A DNA stretch of 64,000 nt from Candidatus Eiseniibacteriota bacterium (GTDB lineage Bacteria; Eisenbacteria; RBG-16-71-46; CAZEPH01): positions 10,022-74,021 of the forward strand of contig JBGATO010000010.1 in assembly GCA_044229145.1 (NCBI GenBank), given 5' to 3'. Within the stretch, counting starts at the first letter, position 1; the number at the start of each line of letters is the position of its first letter. The notes beneath the pieces were generated by a model that made no database searches, was not told where the DNA came from, and saw only the letters and a program-made list of their open reading frames with translations. Shown one piece after another: positions 1 to 64,000 of the stretch. The position numbers and the translations under genes were made by a program.

Positions 1-148
1 ACTTACCCGAGCCCGACGGACCGACGATGGCAACCGACTCGCCGGCGTGAACGGCGAGATCCACACGGCGCAGGACCTCGAGCGTTTCCTTGCCCGAGAC
101 GTAGGTCCGGCCGGCCCCGCGGGCCTCCACCACCGGCGGCGCGCTCAT
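1..148 (-). CDS. lolD: Lipoprotein-releasing ABC transporter ATP-binding protein, 5' part only (runs off window)
   Basis: Hand translation from ATG at 148: MSAPPVVEARGAGRTYVSGKETLEVLRRVDLAVHAGESVAIVGPSGSGK (Walker A). Overlaps the lolC/E stop. Confidence 0.8.
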   Translation of the reverse strand, partial: MSAPPVVEARGAGRTYVSGKETLEVLRRVDLAVHAGESVAIVGPSGSGK

Positions 149-1375
149 TCGGCCGTCCGGATGGCGTCGACCGGTACCAGACGCGACGCTTGCCAGGCCG
201 GAGGCACCGTCGCCAGGACGCAGAGCACGAGTCCGGCCGCCGCAACGCACGCGACGTCCAGCGGTTCGACCCGCACCGGCAGGTGGTTGAGGAAGTACAC
301 GTCGCTCGGCAATCGGATGATGTCCCAGCGCTGCAATGCCCATGCGCCCGCCAGCCCGAGCACGGTGCCGCCCGCGGTGCCAATCACGCCGATCACCCCG
401 CCCATCGCCAAGAAGGTCCGCAGGATCATCGCGCTGGTGCCACCCATCGTCCGCACGATGCCGATGTCGCGCCGCTTCTCGATCACCGCCATCGACAGCG
501 AACTGGCGATGTTGAACGTGGCGACCAGGATGATCAACGACAGGATGCAGAACATCATCACCTTTTCGGTGCGCATCCAGACGTAGAGGTTTTTGTTCTG
601 GTCGATCCAGTTGGCGCTGCGCAGGTCGCCACCGACGGCGCGGCGCAGACGTTCGGCTTCCTCGCGTGCGGCGTAGAGATCCTGGATGCGCACGGCGATA
701 CCGCTCACACCGCTGCCGACGCCGAGGAATTCCTGCGCGGCGTGGAGGTCGAGAAAGCCGAGCGATGAATCGAACTCGTAGAGTCCCGTCGACACGACGC
801 CTGCCACCGGCACGCTGAGCACGCGGGGCTCGACGCGACCCAAGAGCACTTCCTCCGGCGATGTCGGCGCGGTGAGGGTGACCGGATCGCCGACCTTCAC
901 GCCGAGTTGCGAGGCGAGCTCGGCGCCGAGCACGATGCCGCGCAGCGAGTCATGCACCGCCGGCGTGACCGATTGCAGCACGCGCGTGACCCGCGGCTCG
1001 CGACGCACGTCGATCCCCTTGAGCGCGATCCCATCCACGGCGTACTCGCTCGCGATCATCGCCTTGCCGAACACGAACGGCGTGCTGGCGACGACGCCGG
1101 GTTGTCGTGCGACGCGCGCCATGATGCCGTCACTGTCCTCGAGCGTCAGCGCACTGAGCGGCGGCAGGAGGTACACGTGGGCATTGGTGCCGACGATCCG
1201 CGTTTCGAGTTCGCGCTGGAAGCCGTTCATCACCGCGAGCACGATGACCAGCGCGGCGACACCGATCGTCACGCCGGCCACGCTCACCCACGTGAGGAAG
1301 CTGATCGCCGTTGCGTGGCGGCGCACCGCAAGGTAGCGGTACGCCAGCCGGATCTCGACGGGAAGGCCCGCCGCG
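145..1375 (-). CDS. lolE: Lipoprotein-releasing ABC transporter permease LolC/LolE family; start approximate
   Basis: ORF 145..1485: AYRYL...SVAGVTIGVAALVIVLAVMNGF, FNIASSLSMAV.EKRRDIGI.RTMG, YFLNHLP. The lysS/lolE junction appears corrupted. Confidence 0.85.
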
Positions 1376-2914
1376 CGCGCGGTCCTGCGCAGGGTCGTCG
1401 GCCGCCCGCGCCTCGGCCTCGGCGGCTTCCAACTCGTCCGGCTCGTCGACGCGGCGCGGACGCAACTGCGGGAACAAGATGACATCGCGGATCGACGGCG
1501 CGCCGGTCAGCAACATGACGAGCCGGTCCACGCCAACGCCGAGTCCCCCGGTCGGCGGCATGCCGAACTCGAGTGCGCGCAGGTAGTCATCGTCGCGCTG
1601 GTGCGCCTCCGCGCCGCCGGCGCGGCGCGATCTGCGCGTCGGTCGCCGCGGCCTGCGCGAGCGGGTCGTTCTGCTCGCTGAACGCGTTGCCCATCTCCGC
1701 GCCGGCAATAGAAGATCTCGAAGCGTTCGGTGAGTCGCGGATCGCGCCGATGCACCTTCGCGAGCGGCGAAATCTCGACCCGGATGATCCATGACGAAGG
1801 TCGGCTGGACGATCGTCTCTTCGATGCGCGCTTCGAACACTTCGGCGATCACGTTGCCCCAGCTGGTGCCCGGCGTGATGTCGACGCCCTGTGCCCGCGC
1901 GGCGGCGGCTAGTTCCTCGGCGCTCGCCTGCATCGCGTCGAGGCCGAGGTACTGCCCCACCGCCTCCGGCATCGGCATCTTCGTCCACGGCACGCCGAGG
2001 TCGATCGTGTGATCGCCCTTCTGCACGACGGTGCCGCCGGTGACCTCGCGCGCGACGCTGCGGAACATGTCCTCGGCGAGCGCCATCACGTCGTGATAAT
2101 CGGCGTACGCCTGGTAGAGTTCGAGCATGGTGAACTCGGGATTGTGCGTCGAGTCCATGCCCTCGTTGCGGAAGTCCTTGGCAATTTCGTACACCTTCTC
2201 CATGCCGCCGACGATCAAACGCTTCAGATACAACTCGTCGGCAATGCGGAGGTACAGCGTCATGTCGAGTGTGTTGTGGTGGGTGACGAACGGCCGCGCC
2301 GCAGCGCCGCCGTAGAGCGGCTGCAGCGCCGGCGTCTCGACTTCGAGGAAGCCGCGCGCGTCGAGGAAGCCACGCAGCGCGCGCAACGTGTGGACGCGCT
2401 GCTGCGCGATGCGGCGTGCGTCGTCGTTCATCACGAGGTCGAGGTAGCGGTAGCGGCGGCGCAGTTCCGGATCGCCGAATCCGTACCACTGGCCGGGCAG
2501 CGCGCGCAGCGACTTCGACAGCAGCGTGAGCGCGCGCACTTGCAGCGTGATCTCGCCCATCTTGGTGCGCATCATCGTGCCCTCGACGCCGACGTGATCG
2601 CCGAGGTCGAGCAAGTCGAGGAAGCGGCGGTAGGTCTCGTCGCCGACTTCGTTCAGGCGCAGGTAGATTTGCAGGCGGCCGGTCCAGTCGGAGACGTCGC
2701 CGAAGCTCGCCTTGCCGTGCGTGCGGCGCGCGGTGAGGCGGCCGGCGATACGCACCACCTCACCGGAGGCTTCGAGCTCGTCGAAGTCGGCCACCGCCTG
2801 CGCGGTGCGGTGCGTGACGTCGAAACTGTAGGCGCCCCACGGTCCGATGCCTTGTCCGGCGAGCGATTCCGCCTTCGCCAGACGATGACTGCGCACGTCG
2901 TCCACTGCTGTCAC
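1376..2914 (-). CDS. lysS: Lysyl-tRNA synthetase class II (apparent indel errors near 1780, 1707 and about 1640; end approximate)
   Basis: HGKASF, FLEVETP, GGAAARPFVTHHN, YLRIADELYLKRLIVGG, FRNEG, EFGMPPTGGLGVGVDRLVMLLT. The segment EISPLAK...ERFE...EMGNAFSEQNDP is spread over alternative frames. Confidence 0.95.
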
Positions 2915-4344
2915 ACCTCCTGCGGTTGCCGCAACTCGAGCGCGTCCTTGCGGTGGTCGTCATTGAACGGCACCGGATAGTCCAGCGTGAAGCACGCGTA
3001 GCAATGGGTATCCGGGCGCACCACGGCAGCGCGCAAGCCTTCCATGCTGAGATACGCAAGCGTGTCGACGCCGATGTACTTGGCGATCTCGTCGACGCTG
3101 TGCGACGAGGCGATGAGTTCACTGCGCGTCGGCGTGTCGATGCCGTAATAACACGGGCCGACCACCGGCGGCGACGCCACGCGCATGTGCACCTCGCGCG
3201 CGCCGGCGCGGCGGAGCAGCTTCACCAGTTGGCGGCTCGTGGTCCCGCGCACGATCGAATCGTCCACCACCGCGACGTTCTTGCCGGCGAGGATCGAGCG
3301 CACCGGATTGTACTTCAGCGTCACTGCTTTGCTGCGAATGCCCGGCGTCGGATTGATGAACGTGCGTCCGATGTAGTGGCTGCGGATCAACCCATGCTCG
3401 AACGGCACGCCGAGCGTTTCGGCGTACGACAACGCCGCCGCGTTACTGGAGTCCGGCACCGCGATCACGACATCCACTGGCGCCGGCGCCTCGCGCGCGA
3501 GCTGCTGTCCGAGCCGACGCCGCACATCGTTCACGGCTTCGCCGAACACGATGCTATCCGGCCGCGAGAAGTAGATCAGCTCGAACACGCACTGGCACGG
3601 CGTCTCTGGCGCCGAGATGCGGCGACTGGTCACGCCCTCGCGGGTGATCACCACCATCTCGCCGGGGTCGATTTCGCGGATGACGGCGGCGCCCATCGCA
3701 TCGAGCGCGCAGGTTTCGCTCGCCAGTACCGAGCCGCTGCGCATGCGTCCGAGCACCAACGGCCGGAAACCGCGCGGGTCGCGGAGGCCGATCAGCATGT
3801 CCGGCGTTGCCAGCACCAGTGTGTAGGCGCCGCGGAGCAAGGTCGCGATTTCGTGGAGCATGTCCGGCAGCGTCGAGGCGTGCGAGCGCGCGAGCAGCTG
3901 CACGATGACCTCGCTGTCACTCGAGGTCGAGAACACGGCGCCTTCGCGCTCGAGTTCGGCGCGGAGGTCGCTCGCGTTCACGAGATTGCCGTTGTGCGCG
4001 ACCGCGACCGGCCCGATGCGGCAGTTGACCACGAACGGTTGCGCGTTCTCCAGGCAGGTGCTGCCGGTAGTCGAATAGCGGTTGTGTCCGACGGCCAGCG
4101 AGCCCGGCAACTTGCGCAGCACGTCGCCGGTGATGACGTCGGAGACCAGGCCAAGCCCGCGATGCACGGCGAAAGTCCCGGCGTCTGCCGCGGCAATACC
4201 CGCGCTCTCCTGGCCGCGATGCTGGAGCGCGTGCAGGGCGAGATACGCCGACACCGAGGCCTCCGGCACGCCGAGGAGACCGACCACCCCACACTCCTCG
4301 TGGCACTCCGCCAGCTCGCCCGCGAAGGGATGACGCTCGATCAC
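2911..4344 (-). CDS. purF: Amidophosphoribosyltransferase
   Basis: EECGVVG N-terminal nucleophile Cys, LQHRGQESAG, GHNRYST, VVDDSIVRGTT PRPP motif, C-terminal Fe-S Cys (HCYACF). Confidence 0.97.
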   Translation of the reverse strand: MIERHPFAGELAECHEECGVVGLLGVPEASVSAYLALHALQHRGQESAGIAAADAGTFAVHRGLGLVSDVITGDVLRKLPGSLAVGHNRYSTTGSTCLENAQPFVVNCRIGPVAVAHNGNLVNASDLRAELEREGAVFSTSSDSEVIVQLLARSHASTLPDMLHEIATLLRGAYTLVLATPDMLIGLRDPRGFRPLVLGRMRSGSVLASETCALDAMGAAVIREIDPGEMVVITREGVTSRRISAPETPCQCVFELIYFSRPDSIVFGEAVNDVRRRLGQQLAREAPAPVDVVIAVPDSSNAAALSYAETLGVPFEHGLIRSHYIGRTFINPTPGIRSKAVTLKYNPVRSILAGKNVAVVDDSIVRGTTSRQLVKLLRRAGAREVHMRVASPPVVGPCYYGIDTPTRSELIASSHSVDEIAKYIGVDTLAYLSMEGLRAAVVRPDTHCYACFTLDYPVPFNDDHRKDALELRQPQEV

Positions 4345-4922
4345 GCGTGAACTCCTTGGTCCGAGGACGACGACACGGTGGCGAGGAGATCTCCTGCCGT
4401 CAGCGAGCGGTCGAACACCGCGGCCGCGGCGAGATGCGGGTTGGCCAGCACGCCATGACCGCGGCCGCGCACTTCGGCGACCTCACGGGCAAAGCCGATT
4501 TGCGGCGGCGCCCCAGGTGCGGCGCGCAGCGCCCAGACGGTACAGCACCACGCACGCGACAGCGAGCCGGGATCACAGCCGGCGCGGCGCAGAATACCGC
4601 GCACCGTCGCGTCCGCTTCGCCGTCGTGCGGCCAGGTGACCACGACGGCATCGTTCAGGCCAGTGGGACACACCACGTCGCCGCCGGCGGCGAAGACCGC
4701 GAAGGCTTCCTTGTTCGGGTTGTGCAGCACGCCCGGACGCACCAAGGCGGCGACCGCGTCCGCGGGCGCGGTCTGCGTCCACTCGCAGACCCACACGACG
4801 CGCCGTTCGAGAGCGGCGAGCTCGGCCGGCGAGGGATGGACACGGTGCAGCAACTCACCAGTGGATTGCGCCACCAGATCGGCGGTACGCAGCCGGACGG
4901 CCAGCCACGAGGTCGCGCTCAT
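4341..4922 (-). CDS. Putative PurS-like FGAM synthase subunit, about twice normal length (193 aa)
   Basis: ATG at 4922 overlaps the purQ stop and its stop overlaps the purF start. Two PurS-like L-x-NP motifs (VLHNPNKE, VLANPH). Confidence 0.55.
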   Translation of the reverse strand: MSATSWLAVRLRTADLVAQSTGELLHRVHPSPAELAALERRVVWVCEWTQTAPADAVAALVRPGVLHNPNKEAFAVFAAGGDVVCPTGLNDAVVVTWPHDGEADATVRGILRRAGCDPGSLSRAWCCTVWALRAAPGAPPQIGFAREVAEVRGRGHGVLANPHLAAAAVFDRSLTAGDLLATVSSSSDQGVHA

Positions 4923-5788
4923 CGGGCGCCTCCCGCGGCGTGCACGCCGAGTGCGGTGGCGAGCGACCGGAAGAACCGCCAGCCCGGTCCGGGGGCCTCC
5001 CACGTCTCGCCGTGCCGCGTCGCGAGAGCGCGGCGCGCAGCGCCCCACTCCCCGTCGAGATCCCACGCCACCTGCCAGAGCCACAGCGCGCGCTCTGGAT
5101 GCGGCATCAAGGCCAGCACGTTGCCGCGCCGGTTGGTGACCCCGGCCGCCGCATAGAGCGCACCATTCGGACTCGGATCGCCGGTGTAGGCGAACGGCAC
5201 CAACGATTCGTCGCGCAATGCAGCGGCGACCTGAGGATCGCGCGTCGTGACGCGGCCTTCGGCGTGCGCATACGGCCACGGAATTTCGGTCGCGGCCTCC
5301 CAGTCATTCGTCCACACCTGCGCGCGCGGACTCGGGGTCACGCGCACCGTCGCCCAGCGGCAGAGGAAACCGACCGGTTCGCCGGCCACTTCGTTTTGGC
5401 CCATGCCCATCTCGACGGCGCCGGGCGCCAGGCCGGGTACGAGTCCCGCCTCGACGAGGACTTGCGCGCCATTGCAGATGCCGAGCACCGGCACGCCGGC
5501 GTCGGCACGCGCGACCACCGCGTCGACGATCGCGTCGCGCGCCGCGAGCGCACCGGCGCGCAGCCGGTCTTCGTAGCTGAATCCGCCGGGAAGCACGATG
5601 GTGTCGAAATCCGCGAGCCGCGCCGGTGCGGTCGTCCACGGCAGGATCTCGGCACGCAAGCCGACCGCCTGCAACGCGCGCTGCGTTTCGTACTCGCAGT
5701 TGACACCGGGGAAGCGAATCACCGCGGCGCGCGGCACCGCCGTGTGGCTGCCGAGGTGCGAACCGTGGTGCATCGTCAGCGTGCTCAT
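4919..5788 (-). CDS. purQ: FGAM synthase glutaminase subunit
   Basis: FPGVNCE, LPGGFSYEDRLRAG, LGICNGAQ, AHAEGR, LALMPHPER. Confidence 0.95.
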   Translation of the reverse strand: MSTLTMHHGSHLGSHTAVPRAAVIRFPGVNCEYETQRALQAVGLRAEILPWTTAPARLADFDTIVLPGGFSYEDRLRAGALAARDAIVDAVVARADAGVPVLGICNGAQVLVEAGLVPGLAPGAVEMGMGQNEVAGEPVGFLCRWATVRVTPSPRAQVWTNDWEAATEIPWPYAHAEGRVTTRDPQVAAALRDESLVPFAYTGDPSPNGALYAAAGVTNRRGNVLALMPHPERALWLWQVAWDLDGEWGAARRALATRHGETWEAPGPGWRFFRSLATALGVHAAGGAR

Positions 5789-8112
5789 AGCCCGGCCTCC
5801 TCCCACCCGCCGTCCCACGCCGCGGACAACGTGGCGATGTCGAGGGTGCAGCGCACCTCCGCGCCGGCGCGCAGGACCACGCTGCCGTCCACAGTCACCC
5901 GACCGAGCGGCGTCGCCGGCACCCCGAGTTGGGCGGCGCCGCGAAGCAGCGCCTCGTCTTCGCCGACGCGTGCCTGAACCACGATGCCGCCGGTTTCGGC
6001 ACACAACGCCACCGCCTCGCCGTGGCGGTCGACGAGATCGCCGACGTCGAGGTCGCAGCCGGCCTGCAGCGGCATCAGCATCTCCGCCACGCAGGCGAGC
6101 AGGCCGCCAGCGCTGACGTCGTGCGCCGCCGCTACGTGCCCGGTGCGAATCAGATCGACCAGCCCGTGGATCAGCCGTCGCTCGGCGGCGAAGTCGAGAT
6201 GCGGCACGTCGGTACGCGTTGCCCCGGCGAGCGCATCAAACGTCGACCCGCCGAGCGCATCGCCCGGCGCGCCGAGATACACCAGACCGCCGCCGCACGC
6301 GTCCGCCGCCGCGCCGACCGTGTGCGTGACGTCCGGCACCAAGCCGAGGCACGCCACCATCGGCGTCGGCGGAATCGCCACGCCGTCGTGGCTCTGGTTG
6401 TACAGGCTGACGTTGCCGCTGACGAACGGCACCGGATGCTCGGGCGCGCCGTACAAACCGAGTCCGCGCGCGGCATCGCCGAGGCCGGCCACCGCGCACG
6501 CGAGATCGTCGGCGACGTGCGGATCGCGCGGGCTGCCGAAGTTGAGACAGTCGGTGAGCGCCCACGGAATCGCGCCGACGCAGGCAACGTTGCGCATCGC
6601 CTCGGCCACCGCGAGCACACCGCCGGCATAGGCATCGAGTGCGCACACGCCGGTCGGACAGTCGACGCTCATCGCCAACCCGATGCGCGCGCCGGGATCG
6701 GCGAGCACCACGCCAGCATCCGCGGCGCCGCGCCGCATGGCAGTGCGCCCCTGCACGTCCCCGTCGAACGCTTCGTACACCTGGCGCTTCGACATCACGG
6801 ACGGATGCGCGAGCAGCGCGCGCCACGTCGCACCCCAGTCGGCCACGCGTAGCGCGCGGGCCGGCGTGGCGGGTGCTGCTGGCGCGGGGCGCGGGGCGCG
6901 GGTGTGCGGCGTGGCGGGCGCTTCCGCCAACGCGTCGACCGGGATATCGCAGACCGGCACGCCATCGGACACGAACACCACGCGCCCGTCGGTGCGCGGC
7001 GTGCCGACGATGTACGCGCCGGCGTTGGGCGACAGCCGCGCGAGTTCGAAGTCCCGATTGAAGACCTCGCAGAACCGTTCGGCGGATTCCGCGGGCAGCG
7101 CGAGGATGTAGCGCTCCTGGGTTTCCGCACATGCCACCACGTCCGGCGGGAGGTCCGGCAACGCGCGCGGCACCGTGTCGAGATCGAGCGTGCAGCCGAA
7201 GCCGCCCTTCGCCGCGAGCTCGGCAGCCGCCGTCGCGAGGCCGCCGGCGCCGAGATCCTTGCAGCCGAACTCCACCTCAGCGAACCACAGCTCGCCGAAC
7301 GCCACCTTCATCGCCTCGGTGAGCACGCGCTTGAGGAACGGATCCGGCACCTGCACCGCGCCCGCGGACTCGAACGTGCCGTCGAGGACCGCCGAGGCGA
7401 ACGAGGCGCCACCGAGGCCGGTGGCGTCGGTGGCCTTTCCCACCAGCACGAGCACGTACTCGTGCATCGCGGCCGCGGCCGGCACACGGCTGCGTACGAT
7501 CTGGTTCTCGCGCACCACGCCGAGCGCCACCACGTTGACGAGGCAGTTGGTGTCGTACGCGCCGTCGAACGCCACATCGCCGCCGAGGTTGGGCACCCCA
7601 AGCGCGTCGCCGTACAGCGCGATGCCCCGGCCCACGCCGCGCACGATGGCGCGCGTATCGGCCGCCGCGGCTCCACGCGGGTCGCCGAAGCGCAAGGCGT
7701 CGAGCACGCCAATGGTGTCGGCACCCATGCAGTACACGTCGCGCACGATGCCGCCGATGCCGGTGGCCGCGCCTTCGACCGGAAGCAGCTGCGAGGGATG
7801 GTTGTGGCTTTCGTGCGCGAGCACGGCACAGAGCCGTTCGCCTCCCACCTCTCCGCCGGTGCCGAGCGAGACGATGCCGGCATCTTCACCCGGGCCGAGC
7901 ACCACGTGCGGGGCCTCGGTGGGCAGCGTCTTCAGCAGGTGGCGGCTCGAGCGGTACGAGCAGTGCTCGCTCCACGCCACGTCGATGACGCGGATTTCCG
8001 TCGCAGACGGATCGCGCCCGAGGATCTCGCGCAGACGCGCGGCATCCTCGGGCGCGAGGGACGGCAGCGGAAACGGGATGGTCGGGTCGGGGGCAGTACT
8101 CGTCGGGCTCAC
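5785..8112 (-). CDS. purL: FGAM synthase subunit PurL (small type)
   Basis: WSEHCSYRSS, GPGEDAG, ESHNHPS, GAATGIGGIVRD, DLGAGGL, ETQER, FVSGNVSLYN, HDVSAGG. GTG at 8112 overlaps the purB stop. Confidence 0.96.
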   Translation of the reverse strand: MSPTSTAPDPTIPFPLPSLAPEDAARLREILGRDPSATEIRVIDVAWSEHCSYRSSRHLLKTLPTEAPHVVLGPGEDAGIVSLGTGGEVGGERLCAVLAHESHNHPSQLLPVEGAATGIGGIVRDVYCMGADTIGVLDALRFGDPRGAAAADTRAIVRGVGRGIALYGDALGVPNLGGDVAFDGAYDTNCLVNVVALGVVRENQIVRSRVPAAAAMHEYVLVLVGKATDATGLGGASFASAVLDGTFESAGAVQVPDPFLKRVLTEAMKVAFGELWFAEVEFGCKDLGAGGLATAAAELAAKGGFGCTLDLDTVPRALPDLPPDVVACAETQERYILALPAESAERFCEVFNRDFELARLSPNAGAYIVGTPRTDGRVVFVSDGVPVCDIPVDALAEAPATPHTRAPRPAPAAPATPARALRVADWGATWRALLAHPSVMSKRQVYEAFDGDVQGRTAMRRGAADAGVVLADPGARIGLAMSVDCPTGVCALDAYAGGVLAVAEAMRNVACVGAIPWALTDCLNFGSPRDPHVADDLACAVAGLGDAARGLGLYGAPEHPVPFVSGNVSLYNQSHDGVAIPPTPMVACLGLVPDVTHTVGAAADACGGGLVYLGAPGDALGGSTFDALAGATRTDVPHLDFAAERRLIHGLVDLIRTGHVAAAHDVSAGGLLACVAEMLMPLQAGCDLDVGDLVDRHGEAVALCAETGGIVVQARVGEDEALLRGAAQLGVPATPLGRVTVDGSVVLRAGAEVRCTLDIATLSAAWDGGWEEAGL

Positions 8113-9458
8113 CGGGTCTCCTGTGGTGGGGATCCGAGCACACGGGCGTACAACTGCGGGACGTGGCGGAGATAGTACGTCGGGTCGAACAAGGCGGCGA
8201 GATCCGGCCGGGGGACCAAGGCCGTGACCTCGGCATCGCCGCTCAGCCGTTCGAGGAACGAGCGCGCCGGAGCGTCTCCCTCGCCACGGCCGCCGCGTTC
8301 GTAGTCGCCCCAGGCGGCGAGCGCGTGGCGCTGCACGATGGCGTACGCCGCCTCGCGCGTCATCCCGCGTTCGACCAGAGCGAGCAGCACGCGCTGCGAA
8401 TACACGAGGCCGCCGGTGAGTTCGAGGTTGGCGCGCACGCGGGCCGGGAAGACGTCGAAGCCGTCGACCACCTTGCAGGTCTCCGCCAGCATGAAGTCGG
8501 CGGCGAGGCAGGCGTCCGGAAAGATCACGCGCTCGACGGACGAATGCGAGATGTCGCGCTCGTGCCACAGCGCCTGATTCTCGAATGCCGCCATTGCGTA
8601 CGAGCGCAGCAAACGCGCCAAGCCGCTGATGCGCTCGCAGTCCACCGGATTGCGCTTGTGCGGCATCGCCGATGAACCCTTCTGCCCCTGCTTGAAGGGC
8701 TCGGCTGCTTCCAAGACCTCCGTGCGTTGCAGATGGCGAATCTCGATGGCGATCTTCTCGAGTGTGCCGCCGAGATTGGCGAGCGCCGCCAAGAGCGCCG
8801 CGTGGCGGTCGCGCTGCAACACTTGCGTCGACACCGGCGCGGCGGCCAGACCGAGACGCGCCAGCGCCGCGCTTTCGATCGCCGGTTCGAGGTGCGCGCA
8901 CGAGCCGACCGCGCCCGACATCTGCCCCACCGCGAGATCGTCGAGTGCCGCGCGCAGCCGCGTCTCCTGCCGCCCGAGCTCCGCGTACCACAACAGCGGC
9001 TTGAGGCCGAACGATGTCGGCTCGCCGTGGATCCCGTGCGAGCGGCCGATGGTCGGCAGGTCGCGCCACTCCTCGGCGCGCCGCCGGCACGCCGCGCGCA
9101 CTGCGGCGACGCCGTCCAACAACAGCCGTCCGGCGTCGCGCAATTGGAGGGCCTGCGCGGTGTCGACGAGGTCGCTCGAGGTGATGCCGAAATGGATCCA
9201 CCGCTTCTCGTCGCCGAGCCCTTCGCCAATTTGCGTCAAGAAGGCAATCACGTCGTGATGCGTCGTCTCCTCGATGACCGCGATGCGGGCCGGGTCCACC
9301 CGCACGCCAGCACGGATGGCCGCGGCCGCCCCGCGCGGCGCGATGCCGGCGTCCTCCAACGCCTCGACCAGCGCGATCTCGACGTCGAGCCAATACGCGA
9401 AGCGCGTGTCCTCGGCGAAGACACGCGCCATCGCATCGCGGCTGTAGCGCGGAATCAC
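8109..9458 (-). CDS. purB: Adenylosuccinate lyase
   Basis: IPRYSR start, THHDVIAF, HFGITSSD, GRSHGIHGEPT, GSSAMPHKRNP signature, LWHERDISHSSVER. Confidence 0.97.
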   Translation of the reverse strand: MIPRYSRDAMARVFAEDTRFAYWLDVEIALVEALEDAGIAPRGAAAAIRAGVRVDPARIAVIEETTHHDVIAFLTQIGEGLGDEKRWIHFGITSSDLVDTAQALQLRDAGRLLLDGVAAVRAACRRRAEEWRDLPTIGRSHGIHGEPTSFGLKPLLWYAELGRQETRLRAALDDLAVGQMSGAVGSCAHLEPAIESAALARLGLAAAPVSTQVLQRDRHAALLAALANLGGTLEKIAIEIRHLQRTEVLEAAEPFKQGQKGSSAMPHKRNPVDCERISGLARLLRSYAMAAFENQALWHERDISHSSVERVIFPDACLAADFMLAETCKVVDGFDVFPARVRANLELTGGLVYSQRVLLALVERGMTREAAYAIVQRHALAAWGDYERGGRGEGDAPARSFLERLSGDAEVTALVPRPDLAALFDPTYYLRHVPQLYARVLGSPPQETR

Positions 9459-10672
9459 TTGTGCGCCGCCTCCGTGAGCACCATGCGCCGCTCGAGTTTC
9501 TTGCCCTCGCGTTCGATCCCCAGCGTCATGGTGGAGTTGATCTCGGCGTCGAAGAAGGCTTGTCGCGCTTCCTCGCTGGTCGTCACCTTCTTGCCGTTGA
9601 TGCCGCGGATGACGTCGCCGGGCAGCAGGCCAGCCTTGTCGGCGGGACTGCCGTCCTCGATGGTGGTGATGAGCAGCCCTTCGGTGTCCTTGAGACCGAG
9701 CCTCTGGACCCAGAGCGGTTCGAGATTGTTGAGATCGCGCACGCTGAGGCCGATCCACGGCGTCGGCACGTAACCCTTGGTGACCAACTGGCTGACGACC
9801 TTCTTTGCGCGGTCGATCGGAATGGCGAAGCCGATGCCCACCGAGCCGCCGCTCTGCGTGAAGATGAACGTGTTCACGCCGATCACCTCGCCGTCGGCGT
9901 TGACTAGCGGCCCGCCCGAGTTGCCGGGGTTGATCGCCGCGTCGGTCTGCACCATGTCCTTGTAGATGCCTTGACTGCCGCTCGACTTCACGGTGCGGTG
10001 GACGGCGCTGATCACGCCCGCGGTGACGGTCGGCTGGTTGTCGCTGATCAAATTGCCGAACGGATTGCCGATGGCGATCGCCCACTCGCCGACCACGAGA
10101 TCGTCCGCGGTGCCGAGCGCCGCCTGCGGCAGCGATACGTTGCCCTTGATTTGCAGCACCGCGAGATCGTACGTCGCGTCGCCGCCCACCAGCTTGGCGT
10201 CGAATGTACGGCCGTCGGTGAGGGTCACCGAGATCTTGTCCGCCTGATCCACCACGTGTTCGTTGGTGACCACGTAGCCCTGCTTCGCGTCGATGATGAA
10301 GCCCGATCCCAGCACCGGCACCACCTGCCGGCGCTCCGGGAAGAACTGACCCCAGAACTCGTCGAGGAACGGGTCGGAGAACGGGTTCGAGCGCACCGTG
10401 CGCACCACCTGCGCCGAGATGCTGACCACCGATGGGCCCGCCTTCTGCGCCGCCTGCACGATGGCGGTGCGCCGGCCCTCGCCGATGTCCGCTACCGCGC
10501 CGCCGGAGCCGCGCGGCGTCGCCGCGGCCACCACTGCCGATGCGACCCCGCCGGGCGCGTGCTGCTTGCGCGCCGCGGCACTGACCGCCACCCCACCACT
10601 GACCACGCCCACCAGGAAGATCACGAGCGACACGATCCCCGCGCCGCGTCCGTGGTTCGCCGGTGCGTTCAT
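9455..10672 (-). CDS. htrA: HtrA/DegP-family periplasmic serine protease with one PDZ domain
   Basis: N-terminal TM/signal, GSGFII...VVTNEHV, DLAVL, QTDAAINPGNSGGPL, C-terminal PDZ (GSPADKAGLLPGDVI). Confidence 0.92.
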   Translation of the reverse strand: MNAPANHGRGAGIVSLVIFLVGVVSGGVAVSAAARKQHAPGGVASAVVAAATPRGSGGAVADIGEGRRTAIVQAAQKAGPSVVSISAQVVRTVRSNPFSDPFLDEFWGQFFPERRQVVPVLGSGFIIDAKQGYVVTNEHVVDQADKISVTLTDGRTFDAKLVGGDATYDLAVLQIKGNVSLPQAALGTADDLVVGEWAIAIGNPFGNLISDNQPTVTAGVISAVHRTVKSSGSQGIYKDMVQTDAAINPGNSGGPLVNADGEVIGVNTFIFTQSGGSVGIGFAIPIDRAKKVVSQLVTKGYVPTPWIGLSVRDLNNLEPLWVQRLGLKDTEGLLITTIEDGSPADKAGLLPGDVIRGINGKKVTTSEEARQAFFDAEINSTMTLGIEREGKKLERRMVLTEAAHK

Positions 10673-10697
10673 TGTGCGTCCTCCTCGCCCGTGCGGC

Positions 10698-11360
10698 CTA
10701 CGCGTTGCCCTTCTGCTTCGCGTGGTCGGCCAGGAACTTCGCCAATCCGTTGTCGGTGAGGGGGTGCTTGAGCAACTGCTCGATCACCGCAAGCGGCATC
10801 GTGCACACGTCGGCGCCCGCTTTCGCGGCCTCGACGACGTGAATCGGATTGCGCACGCTGGCCACCAGGATCTCGGTGTCGAAGCCGTAGTTGTCGTAGA
10901 TCGAGACGAGATCGCGGATGAGCGCCATGCCATCGTGCGCAATGTCGTCGAGGCGGCCGACGAACGGACTCACGAACGTTGCGCCGGCCTTCGCCGCGAT
11001 CAACGCTTGCGGGGCGCTGAAGACGAGCGTGACGTTGGTGCGGATGCCTTCGTCGCTGAACTGCTTGGTCGCGACGATTCCGTCCTTGATGCACGGGATC
11101 TTGACCACGATGTTGGGATCCATCGCGGCGAGGCGCCGGCCTTCGCGCAGCATGCCCTCGGTGTCGGTGGACACCACCTCGTAGCTCACCGGTCCGCCGC
11201 CATGCTCTTCCATGATCGCGCAGATCTGTTTGACGACGTCGTCGTTGTTGCCGCCTTCCTTCGCCAGCAGGCTCGGGTTGGTGGTGACGCCGTCGAGCAC
11301 ACCCATGGCGGCGGCGGCACGGACGTCGGCGGGACTTCCGGTGTCGATGAAGAACTTCAT
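10698..11360 (-). CDS. tal: Transaldolase / fructose-6-phosphate aldolase family
   Basis: [45 protein letters not shown]. Confidence 0.93.
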
Positions 11361-12163
11361 GTCTCCTCCTTCGTGCGACGCGACAGACCCGCTGCTTCGC
11401 CCGCGGCGAAGGCGGCGTCGTGCGGTGCGTACCGCACCTGCACCAAACACAATCCGTGTGCCGGCGCGGCGGCCCCGGCGCGCGGTCCCGGCGTTCCGGC
11501 GAGCAACCGCGCCATATCCTCCGGCGGCCGGCGCCCGCGCCCAATTTCGACCAGGGTTCCGGCGATCGTGCGGACCATACCACGCAGGAATCGGTTGGCG
11601 ACCAGAATCAGCCGCGGCCCCCCCTGCCAGCGCGCCCAGCGCGCCTCGAACATCTCGCACTGGGTGCCGCCGCCGTCCTCTGGCGGGCGCGCGACCGCCA
11701 GGAAGTCGTGGCGGCCGAGCAGCGCCGGGAGCGCGGCACGAATCGCCGTCGCGTCCGGTTCACGCGGCAGCTCATGGGCGAAGCGGGCGAAGATCGGATG
11801 CGGCGCCGTAATGAAGCGGTACTCGTACCGCCGGGCCACCGCGCTGAACCGGGCGTGGAAGCCGGCAGCCGCCTCTTCGGCCGCCCGGACGCGGATTGCC
11901 CGCGGCAATCGTGCGTTCAGTGCGCGACGGAGCGTGTCGGCGTCGAGCGCGGTGTCCAGCTCGGCGTGCGCGACTTGCCCCACCGCGTGCGCCCCGGCGT
12001 CGGTGCGGCCGGCACCCACCACGCCGACTGGCGCTCCCACGATGCTGGCGAGCGCCGCTTCGACCTCGCCTTGGATGCTCCGGTCCCCCACTTGGCGTTG
12101 CCACCCGTGGAAGCCAGTGCCGTCGTAAGCGAGCAGAAAGCGCACGCGGCGCGGCGCACTCAT
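11357..12163 (-). CDS. truA: tRNA pseudouridine(38-40) synthase
   Basis: [43 protein letters not shown]. Confidence 0.96.
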
Positions 12164-12913
12164 GCCCGCGCCGCGATCGTCACGGCGAGCACTGCGGTGC
12201 CGGCGAGCAAGACCACGTCCGCGGTGCGCAGCCGATATGCCACGTACGAGATGCGGGGCGCACCCGGCCGATAGCCGCGCTTCCAAGGCGTGGCTGAGGG
12301 TTGCCGCCGCGCGGTGCAGCGTGCCGACCAGCAGCGGCACGCCGAAATCGCCCGTCTCGGCGAGCCGGCCGCGCCACCCCGCCGGACGCGCGCGGCCGGA
12401 GAAACGCGCCGCCAGCCGCAGGTCGCGGAGTTCCTCCATCACCAGCGGTACGCTCGCCACGGCGAGCCCCGCGCTGAGGTCGAGCCCCCGCAATCCCGGC
12501 ACCCGGCGGCACGGCGCCAACACCCACGCCGCGAGATCCATCGCCTCGTCGCGGGTCGTCGCCGCCATCGCCAGCGCGCCGGTCACCCCAAGCGTCATCA
12601 CGCGTATCGCGGCCGCGAATCCTGCTGGCACCCCAGCCTTGCTCACCGGCACCCAGGCCGGCCAGGTGGCCACCGCGCGCGGCCCCGGACTCAGGGCGAT
12701 GTCGAGCACCCACGTCAAGACACCCATCGCCGCGAACGCGCCGCACCAGCGGAGCGCGCGCCGGGCCGGCGACGCGGAGAACGCCATCGCGACGGTCAGC
12801 GCGAGGACCATCACTTGCGCCGGACGCGACAGCGGCCACGCCGCGAGCACCAGCCAGAGCACCGTGCTGCCCCAGCGCGCGCGCGGATCGCGTCGCGCCA
12901 GCCAACCGGTCAT
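12160..12913 (-). CDS. ecfT: Energy-coupling factor transporter transmembrane component T (apparent indel near 12280)
   Basis: DPR N-terminus, several TMs, conserved A-R motifs (LAARF; ALEAR then GY in the shifted frame). The shifted frame ends in ATGA overlapping the truA start. Confidence 0.8.
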
Positions 12914-14500
12914 CGCGCGCCTGCCCGGCGCGCCGCCGCGCGGTGCCGCAGCGCCAGCACCACGTAGAGCGCCACCAATCCGGCGCAGAGGGCCACCGGC
13001 CAATCGCCGGCTCGCACGTACGGCGTCGGCGGCAACCGCGCGACGTCTCCGGTCAACACGTCGGCGCGGTGCGCCGGGAGCCGCGCGCTGACGCGTCCGA
13101 GCGGATCGACGATCCACGTGAGGCCGGTGTTGGCGCAGCGCGCGACCCCGCAGCCGGTCTCGATCGCCCGCAACGCCGCCATCCACGCGTGCTGCTCGGG
13201 CGCGGCGGTGCGGCCGAACCACTCGTCGTTGGTCGCCACCACGAGCAGCGCGGCGCCCGCGCGCACCGCGTCGCGTGCCAGTCCCGGAAAGATCGACTCG
13301 AAGCAAATGAGGCCGCTGCTGGCGATCCAGCCGTTCGTCGACGGCGAGAACACCGTCACCTCGCGGCCGGGCCAGAAGTTGCCCTGCCCGAGGTCGATCG
13401 ACCGCAAGAATGGAAAGCGCGTGCTGCCCGGGATCGCCTCGCCGAAGGGCACGAGGTGGCGTTTCGAGTAGCGCGCGACGATCCCGTGTCCGGGTTCGAT
13501 CAAGCCGAGGGTGTTGTAGAAGGCGACATCGCCACCTGGCTGGTAGACGGCCTCGGGGTAGCCGACCAGGAGCGGCACCCGCACGTCGTCGGCGAGCAAT
13601 TCGACGCGATGGCGATCCGCGGGCTGGAGGTTGAGGTAGGTTGGAGCCGCGGTCTCCGGCCAGACGATGAGGTCGGGGCGCCGCGCTGCCGCCACGTGCG
13701 TGAGTGAGTCGTACACCGCCAGGGTCGAGTCCTTGAGCGCCGGATTCCACTTGTCCGCCGCCTGGATGTTGCCTTGCACCAGCGCGACGCGGCCGAGCCG
13801 CTGCGGCCGCGCGTGCTCGATCCGCGCGTGCCCCCACCACCACGGCACCAGCAACGCCCACCCGACGAAGCTGGCGCGCACCACGCGCCCGCGCCATGCC
13901 GGGCACAACATCACCGAAGCGACCAGGCCGTTCACTGCCAGCACCCACAGCGTCAGACCCCACAGACCGCCAAGAGCCGCCCCTTGCGCCCACGAGGCGT
14001 GCGGCGCCAGCGCGTAGCCGATCGACCCCCACGGAAAGCCCATCGTCCCCGACCCGCGGAGATAATCGACGAGCGTGAACACCGGTGGCAGCACCACGAG
14101 CAGCGGCCAATCGAGCCAGCGTAAGAGCCACACCGCGGCCATGCACGCCAGCCCGAGAATGGCACCGAGGTACAGCGCCACCACGAGGTACGCCGGCACC
14201 AACAGATACGGCACCGTGGTTTGCGCGGCGGGAAGCTGTGTGATCCACGAGAACTCGAGCAAGCTGGTGGTGGCGCCGCAGACGAGCCCGAGACGGAACG
14301 CGCGTGCCACCTGCGGCGGCGGCAGCGTCGCCGCGTCGAGCGAGCGCACCTTGGGACGCGCCGCCCGCGGATGCAGCGCCCAGAAGAGCGGCACCCACGC
14401 GACGAACGGCAGGCCGGGCACCGCGGCGGGCGGAAAACACGCGGCCACCGCCGCGCCGCTCAGCACCGCCGCGAGGTACGGCAGCCACGGCGCGACCGCC
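12910..14500 (-). CDS. lnt: Apolipoprotein N-acyltransferase; start approximate
   Basis: GFPWGSIGY, VQGNI, WPETA, YSKRHLVPFGE, ICFESIF, TNDEWFG, RCANTG. Confidence 0.95.
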
Positions 14501-14506
14501 GGGTGC

Positions 14507-15532
14507 TTACGCGAGGCGAACCTCCTTGCCGGTGTCGGCAGACTTGTAGAGCGCGTCGACCACACGCATCAAGGTCAACGCTTCTTCCGCCGGACTGGCG
14601 GGCGCCACGCCCCGGCGCACGCAGTCGACGAAGTGTTCGATCTCCAGTTCGTACGACATCTTGTACTGGCTGCGCTCGGCGGCGAGCGTCGGGGTCACGT
14701 TCACCAAGTTGCCGTGCAGCGACTTCAACACGCGCAGCGGATTGAACACCGCCGTGCCCTTGGTTCCGAAGAGGTTGACGAAGGCGAAGTCCTTGTCCTG
14801 CAGCAGTCCCCACGAGACGTCGAGCGTGATGGTGGCGCCGGTGTCGAGGCGCACGAAGCCGACCGCGCTGTCCTCCGGCTTGCCCTTCTCGCTCGCGTGC
14901 ATCGAGGCCGAGACACTGACCACACTGCCACCGGTGAGCCACAAAGCGAGGTCGAGCATCTGCAATCCAAGGTCGAGCAGCACGCCGCGGCGGCCGGCGA
15001 CGCCGTCGGCGCCGCTCGCCGCCTGCGCGCCGCTCTTCCAACTCTCGCGGCCGCGCAAGTAGCCGGCCTTCGCGAAGTAGACCTGACCGATCTCTTTCTT
15101 CTGGATGAACTGCGACAGCGTTTGCGCGTCGGGACGGAAGCGGTGATTCATCGCCACCATCGCGATGCGATCGGCCTTCGCGGCCGCTGCGACGATCGCT
15201 TCCGCTTCGCTCGTCTTTGCCACGAACGGGCGCTCGATGAGCACGTGCTTGCCGTACGACAGCGCGGCCTGCGCCATCGCGCCGTGGAGATGCGTCGGCG
15301 CGCAGATGTCGATGGCATCGAGATCGAGGTGCTCGGCGCGCAACAAGTCCTGGAAGTCCTCGAAGACTTCGGGGATGCCGAACTTCTGCGACACCGCGCG
15401 GCGGCGCGCCACGTCGGGCTCGCACACCGCGACCAGTTCGACGTCCTTCAGCTTGCGGAACGCCGGGATGTGATTGACCTGTGCCGCGGCGCCCGCGCCG
15501 ACGATGGCCAGCCGAACCGTCTTCTTCGCCAT
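14507..15532 (-). CDS. Gfo/Idh/MocA-family NAD(P)-dependent oxidoreductase
   Basis: LAIVGAG Rossmann start, ICAPTHLH, HVLIERP, GVLLDLGLQMLD. Confidence 0.9.
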   Translation of the reverse strand: MAKKTVRLAIVGAGAAAQVNHIPAFRKLKDVELVAVCEPDVARRRAVSQKFGIPEVFEDFQDLLRAEHLDLDAIDICAPTHLHGAMAQAALSYGKHVLIERPFVAKTSEAEAIVAAAAKADRIAMVAMNHRFRPDAQTLSQFIQKKEIGQVYFAKAGYLRGRESWKSGAQAASGADGVAGRRGVLLDLGLQMLDLALWLTGGSVVSVSASMHASEKGKPEDSAVGFVRLDTGATITLDVSWGLLQDKDFAFVNLFGTKGTAVFNPLRVLKSLHGNLVNVTPTLAAERSQYKMSYELEIEHFVDCVRRGVAPASPAEEALTLMRVVDALYKSADTGKEVRLA

Positions 15533-15580
15533 GCCCTCTCCGTGGTGTCGTGGCGAACGCCGCGCGCGTTCGCCGGATTG

Positions 15581-16636
15581 CTACACGAGCACGACCTCGC
15601 CGGTACCCGTGGTGACGTCGCCGCAGATCCACGCCTCGCAGCCGGCGGCGTGAAGCGTGGCGCACGCGGCCTCCGCATGTGCGCCGTCCACCAGTGCGAT
15701 CATGCCGATGCCCATGTTGAACGTGCGGAACATCTCGCCGTCGGGCACCTGCCCCATCGCCGCGATGGTTTGGAACACCGGCAGCGGCGTCCACGAATCG
15801 CGGCGCACGCGCACCGCGGTGCCCGGCGGCAGGACACGCGGCACGTTATCGAGCAGGCCGCCACCGGTGATGTGCGCGAGTGCTTTCACCGGATGCGCCG
15901 ACCACAGCGCGCGCAGCGGCGCGAGGTAGAGCGGGTGCGGCGCGAGCAGCACATCGACGGGATCGGCGCCGAGCCGCTGCGTGGCGTCGGTGCGTGCGGC
16001 CTCGTCGGCCAGCAACACGCGGCGCGCCAGGCTGAAGCCATTGGTGTGCAGGCCGATCGCCGGCAATGCCAGCACCGCGTCGCCCGGCATCACGCCGATG
16101 CCGCGGATGATGCGGTCCTCCTCGACGATGCCGGTGATGGCGCCGGCGAGATCGAAGTCGCTGCCTTGGTACAGGCCCGGCATCTCCGCCGTTTCGCCGC
16201 CGATCAACGCGCAGCCGCTTTCGATGCAGGCGCGGCTCAGTCCGCGCGCCACCGCTTCGAGCGTGAGCGGATCGAGCCGGCCTTGGGCGTAGTAGTCGAG
16301 GAAGGTGAGCGGCTCGGCTCCGTGCACGGCGATATCGTTGACGCAGTGCGCGACGAGGTCGTAGCCAATGCCCTCCCACCGCGCCGGCGTGTCGGCGAGC
16401 GCGAGTTTGGTGCCGACACCGTCTATGCTGTTGACGAGCACCGGGCGCCGATACCGCTCGATCGGCAGGCGGTAGAACCCGGCGAACAGCCCCAGTCCGG
16501 TGAGCACGGCCGGCGAATGCGTCGCGGCGGCGAGCGGCTTCAGACGACGCAGTCCGTCGGTGGCGCGGTCGATGTCCACGCCGGCGGCCGCGTAACTCGA
16601 GGCGGGCGCCGCGTTGACGGAAGGGTCAGCGGTCAT
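15581..16636 (-). CDS. purM: AIR synthase (phosphoribosylformylglycinamidine cyclo-ligase)
   Basis: YAAAGVDI, DGVGTK, GGETAEMPG, GLHTNGFSL, AHITGGG, TFNMGIGM. Confidence 0.97.
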   Translation of the reverse strand: MTADPSVNAAPASSYAAAGVDIDRATDGLRRLKPLAAATHSPAVLTGLGLFAGFYRLPIERYRRPVLVNSIDGVGTKLALADTPARWEGIGYDLVAHCVNDIAVHGAEPLTFLDYYAQGRLDPLTLEAVARGLSRACIESGCALIGGETAEMPGLYQGSDFDLAGAITGIVEEDRIIRGIGVMPGDAVLALPAIGLHTNGFSLARRVLLADEAARTDATQRLGADPVDVLLAPHPLYLAPLRALWSAHPVKALAHITGGGLLDNVPRVLPPGTAVRVRRDSWTPLPVFQTIAAMGQVPDGEMFRTFNMGIGMIALVDGAHAEAACATLHAAGCEAWICGDVTTGTGEVVLV

Positions 16637-16708
16637 GCGCGGGAAGGTACTCGCTCCGCTCGCAGCCGGGAAGCCCCGCACCGCGGGTCCGCGGGAGACG
16701 ACGCCCGA

Positions 16709-18064
16709 TTACGAGGCGACGCTGTCGGCGAGCGGCTCCTCGGCCGGCACCTGTTGCACCGGCGTGTAGAGCACCTGGAAGGTGCCGGAAGCGATCAACG
16801 AGCGCAGCGCCCCCACCACTTGCGGGTCGAACTGGGTGCCGCTGTATTTGTCGAGTTCGGACAGCGCTTTCTCCGCGGTCAAGGCGGCGCGGTACGGCCG
16901 GTCCGAGGTCATCGCGTCGAACGTGTCGGCCACCAGGACGATTCGGGCGCCGAGCGGAATCTGGTCGCCGCGGAGTCCCTGCGGATAGCCCTTGCCGTCC
17001 ATGCGCTCGTGGTGCGACCGCACCACCTCCGACGCCTTCGACAGGGTCCGGACGCTGGCGACGATGTCGGCGCCGGTGCCCGGGTGCGCGTCCATGCGGC
17101 GGCGTTCGTCCGGGGTCAGGCGGCCGGTCTTCTGCAAGAGGCCGCGGAGGTCGCCGCGCACCTTGCCGAGGTCGTGCAGCAATCCGCCGAACTCGATCAC
17201 CTCGATCTCGCGCTCGTTGAGTCCCATGCCGCGCGCGATCTGTACCGCGTACTGCGAGACCCGCAGACTGTGGTTCCGGGTGTACGGGTCGACTTCTTCG
17301 ATGATGCTGGTGAGCGCCCGCACGAAGTCGCCGAGGTCCTTGCGAATCTCTCCGTACAGCTGGAAGTAGTACCAGAACAAGATCAGCGGCAGGACGCCCA
17401 GCAACGCCCCGACCAGTCCGGCGCTCTGGCACACTTCGGCGATCAGCAATCCGGTGCTCAGCGACACCACCGGGAACAACATGCCCTTCTGATAGTTCTT
17501 GTGCCAGATCTGCCGCAGCGGTTCGCCGGTGTAGAGCGAGATCACCAAGCTCACCGCAAGTTTGTTCACCAGGATGTAGACCACCGCCGCGACCGACATC
17601 GCGAGCGTATTGCGCAGGACGGCGGAGGAGATCCAGCCGGTCGCGAGTTCCCACTGCGACAACACGAGGTAGAGGTCACCGGCGATCAAGCACATCAACG
17701 CGTAGACGCTCGCATTGAACAGGGCTTGCAGGAGCGGGCGGCGCACCGCGCTCTCGTACACGACGGTCGCCGCGAAGTTGATGCACGCGGTGGGAACCGG
17801 GCCGAGGAGGATGATGCCGGCGTAGTCCAGCGCCGCCGACACCATGAAATAGGCACCCTGATCGGTAGGAATGCGCAGGGCGAGCGACAGCAGGTAGAAC
17901 GCGGTCCACAGGGCCGCCAGCGGCACGCTGAGCGCAGGCGCGCCGGCCAAGCGGGCGGGCGATAGCCCCCAGGCCAAGTACGCGATGCTCAAGCCGACGA
18001 TGCTGCAGTAATAGACGCGAAACGTCGTCCCACCTGCGCGGAACGACGGACGGACCTGGGGCAT
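16709..18064 (-). CDS. Membrane-bound HD-GYP cyclic-dinucleotide phosphodiesterase with multi-TM N-terminal sensor domain
   Basis: About 7 hydrophobic segments in the first ~250 aa, then IEEVDPYTRNHS, LLHDLGK, HHERMDGKGYPQGL, ADTFDAMTSDRPYR. Confidence 0.93.
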   Translation of the reverse strand: MPQVRPSFRAGGTTFRVYYCSIVGLSIAYLAWGLSPARLAGAPALSVPLAALWTAFYLLSLALRIPTDQGAYFMVSAALDYAGIILLGPVPTACINFAATVVYESAVRRPLLQALFNASVYALMCLIAGDLYLVLSQWELATGWISSAVLRNTLAMSVAAVVYILVNKLAVSLVISLYTGEPLRQIWHKNYQKGMLFPVVSLSTGLLIAEVCQSAGLVGALLGVLPLILFWYYFQLYGEIRKDLGDFVRALTSIIEEVDPYTRNHSLRVSQYAVQIARGMGLNEREIEVIEFGGLLHDLGKVRGDLRGLLQKTGRLTPDERRRMDAHPGTGADIVASVRTLSKASEVVRSHHERMDGKGYPQGLRGDQIPLGARIVLVADTFDAMTSDRPYRAALTAEKALSELDKYSGTQFDPQVVGALRSLIASGTFQVLYTPVQQVPAEEPLADSVAS

Positions 18065-18122
18065 GAGATGTCCTTGTCGGATGTGCGTGGTAGGGACGGC
18101 ACCGGACGAAGGGCTGTGTTAC

Positions 18123-18141
18123 GGTCACGCGTAGTGTGACC
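18123..18141 (-). other. Short hairpin directly after the peptide stop codon
   Basis: GGTCAC-actacgc-GTGACC on the minus strand; no U-tract. Confidence 0.45.
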
Positions 18142-18215
18142 TACCCACCCCACCCGTACTTGTCCAGGCTCACGGCACTCAACAGAGTGGCGAGAAGTGC
18201 GTAGACCAGGTCCAT
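18141..18215 (-). CDS. Small 24-aa hydrophobic peptide MDLVYALLATLLSAVSLDKYGWGG (below the ORF-track cutoff), candidate signalling-peptide precursor
   Basis: Minus strand reads GAGGGGG-tacgctt-ATG GAC CTG ... TGG GGT GGG TAG. Strong SD at good spacing, hydrophobic core, polar W-containing tail, stop codon 76 nt upstream of the HD-GYP start. Confidence 0.7.
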   Translation of the reverse strand: MDLVYALLATLLSAVSLDKYGWGG

Positions 18216-18397
18216 AAGCGTACCCCCTCGAAAAGAAGTGCCTCCGACGTACATCTCTCACGAGGAACGGATTCGCTGGCTTGTCTGGTCGCTTCGCTAT
18301 TCCCTTCGTGTCCCGGTGCGCGATCCCTTACACGATGCACTGCGCTTCACTGCGTGGTCCGTGCCCCTCCTCGCTAGGTGGGCCACGGGCGAGGGTA

Positions 18398-18426
18398 ACA
18401 ATGCCCCCCGTCCGAACCAGCGTCAA
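18398..18426 (-). promoter_or_regulatory. Putative sigma70-type promoter for the peptide/HD-GYP transcript
   Basis: TTGACG-N17-CATTGT on the minus strand. Confidence 0.5.
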
Positions 18427-18468
18427 CCCGGAAAGTGGACCGGATTACTTGCCACCTGTCGCTTCGCG

Positions 18469-18493
18469 CAACATATGGTGTATCAATATGTTG
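18469..18493. promoter_or_regulatory. AT-rich inverted repeat, putative operator
   Basis: CAACATAT-ggtgtatca-ATATGTTG, about 40 bp upstream of the -35 in otherwise very GC-rich DNA. Confidence 0.55.
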
Positions 18494-18546
18494 GATACGC
18501 GCTTCGATTCCGCGCGGCGTGCATGACGACGATGCGACACGCGCCC

Positions 18547-19965
18547 TCACGGAGAATGGAGGACCGGGAACAACGCGGAATGCGGCATCTCCCCGAGGTG
18601 CCAGGATGGTGCCGGCACGACCTCCGGAGATTCTGCGAGACGCACGGCCGCCCCGACCGCGCGGCCGCGCACATCGACCCACCGGAGCACCGCAGGCGAG
18701 CCGCCCTCCCATACTGCGTAGCGCGCACCCTTCCGCCACACCGTGCGCAATCCGGTCACGTGCGCGACGGCATCCGCACGGAGCAGCGCCGGCTCTTTCG
18801 GAGTATCGGGAATGCACACGCGAGACCCGGCGATCTGCCAGCGTTCCTCGAGCGCGGAGTCTCGCGAGGTCCAGACAGCGAGGGCGGCCCGCGTGCCCAT
18901 CGCGGCAGACTCCCCCGACTGCGCACCCTTGGCCGCCAGCGTGACGACGCCGCCCAGGCCGTCTCCGGTGTCGTCGAGCCACCGCGCGCGCACGGCAGGC
19001 TCGCCCCCGTCCTCGCTTCCCCAGACGCAAAGCACGCTCGTCCCGACGCGGGTGAGCCGCGGTGACAGTTGGTGCTCGAAGTCCACGGGGTCCAGGAGTC
19101 GCGCGGTGCCGAGGCCTCCCTCTGTCCCCCAGCGTCGAGAGACGATGCGGGTGAGGCCGTCACGGCCCTCGGCCCACGCGCAGACCACGCCGTCGTCCAG
19201 CGCGGCCAGCGCGGGCGCACTGCGGCGCGCCATGCGGTCACCTTCCGACAGCTCGCACCCTGGGACCAGCGCGCCCGCCCCGCGCGCGAGGTACCCCGCC
19301 AGAACACGAGACGGCCACTCCCCCGAGATCCAGGCGACTGCGAGACTGTCACCCCGCCACGGCACGAGGGTGGGAGTGCGGGAGGCTTCCTCCCGGGCGG
19401 TCCACTGTGCGGCCGCGGCGCGCGGCTCCCCGCTTGCCGCGCACCATGCGCCGGCGATGGCCGGCGTGTCGTCGTTCCAGTCGGTCCACAACACGGCGAG
19501 CGCATCCTCGTTGGGCGGCGCGTCCGGTAGCCACGCCACGCGCGGCAGGGCCGGAAGGCGCCAGGCATTGGTTTCCGCCAATGCGTGTGCCGACGGAACA
19601 CCGTTCCCGTCTTGCACCCACAGCATGAGTACGGCGTTCGCGTCGGTGACACATTCGGCGGCCACGCACACCGATCCTCCGCGCGCCGCGACGCTCGGCG
19701 CGCCAATGGTGGCCGGTCGCGCGCGCGCGACCCATTCTCGCGGTTCCCCGACCGCGACGCCGAGAGTATCGACCTCCTGGAGCCACAACACCGACGAGTC
19801 GGCGCCTGACTCCACCCACGCCACCCAGGCACCACCGTCGCGCGCGCAGGCGCTCACCGATTCCACTGATCGCGCTCCGCTGGACCATGGCATTGCACCG
19901 CACTGCGCCCGCGCCTCAGCCGCGCACAGCAGCGCAATCCATACGCCCACCCATCGCCCCCGCAT
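18547..19965 (-). CDS. Hypothetical secreted protein with repeated beta-rich units (possible beta-propeller)
   Basis: RBS GGAGGAGG, signal peptide MRGRWVGVWIALLCAAEARA, repeated P-x-(V/L)-A...V-x-W motifs. Confidence 0.65.
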   Translation of the reverse strand: MRGRWVGVWIALLCAAEARAQCGAMPWSSGARSVESVSACARDGGAWVAWVESGADSSVLWLQEVDTLGVAVGEPREWVARARPATIGAPSVAARGGSVCVAAECVTDANAVLMLWVQDGNGVPSAHALAETNAWRLPALPRVAWLPDAPPNEDALAVLWTDWNDDTPAIAGAWCAASGEPRAAAAQWTAREEASRTPTLVPWRGDSLAVAWISGEWPSRVLAGYLARGAGALVPGCELSEGDRMARRSAPALAALDDGVVCAWAEGRDGLTRIVSRRWGTEGGLGTARLLDPVDFEHQLSPRLTRVGTSVLCVWGSEDGGEPAVRARWLDDTGDGLGGVVTLAAKGAQSGESAAMGTRAALAVWTSRDSALEERWQIAGSRVCIPDTPKEPALLRADAVAHVTGLRTVWRKGARYAVWEGGSPAVLRWVDVRGRAVGAAVRLAESPEVVPAPSWHLGEMPHSALFPVLHSP

Positions 19966-20085
19966 CGTCCTCCTCCCCACCCGCACCGGGGAGCCACTCG
20001 CAAGCCGAGGGCCGACGGGAGGAAACGCCGATGCCCCCGCCGCGGAGGCGAGGGCATCTCGGTTCTGCGCCGATGTCGACAGCGT

Positions 20086-20808
20086 TCAGTCCACGCTGTA
20101 TTCCGTGTGGTCGCGCGGCGGCAGAGTCCCCAGCACGCGGTTCACCGCGTCGAGGGCCGCGACGGCGGCCGCCTGGTGAATATCGCCGCGGTCGAGGGCC
20201 GTGCCCACGAGTTCGTGCGCCGAACGCCCCTCGATGACGCGGACGGTCACCAGGGCGACTTGCCCGAGGCTGCTCTCCACCTCCCGCACGTCCTCGAGCT
20301 CGAACTCGACCCCTGAGTCGATGGCCTGCGCCACGGCGCGCAGCGTCGCTTCGGCGACGATGCGCAGCTTCGCTCCCTGCCGCAGGGTGCCGGAAGCGGA
20401 TCCGCGCAAGATTGCGTTGTCCTGACGCAGTTCGACATCCGCCCGCGCACGACCGGTCTGCAGCGACAGCGTCACGCTGTCGAGCAACGGACGCACGAGG
20501 GCAGGCGCCGCCGCAGGACGGAGGTCGAGCACCGAGGGTGTGGTCATCGTCGAACCGGCCTCCGCCAATTGCACGATCGAGATGCGCCGGTAGTCGATCG
20601 GCAGCTCGAGCGACACGTTGAGGGCGGTCACGATATCGCGCACGATGCGGTTGGCCGGCCGCGCCGCGGTGGCCATGATATGCACTTCGGTGATCTCGCT
20701 ACCGCTGGTGGTCACCCGCACGCCGCGCACATCACGGATGCGGCGGATGACCTCTTCGACCTCGGAGACCCAGCCCGGCCTCTCGTCGGCGTCTCGTGAT
20801 TCGCTCAC
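20086..20808 (-). CDS. Conserved-type hypothetical protein; C-terminal half resembles the LeuA (2-isopropylmalate synthase) allosteric domain
   Basis: RBS GGGAGG plus GTG. C-terminus ...AEATLRAVAQ...ELEDV...VALVTV...VGTALDRGDIHQAAAVAALDAVNR. Fold assignment is by eye. Confidence 0.6.
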   Translation of the reverse strand: MSESRDADERPGWVSEVEEVIRRIRDVRGVRVTTSGSEITEVHIMATAARPANRIVRDIVTALNVSLELPIDYRRISIVQLAEAGSTMTTPSVLDLRPAAAPALVRPLLDSVTLSLQTGRARADVELRQDNAILRGSASGTLRQGAKLRIVAEATLRAVAQAIDSGVEFELEDVREVESSLGQVALVTVRVIEGRSAHELVGTALDRGDIHQAAAVAALDAVNRVLGTLPPRDHTEYSVD

Positions 20809-20839
20809 TGGTGCAACCTCCCGCCCAGAGTGATGCCGC

Positions 20840-20869
20840 AGTCTAGCAAAGGGGTCCGACAGTTCTCAA
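20840..20869 (-). promoter_or_regulatory. Putative sigma70 promoter with extended -10 for the 20808 gene
   Basis: TTGAGA-N18-TAGACT, with TG-n before the -10 (TGcTAGACT). Confidence 0.55.
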
Positions 20870-20927
20870 TGCATCAGCTGGCGCACGGGATGGTCACCGC
20901 GCGATCCGTGCGCGGTCCTCGAGTCGG

Positions 20928-21836
20928 CTACGTCACGTCGAACTGCGTCAGCGCGCGCAGCCCGTGCAGCCGTTCGCGCAGGGCGTCGCGGGACGCCTGA
21001 CAGAGCCCTTCGACGCTGAAGCCTTCGACCGCATACGACGCGGTCACCACACCGCAGGCCGCGGCCCGGCGGAGCGCCGGCTCGTCGATCGCGTCGCTCT
21101 CGGCGAGATGTCCGAGGAAGCCGCCGGCGAACGAGTCGCCCGCGCCGGTGGTGTCGAGCACCTGCTGCACCGGAAACGCCGGCACCGTGAACCGGAAGTC
21201 ACGCCCGTAGAGCGCCGCGCCGTATTCGCCCATCTTCACCGCCACCACCTTCGGACCGATGTCGAGCACCGCGGCGGCGGCATCCGCGATGCGGCGGCGG
21301 CCGGTCAGCGAGATGATCTCGCCGTAATTGAGCAACGCGACGTCCACCTGCGCCAGCGCGCGGCGCAGCGCGTCCTGCTTGCGGGCAATCCAGAAGTCCA
21401 TGGTGTCGAGCACCGAGATCTTCGGTTTACGGATCTGGCGCAGGACTTCGACCTGGAGGTCCGGGTCGATGTTGGCAAGGAAGACGTACTGCGCATCGCG
21501 CCACGCATCCGGCACCACCGGGTGGAAGTGTTCGAAGACGTTGAGTTCGGTGGCCAGCGTCTCCACCGAGTTCATGTCGTCGGCGTAGCGGCCACGCCAC
21601 CGGAACGTGCGGCCCTCCGCCTTCTCGAGCCCGCTCAGGTCGACACCGCGGGTGCGCAGCAGGTCGTGGTGCTGCTGCGGAAAGTCGGTGCCGACGACGG
21701 CGACGAGATACACCGGGCAGAACAACCGCGCGGCAATCGAGAAGTACGACGCCGAGCCGCCGAGGATGTCCTCACGCCGGCCGTGCGGCGTTTCCACCGA
21801 GTCCAATGCCACGCTTCCGACCACTAGAACGCTCAC
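20928..21836 (-). CDS. PfkB-family carbohydrate kinase
   Basis: VVGSVALD, GGSASYFS, DTTGAGDSFAGGF. Confidence 0.93.
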   Translation of the reverse strand: MSVLVVGSVALDSVETPHGRREDILGGSASYFSIAARLFCPVYLVAVVGTDFPQQHHDLLRTRGVDLSGLEKAEGRTFRWRGRYADDMNSVETLATELNVFEHFHPVVPDAWRDAQYVFLANIDPDLQVEVLRQIRKPKISVLDTMDFWIARKQDALRRALAQVDVALLNYGEIISLTGRRRIADAAAAVLDIGPKVVAVKMGEYGAALYGRDFRFTVPAFPVQQVLDTTGAGDSFAGGFLGHLAESDAIDEPALRRAAACGVVTASYAVEGFSVEGLCQASRDALRERLHGLRALTQFDVT

Positions 21837-21873
21837 TGCCCGTCCTCCCGCTCCATGCGCGCCGCGGCGCGTC

Positions 21874-23538
21874 TCACATCGACTCGGGCGCCGAGACGCC
21901 CATCAGGTCCAGGCCACGCTTGACGACGATCTGGGTCGCGCGCGCCAACGCCAGGCGGGCACGCGAGAGGTCGCGGTCGTCGGAGATCACGCGGCAGTTG
22001 TGGTAGAAGGCGTGGAACGCCGTCGCCAGTTCTTGCAGGTACGTCGGCACGCGGTGCGGCTCGCGCGCCAGCGCCGCACCGAGAATCAGGCGCGGAAAGG
22101 CCGCGAGTTGCCGCATCAGCGCCAGCTCGTAGTCGTCGGTGAGCCGCGTCCACGCCACGCCGTCGCTGGCCTCCGGCAGCACCACGCCCGCCTCCGCCGC
22201 CTTGGCGGCCAACTGGGTGATGCGCGCGTGCGCATACTGCACGTAGTAGACCGGATTGGCGTCGCTCGCCTCGCGCGCCAGCGTCAGGTCGAAGTCGAGT
22301 GGACTCGAGGTGCGGCGCATCAGGAAGAAGAAGCGCGCCGCGTCCACGCCCACTTCGTCGAGCAGATCCACCAGCGTGACGAACTCGCCGGCGCGCTTCG
22401 ACATCTTCACGACTTCGCCGTCGCGCTTGAGCGTCACCTGCTGGAGGATCATCACCTCGAGCCAGTCGGCGCCGTAGCCGAGCGCCTGCGCGGCGGCCTG
22501 CATGCGGGCGACGTAGCCGTGATGGTCCGGCCCCCAGATGTCGATCACGCGCGCGAAGCCGCGCTCGTGCTTGTCGCGGTGGTAGGCGATGTCGGCGAGC
22601 AGATAGGTCGGCCGGCCATCGGCGCGCACCACGACGCGATCCTTGTCGTCGCCGTAGGGCGTCGACACGAACCACACCGCGCCATCCTCGTCGCGGAGTT
22701 GCCCGCGCTCGGCAAGCAGCGCGCGGGTTTCCTCGACGCGGCCAGCGGCATGTAGAGTCGACTCGCTGAACCACATGTCGTACTCGACGCGGAAGCGCGC
22801 AAGGTCGCTGCGCTGCGACGAACCCGAACCGGCAAGCACCGTCTGCTTCATCGGCTCACGGTCTCCCGTGCGCCACGCGGCGAACAGACGTTCGGCCTCG
22901 CCGTCACTCAACGCCTGTGCCAGGTCGGTGACGTAGGCGCCCTTGTAGCCTTCCTCGGGCAATGCCGCCGGCAAGCCGTCGGTGCCGACGCGGCCGAAGC
23001 GCTCCGCGAGGCGGAACGCGAACGATTCGGCCAGCAGATCGACCTGATTCCCAGCATCGTTGACGTAGAACTCACTCTGCGCGTCGAAGCCGGCCGCGCG
23101 CAGCAAGCGGACCAGCGTGTCCCCCACCGAGGCGGCGCGCGCGCTGACCACGTTGAGCGGACCGGTGGGATTGGCGCTGACGAACTCGACCTGCACGCGC
23201 TGTCCGGCGCCACGATCGCAGCAGCCATAGGTGTCCGGAGCGTCGAGGATGCGTGCCATCTCGGCGTGGAACGCGGCCGGCGTCAGGCGGAAGTTGAGGA
23301 AACCGGGCGGCGCGATCTCCGCCGCCTGCAGGAAGTCGTCCGCCGGCAGCGCAGCGACGATGCGCTGCGCGATGTCGAGCGGCTTCTGCTTGAGCGTCTT
23401 CGCCAACTGTAGGGCGACGGTGGTTGCGAGATCGCCGTGACGGACGTCGCGGGGCGGATCGAGTGTGACGAGTGTGCCCTCGCCGCCCGCCGCCTCGACG
23501 GCAGCAGCGACGCGGGCGCGTAGCACGTCGTCGATCAT
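21874..23538 (-). CDS. argS: Arginyl-tRNA synthetase
   Basis: HGDLAT, APPGFLNF, VEFVSANPTGPLNV, EFYVNDAGNQ, TYLLADIAYH, MSKRAG, NPVYYVQYAHAR. Confidence 0.97.
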   Translation of the reverse strand: MIDDVLRARVAAAVEAAGGEGTLVTLDPPRDVRHGDLATTVALQLAKTLKQKPLDIAQRIVAALPADDFLQAAEIAPPGFLNFRLTPAAFHAEMARILDAPDTYGCCDRGAGQRVQVEFVSANPTGPLNVVSARAASVGDTLVRLLRAAGFDAQSEFYVNDAGNQVDLLAESFAFRLAERFGRVGTDGLPAALPEEGYKGAYVTDLAQALSDGEAERLFAAWRTGDREPMKQTVLAGSGSSQRSDLARFRVEYDMWFSESTLHAAGRVEETRALLAERGQLRDEDGAVWFVSTPYGDDKDRVVVRADGRPTYLLADIAYHRDKHERGFARVIDIWGPDHHGYVARMQAAAQALGYGADWLEVMILQQVTLKRDGEVVKMSKRAGEFVTLVDLLDEVGVDAARFFFLMRRTSSPLDFDLTLAREASDANPVYYVQYAHARITQLAAKAAEAGVVLPEASDGVAWTRLTDDYELALMRQLAAFPRLILGAALAREPHRVPTYLQELATAFHAFYHNCRVISDDRDLSRARLALARATQIVVKRGLDLMGVSAPESM

Positions 23539-24019
23539 GCGCGGGATCCGGCGGTGTCCGGCGCCGCGCGGCGCGCCACATCGACGGCCACCTCGCGTCG
23601 CGCATCGCCCCACAAGCGTTCGAGCATGTAGTAGTCGCGCGCCGCCGGCTGGAAAATATGGACGACGACGTCGACGTAGTCCATCAGCACCCAGCTCGAG
23701 GCCTGGAGACCTTCGACGTGCCAGGGCTTGTCGCCACGCGAGACGCGCACCTGCTCTTCGATCTCATCGGCGATGGCGCGCACCTGGGTGTCGGTGTTGC
23801 CGGTAGCGAGCACGAAGAAGTCGGCCACCGGGGAGATGTCGCCGACGTGCAAGATGATGACGTCGGTGGCCTTCTTGGCGAGCGCGCACTGCGCCGCGTC
23901 GCGCGCCAAGGCATGCGCCGCGGCGCGCGCGCCTCCTCGAGGCTCTTGCCGGATCGTGGGCGAATCGGACTGCTGCTGATGGGAGCCTCCGTGGACGGGC
24001 GGGACGGCACCGCGCTCAT
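23535..24019 (-). CDS. rsfS: Ribosome silencing factor (probable indel near 23920)
   Basis: KKATDV, ADFFVLATG, WVLMDYVDVVVHIF, YMLERLWGDA. The ATG at 24019 is in another frame. Confidence 0.88.
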
Positions 24020-25092
24020 GTGCGACGTGCCATGACGTACGCGACGGCGTCGGCAAGCGCATCGCGCACTGGCGACGCGGGCAACTGCGTGAGCGCCTCG
24101 TGGGCGTCGGCGGCGCACTGTGCGGCGCGCTCGCGCGCCACCTCGATGCCACCGTTCTCTTGGATGAATTGCAGGACGGCGTCCCACGTCGCGTCGGAGA
24201 TGTCGCGCTGGGCGATCAGGGCACGCACCTCGTCGGCGCGCTCGCGCGGCGCGCGTGCCAGCGCGGCGATCAACGGCAACGTGATCTTGCCTTCGCGCAA
24301 GTCGGTGCCGGCCGGCTTCCCCGTCTCTTCGGACGCCGACAGATAGTCGATGAGGTCGTCGGTGATCTGGAACGCGCGGCCGATCGCCATGCCGTAGCGG
24401 CGCAGCGTGTCCACCGCGGTGCCGCCGCCGAGCAACGCGCCGATCTCGCACGAGGCCTGCACCAGCGACGCCGTCTTGTTGGTGATCATCGCCTCGTAAT
24501 CGGCTTCGGTCACGTGCACGTTGTGGCGATTCTCGAGTTGCTGCATCTCGCCAATGGACATTTCGTTGGTGGTGTCGGCGAGGATGCGCATGGCGTCCCA
24601 CAGATCGTGGTGCACGAGGGTGGAAAACGCCTTCGAGTACATGTAGTCACCCATGATGATCGACACGTCGTCGTCCCACAGGTGGTTCACGGTCGGGATG
24701 CCGCGGCGCAGCAGGCTCTTGTCGAGCGAGTCGTCGTGGATGAGCGTCGCGGTGTGCACGAGTTCGACGACGGCGGCGGCGCGGGCGCGGCGGGCGCGCG
24801 CGGCGGCATCGTCCGGCGCCGGTCCGGCGGCGTGCGCGGAGAGCAGCATCAAGGTTGGACGGAATTTCTTGCCGACGCCGATCATCACGTGCGCGGCCAC
24901 TTGTCCAATCAGGCCGGCGTTCGCGCTCAGCAACTCGATCAGAATCTCGTCGACCAGCGCGAGCTCGTCTGCGACCGCGTGCTGGAACGGCGCCAGCGGC
25001 TTCTTCCGGGGCAGGGTGCGCGCGAGCGCGGCCGCCTGGGCGGCGGCCGGGGAAACGGGCTCCACGTGCAGAGGACTTGCCGGGTGCGCCAT
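24016..25092 (-). CDS. Polyprenyl diphosphate synthase (IspB/HepT-like)
   Basis: GKKFRP, ELVHTATLIHDDSLD, RRG, NKTASL, AFQITDDLID, DLREGKITLP. Confidence 0.93.
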   Translation of the reverse strand: MAHPASPLHVEPVSPAAAQAAALARTLPRKKPLAPFQHAVADELALVDEILIELLSANAGLIGQVAAHVMIGVGKKFRPTLMLLSAHAAGPAPDDAAARARRARAAAVVELVHTATLIHDDSLDKSLLRRGIPTVNHLWDDDVSIIMGDYMYSKAFSTLVHHDLWDAMRILADTTNEMSIGEMQQLENRHNVHVTEADYEAMITNKTASLVQASCEIGALLGGGTAVDTLRRYGMAIGRAFQITDDLIDYLSASEETGKPAGTDLREGKITLPLIAALARAPRERADEVRALIAQRDISDATWDAVLQFIQENGGIEVARERAAQCAADAHEALTQLPASPVRDALADAVAYVMARRT

Positions 25093-25251
25093 TCGCCTGC
25101 CCTTTCCGGGTCTCGCCTCGCTCACGGCACCGCCACGCGGCGCCCGAGCGTCTCGTCCATCACGCACCGAACCGCCACACCGAAACGGTGCGGCGGCTCG
25201 GCCGTGACCTGCAACACCTCGGAGCGCCGCCGCAGGGCGGCGCGACGAGGA

Positions 25252-25701
25252 CTACTGCCCGAGGCTACGCACGTACGCCAAGACGTCCGCGATTTCCTGG
25301 TCCGTCATGCCCGTGGCACCCCACGCCGGCATCACGCCGCTCTTGCCGTTCTTGATCGAGTTGAACAGGTCCGCGTCAGTCTTCGTCGACATGTACGCCG
25401 TGTCGTGGAAGTTCCGCGGCTTCGGGTTGAGCGCCTTGCCGCCTTCGCCGTCACCCGTGCCGGTGGCACCGTGGCACAGCGCGCACTTGGCGGTGAAGGT
25501 GTCCTTGCCCTTTGCCGCGTCGCCGGCGGGGATCGCCGCCGGAGCCGCCGCTTCGGTCTGCGCCGGGGCGGTCTGTGCCGACGTGTCGGTGCCGCTCGCG
25601 GCCTCTTCCTTCTTGCCACCACAACCGGTCAGAGCCGGCACCACCACCACGGCGGCGAGAAGCGCTGCCGTCGAAAGCACGATCGAGAGCTTGCGTTGCA
25701 T
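25252..25701 (-). CDS. Monoheme cytochrome c, lipoprotein-anchored
   Basis: Lipobox LTGC, Ala-rich linker, CALCH heme motif, MPAW distal Met. Confidence 0.9.
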   Translation of the reverse strand: MQRKLSIVLSTAALLAAVVVVPALTGCGGKKEEAASGTDTSAQTAPAQTEAAAPAAIPAGDAAKGKDTFTAKCALCHGATGTGDGEGGKALNPKPRNFHDTAYMSTKTDADLFNSIKNGKSGVMPAWGATGMTDQEIADVLAYVRSLGQ

Positions 25702-25825
25702 CCGAGTTCTTCCTCCATCCATCAGCCACCGATTGCGTCCAGCGCCGCCGGAGGGAACGTGGCAGCGCACGCGGGTCGCGGAACGTCGCCCGCAGGCGCT
25801 TCGTCCGGATCGCAAAAGCGGCGGA

Positions 25826-25855
25826 AGTCTATGTTCGTAGCGTGGTTGCTGTCAA
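25826..25855 (-). promoter_or_regulatory. Putative sigma70 promoter for cytochrome c
   Basis: TTGACA-N18-TAGACT overlapping the cca stop codon. Confidence 0.55.
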
Positions 25856-27303
25856 TCATTCTGCCCGGGGGCAGGCGTGGCGAGCAGATCCAACAGGCGA
25901 TCGCGGGTGTTCCAATCGGGGTGCTCGATCACCGCTTCGAGCGCCCGGTCGAGCGCCTGGCGCACCGCCGGGCCGGGCGCCACGCCGAGCGCCGCCATGA
26001 CGTCCCGGCCGTCGATGGCGAGCTGCGTCCGGTCGAGTGCCGGGGCACACGCGGGCCTCCGCCTCGATCCGGCGGCGTAATCCGTCCATATACCCGGGGA
26101 AACCCTGCTTGAGGCCATTCCCCACGTAATCTGCGACACGCAAGTCGAACAGATCGCCGATGGCCTCTGGTCCGACGCGCCGCACGAAACGCCGGACCGT
26201 GGCGTCCGTCCACTCCGGCTGATAGGCGAACATGTGCTCGCGCACCAAGTGCGTCACCTGCTCGCGGTCGCGGCGGCTGGCCCGCAAGCGCTCCAGGATG
26301 CGCTCGGACAGCGTCGCGCTGACCACTTCGTGGTCGTAGAAGGTGGCATCGCCGTCGCGCATCACGCGGGTCGCGGGCTTGCCGATGTCGTGGAACAGCG
26401 CGGCCCAGCGCACCGCCGGCTTGTCGGCGGGTGCCGCGTCCACTGTGGCCAGGGTGTGGCGGAACACATCGTACGCGTGGAACCGGTTCTGCCCGACATC
26501 GCGCGTCAGGTCGAGTTCCGGCAGCACCACGGCGAGCAGCCCGGTTTCCGCCATCAGCTCGAAGGCCACCGACGGACGCGGCAGCGCGAGAATCTTCTCG
26601 AGTTCGTCGCGGACGCGTTCGGCCGCCAGACAGGCAGCGCGCGGCGCATGGCGACGCAGCGCGGCGCGCAGCCCGTCCTCGAGACGCAAATCGAGGCGCG
26701 CCGCGAAGCGCACCGCGCGCAACAGGCGCAATGCATCTTCGGCGAGACGTGCGTCGGCGTCGCCCACCGCGCGTAGCACGCCGCGGCGCAGGTCGTCGAC
26801 GCCTCCGACGTAATCGAGGATCACGCCGCGCACCGGATCGCAGGCTAGCGCGTTGACCGTGAAGTCGCGGCGCTGCACGTCCTCCGCGACCGTCGCCGCG
26901 AAGGCGATGCTGTCGGGATGCCGCGCGTCGCCGTAGCGGCCGTCGCGCCGAAAGGTCGTCACCTCGAGGGGCGCGAGTCCGCTCTCCGCCGGCAGGTGGA
27001 CGAGGACGGTGCCGAACTCCGGCGCGATCGGCGTCACCCGCGCAAACACCTGCGCGACCTCGGCCGGCGTGGCCGCGGTGGCGATGTCCTGAAGTCGTGC
27101 ACCGGCCTCGCGGAGCAGATCGCGCACCGCACCGCCGACCAGCGCGGCGTCGAAGCCGGCCTCCTGGGCAGCGCACGACAGCGGTCACGGCCGGCGGAAT
27201 GCGCGCGGCCGCCGCGGCGGCGAGCGCCGGGCACCGCGCCCGCCGCCGCGCGACGCGTCGGCCACCGTGGCCACCGGCGTGGGCGATCGTGCGTGTCGTC
27301 CAT
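25852..27303 (-). CDS. cca: CCA-adding enzyme / poly(A) polymerase family with HD domain (indels near 27120 and 26060; start approximate)
   Basis: LVGGAVRD, DVDIAT, EVTTFRRDG, DVQRRDFTVNA, EDALRLLRAVRF, AERVRDE, ALFHDIGKP. The C-terminal LAIDGRDVM is in another frame. Confidence 0.9.
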
Positions 27304-27386
27304 CCTGGCATGGTAGCAGACGGACTCACGCCGCGCGTTGACAGCACGCGCCGCCGCCGGGATGCTCGCGACATGAGGACGACTCG

Positions 27387-27893
27387 ATGACCTTCACGTA
27401 CTGCCCGCTCTGCGCCACCCCGCTCGAGCACGTGCAGCTGAAAGTGGGCGAACCGCCGCGTGACGCGTGCCCGGCCTGCGACTTCGTGCATTACGACCAG
27501 CCGGCCATCGCGGTCGGCGGCATCTTCCAGATCGACGGACGCGTTGCGCTCTTGCGCCGCGGCATCGAGCCGGGCTACGGCGATTGGGTGTTCCCCGGCG
27601 GCTACGTCGACCGCGGGGAAAGCCTCGAGGAAGCGGTGGTGCGCGAGACCCGCGAGGAGGTCGGGGTCGACGTGCGGGTGGATGGGCTGCTCAACATCTT
27701 CTCGTATCGTCGGCGCGGGCTGATCATCGCCGTGTACGAGACGTCGTTCGTGGCGGGCTCGCTGCGGGCGCTCGATGAGTCGCTGGAGGTGGCGACGTTC
27801 GCCCCGCGCGACATTCCGTGGGCGCAACTCGCGTTTCCGAGCACGCGCCACGCCATCGCCGAGTACCTCCTGCGCCGCGGGCTCCGGACGTGA
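27387..27893 (+). CDS. NUDIX hydrolase with N-terminal zinc ribbon
   Basis: CPLC...CPAC, Nudix box GGYVDRGESLEEAVVRETREEVG. Confidence 0.92.
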   Translation: MTFTYCPLCATPLEHVQLKVGEPPRDACPACDFVHYDQPAIAVGGIFQIDGRVALLRRGIEPGYGDWVFPGGYVDRGESLEEAVVRETREEVGVDVRVDGLLNIFSYRRRGLIIAVYETSFVAGSLRALDESLEVATFAPRDIPWAQLAFPSTRHAIAEYLLRRGLRT

Positions 27894-28321
27894 GGCACGC
27901 GGCGTGGGGCGTCGCGCTGCTGCTCCTGCCGGCGACCACGCACGCGGGCCCGGCGGCGGACGCCTACCGCGTCGTCTGTCGGCACGAGATCGCGCTCCTC
28001 GCGCCCGCGGTGCGCGACAGTTCCGATGCTGCACCCCACCGCCGGCTGTGGCTCGCGCCCACGACGCGCGACGAGTGGATCGCGTTCGACAAGGCGCTGC
28101 ATTTCTCGGTGAGTTATGGCGCTTTCCTTACCTTCCGTCTGGCGGAAGGCAACTCGGCCGCTGCCGCGGCGTCCGCCCTGGGGTTGGGTGTGTTGAAGGA
28201 AGCGCACGATGTGTGGTGGCGCGCCCCCGGACCGACGCAGGGCGCGAGCTGGCGCGATTTGGTGGTCGATGCACTGGGCGTCGCGGCGGGCGCCGCTGCG
28301 TGGAGCGCACTCGACCCCTGA
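27890..28321 (+). CDS. Hypothetical membrane/exported protein (YfiM/DUF2279-like)
   Basis: DKALHF...GVLKE..D...GASWRDLVVD pattern. GTG overlaps the NUDIX stop. Confidence 0.55.
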   Translation: MRHAAWGVALLLLPATTHAGPAADAYRVVCRHEIALLAPAVRDSSDAAPHRRLWLAPTTRDEWIAFDKALHFSVSYGAFLTFRLAEGNSAAAAASALGLGVLKEAHDVWWRAPGPTQGASWRDLVVDALGVAAGAAAWSALDP

Positions 28322-28329
28322 GCGGTGCA

Positions 28330-29367
28330 CTACGCCGAGTGCAGTTTGTGCGCCAAACCTTGCCGGGGATCGTCACCGCGCCCCTCGCGCGCGGCGCGGA
28401 GCGCTTCGTAAGCCGCGCGTTCCGCGCCGGACAGCGCGGGGCGGGTCGCCCATTGCAGCCGCACGAGGAGATCGCCGGCGGCCGCACCCGCGCGCCCCGG
28501 CAACCCCTGGCCGCGCACGCGGAGCAAACTGCCGATACTCGCGCCTTCGGGGACGGTCAGGCGGACCGAACCGGTGAGCGTCGGCACGTCGATGCGCGCG
28601 CCGAGCGCCACTTCGTGGTCGAGGACCGGAACGTCGACCACCACGTCGCGGCCACGAACCTCGATTCCCGGCGGCAGCACGTACCGCACCGTGAGGTGGA
28701 TCTCTTGACCTCCGGGGCGCACGCGCAACACGGCGCCGTTCTCGATGCCGGCCGGAATCCGCACGTCGAGCGTGCGCGGCTCGCCGGAGACACCGCGTCC
28801 CCCGCACGTCGGACACACGGTGTGGCTCATGGCGACGCGGCGGCGGCCCTGCGACGCGTGCTGGGTCACGGTGCCGCGCCCTCGACAGGTGGCGCACGGC
28901 GCCGAACGCACGGAGAGCCGCCGCTGGGCTCCGTGCAAGACATCCTGCAGCGACACCTCCACGGTAGCCTCGGCGGGCGCGCTGGTAGGGGCAGCAGCGG
29001 AGACATCCCCGAAGACGTCGCCCATGCCGCCGAACATCGACCCGCCCGCGCCGCCGAAGAAGAGATCGAAGAAGTCGCTGAAGCCTGATGCATGCGTCCC
29101 CGAGGCGCCGGATGCGCGGCCGCCTCCGCCGCCCTGCGTCGCGCGCTCCCAATCGGGACCGAGCTGATCGTAGCGACGGCGCTTCTCGGCGTCGCCGAGT
29201 ACGGCGTAGGCCTCGGAAATCTGCTTGAAGCGCTCCGCCGATCCGGGATCGCCCTTGTTGACGTCCGGATGGTGCTGTTTCGCGAGGCGGCGGTACGCGC
29301 TCTTGATCTCGGATTCCGATGCGCCGCGCGTGACTCCCAGCGTGGCGTAGTAATCTTGAAACTGCAC
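28330..29367 (-). CDS. DnaJ/CbpA-like co-chaperone with only two CxxCxGxG motifs
   Basis: DYYATLG, HPD, G/F region (FSDFFDLFFGG), CATCRGRG, CPTCGGRG, C-terminal domain (LRVRGQG, GDLLV). Confidence 0.88.
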   Translation of the reverse strand: MQFQDYYATLGVTRGASESEIKSAYRRLAKQHHPDVNKGDPGSAERFKQISEAYAVLGDAEKRRRYDQLGPDWERATQGGGGGRASGASGTHASGFSDFFDLFFGGAGGSMFGGMGDVFGDVSAAAPTSAPAEATVEVSLQDVLHGAQRRLSVRSAPCATCRGRGTVTQHASQGRRRVAMSHTVCPTCGGRGVSGEPRTLDVRIPAGIENGAVLRVRPGGQEIHLTVRYVLPPGIEVRGRDVVVDVPVLDHEVALGARIDVPTLTGSVRLTVPEGASIGSLLRVRGQGLPGRAGAAAGDLLVRLQWATRPALSGAERAAYEALRAAREGRGDDPRQGLAHKLHSA

Positions 29368-29380
29368 TCTCGTCCTCCGC

Positions 29381-30523
29381 TCATCCCTGTCGGCTCCGGC
29401 GTCGCGGCCGGGCATACCGTCCCGCCGGGTCACGCTCCACGGTACCCGTGAGGGCCAGCCGCTCGAGCAGACCTGAAAGCGCCGACGCCGGCATCGCGGT
29501 GGCGCGCGCCAGGTCGTCGAGGCTGCGGGGCCGAACGGTGAGATGCGACGCGAGCGGCTCCGGAATCGCCGCCTCGCCCGCGTGCAGCCCGTCCGCCTCG
29601 ACCCTCCGCCACGTCAATCCGCACGCCTCGGCGACATCCTCCGCGCGTTCCACGAGCGCGGCTCCGTGGCGCAAGAGGTCGTGCGGTCCTGCGCTCCCGG
29701 GCGCATGGATATCGCCCGGCACCGCGCAGACCTCTCGATTCTGGTCGAGTGCGTAGCGCGCCGTGACCAGCGCGCCCGACTTGAACGCGGCCTCCACCAC
29801 GACGACCCCGCGCGCCAGTCCACTGACCAGACGATTGCGCGCGGGAAAGTGATGCGGGCGCCCCTCCGTGCCGGGAAGATACTCCGAGACCAGCGCGCCG
29901 GTCTCGCCGATCGTCCGGTGCAGCGCGCGATTCTCGACCGGAAAGCAGATGTCCACGCCGGTGCCGAGAACCGCGATGGTCGTCCCGCCCGCCTCGAGCG
30001 CGCCGCGATGCGCCGACGCATCGACGCCGCGCGCCAGACCGCTGATCACCACGACGCCGGCCGAGGCGAGATCGCTCGCCAGCAGGCGCGCCACGTCCTT
30101 GCCGTACTCCGATGCCCGGCGTGTCCCGACGATGGCGATCCCCGGTGCCGCAGCGAGCGCCGCCGGGCCGCGCACGAAAAGCACGGCAGGCCGATGGGCG
30201 ATTGCGCGCAATGGCGCAGGATAGTCGGCATCGTCCACGGCGATACAGCGCGCACCGAGTTCGCGCAGTCGATGCACGCGGCGCGACCCGGCGACGCTCT
30301 CGGCGTCGCGACGCATCGCGTTCCACTGCGCGCGAACACGATGGAGGAAGGGCGGAAGCGGCGCGGGATCGCGTGGCGGCGCAGCGCCGGCGAGAAAAGC
30401 CTCCCACGTGCCGGGAGGCGTGGGGTGCGCATCATCGCACCCCCGCAAGTACGCCAGCGCGGCGGGGCCGCCGTGAGGCGCGTCGAGCACCGCGCATGCC
30501 GCGCGGGCTTCCTCTTCGTTCAC
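29381..30523 (-). CDS. dprA: DNA-processing protein DprA
   Basis: AIVGTRRAS, VISGLARGVD, FPARNRLVSGL, KSGALVTA, C-terminal wHTH. Confidence 0.95.
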   Translation of the reverse strand: MNEEEARAACAVLDAPHGGPAALAYLRGCDDAHPTPPGTWEAFLAGAAPPRDPAPLPPFLHRVRAQWNAMRRDAESVAGSRRVHRLRELGARCIAVDDADYPAPLRAIAHRPAVLFVRGPAALAAAPGIAIVGTRRASEYGKDVARLLASDLASAGVVVISGLARGVDASAHRGALEAGGTTIAVLGTGVDICFPVENRALHRTIGETGALVSEYLPGTEGRPHHFPARNRLVSGLARGVVVVEAAFKSGALVTARYALDQNREVCAVPGDIHAPGSAGPHDLLRHGAALVERAEDVAEACGLTWRRVEADGLHAGEAAIPEPLASHLTVRPRSLDDLARATAMPASALSGLLERLALTGTVERDPAGRYARPRRRSRQG

Positions 30524-30571
30524 CACCCCTCCCCTGTCGGCCAGCCCCCGCCGGCCCTCCTGCACCGCGAA

Positions 30572-31120
30572 CTACGTTCGCAGCGGCTCCAACAGCATGT
30601 CGGCTCGCTCGGACTCGCGAACGCCATCGCCCAGCGCGTCCGTGATGCGTGCGGCGATCGAGGGGTGCCGCTGGCGGGTGTCATCGAGGAAGCGCGCCCG
30701 CACCGCCGAGTCGAGCTTTCGCACGCCCAGTGCCACCGCGCGCTCCCCCCCGGCCGACGCCAATGCGATCAACGCGTCGTAGCCCGCCTCGCGCACCGAG
30801 CGGTTGCTGTCGAGCAAGAGCGCGGCCACGCTCGCCGCCGTCTCGGTGGCGCCCAGGCGGCCGAGCACCGTTGCCGCAATCGCACGGCTGTACCACAGTC
30901 CGGTCGCCAGGACGCCGAGCACCTCTCCGGTGACGCGCCGCCCGCGTTCAGTGACCGCCGCGGCGGCGAGGTCGCGGACGTACCAACTCTCGTCGCGGAG
31001 CAGATCCACGAGGGCTCCGTCGCTGTCGGCGTCCCGCGAGGCGCGCAGTTCCGCGACGCGGCGCTTCTTGGCCTCGAGATTCAAAGAGCGGTCCAGGTGA
31101 CCGCGATCGCGCAGTGCCAT
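30572..31120 (-). CDS. HEAT-repeat protein
   Basis: LLRDESWYVRDLAA, WYSRAIAATVLG, LLDSNRSVREA. Confidence 0.75.
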   Translation of the reverse strand: MALRDRGHLDRSLNLEAKKRRVAELRASRDADSDGALVDLLRDESWYVRDLAAAAVTERGRRVTGEVLGVLATGLWYSRAIAATVLGRLGATETAASVAALLLDSNRSVREAGYDALIALASAGGERAVALGVRKLDSAVRARFLDDTRQRHPSIAARITDALGDGVRESERADMLLEPLRT

Positions 31121-31131
31121 ACGTCCGTCCT

Positions 31132-32259
31132 TCAGCGTGCGTGGGAGTCCGGCGTGACCGGTCCGGTCACGGGGGAGTCGTCAGGGTTATCGGCACCGGC
31201 CGCGATTTCCGTCGCCTGTTGCGGGGCGAGGGCCGCGCGGACGGCGCGTTCTTCCGCCTGCACCGTGGCGATGATCGCCGCGAGATCCCGGAGAAGCTCG
31301 GCAATGCCGGCTCGGCTCGCCGAACTGATCGCCCGCACCGGACCGCGCACGCCGTGCGCAACCAGAGCGGCGATGTGCTCCGGCACGTCCTCCGCCGGCA
31401 GCATGTCGATCTTGGTGAGGCAGACGATCTGCGGCCGGTCGGCCAGTTCGGGATCGTACGCCACCAGTTCGCGCATGAGCAAATCGTACGTCTCGCCGGG
31501 GTCTTCGCCGGTCAGCGGCGCGGCGTCCAGCAGCACGCAGAGCACGCGGGTGCGCGAGACGTGGCGCAGGAACTGGTGCCCAAGCCCCTTCCCCTCGTGC
31601 GCCCCCTCGATGAGCCCCGGGATGTCGGCCACCACGAACGTGCGCTCCTCATCCACCCGCACGATGCCGAGATGCGGCGACTTGGTGGTGAACGGATACG
31701 GGGCGATCTCGGGCCGCGCCGCGGAGATACTCGAGAGCAGGGTGGACTTTCCGGCGTTCGGCAGGCCGACCAGCCCGACATCGGCGATGAGCCGGAGCTC
31801 GAGCAGGAGATCGCGCGCCTCGCCTTCGCCGCCTTCCTCCGCGTAGCGCGGGGTCTGCCGCGTCGGGGTCGCGAAGTGCCAGTTGCCGCGGCCGCCCTTG
31901 CCGCCGCGCGCGATGACGATCTCGGTGCCGGCCTCGAGCATGTCGGCCAGCGTCTCGCCGCTCTCCGCGTCGAGCACCAGGGTGCCGGGCGGAATCTTGA
32001 TCGTCATGTCTTCGCCTTGGCGGCCGTACTTGTTGCTGCCTTGGCCCGGGTCGCCCTTGGGTGCGCGGTAGGTGCGTTGGTTCTGGAAGTCGAGCAGCGT
32101 GCGGATGGTGCCGTCGCAACGCAGGATGACGTGGCCGCCGCGGCCCCCGTCGCCGCCGTCGGGTCCGCCCTTGGGGACGAATTTCTCGCGCCGGAAGCTG
32201 ATGCAGCCGTCGCCGCCATTGCCGGCTTCGACGCGAATGCGAACCCGATCGACGAACAT
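31132..32259 (-). CDS. obgE: GTPase ObgE
   Basis: [42 protein letters not shown]. Confidence 0.97.
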
Positions 32260-32262
32260 GCG

Positions 32263-32547
32263 CTAGGTCCCCGATCCGCTGGAGCCAGACGACGACGAAC
32301 CTCCCGACGACGCGCTCGAGCTCCCACCCGACGAGGTATCGGACTTCGCCTGCTTCTTGTAGCCGTCACTGCGATAGTCGGTGATGTAGAACCCCGAGCC
32401 GCGGAACAAGAGCCCGGCGCCGGTGCCGATGAGTTTCTTCACCGGCCCGCCGCACTCCGGACATTGCGATTCCGGCTCCGCCGTCATCGAGTGAAACCGT
32501 TCGAAGCGATGGTGGCAGCTCAAACACTCGTAGTCGTAGGTCGGCAT
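32263..32547 (-). CDS. FmdB-family zinc-ribbon protein
   Basis: MPTYDYECLSC...CPECGG...FRGSGFYITDY, Ser/Gly tail. Confidence 0.9.
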   Translation of the reverse strand: MPTYDYECLSCHHRFERFHSMTAEPESQCPECGGPVKKLIGTGAGLLFRGSGFYITDYRSDGYKKQAKSDTSSGGSSSASSGGSSSSGSSGSGT

Positions 32548-33758
32548 ACCGTCCCTCCCTGCGCCAATGCCTGCAACGCCTCGCCGATCCGCGCGATGCC
32601 GATGAGCAAGTCCTTCTCCGGCGACGCGAACGACAGGCGGATGTGTCCTGGACCTCCGAACGCCTCGCCGGGCACGATCGCCACACGCGCGGTCTCCAGG
32701 AGGTACTCGGCCAAGCCGGTGCCGCCGCGCGGCCACCCGGCATCGACCAACGCTGCTTCGTCCCAGTCGAGGTGGACGAAGAAGTAGAACGCGCCGTCCG
32801 GCGGACGAACGCGGGCGCTCGGCCAGCTGGCGAGCGCGTCGAGACCGACGCGGCGGCGGTGCGTGAACTCCTCGACCATGCGGCGTACCGGCTCGTCCGG
32901 CCCGGTGAGCGCGGCCAGCGCCGCGGCCTGCGACACGCTGCAGGCGTTCCCGGTGGTTTGCTCCTGCATCGTCCCGGCGGCCTTGACGATCTCGCGCGGG
33001 CCGACGGCGTAGCCGATGCGCCAGCCGGTCATCGCGTACGCCTTCGACACGCCGTTGAAGACGACGGTGCGCGCGGCGATGGCCGGACTGAGACTGGCCG
33101 GCGACACCACCTGCGTGCCGGGATAGATGACGCGATCGTAGATTTCGTCGCTGAGAATCGTCAGGTCGTGGCGCTCGGCCACGGCGGCGAGCGCGTGCAG
33201 CGCCGCCTCGGTGGCCACCGCGCCGGTCGGGTTGCACGGCGAGTTGAGCAGCACCGCGACGGTGCGCGGGGTAATCGCCGCCTCGAGCGCCGCGGCGGTG
33301 ACCTGGTAATCGGTCTCGACACCGGCGGCCACCGGCACCGGCACGCCGCCGGCCAGTCGTACCTGCTCCATGTATGTGCCCCACGACGGCACCGGGATCA
33401 GCACCTCGTCGCCATCGGAGAGCAGGGCGAGCAGCACGCTGAACAGCGCCTGCTTGACGCCGGCCGACACCAGGACGTTCTCCGCCTTGACGGCGTCGAG
33501 CCCGAGCCGGGCGGCGGTGGCGGCCGCGATGGCGGCGCGCAATTCCATCGTCCCGACGGCATCGGTGTAGCGGGTCTGGCCGGCCTTGGCGGCCACCGCT
33601 GCGGCCTCGACGATGTGGGCCGGGGTCGGGAAATCCGGCTGGCCGGCGCTCAGGTTCACCACCGATTCGCCGGCGGCCACCAGGGCGCGCGCACGCGCAT
33701 CCATGGCCAGCGTGCCGGACGGCCGGACGATCGAGAGACGGGAAGCTAGGGAGCGCAT
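32520..33758 (-). CDS. aspC: PLP-dependent aminotransferase class I/II (aspartate aminotransferase-like)
   Basis: GQPDFPTP, LNSPCNPTG, SDEIY, SKAYAMTGWRIGY, PGEAFG. Confidence 0.92.
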   Translation of the reverse strand: MRSLASRLSIVRPSGTLAMDARARALVAAGESVVNLSAGQPDFPTPAHIVEAAAVAAKAGQTRYTDAVGTMELRAAIAAATAARLGLDAVKAENVLVSAGVKQALFSVLLALLSDGDEVLIPVPSWGTYMEQVRLAGGVPVPVAAGVETDYQVTAAALEAAITPRTVAVLLNSPCNPTGAVATEAALHALAAVAERHDLTILSDEIYDRVIYPGTQVVSPASLSPAIAARTVVFNGVSKAYAMTGWRIGYAVGPREIVKAAGTMQEQTTGNACSVSQAAALAALTGPDEPVRRMVEEFTHRRRVGLDALASWPSARVRPPDGAFYFFVHLDWDEAALVDAGWPRGGTGLAEYLLETARVAIVPGEAFGGPGHIRLSFASPEKDLLIGIARIGEALQALAQGGTVCRPTTTSV

Positions 33759-34807
33759 GTGGACTCCTGGCGATGCGGGTCAGGTGGCGGCGGCGGGGCG
33801 CCGCGGTGCGAGCCGGCGCGGGCCTGCAACGCGGCCACGCACCCGGCGAGCGCGATGTCCTCCGCGCTCGCCCCTCGCGACAGATCATGGTACGGCAATG
33901 GGAAGCCGGCCAACAGCGGACCAACCGCCCGCGCACCGGCCAATCGCTCCACCAGCTTGTAGGCGATGTTGCCGGCGTCGAGGCTCGGGAAGACGAGCAC
34001 GTTGGCCGGCGCCTCTAGGGCCACACCCTTGCGCTGGGCGATCGCGGGCACCAGCGCGGCGTCGGCCTGGACTTCCCCGGCGAAGCTCGTCGTATCCAGC
34101 CCGGCCGCGGCGGCGCGCGTCCGCGCCAGCTCGAGTGCCTCGCGCACCCGGCGGGGCGACTCGCCGTCCGCGCTGCCCGCCGTGGCGAACGACAGGAAGG
34201 CAACACGCGGCGTCTCGCCCAGCAGAGCGGCCGCCAGGCGGGCGCCCGCCAGCGCGATGTCCGCGAGCTGCGGCGCGGTCGGCTGCGGCACCACGCCGCA
34301 GTCGGCGAACACGAACGCCCGTCGTCCGATCGCCTGCGCGGGCGGAGCGTCGGGCAACACCATCACGAACGCGCTCGACACCGTCTCGACGCCCGGCGCC
34401 AGGCCCAGCAGCGCGAGCCCGGTGCGCACGACGTCGGCGGTCGTGTGCACGGCGCCTGCCACCACGCCGTCAAGTTCGCCCAGGGCAAGCAGCGCGGCGG
34501 CGCGGGTCAGCGGATCCGCGAGGCGCCGCTCACGCTCCGCCGCCTCGAGCTTGGCCAGGCGCGGCGCCGACTCCGCGTACGCGCGGCTGCGCATTTCGCA
34601 GGCGCCGGCGAACGGGTCGAGCGTCTCGACACCAGGCGGGATCTCTCCCGCGAGGTCGGCTGGCGCGCCGATCAGCACCGGGCGCAGGCCGCGCGCCGCC
34701 ATCGCGGCCGCCGCCTCCCGGGTGCGCGGCTCCGCGGCCTCGGGCAGTCCGATCCGGGCCTGCCCCGCCGCGGCGCGCCGCCAGAGATCGTCGACGAGAT
34801 CGCTCAC
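33746..34807 (-). CDS. pta: Phosphate acetyltransferase (short form)
   Basis: IGLPE, GAVHTTADV, FADCGVVPQP, AFLSFAT, GEVQADAAL, FPSLDAGNIAYK, DLSRG. Confidence 0.9.
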   Translation of the reverse strand: MSDLVDDLWRRAAAGQARIGLPEAAEPRTREAAAAMAARGLRPVLIGAPADLAGEIPPGVETLDPFAGACEMRSRAYAESAPRLAKLEAAERERRLADPLTRAAALLALGELDGVVAGAVHTTADVVRTGLALLGLAPGVETVSSAFVMVLPDAPPAQAIGRRAFVFADCGVVPQPTAPQLADIALAGARLAAALLGETPRVAFLSFATAGSADGESPRRVREALELARTRAAAAGLDTTSFAGEVQADAALVPAIAQRKGVALEAPANVLVFPSLDAGNIAYKLVERLAGARAVGPLLAGFPLPYHDLSRGASAEDIALAGCVAALQARAGSHRGAPPPPPDPHRQESTCAP

Positions 34808-35334
34808 CGCGTCGGCTCCGGGCCGCGCACGACCTCCTTCGCCGGGAAACGCGCGCGCAGCACGTCCTCGACCAGCGGTGGCACCAGGCCTTTCACGACG
34901 CCGCCTTCGCGGGCGATCTCCTTGACGATCGTCGAGTTGAGGTAGGTGTACTGCTCGCTCGGCATGAGGAAGACGGTTTCGACTTCGGGCTGCAGGCGGC
35001 GATTCATGAGCGCCATCTGGAATTCGAACTCGAAGTCGTTCACCTGCCGGATGCCGCGGATGATCGTGCGCACGCCCTGTTCGAGGGCGAAGTGGACGAG
35101 CAGGCCGCTGAACTCGCACACCTGCACGTCGCCGAGATCCGCGGTGACACGGCGCATCAAATCCACGCGCTCGGGCAGCGTGAACAGCGGATTCTTCTCG
35201 TCGCGCCGCGCGACGCCGACGATGACGCGATCGAACACCGCGAGCCCGCGGGTGATGAGGTCGAGGTGCCCGTTGGTCACGGGATCGAAGGTGCCGGGGA
35301 AAATCGCCGCTCGCATGCCGGGGCTCTCCGTCAT
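34804..35334 (-). CDS. coaD: Pantetheine-phosphate adenylyltransferase
   Basis: FPGTFDPVTNGHLD, IRGIR, EFQMALMNR, STIVKE. Confidence 0.97.
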   Translation of the reverse strand: MTESPGMRAAIFPGTFDPVTNGHLDLITRGLAVFDRVIVGVARRDEKNPLFTLPERVDLMRRVTADLGDVQVCEFSGLLVHFALEQGVRTIIRGIRQVNDFEFEFQMALMNRRLQPEVETVFLMPSEQYTYLNSTIVKEIAREGGVVKGLVPPLVEDVLRARFPAKEVVRGPEPTR

Positions 35335-35930
35335 CCGTCCGTCGTGGGGGCGGCGTCCTCGCCGGGACGACGCCGGTGATAGACCTCGATGGTGGTCTTG
35401 CCGTACCGCCGCGTGTCTTCGCGCACCAAAGCGCCGCAGGCGTCAGGAAACTCCTCGCCGCGCGCATGTTCGACGATCATATAGCCGCCGGGAGCGAGCG
35501 TCTCGGTGTCCGCCATCGCCGACAGCAGCCGCGGTCCGAGCTGGTCTTCGTATGGCGGATCGCAGAGCACCAGGTCGAGCGGCCCGAGGGTGCGCTCGGC
35601 GAGGAGCCGCAGCGCGTCCCCCAGCACCGGACGCACGCGCGGATCGTCGGCGAGCCCGAGGGCGGCGATGTTCTGGCGCAGGATCGTGAAGGCAGGACGC
35701 GCGCGCTCCACCAACACCACCGACCGCGCCCCGCGCGAGAGGGCTTCCAAACCGAGGCCGCCGGCTCCCGCGCACAGGTCCGCAACCCGCGCCCCGCGCA
35801 CCGCACCGCGGGCGTCGAGCAGCGAGAACAGCGATTCCTTGACGCGGTCCGCAGTGGGGCGGATGGCGGGTCCGGTTCCGGCCTGGAGACGGCGGCCGCG
35901 GAACTCGCCCGCAATGAGGCGGATCGACAC
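35331..35930 (-). CDS. rsmD: 16S rRNA (guanine966-N2)-methyltransferase
   Basis: RLIAGEFRGR, RPTADRVKESLF, DLCAGAG, DPPY, RRYG. Confidence 0.93.
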   Translation of the reverse strand: MSIRLIAGEFRGRRLQAGTGPAIRPTADRVKESLFSLLDARGAVRGARVADLCAGAGGLGLEALSRGARSVVLVERARPAFTILRQNIAALGLADDPRVRPVLGDALRLLAERTLGPLDLVLCDPPYEDQLGPRLLSAMADTETLAPGGYMIVEHARGEEFPDACGALVREDTRRYGKTTIEVYHRRRPGEDAAPTTDG

Positions 35931-36069
35931 GCCAGAGGAGTACCATCGTGCCGAAGACGGGTCAAGCAAAGGAGTTGCGCCGGTCGGTCCATCCGGGGAG
36001 ACTGCTGCCGCCGCGGCGGGGCGTGCAGGGTCCCGGCGGCCTGTCGCTGGCGTCGGAGGCACATCGTCC

Positions 36070-37086
36070 ATGAAGGCCGTGACCGTCGAAGAATGCGCGC
36101 GGGTGTTCGCGCCGGTGTTCGCCCCCGAACTGGCGCCGCGCTTCGTGCCGTGGTTCCACAGCTATCACGCCGGCTTGAAGACGCACGCGGGCATCGAACG
36201 GCAGCTGCGCGAGTTCCGCGACGACATCCGCGTGGCGGGCGTCGACGTCGAGGGCGGCACGGTGCTCGACGCGGGCAGCGGCTTCGGCATGAGCTGCGTG
36301 TTCCTGCGCGCGCTCGGGGCGCGCGAGGTGCACGGCCTCGAATACCATCCCGACATGCATGCGGCGTTCCGCGTCGTCGCGGACACGTTGGAGACGACGC
36401 TCGGCGGCCTGCACCCGCACCACGGCGACGTGCGCGCGATGCCGTTCGCCGATGGCACGTTCGACGTCGTGTTCTCGAACGAAGCGATCTCCCACTACAA
36501 CGAATTACAGCCATTCCTGCGCGAGGCGTTCCGCGTGCTCAAGCCAGGCGGCACGCTGTTCATCTCCGACGGCAACAATGGAGCGAACGCGCGCTGCGTC
36601 GCCTTCACGCACCGGCTGTGGGAGCAGTTCGAGCTCGGCCCGGCTGGGCTCATGCCGGGCTCGCATCACACCGTCGAGGAGCCCTACGTCGAGCGGCGCG
36701 CGCGGCTGATCCGCGAGTACGCGCCGGACCTCACCGAGGCGCAGGTCGAGCCGCTCGCGCGTGGCAGCTTCCGCATGGTCATCGACGAGATCCATCGCGC
36801 GGTGGACGCCTTCCGCACCACCGGCGCGCTGCCGCAGTCGTTCTACCAGCGCGGCGTGCCGCCGCTCGATCCGCACTCGGGCCAGTACATCGAGCGCCTG
36901 ATCTATCCGAAGGAGCTGCAATCGCGGCTCGAGCGCGAGGGGTTCCGCGTGCGGATCTACTCGTACGTCGGCGGCGCCGGCGGCAATCCGGTGATCCGCG
37001 CGGCGAACGCGGTGGCGCACGCGCTGTCGCCGCTGAGCTGGCCGATCGCGCGCGCGCTCAAGGCAGTGGCGCGCAAGCCAGCCTAG
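36070..37086 (+). CDS. Class I SAM-dependent methyltransferase
   Basis: VLDAGSGFG, GDVRAMPFADGTFDVV, RVLKPGG. Confidence 0.88.
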   Translation: MKAVTVEECARVFAPVFAPELAPRFVPWFHSYHAGLKTHAGIERQLREFRDDIRVAGVDVEGGTVLDAGSGFGMSCVFLRALGAREVHGLEYHPDMHAAFRVVADTLETTLGGLHPHHGDVRAMPFADGTFDVVFSNEAISHYNELQPFLREAFRVLKPGGTLFISDGNNGANARCVAFTHRLWEQFELGPAGLMPGSHHTVEEPYVERRARLIREYAPDLTEAQVEPLARGSFRMVIDEIHRAVDAFRTTGALPQSFYQRGVPPLDPHSGQYIERLIYPKELQSRLEREGFRVRIYSYVGGAGGNPVIRAANAVAHALSPLSWPIARALKAVARKPA

Positions 37087-37634
37087 CCGCGCACGCGCCG
37101 CACGATCTCCGCCGCCAGTTCCGCCGGCGTCCGTCCGTCGGTGTCGAGCGCGATGCTGCCTGCCGCGTAGAAGCGGACACGCTCGGCCAGCAGTGACTCG
37201 ATCCGTGAAGCCGGCGCGTCCCCGGCGACCAACGGCCGCGCGGCGATCTCCCCCGCCGCCAGCCGCGTCACGATGGCCTCCGGCGCGGCGCGCAACCAAA
37301 ACACGCGGCTGAGCGACGCCAACAAATCGTACGCCATCCCGCCATGCTGCGGCGCGCCACCGCCCACCGCGATCACGGTCGGTTCGCGTCGCTCGCGCGC
37401 GAGCATCGCCAGGACGGTGCGTTCGAGCGCGCGGAAATGCGCTTCGCCCTGCTCGGTGAAGATGTCGGCGATGGTGCGACCGGCGAGCGCCTCGATCAGC
37501 GCATCGCTGTCACGAAACTCCCACCCCAGCGCGGCGGCCACCTGCGCGCCGACCGTTGACTTCCCCACGCCCGGCGCGCCGACCAGCAACACATGCGACG
37601 GCGCCGCCGCCTCGAGTGACCGCGCATCGCTCAT
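37083..37634 (-). CDS. aroK: Shikimate kinase
   Basis: [32 protein letters not shown]. Confidence 0.93.
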
Positions 37635-38800
37635 CGCGTCGCCAAGTACTGGCGGTACGCCGCGAGGTTCTCACGCACCTCCTCGATCGCGTCGCCCCCG
37701 AATTTTTCGCTGTAGGCGCGCGCGAGGACGAACGCCACCGCGGCTTCCAACACCACGCCGGCGGCCGGCACCGCGCACACGTCGCTGCGTTCGTACTTCG
37801 CCGATTCCGCTTCGCCGGTCTGCATGTTGACCGATGGCATCGCCTGCTTGAGCGTCGAGATCGGCTTCATCGCCGCGCGGACGACGAGCGGTTCGCCGTT
37901 GGTGACACCGCCTTCGAGGCCACCAGCGTTGTTGGTCGGGCGCGTGTAGTGCGAGCCTTCGGCGTCCGACGACGCGCGTGCGATGTGATCGTGGACTTGC
38001 GACCCGGCGCGCGCCGCCTGCGCGAAGCCGAGCCCGATCTCGCACGCCTTGATCGCGTGCGTCGCCAACACCGCCTGTGCGAGCAGGCCGTCGAGCCGGC
38101 GGTCCCACTGCACGTAGCTGCCGACGCCGGGCACCAATCCGTCCGCGACGATCTCCAGCACGCCGCCGAGCGTGTCGCCGGCCTCGCGTGCCGCGGCGAT
38201 CGCCGCCACCATCGCGGCGCTCGCGGCGGCATCGGCGCACCGCACCTCGCTCGCTTCGGTGGCCGCCACCAACGCGTCGAACGCCGGCGGCGTGTCGTGC
38301 GCGTGGACACCGCCGATCTCGACGACGTGCGAGTGCACGCGCACGCCGCACGCCGCCAACAGCCGCCGCGCCACCGCGCCCACCGCGACGCGCGCCGCGG
38401 TCTCGCGCGCGCTCGAACGCTCCAGCACGTCGCGAATGTCGGCGTGGCGATACTTGAGCGCGCCGGCGAGATCGGCGTGACCGGGTCGCGGGCGCGAGAC
38501 GACATTGCGTTCGATGACGCCGGGCTCCGGCGCCATGTACTTCTCCCAGTTCGCCCAGTCGCGGTTGGCAATTTCGAGGGCGATCGGCGACCCGAGCGTG
38601 CGACCGTCGCGCACGCCGGAGAGGATGCGCACCTCGTCGGTCTCGATCTGCATGCGGCCGCCGCGACCGAAGCCGCGCTGGCGGCGGCTCATGTCGGCGG
38701 CGATGTCGTCGCGCGTGAGCGCGAGCCCGGCGGGCACGCCTTCGAGGATGGCGACGAGGGCGCGGCCGTGGCTTTCGCCCGCGGTCAGATAGCGCAGCAT
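37631..38800 (-). CDS. aroC: Chorismate synthase
   Basis: [48 protein letters not shown]. Confidence 0.98.
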
Positions 38801-38903
38801 GGGCGCTCCGGCGCGGCGCAGCGCCGCGCGTCAGATTCGGTCATATGCGCATGGTACGCAGGGACGCGCCGCGCGCTCAAGCGCGAAACCGGCGGCGGCA
38901 TGC

Positions 38904-38939
38904 CAACGAGGCGCGCCCCCGCGGGGACGCGCCTCGTTG
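38904..38939 (-). terminator. Strong hairpin after pilQ, likely terminator
   Basis: CAACGAGGCGCG ... CGCGCCTCGTTG 12-bp arms plus inner CCCC/GGGG pairing. Confidence 0.65.
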
Positions 38940-38960
38940 CGAGCTGCGAGGTGGAGCCGC

Positions 38961-40370
38961 TTAGCCGGTGGCCGGTGGCGCCACGCGCGGCGTGATGAAG
39001 ATCACCAGTTCGCGCCGCTGCTTGACCGTGTTCTCGTAGCGGAACAGCCGGCCGATCAGCGGCAGCTTGCCAAGCACCGGCACGCGCTGCGTCACGCGCG
39101 ACTCGACCTCGCGGATCAACCCGCCGATCATCGCCGTCTCGCCGTCCTTCACCACCACACGGGTGTCCGCCAACGACGTGTTGATGATGACGCCGCCCTG
39201 CACCGTGGCCTGCGACGAGAGATCGCTGACCTCCGGGTGCACGTCGAGCGTGATGGTGTTGACTTCGGGGTTGATGCGCGGCGTGACACGCAGTTTGATG
39301 CCGATCTGCTTGAGCGTCGTCACCGCGTTGCCGGCGACGTCCGACACGATGAGCGGAATCTCCTGCCCGACCGTGATCGACGCCTCCTTGTTGTTCACCG
39401 TCACGATGCGCGGGTTCGACAGCAACTCGGCCTTGCGTTCGTTCTCCAGCGCGGCGATGAAGCCTTCGACGAGCCCGAAGGTGCCGAACTTGTGCGTGAC
39501 GTGCGCGGCGATGTCGCCGTTGGTGACCGGCGGCGTCCACTTCTCATTCGGCGGCTTGGTCGGGTCGAGCCAGTCCTTCATGTCGGTGATGTCGGTGTTG
39601 CCGTTGTCCGAGCCCGGCCCGAAGCCTTGCCGCACACGGTTCTTGCCGTCACCGGTAATCACCTGCCAGCGCGCGCCGAGTTCCTGCGCCGCCGCGGTGT
39701 CCATGTCGATCAGCTTGGCGACGATCTCGATCTGCGGCGTGCTGGTGTCGAGCGTGTCGGCCACCGCCAACACCTGCGGCAATCGCTCGCGAATGTCGCT
39801 GATGAGCAAGGTGTTCGTGCGCGGGTCGATCTCGATGTGTCCGCGCGGCGACAGGATCTTCTCGATCGCCGTCTTCATCTCGGCGGCGTCCGAGAAGCTC
39901 GGGCGGAACATGCGCGTCTCCAGCGGCATGAGCTCCATGCGGCGGTTGCGCGCTTCTTCCTCGGCCACCAGTTCGCTGCGCACGACATCGGCCGGGGCGA
40001 CGCGAATGGTGCCCGCGGTGTCCTCGTTCATGTCGAGCTTCTGGGTGCGCAGAACCGCCATCAACGCGTCTCGCCACCCGACGTTCTCCAGGTGCAGCGT
40101 GACCGCGCCGGTGACTTCCTTGCCGGCGACGATGTTGACACCGCCGGCGCGCGCCAGCGTCGCCAGCACGGTCTGGATGGCCGCCTCGTGAAAGTCGAAG
40201 GTCATGCCGTGGCCGCTCCCGCGGACCTCGGCGTGCCCTGGGACATCGCGCGCGACCGCGACCGCCGGACCGGCGATCGCCCAGGCTCCCACGCACGCGG
40301 CGACGGTCGCCGCGCGCACCACCGTGTTGCTCGTCAGTCGACGCTGCATGTCATTGCATCCTGGTGCCAT
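38961..40370 (-). CDS. pilQ: Type IV pilus secretin (no AMIN domains)
   Basis: Signal peptide, FDFHEA STN/N0, N3 (DPRTNTL), QIEIVAKL, LSNPRIVT, GGLIR, RELVIFITPR. Confidence 0.93.
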   Translation of the reverse strand: MAPGCNDMQRRLTSNTVVRAATVAACVGAWAIAGPAVAVARDVPGHAEVRGSGHGMTFDFHEAAIQTVLATLARAGGVNIVAGKEVTGAVTLHLENVGWRDALMAVLRTQKLDMNEDTAGTIRVAPADVVRSELVAEEEARNRRMELMPLETRMFRPSFSDAAEMKTAIEKILSPRGHIEIDPRTNTLLISDIRERLPQVLAVADTLDTSTPQIEIVAKLIDMDTAAAQELGARWQVITGDGKNRVRQGFGPGSDNGNTDITDMKDWLDPTKPPNEKWTPPVTNGDIAAHVTHKFGTFGLVEGFIAALENERKAELLSNPRIVTVNNKEASITVGQEIPLIVSDVAGNAVTTLKQIGIKLRVTPRINPEVNTITLDVHPEVSDLSSQATVQGGVIINTSLADTRVVVKDGETAMIGGLIREVESRVTQRVPVLGKLPLIGRLFRYENTVKQRRELVIFITPRVAPPATG

Positions 40371-49780: not shown

Positions 49781-50877
49781 GCGCGCCGGTCTCCGTTGCG
49801 ACGGTCGTGACCATCGCGCGGATCGCGCGACGCGTCACGAATCGTCTGCGTCAGGGCGGTTCCCCGCGGCAGCACCGAAAGCACGTGGCGCTGAGCGCCG
49901 AGCACCACGTGGAGCACCTGATTGAGCACCGGCCGCGGCGCGTGGATCACCATGCCGCCGTCGCCGCGCACGGCGTACGTGGCGCCGACGTTGGTCAGTA
50001 CGGCCTTGACGTGCGGCGGCACCGGTCCGCCCCCGGTGGTGACGATCTCCATCGCATCGTCATCGAGCCGCAGCACTTCCTCCGGCGACCCGGTGGCGAC
50101 CAAGCGGCCGCCCACCAGGAGACCGACGCGCGCGCAGAGGCTCTGCACGTCCGGCAGGATGTGACTCGAGAAGATGATCGACACACCATCGTCGGCGAGC
50201 TGCGCGATGACTTCGCGCACCTCGGCGCGGCCGAGCGGGTCGAGGCCGGACATCGGTTCGTCGAGCACCAGGAGCTTCGGCCGGTGCAGGATGGCGTGTG
50301 CGAGACCAACGCGTTGCGCGAGGCCCTTCGACAGGGCGCGGCAGTTCTTGCGCGCGTGCGCGGTGAGGCCGGTGCGCTCCATCGCGTCTGCGGCCGCACG
50401 GCGCGCGGCGGCGCCGGTGTAGCCACGCAGCTTGGCGCCGAACTCCAGCACCTCTGCAGGCGTCAACGTGTCGGGAAACGCCGGCACCTCGGGCAGGAAG
50501 CCGACGTGGGCACGGGCCTCGGGATCGCCGAGCGGCCGGCCGAGGAGTTCTCCGTCGCCGGCACTCGGCCGCACCAGGCCGAGCAGCAGTTTGAACAGCG
50601 TCGTCTTGCCGGCGCCGTTCGCGCCGAGCAGGCCGAACGTCTCGCGCGCCTCGACACGCAGGCTGACGTCGCGCAGCGCCTCGTGGCGGGTGCGCCAGAA
50701 ACCGGTGACGAAGGTCTTCGCGAGATGGGCCGTTTGCACGACCGGCGGCGCACTCGCCTGCGGCACCAACGTGAGGTGCGAGCGCGTGCGTCCGTGCGGC
50801 GAGGCGGCGGTCTCAGGCGTGGTGTCCATGTCGTCGTCGGAGGAAGGAAGAGCCGAAGCGGTGGCGACACGCATCAT
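49777..50877 (-). CDS. ABC transporter ATP-binding protein (PilH-like); start may be 50829
   Basis: GANGAGKTT, LSKGLAQR, LDEPMSGLDP, SSH. Confidence 0.9.
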   Translation of the reverse strand: MMRVATASALPSSDDDMDTTPETAASPHGRTRSHLTLVPQASAPPVVQTAHLAKTFVTGFWRTRHEALRDVSLRVEARETFGLLGANGAGKTTLFKLLLGLVRPSAGDGELLGRPLGDPEARAHVGFLPEVPAFPDTLTPAEVLEFGAKLRGYTGAAARRAAADAMERTGLTAHARKNCRALSKGLAQRVGLAHAILHRPKLLVLDEPMSGLDPLGRAEVREVIAQLADDGVSIIFSSHILPDVQSLCARVGLLVGGRLVATGSPEEVLRLDDDAMEIVTTGGGPVPPHVKAVLTNVGATYAVRGDGGMVIHAPRPVLNQVLHVVLGAQRHVLSVLPRGTALTQTIRDASRDPRDGHDRRNGDRRA

Positions 50878-50959
50878 GCAGTGACCCCGTTCCGAGGAAC
50901 GACGCGCGGACGATCGCCTCGTGCGATCGTCCGCCGCGCCGCAAGGTGGACAACTGTGC

Positions 50960-51367
50960 TTACTGGCCGTTGGTCAGCGAGACCGACAGCACCGCGGACT
51001 TCCCCATGCCGGTGATCGTGTACCCGGTGGAGTCCGGCGCGTTGTACCCGACGATGCCCTTGGTGGAGGCGGCGGTGCCGTCCATCCACGCCCCGCCCGA
51101 TCCGCTGCTGCCGTCGAACGGGTTCTTGAACGTCGTCGGCAACCCGCCCGCCACGGTGGACGCCGCGGTTGCGTACAGACCATCGTGCTGCACCGCGTAG
51201 TCTTCGGCGGCCAGCTGGAAGGTATGCATGTTTTCCTTGGTCGACCCTTCCTTCGCGCGATCCTGCATCGCCACGAAATTGGGGATGGCGATCGCCGCCA
51301 GAATTCCAATGATCAACACGACGATCATGAGCTCGATGAGCGTGAAGCCCTTGCGATGACCTCTCAC
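50960..51367 (-). CDS. pilA: Type IV major pilin, copy 2
   Basis: RBS GGAGGT plus GTG; RKG/FTLIELMIVVLIIGILAAIAIPNF. Confidence 0.93.
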   Translation of the reverse strand: MRGHRKGFTLIELMIVVLIIGILAAIAIPNFVAMQDRAKEGSTKENMHTFQLAAEDYAVQHDGLYATAASTVAGGLPTTFKNPFDGSSGSGGAWMDGTAASTKGIVGYNAPDSTGYTITGMGKSAVLSVSLTNGQ

Positions 51368-51426
51368 CTCGCACCTCCGATAGTTCCGACCGGGGATTCG
51401 CCTCCCGTTGCGCGCAGTGACGAAAG

Positions 51427-51441
51427 GCAATCCACATGCCA
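51427..51441 (-). promoter_or_regulatory. Sigma54 promoter of pilA copy 2
   Basis: TGGCATG-tgga-TTGC -24/-12 consensus. IHF-like TAACTCGCTGAGT at 51481-51493. Confidence 0.8.
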
Positions 51442-51610
51442 TCTCGCGGTATCGGCCGGCGGGCGGGAAAACTTGCGTGAACTCAGCGAGTTACGGCGCG
51501 GGCGCGGGCCGGGCGGAAACCCGGCGCCGGCGGAGGCTGCGTGCAGACTGCACGCGGGAGGGCAAATTGCATCCGGAGGCGGTCGAAAGCGGGCCGCTCC
51601 CATGCGAAGA

Positions 51611-51638
51611 CGCCGGGACCTCGCGAGAGGTCCCGGCG
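51611..51638 (-). terminator. Hairpin terminator after pilA copy 1
   Basis: CGCCGGGACCTC-4 nt-GAGGTCCCGGCG 12-bp stem followed by TCTTC, preceded by a second hairpin CATCGGC/GCCGATG. Confidence 0.7.
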
Positions 51639-51661
51639 CCTCATCGGCGGTCAGCCGATGG

Positions 51662-52075
51662 CTACGAGCCGTTCGTGAGCGAGAGCGACAGAGCCGCGGT
51701 CTTGCCCATGCCGGAGATCGTGTAGCCCGTCGAGTCCGGCGCGTTGTAGCCGACGATCCCGCGGACGGACGCGGCAGTCCCGTTCATCCAGGCACCGCCC
51801 GAACCACTGTCGCCGGTCCACGGGTTCTTGAACACGGTCGGCAGGCCGCCGGCCACCGAGGAGGCGGCGGTCGCGTACAGACCGTCGTGCTGCACCGCGT
51901 AGTCTTCCGCGGCGAGCTGGAAGGTGTGCATGTTCTCCTTCGTCGAGCCTTCCTTCGCGCGGTCCTGCATCGCCACGAAGTTGGGAATCGCGATCGCCGC
52001 CAGGATACCGATGATGAGCACCACGATCATGAGCTCGATGAGCGTGAATCCCTTCCGACTGTCACGACGCTTCAT
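51662..52075 (-). CDS. pilA: Type IV major pilin, copy 1
   Basis: RBS GGAGGT; MKRRDSRKG/FTLIELMIVVLIIGILAAIAIPNF. Confidence 0.95.
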   Translation of the reverse strand: MKRRDSRKGFTLIELMIVVLIIGILAAIAIPNFVAMQDRAKEGSTKENMHTFQLAAEDYAVQHDGLYATAASSVAGGLPTVFKNPWTGDSGSGGAWMNGTAASVRGIVGYNAPDSTGYTISGMGKTAALSLSLTNGS

Positions 52076-52152
52076 AGTGCACCTCCGAATGTTGCCTCTC
52101 TCTCACTGCGATACGGTGGGGCCTGCGGTCTCAGCGGCCACCGGGGAAAGGG

Positions 52153-52167
52153 GCAACCGTCGTGCCA
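52153..52167 (-). promoter_or_regulatory. Sigma54 promoter of pilA copy 1
   Basis: TGGCACG-acgg-TTGC. IHF-like TAAGTGTTAGCAT at 52195-52207. Downstream of pilR. Confidence 0.85.
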
Positions 52168-52254
52168 GTCGCGGCGAATGTTGTATCTTCTTGTATGCTA
52201 ACACTTAGCCGCGCGCGACCCACCGCGCACCAGCGCCGCGCCGGGGGAAATGCA

Positions 52255-52287
52255 CGAGGGCGCGATGCGGATTGCATCGCGCCCTCG
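52255..52287 (-). terminator. 14-bp inverted repeat after pilR (terminator and/or activator site)
   Basis: CGAGGGCGCGATGC-ggatt-GCATCGCGCCCTCG. Confidence 0.6.
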
Positions 52288-52311
52288 CGTCGTCCGGCGT
52301 TGCCGCGTGAC

Positions 52312-53736
52312 TCAGGCGGCCTGCTGCATGTCGTCGATGTGCTGTCCGTCCGGCCCGTGGAGCATGCCGTAAGACACCAGCTTGCGGTAGAGCGTCGAGG
52401 CGTTGATGCCGAGGATTTCGCTCGCCCGCTTCTTCTGCCAGTTGGTCGCGCGCAGCACGCGCAGGATGTAGTGACGTTCGAGGTCCTCGAGCGACATCGT
52501 CGGCGACTCGCTGAACACCGCTTCCACCGGCGCCACGCTGCCGCCGCCGAGCAGGCTCTCGGGCAGGTCCTCGGTGCCGACGCAGCCGTCCTCGTCGAGG
52601 ATCACCGCGCGCTGGATCATGTTCTCGAGCTCGCGCACGTTGCCCTTCCACTCGTGCCGCACCAGCAGCTCCAGGGCGTCGCGGGCGATCGACTTCGGTT
52701 CTTGATCCGCGGCGAACTTCTTGAGGAAGTGATCGACCAGGAGCGGGATGTCCTCGCGGCGCTCGCGCAGCGCCGGCATGCGCAGCGGAATCACGTTGAG
52801 CCGGTAATAGAGGTCTTCGCGGAAGTTGCCCGCGGCCACTTCCTTTTCGAGGTTGCGGTTGGTCGCGGCGATCAAGCGGATGTTGATCTTCACTTCCTTC
52901 TGGCCGCCGATCGGGATGATCACGCGCTCGTTGATGGCACGGAGCAGCTTGACCTGCGTCGCCGGCAGCATCTCGCCGACCTCGTCGAGGAAGAAGGTGC
53001 CGCCCTCGGCGAGCGTCATGAGGCCGGGCTGGTCGGTAACCGCGCCGGTGAACGATCCCTTCTTGTGTCCGAACAAGCTCGACTCGAGGAGGTCCTTCGG
53101 CAGCGCGCCGCAGTTGATCGACACCAGCGGACCTTCGGCACGCCGCGACTGGTAGTGGATCTCGCGCGCGATGAGTTCCTTCCCGGTGCCGTTCTCGCCG
53201 GTGATCAGGATCGTGCTGTCGGTCTCGGCGACCTTCCCCACCAAGCGATGCACGCGCTCCATGGCCTCGCTGGTGCCGATGATGTCTTTCGCGTTGTGCG
53301 ACTTCTTGAGCTGCCGCTTGAGGTAGCGGTTCTCGCGCTGCACCTTCTTCATCAGGAGCGCGTTGCGCACCACCAGGCGGACTTCGTCGTTGTGCGCGCC
53401 CTTCTCGACGTACTGGTACGCGCCCTTGTTGAGCGCGTCGATCGCCGTCTGCTGCGAGGCGTAGGCGGTCATGATGACGACCGGGATGGTCGAGTCGATG
53501 CGCTTGATCTCCTCGAGCACCTCGATGCCGTCCATGCCCGGCATCTTGATGTCGGTGATCACCGCGTCGATGGTTTGCTCGCGCGCCAACTCGAGGGCGC
53601 GTCGCCCTGAATTCGCGGTCAGCACCTCGTGCCCGTCCTTGGTCAACAGGATCGAGAAGAACTGCAGCATGCTCGCGTCGTCGTCGACGACGAGAATGCG
53701 TCCGGTGGTCTCGCGGTCCTGTGCGTCGGTTGCCAT
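52312..53736 (-). CDS. pilR: Sigma54-dependent response regulator PilR (NtrC family)
   Basis: REC (VVDDD, DIKMP), GENGTGKE, GSFTGA variant of GAFTGA, FLDEVGE, WKGNVRELEN, Fis-type HTH. Confidence 0.93.
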   Translation of the reverse strand: MATDAQDRETTGRILVVDDDASMLQFFSILLTKDGHEVLTANSGRRALELAREQTIDAVITDIKMPGMDGIEVLEEIKRIDSTIPVVIMTAYASQQTAIDALNKGAYQYVEKGAHNDEVRLVVRNALLMKKVQRENRYLKRQLKKSHNAKDIIGTSEAMERVHRLVGKVAETDSTILITGENGTGKELIAREIHYQSRRAEGPLVSINCGALPKDLLESSLFGHKKGSFTGAVTDQPGLMTLAEGGTFFLDEVGEMLPATQVKLLRAINERVIIPIGGQKEVKINIRLIAATNRNLEKEVAAGNFREDLYYRLNVIPLRMPALRERREDIPLLVDHFLKKFAADQEPKSIARDALELLVRHEWKGNVRELENMIQRAVILDEDGCVGTEDLPESLLGGGSVAPVEAVFSESPTMSLEDLERHYILRVLRATNWQKKRASEILGINASTLYRKLVSYGMLHGPDGQHIDDMQQAA

Positions 53737-53739
53737 TGC

Positions 53740-55398
53740 TTACGCCACCCTTTCCTGTGCGGTCTCCAGTGCGGCGGGGAGGGCGACGCTCACCGTCGTT
53801 CCCACGCCTGGCGTACTGTCCATCGATACCGTAGCGCCGATGCGCTCGCAGAGGCGTGCGGCGATCGGCAATCCGAGTCCTGTCCCGGCGTTCTTCGTGG
53901 TGAAGAACGGCTCGAAGACGCGCGCGAGCGTGTCGGCGTCCATGCCGGGGCCGTCGTCGCGCAGCCAGATCGTGACCTGCGCATCGTCGCGCGTGCAGCC
54001 GAAGGCAAGCGTGCCGCCTTCGGGCATCGCCTCGAGCGCGTTCACCGCGAGGTTGAGCAGGATCTGGCGCAGCGCGTCCGCTTCGCCGATCGCCCAGGCA
54101 TCGCCGGCGCCGGGCGCGCGCGCCAACAGGTGGTGCGGGCCGCACGCAGCGTGACGCCGGATTTCCTGCTCGAAATCGGCCAGCACGTCGGCGACCTCGA
54201 GCGGCGCGACGCGGATGGTGCGTTCGCGGCCGAACGACAGCAGATCGCGGATGAACGCGCTCAGGCGGTCGCACTCGGTCACGATGAGATCCATCAGTGC
54301 GGCGTTGGAATCGTCGGGCCCGACGCTCTGGCGCAGCACCTCGACGCTGCCGCGCAGCGGGACCAGCGTGTTGCGGATTTCGTGCGTCACACCGGCCGTC
54401 ATCTCGCCGATGACCGCCAGCGTTTCCCGCCGGCGCTGTTCCTCGAGCTGCTGCCGCGCACGCGTGAGATCCTGGAAGATCGCCACCACACCGGGACGGC
54501 GGGCATCGGCCGCCGCGATCACCGAGGTGCTGAAGCCGACCGGCTTCGGCGCATCTCCGCACACGATGTCGACCTCTTGCCGCGTGCCGCCGTGGCCTTC
54601 CTCGAAGGCGCGCGTCAGGCACGCGGCGAACGGCGACAGACCGCCCGCCAGCACGTCGCGGTAGTCGCGCCCGCGCACCGCGGCCGCCTCGGGCAGACCG
54701 AGGATGGTCGTCGCGGCATGGTTGATGTGCCGCACGGTACCGTCCCCGGCCACCATCAGCAGGCCGCTCGACACCGATTCCAGCATCGCGTCGGCTTCCC
54801 GCCACGCGGCACGCAGTTGGTGCTGTGCGTCCTCCAGTTCACGTGCACGTGCGGCGCGGGCCTGCTGGAAGCGGCTCGCGAACACGCCGACCAAGAGGAA
54901 CACGCCGGCCTCGAGCACCAGGAGCACGAGCACGGCGGCCGTGCTCGGCGACGCACCGCCCACCGACGCAGCCCCCGACTGCAACGCCGCGAAGCCGCCT
55001 ACCACGAGGCCCGCCGCACTTCCCACCACGATGCCCGCCCGCGGACTCTCCGACAGGCCCGCCTCGAGCACCGGCAGGGCGAGCAGGACCGCGCAGGGCG
55101 ACCACATGCCGCCGGTCATCGACGACGCCACCGCCACGAGCGTGAGGTCGGCGAGCGCCAGCCCCGTCACCCGCCATCCTAGCGAGAGGCGCCCGCGCGT
55201 CAGCCCCAGCGTCACCGCGAGCGCCGCGGCAACCATCAGAGCCGCCACGCCCGGTGCCGACGCGCGCACTCCGCTGGCGGCGCCGGCCAGCCAGGCCAGG
55301 GCCACCACGAACAGCGCCAGCAGCACGCGGAAGGCGTGCACTTCGTGCCGCCCTCCAGTGGCCAGTCCGCGCGGCATCGTGCTGCGCTCGGGCATCAC
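53740..55398 (-). CDS. pilS: Sensor histidine kinase PilS
   Basis: About 6 TMs, PAS, THEIRN H-box, NLAVNA, DDGPG, FEPFFTTK, GTGLGL. Confidence 0.9.
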   Translation of the reverse strand: MMPERSTMPRGLATGGRHEVHAFRVLLALFVVALAWLAGAASGVRASAPGVAALMVAAALAVTLGLTRGRLSLGWRVTGLALADLTLVAVASSMTGGMWSPCAVLLALPVLEAGLSESPRAGIVVGSAAGLVVGGFAALQSGAASVGGASPSTAAVLVLLVLEAGVFLLVGVFASRFQQARAARARELEDAQHQLRAAWREADAMLESVSSGLLMVAGDGTVRHINHAATTILGLPEAAAVRGRDYRDVLAGGLSPFAACLTRAFEEGHGGTRQEVDIVCGDAPKPVGFSTSVIAAADARRPGVVAIFQDLTRARQQLEEQRRRETLAVIGEMTAGVTHEIRNTLVPLRGSVEVLRQSVGPDDSNAALMDLIVTECDRLSAFIRDLLSFGRERTIRVAPLEVADVLADFEQEIRRHAACGPHHLLARAPGAGDAWAIGEADALRQILLNLAVNALEAMPEGGTLAFGCTRDDAQVTIWLRDDGPGMDADTLARVFEPFFTTKNAGTGLGLPIAARLCERIGATVSMDSTPGVGTTVSVALPAALETAQERVA

Positions 55399-56616
55399 CT
55401 ATTCGCCCTTCCCCATGATCACGGTCACCAGCTTGAACATCGGCAGGTACATCGCCACCAGCATGCCTCCCACCAGAACGCCCATCACGACGATCATCAC
55501 CGGTTCGATGATCGAGGCGAGGGCCGCGACCGCGGCGTTGACCTCGTCCTCGTAGAAGTCGGCGATCTTGCCGAGCATCTCGTCGAGCTGTCCGGTCTCT
55601 TCCCCGACGGAGATCATCTGCGTCACCATCGGCGGCAGCACTTTGGTTTCGCGCAGCGGCGCCGCGATGGTCTCGCCGCCGCGGATCGACACGCGGGCGG
55701 TGTCGAGGGCGTCCTCGAGCACCGCGTTCCCGGCGGTCCGGGCGGTGATCTCCAACCCATTGAGAATCGGCACGCCACTGCTCAGAAGTGTGCCCAGCGT
55801 GCGTGTGAAGCGCGCGATCGAGGCTTTTTGCACGACGGTTCCGAGAACCGGCACGCGCAACACCACGCGATCGAACCAGGCCTTGCCCCGCTTGGTGGCG
55901 GTGAAGCGCTTGAAGGCGGCGAATCCCCCGACCCCGGCCGCCACGAACACCCACCAGAAGTGGCGCAGGGCGTTGGACATCCACAGCACGACGCGGGTCG
56001 GCAACGGCAGCTGACCGCCGAAGTCGGCGAAGATGTTGGCGAAGGTCGGGATGACGAAGATCAGCATGCCGCTGGTGCAGCCGACGGCCGCCACGAGGAC
56101 CACGGTCGGATACATGAGGGCGCCCTTGACGCGGCGCTGGAGTTCTTCGGTCTTCTCGAGATACACCGCCAGGCGCTGCAGGATGATGTCGAGCAGACCG
56201 CCGGCTTCACCCGCGGCGATCATGTTGACGTACAGATCGCTGAACGCTTTGGGGTGCTTGCGCATCGCCTCGGACAGCGTGGCGCCGGCCTCCACTTCGC
56301 GCATGGTGTCCTGCACCACGCCGCCGAAGTTCTTGCTCTCGGCCTGCCGTCCCAGGATGTCGAGGCACGAGACCAGCGGCAGACCGGCGTTGATCATGGT
56401 CGCGAACTGGCGCGTGAAGACGACGAGGTCGTGCGTCTTGACGCCGCCGCCACCCGGCAGCGTGAGGGTGATCGCCTTCGGCTTCGGCCGCACCGAGGCC
56501 ACGATGATGCGCAGCCGGCGCAACTCCTTCAGCGCATCCGCCTGATTGTCGGCTTCGAGTTCCCCGGCACGCCGTTCGCCCGCGAGCGTCCGGCCAGCCC
56601 ATACGTAAGTCGCCAT
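55399..56616 (-). CDS. pilC: Type IV pilus platform protein PilC
   Basis: FTRQFATMINAGLPL, AGEAGG, ALMYP, RFTRTLGTLLSSGVP, VGEETG, IEP, MYLPMF. Confidence 0.96.
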   Translation of the reverse strand: MATYVWAGRTLAGERRAGELEADNQADALKELRRLRIIVASVRPKPKAITLTLPGGGGVKTHDLVVFTRQFATMINAGLPLVSCLDILGRQAESKNFGGVVQDTMREVEAGATLSEAMRKHPKAFSDLYVNMIAAGEAGGLLDIILQRLAVYLEKTEELQRRVKGALMYPTVVLVAAVGCTSGMLIFVIPTFANIFADFGGQLPLPTRVVLWMSNALRHFWWVFVAAGVGGFAAFKRFTATKRGKAWFDRVVLRVPVLGTVVQKASIARFTRTLGTLLSSGVPILNGLEITARTAGNAVLEDALDTARVSIRGGETIAAPLRETKVLPPMVTQMISVGEETGQLDEMLGKIADFYEDEVNAAVAALASIIEPVMIVVMGVLVGGMLVAMYLPMFKLVTVIMGKGE

Positions 56617-56651
56617 GCTGTTCCGCTATCTCCCGCCCGCGTCGCTGGGGA

Positions 56652-57764
56652 TCACGACGCACGCCGCAACGAGTGGGTGTCCCTCGAGGCGCCCCCGTTG
56701 GGACCGCCCTTCTCGAGCATGAATTCCAGTTCCTTGACGTCGGAGCTGTGCTCGAGCATGTCGTTCAGACTGATCTGGCCCTGTGAGTACGCGGCGAAGA
56801 GAGCCATGTTCATCGTCTGCATGCCGTAGCGCTGGCCGGCCTGCATGAGCGAGTAGATCTGGTGGGTCTTGTGCTCGCGGATGACCGCGCGGATGGCCGG
56901 CGTGCAGATCATCACCTCGGCGATGAGCTGGCGGCCGCTGCCGCTCGCCTTGCGCAGCAGCTGCTGCGTGATGACGCCCTCGAGCGTGAACGCCAGCTGC
57001 GCCAGGATCTGGTTCTGCTGGTGCGGCGGAAACACGTCGACGATACGATTCACCGCTTCCGGCGCCGAGTTGGTGTGCAGGGTCGCGAACACCAGGTGGC
57101 CAGTTTCGGCAAGGGTCAGCGCGGCGCTGATGGTCTCGAGGTCACGCATTTCCCCGACCAGAATCACGTCGGGGTCCTGCCGCAGCACGTACTTGAGCGC
57201 GTTGGTGAACGAGTTGGTGTCCGCATGCACTTCGCGCTGATTGACGATCGACTGCTTGTGCGCGTGCACGAACTCGATCGGGTCCTCGATGGTCACGATG
57301 TGACAGCGGCGCTCGCGGTTGATGATGTCGATGAGGGTGGCGAGCGAGGTCGACTTGCCCGAGCCGGTGGCGCCGGTGAACAGCACCAGGCCCTTGTGCT
57401 TCATGGTGAACTCGCGCACCACCTTCGGGAGGCCGAGCTTCTCGTACGGCACCACCTCGAAGGGAATCTTGCGGATCGCCATACCCACCGAGCCGCGCTG
57501 CCAGTAGATGTTGCCCCGGAAGCGGCTGAGGCCCTGGATGCCGAACGACAGGTCGAGTTCGCGTTCTTCCTCGAAGCGCTTGCGCAAGTCATCGCTGAGC
57601 AGCGAGTACGCCAACGCCTGCGTCATGTCGAACGTGAGGGGCGCGCTGTTGGCCGACACCATCTCGCCGTCGACGCGATACTGCGGCGGCACGCCGACCG
57701 TCAGGTGCAGGTCGGATGCGTTGAGCGTCACCATCTCCTCGAGCAGTTCGCGCAGGGTCACCAT
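56652..57764 (-). CDS. pilT: Type IV pilus retraction ATPase
   Basis: GATGSGKST, TIEDPIE, LRQDPDVILVGEMRD, ETGHLVFATLH, AIRA (AIRNLIRE-like), GMQT. Confidence 0.96.
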   Translation of the reverse strand: MVTLRELLEEMVTLNASDLHLTVGVPPQYRVDGEMVSANSAPLTFDMTQALAYSLLSDDLRKRFEEERELDLSFGIQGLSRFRGNIYWQRGSVGMAIRKIPFEVVPYEKLGLPKVVREFTMKHKGLVLFTGATGSGKSTSLATLIDIINRERRCHIVTIEDPIEFVHAHKQSIVNQREVHADTNSFTNALKYVLRQDPDVILVGEMRDLETISAALTLAETGHLVFATLHTNSAPEAVNRIVDVFPPHQQNQILAQLAFTLEGVITQQLLRKASGSGRQLIAEVMICTPAIRAVIREHKTHQIYSLMQAGQRYGMQTMNMALFAAYSQGQISLNDMLEHSSDVKELEFMLEKGGPNGGASRDTHSLRRAS

Positions 57765-57813
57765 CGTCGTCTCGATCCATCCGGGGTGTGGAGCATGCGG
57801 GATGGCCGCCGGC

Positions 57814-59508
57814 TCACTCGTAGCTGGCGGTTTCCTTCAGGAGTTCTTCGGCCGTCGTGAGGCCGGCCTTGAGCTTGAGCAGTCCGTCGGCGCGCAGGGT
57901 GATCATTCCGTCCACCACGGCCTGCTTGCGGATGTGCGCCACCGAGCGGCGCTCCAGGATGAGCTCACGCATGGCGGGGGTGTTCGCCAGGACCTCGAAA
58001 AGCCCGACGCGTCCCTTGAAACCGCTGCCGTTACACGTCGTACAGCCGCGCCCGCGGTACGCGGTCACCTCCTCCCCCGGCTCGGCCCCGAGCTGGGCCA
58101 ACAGGCCGGGATCGAGCTGGACGGGCTCCTTGCACGCGGCGCAGACCCGGCGCACCAGCCGCTGCGCCACCACCACGTTGAGAGAGCTGGCGACCAAGAA
58201 CGGCTCGATGCCCATGTCCATGAGTCGCGTCACCGTGGAGGGGGCATCGTTGGTGTGCAGGGTGGACAGCAAGAGGTGGCCGGTGAGCGCCGCCTTGGTG
58301 GCGATCGAGCCGGTCTCGTGGTCGCGGATCTCGCCGATCATCACGATGTTGGGGTCTTGGCGCAGGAACGACCGGAGCGCCGCCGCGAAGGTAAGCCCGA
58401 CCTCTTCGTTGATATTCACCTGGTTGATGCCGTCGAGGTTGTACTCGACCGGATCCTCGGCCGTCATGATGTTGACGTCGGGCTGATTGAGCAGCGTGAG
58501 CGCCGAGTAGAGCGTGGTGGTCTTGCCCGATCCGGTGGGCCCGGTGACCAGGACCATGCCGTATGGCTGGCGAATCCCGTGCATGAAGTTGTCGAGCGCC
58601 CCTTGCTGGAACCCGGCGCGCGTGAGGTCGACGGTGAGGTTCGAGCGATCGAGGATACGCATCACCAGCTTCTCGCCATACACCGTCGGCAAGGTCGCGA
58701 TACGCACGTCGATCGACTTCTTGCCGACCTTGATCTTGATGCGCCCGTCCTGCGGCAGGCGGCGCTCGGCGATGTCGAGGCTCGCCATGACCTTGAGACG
58801 CGAGACGATCGCCGCGCGCAGCTTGAGCGGCGGCGACATGACTTCCAGCAGCTGGCCATCGATGCGGAACCGTACGCGACACCGTTTCTCGTACGGCTCG
58901 ATGTGGATGTCGCTGGCGCCCCGGCGCACCGCCGCGAGGAAGATCTGGTTCACCAGGCGGACGATCGGCGCTTCGTTGGCGGCCGACGCGTCGACGGCTT
59001 CCGGTTCTTCGGTCTGCTGCTCGATGGCGTCGACGTCGATGTCGTCCTCGACGTCCATGAGCAGATCTTCGGTCTCCGGGTGGATGACGTCGTACTTGCG
59101 ATCGATCAAGTCGCGAATCGCGCTCTCCGGCGCGAGCACCGGTTCGACTTCCAACCCGGTGATGAACGAAATGTCCTGCATCGCGACGAGATTGTGCGGC
59201 GACGTCAGCGCCACCACCAACTTGCGGCCGCGGCGTGCCAGGGGCAGCGCGCAGTGCCGTGTGGCGACCTCGGAGGAAATGCTGAGCACGGCATCGTCCT
59301 CGATCGGATAGGTCACGAGGTCGACGGCCGGAATGTTGTACGCCCGCGACGTGGCCTGGACGAGATCGACCTCAGGAACGAGCTTGAGGCGGATCAGCGC
59401 CTGACCGAGCGAGCAGCCGGAGTCTTTCTGGATACGGAGCGCCTGCCGAAGCTGATCGGGCGTGATCATGCCCGCTTCGACGAGACGGGTTCCGAGTGAG
59501 TCCTGCAC
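57814..59508 (-). CDS. pilB: Type IV pilus extension ATPase
   Basis: LGTRLVEAG MshEN-like N-terminus, DIAERRLPQDG, GPTGSGKTTT, LRQDP, GHLLLSTLH, Cys4 motif, GRVGLFE. Confidence 0.96.
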   Translation of the reverse strand: MQDSLGTRLVEAGMITPDQLRQALRIQKDSGCSLGQALIRLKLVPEVDLVQATSRAYNIPAVDLVTYPIEDDAVLSISSEVATRHCALPLARRGRKLVVALTSPHNLVAMQDISFITGLEVEPVLAPESAIRDLIDRKYDVIHPETEDLLMDVEDDIDVDAIEQQTEEPEAVDASAANEAPIVRLVNQIFLAAVRRGASDIHIEPYEKRCRVRFRIDGQLLEVMSPPLKLRAAIVSRLKVMASLDIAERRLPQDGRIKIKVGKKSIDVRIATLPTVYGEKLVMRILDRSNLTVDLTRAGFQQGALDNFMHGIRQPYGMVLVTGPTGSGKTTTLYSALTLLNQPDVNIMTAEDPVEYNLDGINQVNINEEVGLTFAAALRSFLRQDPNIVMIGEIRDHETGSIATKAALTGHLLLSTLHTNDAPSTVTRLMDMGIEPFLVASSLNVVVAQRLVRRVCAACKEPVQLDPGLLAQLGAEPGEEVTAYRGRGCTTCNGSGFKGRVGLFEVLANTPAMRELILERRSVAHIRKQAVVDGMITLRADGLLKLKAGLTTAEELLKETASYE

Positions 59509-59644
59509 TCCTCCTCCGGGGCGATCCAGCATGGGTGTCGTGGGCGCGAGGACGCGGGGCACGTCGTGCTGAGGGCCGCGAGCGTCCGGCTCGCCGGCTG
59601 GGGCTTTGGGTACGCCCTGGTATCGGCGTGGCGCCACGCGCCAT

Positions 59645-60094
59645 TCAGCGGACTCTCTCGGAGGAGGGCGCAATTGGGGGATCGCACCGGAGCCACGGCC
59701 GCAGCCGCGCCACCGTGGCCGGGCCGATCCCCCGGACGCGGGTGAGGTCCTGGATACTGCGGAAGCGGCCGCCGCGCCGGCGTTCCTCGAGGATGGCGGC
59801 GGCCTTCTTCGCACCGATTCCGGGCAGCGCACACCAGGCGGCAGCGTCCGCGCGATTGATGTCGACGCACGGCTGCGAGGGAGCGGCGGCCGCGGGCGTA
59901 CGGTGCGCCGCGCGAGGCGGATGCGGCGCTGCGGCTGCAGGCGCAGGGCGCGCCTCCGCCGACTCGATGTGGGGTGCGTGCCGCACGACGTCGGGAAGCA
60001 GTCCGGGCCAGCGCCGCTGCGCCGCCGTCAACATCTGCCCCACCAACAAGAACACGAGAACCAGGCGCAGACCGCGCCGCTCCGCCTCCGTCAT
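59645..60094 (-). CDS. comEA: ComEA-family helix-hairpin-helix DNA-binding protein
   Basis: TM, Ala/Pro linker, VDINRA...LPGIGAKKAAAI...DLTRVRGIGP. Confidence 0.88.
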   Translation of the reverse strand: MTEAERRGLRLVLVFLLVGQMLTAAQRRWPGLLPDVVRHAPHIESAEARPAPAAAAPHPPRAAHRTPAAAAPSQPCVDINRADAAAWCALPGIGAKKAAAILEERRRGGRFRSIQDLTRVRGIGPATVARLRPWLRCDPPIAPSSERVR

Positions 60095-60206
60095 CCACCC
60101 CTCCCGCCCCGCGGATCGACGAGTGCGCGGAGAGCGGGACCGCACCGCAGCATGCGACCGTCGCCCATCCGCGCACCGTCACCGGGGCCGCACGCGGCGG
60201 CTCCGG

Positions 60207-62081
60207 TCAGTCGCGGAGCGAGAGCAAGAGGCCGGCCAACAGCCGGGGCGTCGTCGAGAACGGGGCAGACGCCGGCCCGACAGCCCGGCCGGCGAGGTTT
60301 TCCCCGCGGATAACACACCACGCGCCTTGCAGATGGAGCGCCAGGGCGGCGTCCCAGACCGCCGTCGCGGGAACTGCGTTCGCAGCCACGACGCTCGGCG
60401 TCCGCGACGCCAGGACCAGCGCGGTGGATGCGGCACAGTCGACGCCCAGACACCGCCCGGTCCAGGTGGTGACGGCCGAGCTCGCCCAGCGGGGTGTCTC
60501 CGCCTCCGTCCGGACACTCTCGGGCGACGCGGTCCACGCGGAGCCACATCGGAGCGTCCACGCAGACGTCACGTCGAGGTCCGCCCGCGCCACCGCGCCC
60601 CACAGCTGCACCCGTCCGGTCGCGCGCCGCACCGCAAATTCGGCGTCGAACGGCGGCGCCGCGCGCAGGCCGACCCCGCGGATCCGGGCGTCGAACGCCT
60701 CCACGTGCAGGCCGCCGTGCGTCCCGCGCCAACCCAGCCCGGCGCGCGCCACGCGCCCGTGCTCCACCGGCAACCGCCCGAGCGGAGCGGTGTCGTCGAT
60801 GCGCCGCAGTGGCTCCCACAGGCTCGGCGCCGTCACGACGGGATCGAGCGACACGCGCCACGTCACCGTTCGGCCGCCGTCGAGGGCCGCCACCGGCGCC
60901 ACGAATGCCCGCCCATCGCCCGGCATTGCCATGTGCACGCCGAGCCGCACCTGGCCGGCCGCCCCGAATGTCCGGCGCACGCCGGCTGTCAGGTCACCGC
61001 CGACACGATGACGCGTCGAGTCCGCGAGCACGACCGTCGCGTCGCCCCCCGTGCCGCCGAAGGCGGTGCCGCGATACGTCAGACCCTCACGCCGCACGCC
61101 CCCTTCCGCCCACAGTCCAGCCGCGGTGGCCCCGCGCGCGTCGACGGCGAGCGCGCCGCCACGCAGCGTTTCCGTCCAGGTCAGCGCGTCGAGCGAGCCG
61201 GTGACCGTCGCGCGATCGGCGCTCCACGCGAGCGCGAGCCGGAGCGAGTCGCCGGCGTCGTGCCCGCGCGTCCATGCGATCTCGCCGATGCGCGGATGAC
61301 GCTGCACCACCGTCCCCACGGTGGACGTGCCGAGGCCGTCGGCAACCGTCGCACTGCGTTCGCGGGTCGACGGCAACGAGACCACCGTCACCGACACCCG
61401 GCCGTCGGTGCCCGAGCGACGGCTCACGCGCAGCGCCTCTGCGCGGCCGGAGACGCGTGGGCCACCGCGGTCGCGGCGATCCACATCCACCGCGTTCACC
61501 CAGCCGACCAGCGCCGCGTCACCCAACAGCCGCGCTCCGAGCCCCGCGCGCAGCACGGTGCCACCGTCGCTTGCCATGTCGTATCCCAGCAGGGTGCGCG
61601 CCGGCACGGCGGGACTGAGTCCGACGACGCCACGCGTCGGACTCCCCTCCGCATCGAACCAGCAGGGCCACGCCGGCAAACTCCCGAGATCGGGTGCGTC
61701 CCCCAGCGGATCGCGCCACGCCATGTCCCCGATGCTGAGGCGGCCGGAGCGCGGCGAGGCGCCCCACTCGCGCAGGCCACGCCACCCGCCGGGCACCGGA
61801 GCGGCACTGACTCGCCAGGGCGTGTCGATGGCGATGAGGCCGGCAGCTTCGTCCGGCCGCAGAAGGATCGGATCCGGCGCCACCGCAGCCGTACGCGTGG
61901 AGTCGGCGCTCGCGCGCGAGGAGCCGGAGGAGCGTCCGGTCGCGCTGAGCGGCGGGAAGCTGAGTCGCGGGGGCGTGCGCACGCCGCTCGAATCGCGCGG
62001 AGCCTGCGCGGACGCCGCCACAGAAAGCGCGCACCCCAGCGCGGCGAGCCCGCCGGCTCGGCGCCACATCGCCGCGGTCAC
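60207..62081 (-). CDS. Outer-membrane beta-barrel, TonB-dependent-receptor-like
   Basis: Signal peptide, plug-like segment (LSIGDMAWRDPLGDAPDLGSLP), alternating amphipathic strands, GENL near the C-terminus. Confidence 0.55.
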   Translation of the reverse strand: MTAAMWRRAGGLAALGCALSVAASAQAPRDSSGVRTPPRLSFPPLSATGRSSGSSRASADSTRTAAVAPDPILLRPDEAAGLIAIDTPWRVSAAPVPGGWRGLREWGASPRSGRLSIGDMAWRDPLGDAPDLGSLPAWPCWFDAEGSPTRGVVGLSPAVPARTLLGYDMASDGGTVLRAGLGARLLGDAALVGWVNAVDVDRRDRGGPRVSGRAEALRVSRRSGTDGRVSVTVVSLPSTRERSATVADGLGTSTVGTVVQRHPRIGEIAWTRGHDAGDSLRLALAWSADRATVTGSLDALTWTETLRGGALAVDARGATAAGLWAEGGVRREGLTYRGTAFGGTGGDATVVLADSTRHRVGGDLTAGVRRTFGAAGQVRLGVHMAMPGDGRAFVAPVAALDGGRTVTWRVSLDPVVTAPSLWEPLRRIDDTAPLGRLPVEHGRVARAGLGWRGTHGGLHVEAFDARIRGVGLRAAPPFDAEFAVRRATGRVQLWGAVARADLDVTSAWTLRCGSAWTASPESVRTEAETPRWASSAVTTWTGRCLGVDCAASTALVLASRTPSVVAANAVPATAVWDAALALHLQGAWCVIRGENLAGRAVGPASAPFSTTPRLLAGLLLSLRD

Positions 62082-62650
62082 CGCTCCCTCCGCGCTGGCG
62101 CGCCGGAGAATCGCGCATGCACGGCTTCCACCACCGCCGGCACCGCAAGCGCGAACAACACCGCGTTGCTTGCCACGTGCACCAGATAGAACGGCACACC
62201 GGCCAGCATGTACGCCCAGGTGAGGCGCGCAATCGCCGCGTACGCGCCATCGGTGGCGACGTGGAAGATCAACGTCGCGAGCACGCCCGCCGCGCCGCAC
62301 AGCGCCAGGCGCATCGCGCGCCGGCGCGGCCACGGCAGTGCGCCGAGCGCCCCGCCCATCGCACCGGCCATCGCCATCCCAAGGACTTGTCCCACCAACA
62401 ATGGCAACGGCGCGGGCCCGAGCGGATTGCCGAGCGAGAACACCGCCTCGGCCAACCCGCCCACACACGCGCCGAGGAGCGGTCCGTAGAGCACGCCGCT
62501 CAGACAGACGATGAGCGTGACCAGTTCCACGTTCGGAATGCCCGCGAGGGCGAAGCCCGCCGCCGCCGCCACCGCGGCGAGCACACCGCCATACGCCACC
62601 CGCTCGACCGGGCGCAGCGTGGCGCGCAGGCGAGCGCGGGCGACCGCCAT
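62078..62650 (-). CDS. ECF transporter S component, CbrT (cobalamin)-like
   Basis: About 6 TMs; GIPNVELVT resembles the CbrT IPNV-x-x-VT motif; HVASNAVLF. Confidence 0.7.
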   Translation of the reverse strand: MAVARARLRATLRPVERVAYGGVLAAVAAAAGFALAGIPNVELVTLIVCLSGVLYGPLLGACVGGLAEAVFSLGNPLGPAPLPLLVGQVLGMAMAGAMGGALGALPWPRRRAMRLALCGAAGVLATLIFHVATDGAYAAIARLTWAYMLAGVPFYLVHVASNAVLFALAVPAVVEAVHARFSGAPARRER

Positions 62651-63560
62651 CAGATGCTGAGCGGAATCGTCTGACGCGGCTGTCCGGCGGCCACGGCCTT
62701 CACCGCCTCGAACAGACTCGCCGGCACCTGGCACATGCCGATCGCGTAGGTCGGCGTGCGCTTGCCGTGGAAGTCCGACCCGCCGGTGACCAAGAGCCCG
62801 TGCTTCTTCGCCATCGCGAAGTATTTCATGCGCGCGGCGCCGTCCTGACGCGGGTGCAGCACCTCGAGGCCGTCGAGTCCCGCCTCGATCATGCCGGGAA
62901 TCATCTCGTCGTGGCCGAGCGTGTGCGGGTGCGCGAGCACCGCGACGCCGCCCACGTCGTGCGCCATCTGGATGGCCTCGGCCGCGAGCAGCGTCGTCTT
63001 CGGCACGTAGCACGGGCCACGCGCGCCGATCCAGCGCTGGAACGCTTCCTCGAGATCCTTCACGTGGCCGAACTTGAGCAGTGCTTCGGCGACGTGCGGA
63101 CGGCCGACCGCCGCGTCGCCCGCGATTTCCTTGACCGCGTCGAACGGAATGTCGACGCCAACGGTGCGCAGCTTGTCGAGCATGACCTTGGCGCGTTCGG
63201 TGCGGCCCATGACGAAGCGCTTCAACTCCGCGGTGAACTCCTGGTTCGTCTCGTCGACGTTGTACGCGAGGATGTGGATGTCCGCGTTGCCGTCGGTGGC
63301 CGAGAGTTCCACGCCCGCCGACACGTCGATGCCGCTGTCGGCGAGCAACCCGCGCAGTTCGGCGACGCCCTTCAGCGTGTCGTGGTCGGTGAGCGCGACG
63401 GCGGTGACGCCGGACTCGCGAATGCGCTCGGCGAGTTCGCCCGCTGTCCGGCGAGCAACCTGCGCAGTGTTCGGCGACGCCTTCAGCGTCAACAGCAGCG
63501 CAGCAGGCCATCGGCGAGTTCGCGTGGCCATGTGCATGCATGTCGACGAACGGTCAGCAT
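62650..63560 (-). CDS. PHP-domain protein (5' end scrambled)
   Basis: ALTDHDT, GVELS, HILAY, GRPHVA, LAHP, GLEV, GGSDFHG. The DMHAH motif lies in another frame near 63545. Confidence 0.88.
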
Positions 63561-63668
63561 TGTGGACTCACGTGTGGTGATCTCCCGTCGATGAGGTCGG
63601 TCACGCGGACGCCGGGACGCGATCGCGGCGAACTGGCGCCCTTGGGACCGCGGCTCGCTGGCCGGGCA

Positions 63669-64000
63669 TCAGGCGCGGCTGCCTCGGTTTCGAGCAGCGG
63701 CGCAGGCAGCGTCGAGCCGCGAGCGCACCTCGCCCGCCTCGAAACCGCTCAAGTTGGTCAACACGTTGAGACGCGCGCCGCGGGAACGCCGCGATTCGAC
63801 CAGTAGCGCGACGCCGCCATCGCTCGCCGCGCTTGCCAAGCCGCGTTCGAACACCGCGAGGCCGAGTCGTCCGGTCTCGAGCGACAGCGCCATCACCTCG
63901 AGCGGCACCAGTGGCGCAGTTGCAGCGGCGAGTTGGCCGGCCTTCGTCTTGTCGAGTTCCGGCGTGCTTTCGGCGAGCTTGTTCGAGGCCACGAGGGCGC
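63669..64000 (-). CDS. Formiminotransferase-cyclodeaminase family, C-terminal part (partial)
   Basis: VPLEVM...SDGGVA...GARLNVLTNL pattern of the cyclodeaminase domain. Confidence 0.7.
   Translation of the reverse strand, partial: ALVASNKLAESTPELDKTKAGQLAAATAPLVPLEVMALSLETGRLGLAVFERGLASAASDGGVALLVESRRSRGARLNVLTNLSGFEAGEVRSRLDAACAAARNRGSRA

Follow-up and report, generated by a model that had tools for sequence, protein, structure and literature searches.

A predicted Trp-tailed micropeptide gene within a structured leader RNA, directly before a MASE9-HD-GYP gene in Eisenbacteria

Described systems and the layout of the locus

In the pairs MgrB-PhoQ, SafA-PhoQ, KdpF-KdpABC, CydX-CydAB and AcrZ-AcrB, a tiny hydrophobic product that annotation had missed is tied to one polytopic membrane protein, and the locus described here has the same general make-up. 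Trp together with Lys or Arg at the end of a helix are typical interfacial anchors. Compared with the MgrB/SafA-type modulators, the predicted target here is a MASE9 c-di-GMP phosphodiesterase, the gene lies inside the structured leader of the target mRNA, many of the peptides are 16 aa long and acidic, so that they probably do not span the membrane, and the partnership is a predicted one. No HD-GYP or MASE domain is known to us to have a micropeptide partner, and a full-text literature search for one found none. The leader and arrest peptides TrpL, TnaC, ErmCL, SecM and MifM resemble the locus in other respects, namely a short leader ORF with a strong Shine-Dalgarno sequence (SD), conserved last residues and stop, Trp codons, and a hairpin directly after. 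In contrast to those systems, the long helix found here, P1, encloses the ORF, no alternative terminator/antiterminator or SD-masking helix overlapping the ORF has been demonstrated, and a leader-peptide role would leave the hydrophobic N-terminal part and the repeated tails unexplained; the tail motif G-[KR]-x-G-W matches no arrest motif known to us. A further likeness is to SHP/Rgg, ComS-XIP/ComR and PatS, peptides of 17-30 aa with a hydrophobic N-terminal part and a short C-terminal active unit, encoded beside their sensors; SHP ends in GG and XIP contains WW. Their sensors, however, are cytoplasmic RRNPP proteins or HetR, reached after export, processing and re-import, whereas the neighbour here is a membrane HD-GYP enzyme of a Gram-negative-type FCB-group bacterium, with no exporter or peptidase found. 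The RNase III stalks of rRNA and phage T7 and the fold-back of hok-type mRNAs are formed, like P1, by a long helix from both sides of a small cistron; P1 is known from sequence and covariation, and the domain that it encloses also bears conserved AGCGAAGCG boxes and has no Rfam match. The membrane sensor domains MASE1-12 of c-di-GMP enzymes occur widely, and to our knowledge none has an identified ligand. The gene downstream of the small ORF shares its architecture, about 8 transmembrane (TM) segments followed by an intact HD-GYP domain, with TM1467 of Thermotoga maritima and HdgA of Streptomyces venezuelae. Galperin and Chou describe MASE9 as an 8-TM sensor domain without a known ligand, with poorly conserved periplasmic loops and with ligand binding argued to occur within the membrane, and their passages on the domain mention neither an upstream micro-ORF nor a leader RNA (bioRxiv 10.1101/2021.11.05.467447).

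The features of the locus in the window (the whole 64,000-nt stretch of DNA that was analysed) are as follows, from 5' to 3' along the minus strand.

20086-20808, minus strand: protein X, 240 aa, C-terminal half LeuA-regulatory-like (weak Pfam LeuA_dimer match, tblastn synteny)
18398-18426, minus strand: promoter-like TTGACG (18426-18421), 17-nt spacer and CATTGT (18403-18398), from alignment
18343-18352, minus strand: Box 1, CAGTGAAGCG, first of three purine-rich AGCGAAGCG-type boxes, from conservation
18301-18341, minus strand: 5' strand of the long-range helix P1, from RNAduplex, RNAalifold and the MFE fold
18290-18298, minus strand: Box 2, AGCGAAGCG, AGCGAAG invariant in the 7-sequence alignment A4, conserved across families
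18269-18278, minus strand: Box 3, CAGCGAATCC, conserved in alignments A1 and A4
18238-18248, minus strand: block GTCGGAGGCAC, GTCGGAG invariant in 7/7 lineage sequences, full block in 5 (A1, A4)
18223-18229, minus strand: SD GAGGGGG of the small ORF, exactly 7 nt 5' of the ATG
18141-18215, minus strand: small ORF, 24 codons and TAG, encoding MDLVYALLATLLSAVSLDKYGWGG (ATG 18215-18213, stop TAG 18143-18141)
18123-18141, minus strand: hairpin GGTCAC-ACTACGC-GTGACC, its first base being the last base of the small-ORF stop codon
18082-18114, minus strand: 3' strand of P1, on the same evidence as the 5' strand
18075-18071, minus strand: SD AAGGA of the HD-GYP gene
16709-18064, minus strand: predicted MASE9-HD-GYP phosphodiesterase gene, 451 aa, ATG at 18064, 76 nt past the small-ORF stop

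The initial annotation had reported the small ORF with these coordinates, the SD and its 7-nt spacing, the post-stop hairpin and the 76-nt gap, all of which were re-found in the sequence, as well as a downstream protein with several TM segments and an intact HD-GYP domain, which is likewise present. The 451-aa protein has 7-8 hydrophobic segments between residues 17 and 236, matches Pfam HD_5 at 9.7e-38 and HD at 2e-19, and carries the motifs HD (residue 297), HHE (351) and GYP (359), the last two within HHERMDGKGYP. The match to MASE9 (PF20972) is partial, covering residues 97-209 with 27.9 bits against a cut-off of 24.3, and PF20972 is also listed for this protein in the precomputed Pfam annotation. 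The protein is thus, by predicted class, a MASE9-HD-GYP enzyme and a c-di-GMP phosphodiesterase. Orthologues, one in each genome, occur in 151 of the 206 genomes of the phylum.

The promoter-like element scores below the threshold of the consensus scan; in the three-way alignment A1, neither TTGACG nor GCATTGT varies, and by eye the layout TTGAC-N17-CA[AT][AT]GT recurs at three further loci (L291, L293 and L294), with a weaker second hexamer (CAGGCT) at L292. By Pfam, the neighbours in the window are the HD-GYP protein, purM, an oxidoreductase, the LeuA-regulatory-like protein, a secreted protein, a PfkB kinase and ArgRS, and those conserved elsewhere are protein X, purM and the oxidoreductase. 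Protein X is the conserved upstream neighbour of the small-ORF/HD-GYP module by tblastn synteny, and its AlphaFold model (pLDDT 79) has the M. tuberculosis LeuA regulatory domain as its top Foldseek matches. A role for protein X as a dsRNA-binding protein was considered and set aside as a faint lead, the Foldseek matches to dsRBDs reaching TM-scores of only 0.16-0.19.

Conservation of the small ORF and its tail

The 24-codon ORF is, on comparative evidence, a real gene that has never been annotated, encoding a tiny hydrophobic peptide with a Trp tail. Among 129 orthologous loci drawn from the same uncultured, single-class phylum (206 species), a related short ORF on the same strand lies 5' of the HD-GYP gene in 105, with a strong SD, a hydrophobic N-terminal part and a C-terminal tail. 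The 24 loci that lack it consist of 22 belonging to one family (f9), one other locus and one truncated contig. In family f9 the enzyme is kept, while the peptide and the upstream LeuA-regulatory-like gene are both lost; the longer N-terminus of the f9 enzyme was examined as a possible fusion with the peptide, but it aligns with TM1 of the other orthologues.

Within the lineage of the window the ORF keeps the same length and tail in 7/7 sequences, with variable sites distributed 12/5/22 over the three codon positions, and the differing codons between the window and its two closest relatives are synonymous in 9/9 and 11/12 cases. As far as codon comparison goes, this pattern shows purifying selection at the protein level. 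A family of 16-codon ORFs behaves in the same manner: the second codon positions of its hydrophobic residues are invariant and the third positions variable, and G12, A14 and G15 are invariant with their third positions free. An SD of the form GGAGG or AGGAG lies within 15 nt of the start in 82 of the 83 strictly scored ORFs of relatives. Furthermore, the N-terminal part stays hydrophobic (L, I, F, V) across families that are otherwise unalignable, in a genome of 69% GC, which argues for selection on the product and not on the RNA alone.

The peptides begin with an acidic M-D/E and form what is, by these comparisons, an undescribed family, in which a short hydrophobic or amphipathic helix is followed by a basic-Gly-Trp tail. 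The tail reads G-[KR]-x-G-W in most families and DKYGWGG in that of the window. One family carries 2-3 GK[AG]GW units and another 3 GGHAWW units, and this tandem repetition marks the tail out as a functional unit. At a length of 16 aa, the commonest form is acidic at positions 2, 6 and 9 and has about 10 helix residues, 2-3 of which are acidic; in others, of 13, 12 or as few as 8 codons (MKMGKAGW), the tail is all that remains. The N-terminal part ranges from 8 to 47 codons, and conservation is concentrated in the C-terminal residues up to the stop. The peptide of the window has a 15-residue hydrophobic stretch between Asp flanks, which is borderline for a membrane-spanning helix.

In the public records examined, the genes that had been called do not include the equivalent small ORF. 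A frame of 24 codons is below the usual limits of gene callers, and it seems that this conserved gene was missed because of the length cut-off. Searches of six representative peptides against Pfam and NCBIfam gave no relevant match at E up to 10, and the longer repeat form has 78 homologues in the database, which have no Pfam domain and are named only 'hypothetical'. For the peptide family or the leader we found no Pfam, NCBIfam or Rfam family and no description in the literature. A scan of the genome of the window revealed no second copy of the peptide gene, a weak negative, since the filter's first-ATG rule missed the known ORF as well. The initial annotation's proposal of a peptide gene at this site is thus borne out: the linkage in 105/129 loci and the predominantly synonymous change point to a genuine, conserved gene, specifically coupled to the MASE9-HD-GYP gene.

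It had further proposed, as a test, to look for hydrophobic, W-tailed ORFs upstream of homologues, and these are present phylum-wide and at a few loci in other phyla. In other lineages, micro-ORFs whose products clearly span the membrane, and which likewise finish in basic-Trp, stand before MASE9-HD-GYP genes. Examples are MKKFYKILMILGSLIGIAATVRW, in two tandem copies; MKRFARIAAALSALASILLVSGAQTRW; one ending in TGWSWW; and one ending in HKWG. Those of the other phyla consist of KK and 18-20 hydrophobic residues, a charge pattern opposite to that of peptides with an acidic N-terminal end and a basic tail, so that homology is not established. A search of genome and metagenome contigs with a generic HD-GYP pattern returned, among the matches listed, mostly unrelated HD-GYP proteins, and analogous micro-ORFs beside a few of the HD-GYP genes. 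A simple scan of seven Streptomyces loci gave no comparable ORF.

A leader RNA closed by helix P1

A covarying leader structure, missed by the initial annotation, is new here. Covariation across related sequences shows that the small ORF lies inside a conserved, structured leader closed by the long-range helix P1, which encloses the SD of the ORF, its coding sequence and the post-stop hairpin. P1 measures about 30 bp in the window; in the largest family its length is 13-18 bp. The strands in the window (18301-18341 with 18114-18082) give -46.6 kcal/mol with RNAduplex, and the helix is also present in the window's MFE fold. Among four lineages, cognate strands pair at -46 to -56 and cross-lineage strands at -27 to -42. 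RNAalifold recovers P1 from the 7-sequence alignment with compensatory changes in 12 of its pairs. The strands pair in 84% of cells, compared with 32-44% when the partner is slid, with double changes in 12/16 pairs and 115 compensatory cells against 50 +/- 7 in shuffles. Since P1 joins sequence 5' of the small ORF to sequence 3' of it, both must be on one RNA; by this pairing the peptide gene is shown to be co-transcribed with the MASE9-HD-GYP gene, and where present it always stands directly before it. The 3' strand of P1 is the equivalent of a phylum-wide spacer box, RTGYCGGTCYC, and in other families the 5' strand is formed by the last codons of the protein X gene.

The enclosed domain and its flank contain further conserved elements. 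In Box 1, AGTGAAGCG is invariant in 7/7 sequences of the window's lineage, and equivalent AGCG[AG]AGCG boxes are conserved phylum-wide; the double form AGCGRAGCG-N-AGCGRAGCG was discarded as a phylum-wide marker, the background in a reversed-pattern control being too high for it to inform alone. Box 3 is related to a CAGAATCC element 5' of the SD in other families. RNAalifold joins the block GTCGGAGGCAC to GCCTGGAC, codons 16-18 of the small ORF, in a pairing that shows no compensatory change. Read from its sequence, the block is complementary as well to TCCGAC (18081-18076), which lies immediately 5' of the HD-GYP SD; GTCGGAGG could pair with either partner, and both are invariant. The stem of the post-stop hairpin is kept by paired changes (GGCCAC/GTGGCC at L002, GGTCAT/ATGACC at L291), and L292 and L294 have a different hairpin at this position.

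Two other pairings were rejected. The end of the ORF (GGCUGGUAA) can pair with the spacer box over only 6-7 bp, half of them G-U and with no covariation, even though this pairing is enriched as the best partner in 23/70 sequences and is picked by RNAalifold too; the true partner of the spacer box lies farther 5', at the end of the upstream gene. The purine-rich AGCGAAGCG region was tried against the pyrimidine tract past the spacer box, where cognate partners did no better than non-cognate, shuffled or reversed ones. That tract is not a conserved U-run, and the consensus scan found no terminator or attenuator between the small ORF and the HD-GYP gene. Rfam gave no match in the window at gathering thresholds, none on 17900-18900 up to E=10, and none at seven related loci up to E=1.

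Possible roles of the peptide

The peptide gene is a candidate for the input or control of the sensor, and our leading interpretation, to which we assign a probability of roughly 45%, is that the peptide is a self-made partner or modulator of the MASE9 sensor. The strong SD would make the peptide abundant; it would sit at the inner membrane of the cell that produces it and bind the MASE9 membrane domain or the membrane-proximal face of the enzyme, and, as a dedicated modulatory subunit or self-made ligand, it would set the hydrolysis of c-di-GMP. P1 may tune the ratio of peptide to enzyme, either because it insulates the cistron of the peptide or because it is processed as a double strand. This interpretation is favoured by the linkage in 105/129 loci, the tandem tails, the recurrence of such ORFs in other lineages, and the argument for an intramembrane ligand of MASE9. 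Against it stand the conservation up to the stop, two codon preferences described below, and family f9, which has the enzyme but not the peptide. The 16-aa acidic form also has neither the length nor the apolar character needed to cross a membrane, which counts against a partnership of this kind, and a nascent-peptide or termination signal acting in cis would account for the forms of 8-16 codons no less well.

That the small ORF is embedded in a covarying leader keeps such a cis-regulatory role in play. The peptide would then have no job of its own; a ribosome held at the G-[KR]-x-G-W-stop end, through a nascent-peptide effect or the supply of Trp-tRNA, would remodel the P1-closed RNA and so set read-through, processing or translation of the HD-GYP gene. 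As expected of a leader peptide, the short ORF lies in the 5' leader of the gene to be regulated and on the same transcript, between the strands of P1 and with a strong SD. Conservation is focused beside the stop while the N-terminal part varies in length. The stop is TAA in 52/83 ORFs, compared with roughly 10% of the genome's long open frames. In each of the 60 tabulated short-form ORFs (15-19 codons), Trp follows a Gly encoded by GGC or GGT; the 8-codon variant has GGG there. This restriction points to an extra constraint at the level of RNA or termination. The ORFs are rich in Trp (6.5% of residues, up to 6 Trp codons in one ORF), much as the E. coli TrpL leader peptide looks. The hairpin at the stop codon is kept by compensatory changes, and in the largest family the HD-GYP gene often starts, by eye, with GTG or TTG behind a weak SD. 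However, P1 does not overlap the ORF, so a translating ribosome would not melt it directly, the consensus scan gave no terminator-like site, and no helix was found to join the ORF end to the spacer box except the short, non-covarying one rejected above. Nor is Trp fixed relative to the stop, as shown by the ends WGG (in the window's family), WM and WGPGGP. The G, K/R and A of the tail are conserved as amino acids with free third positions, which a pure Trp-codon sensor would not need, and the hydrophobic N-terminal part, the tandem tails and the tandem whole-gene copies elsewhere suggest that the product matters. On balance, we consider a purely cis-acting ORF rather unlikely.

The initial annotation had the peptide exported or cleaved and sensed by the TM domain, giving quorum-type control of c-di-GMP and possibly acting on the pili encoded nearby. 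In such a scheme the whole peptide or a Trp-tail fragment would be sensed by MASE9 from the periplasm, with effects on pili or biofilm. SHP, ComS and PatS have a similar layout, a hydrophobic leader-like N-terminal part and then a short conserved C-terminal unit; the Trp tail, which is the conserved unit, is repeated 2-3 times with acidic linkers in one family, in the manner of multi-copy pro-peptides, and the adjacent polytopic membrane sensor lacks a known ligand. Export and cleavage are, however, difficult to reconcile with the acidic M-D/E start, which leaves no positively charged N-region, with the absence of a signal-peptidase site, and with a commonest form of 16 aa and others of 8-13 aa. 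Pfam assignments of the neighbours, synteny and the gene tables of related contigs revealed no exporter, processing peptidase or modifying enzyme conserved beside the ORF, so that quorum-type control finds no support, and no cytoplasmic TPR-type receptor or transcription factor of the RRNPP type is among the window neighbours. In addition, the periplasmic loops of MASE9 are, according to its describers, poorly conserved, with binding argued to be intramembrane (bioRxiv 10.1101/2021.11.05.467447). The pilus genes lie about 27 kb away and are linked to the module only by sharing the window. An exported pheromone is therefore improbable.

It is most improbable that the ORF encodes an unrelated hydrophobic product that merely shares the locus, a type I toxin-like peptide silenced by long-range pairing or a RiPP precursor: the small hydrophobic peptide, an mRNA closed by a long 5'-3' helix, as hok-type toxin mRNAs are, and the leader-plus-repeated-core layout of one family would suit it, but in place of the variable and often multi-copy location of type I modules the gene is single-copy in the window's genome and syntenic before one orthologous gene phylum-wide, many members are too short and acidic to form pores, and neither the neighbours, synteny nor the gene tables of related contigs include a RiPP modifying enzyme (radical SAM, YcaO, lanthionine synthetase or similar).

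Returning to the peptide as a partner of the sensor, a bolder and distinctly speculative version, which we regard as a long shot, can be envisioned. The Trp-tailed peptide would be the endogenous MASE9 ligand, either membrane-anchored or released as a GKAGW-type unit, and a new riboregulator, consisting of the P1 leader and its AGCGAAGCG boxes, would set the ratio of peptide to enzyme; a metabolite, or translation of the LeuA-regulatory-like gene, might be what it responds to. Peptide and leader would then make up a self-contained circuit from peptide to c-di-GMP, which several phyla would possess in versions with different peptides.

Two things are gained: an unannotated gene family that extends through the phylum, and a covariation-supported leader RNA without an Rfam counterpart. 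The locus is also a clear example of an annotation gap, in which a conserved gene was overlooked through a length cut-off. If the cis-acting interpretation is true, a second-messenger enzyme would be controlled by G-[KR]-x-G-W-stop as a new candidate signal of the nascent-peptide or termination kind. If instead the peptide is an endogenous ligand, a MASE-type sensor would for the first time have an identified input, and a dedicated micropeptide encoded together with its sensor would offer a concrete experimental handle on a MASE domain.

The small ORF and its enzyme across the phylum

On the minus strand, the segment leading into the HD-GYP gene is arranged as follows.

18229-18223 (-), SD of the small ORF, GAGGGGG, 7 nt before the ATG
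18215 (ATG) to 18143-18141 (TAG) (-), small ORF, 24 codons, product MDLVYALLATLLSAVSLDKYGWGG
18141-18123 (-), 6-bp post-stop hairpin, beginning at the last base of the small-ORF stop
18064 (-), ATG of the HD-GYP gene, 76 nt after the small-ORF stop, 451-aa product

Coordinates and domain matches agree with the description in the initial annotation of the ORF, its SD, the hairpin, the 76-nt gap and a multi-TM HD-GYP protein. A Pfam scan of the 451-aa protein gave HD_5 (1e-37), HD and MASE9 above the gathering score; the HD, HHE and GYP motifs are present, and 7-8 hydrophobic segments lie within residues 1-236. The architecture is that of the published MASE9-HD-GYP type, with catalysis predicted. 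MASE9 has no known ligand, and a preprint on this domain argues that binding takes place inside the membrane (bioRxiv 10.1101/2021.11.05.467447).

Of the 206 species genomes in the window's class, which is the entire phylum in the genome collection used, 151 carry a single orthologue of the enzyme. Upstream DNA was examined for 129 of these loci, and in 105 of them a short same-strand ORF lies 60-420 nt before the tblastn match, which bears out the earlier expectation that homologs would be preceded by short hydrophobic ORFs with Trp-containing tails. Of the other 24, 22 belong to a single family (f9), one belongs to f2 and one is on a contig ending 119 nt upstream. The linkage of the micropeptide gene to one membrane HD-GYP enzyme is obligatory.

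In the window's lineage (n = 7: the window, L002, L003 and L291-L294) all seven ORFs have 24 codons and end in [SC][LF]DKYGWGG, with variable sites distributed 12/5/22 over codon positions 1/2/3; among codons differing from the window, 9/9 in L291 and 11/12 in L002 are synonymous. In f10, the largest family, the ORF is typically 16 codons long (fM-D-L-I-L-E-L-V-x-F-F-G-[KR]-A-G-W), the second codon position stays T in the hydrophobic residues, and third positions are free at G12, A14 and G15. GGAGG or AGGAG precedes the start in 82 of the 83 most strictly scored ORFs, which begin with ATG (45), GTG (37) or TTG (1), the start of GTG-initiated ORFs being chosen by SD position only. The predominance of synonymous change, the free third positions and the conserved SD indicate, on comparative grounds, that the small ORF is translated and under protein-level purifying selection.

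Gene neighbourhood and the leader RNA

Across the phylum the gene order is protein X, the leader with the small ORF, the MASE9-HD-GYP gene, purM and a GFO/IDH/MocA oxidoreductase; in f9, X and the small ORF are both missing, while HD-GYP and purM remain. The entire module is also present in 'Latescibacteria bacterium DG_63' (NCBI FCB group; GCA_001302905.1), with the ORF MPRLIYTIVAALLSYITVSGGQSNWW. Further upstream in the window lie the following.

20086-20808 (-), protein X, 240 aa, conserved upstream neighbour of the leader
18547-19986 (-), secreted protein, 479 aa, signal-peptide-like start and repeated W-x-x-x-DG-like stretches
18343-18352, 18290-18298 and 18269-18278 (-), AGCG[AG]AGCG boxes, a purine-rich 9-mer

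The AlphaFold model of X (pLDDT 79) has an N-terminal alpha-beta domain and two beta-beta-beta-alpha units, and its best Foldseek matches are to the leucine-binding regulatory domain of M. tuberculosis LeuA (1sr9, 3fig). The secreted protein, which has no match in Pfam or NCBIfam, is an insertion confined to the window's lineage, where it separates X from the leader (515 aa in L291, 412 aa in L294); there the leader has its own promoter-like element, TTGACG-N17-CATTGT.

A 12-nt box, RTGYCGGTCYC, conserved 40-60 nt downstream of the small-ORF stop, is the 3' strand of a long-range helix, P1; its partner, the 5' strand (U)UGAGACCGRCAUC, precedes the first AGCGAAGCG box by 15-24 nt. Across 74 distinct sequences, aligned without gaps and anchored by position, 84.2% of cells pair, vs 32-44% once the partner strand is shifted by 1-3 columns; both sides change in 12 of the 16 pairs, and the 115 compensatory cells compare with 50 +/- 6.8 after shuffling, the observed value being reached in 0/500 shuffles. 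The window's lineage has a much longer P1 (18341-18301 with 18114-18082, -46.6 kcal/mol), which is present in the window's MFE fold and is recovered by RNAalifold with 12 compensated pairs; among its four sub-lineages, cognate duplexes reach -46 to -56 kcal/mol vs -27 to -42 for cross-lineage ones. The peptide cistron is enclosed by a covarying helix. With one strand of P1 on each side of the ORF, a single RNA must run from X, or from the promoter specific to the lineage, through the ORF into the HD-GYP leader, and since the last codons of X (L-R-P-T-S) form the 5' strand in most families, ribosomes finishing X must unwind P1.

Inside P1, two or three AGCG[AG]AGCG boxes come first, then a variable hairpin, the SD, the ORF and finally the post-stop hairpin, itself preserved by compensatory changes. 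The 9-mer, present in 2-3 copies in every leader, may bind a protein or an RNA; by itself the pattern lacks specificity, a reversed-pattern control giving similar counts. Head-to-tail arrays of it, with a period of ~21-27 nt by genome, occur elsewhere in some genomes of the phylum (G120:C118:9332-9409, with AGCGAAGCGAAGACGGTGCGATG every 23 nt; G110:C117:9330-9380; G119:C226:70-132). Upstream of the small-ORF SD, GTCGGAGGCAC (18238-18248, -) contains an invariant GTCGGAG core and has two complements, ORF codons 16-18 (GCCTGGAC) and TCCGAC (18076-18081, -) directly 5' of the HD-GYP SD. With two alternative partners it could be a switch, all partners being invariant and so allowing no covariation signal.

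The peptide family and the ends of its ORFs

The peptides share a plan of a hydrophobic or amphipathic N-part followed by a basic-Gly-Trp tail.

Peptides or tails by family
f1 (window), tail: ...DKYGWGG
f3, tail: ...NSRGHW
f8, peptide or tail: MWELLLDLLSVIFEGKSGWM
f10, tail: GKAGW, GRAGW
f11, tail: ...GGQSNWW
f12, peptide or tail: MFAMIGWFNFIIALLGGRAGW
f14, peptide or tail: MKWGWLALVLSVTLSVLPGKAGW
f18, peptide or tail: MIKFIVEGSGLIGLILFALHRAGW

Trp makes up 6.5% of small-ORF residues. In f17 the tail is repeated as 2-3 GK[AG]GW units with acidic linkers between them, and one f11 member carries GGHAWW three times. Tandem-tail variants were seen at L172, L179, L204, L165 and L182 (f17) and L006 (f11), e.g. 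...DDGKAGWDQAAGDGKGGWDDATPDTGKAGW and ...GGHAWWANGGHAWWMSGGHAWW; the 45-aa repeat form has 78 protein-database homologues, all unnamed or 'hypothetical' and free of Pfam domains. ORF length ranges from 8 to 47 codons across families. Shortened ORFs occur at L175 (G155; 8 codons, MKMGKAGW), L170 (G152; 12 codons, MDILVLLGKAGW) and L132 (G097; 13 codons, MDLLIDVLTRAGW); these retain SD, tail, stop and P1, most of the helix being gone, and the shortest keeps the tail alone. TAA is the stop in 52 of 83 scored ORFs vs ~10% of long open frames in this 69% GC genome, and in 60/60 tabulated short-form (15-19-codon) ORFs the Gly preceding Trp is encoded by GGC or GGT, which points to a termination- or RNA-level constraint at the ORF end.

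Beyond the phylum, the few full-length MASE9-HD-GYP loci among the matches listed, from metagenomes and Actinomycetota, include strong-SD micro-ORFs just upstream that resemble classical single-pass peptides and again have basic-Trp endings (L212:440-624, L040:1125-1208, L041:621-698 and L211:542-640; endings VRW, TRW, GWSWW or HKWG). In L212 a 113-nt repeat holds two identical tandem copies of MKKFYKILMILGSLIGIAATVRW, both preceded by the SD AAAGGAGGTGG; a further micro-ORF is MKRFARIAAALSALASILLVSGAQTRW, those of Nocardiopsis and Lipingzhangella end in ...TGWSWW, and one ends in ...HKWG. Seven Streptomyces loci had no comparable micro-ORF.

Possible modes of action

Our best reading, held tentatively at a probability of about 0.45, is that a membrane-associated peptide acts on MASE9. 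The strong SD would allow the peptide to be made in excess; associated with the membrane of the cell that makes it, the peptide would act on the MASE9 domain, either as a dedicated modulatory subunit or as a self-made ligand, while P1 would insulate or process the peptide cistron and so set the peptide-to-enzyme ratio. Favouring this are N-parts that are unalignable yet still hydrophobic in a GC-rich genome, a tail that behaves as a repeated unit, the recurrence of Trp-tailed micro-ORFs before MASE9 enzymes of other lineages, and a sensor domain without known input.

The main rival, which we consider rather unlikely, is a leader ORF acting purely in cis. It finds support in conservation that centres on the final residues and the stop codon, the bias towards TAA, the restricted Gly codon, the variants of 8-13 codons, the hairpin at the stop codon and the weak HD-GYP start signals, but no alternative structure overlapped by the ORF could be demonstrated, Trp does not sit at a fixed distance from the stop, and G, K/R and A are conserved at the amino-acid level. 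The two readings are mutually compatible. An exported pheromone giving quorum-type control of c-di-GMP and perhaps acting on nearby pili, as first proposed, would fit the repeated tails, but is improbable: neither an export signal nor a link to the pili was found, and neighbourhoods across the phylum show no conserved exporter, peptidase or peptide-modifying enzyme near the small ORF. A toxin-like peptide or RiPP precursor, a poor fit to the synteny and neighbours, is very improbable.

The module is not assignable to any named family, since none of six representative peptides matched Pfam or NCBIfam, no Rfam family matched the leader, and a full-text literature search on HD-GYP plus small ORFs returned nothing relevant. 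If the modulator or ligand reading holds, its mode of action would resemble that of small-protein modulators of membrane sensors; leader peptides are the alternative likeness. What is new, as read from sequence, is a phylum-wide unannotated micropeptide and a leader RNA backed by covariation, both coupled to a predicted c-di-GMP phosphodiesterase.
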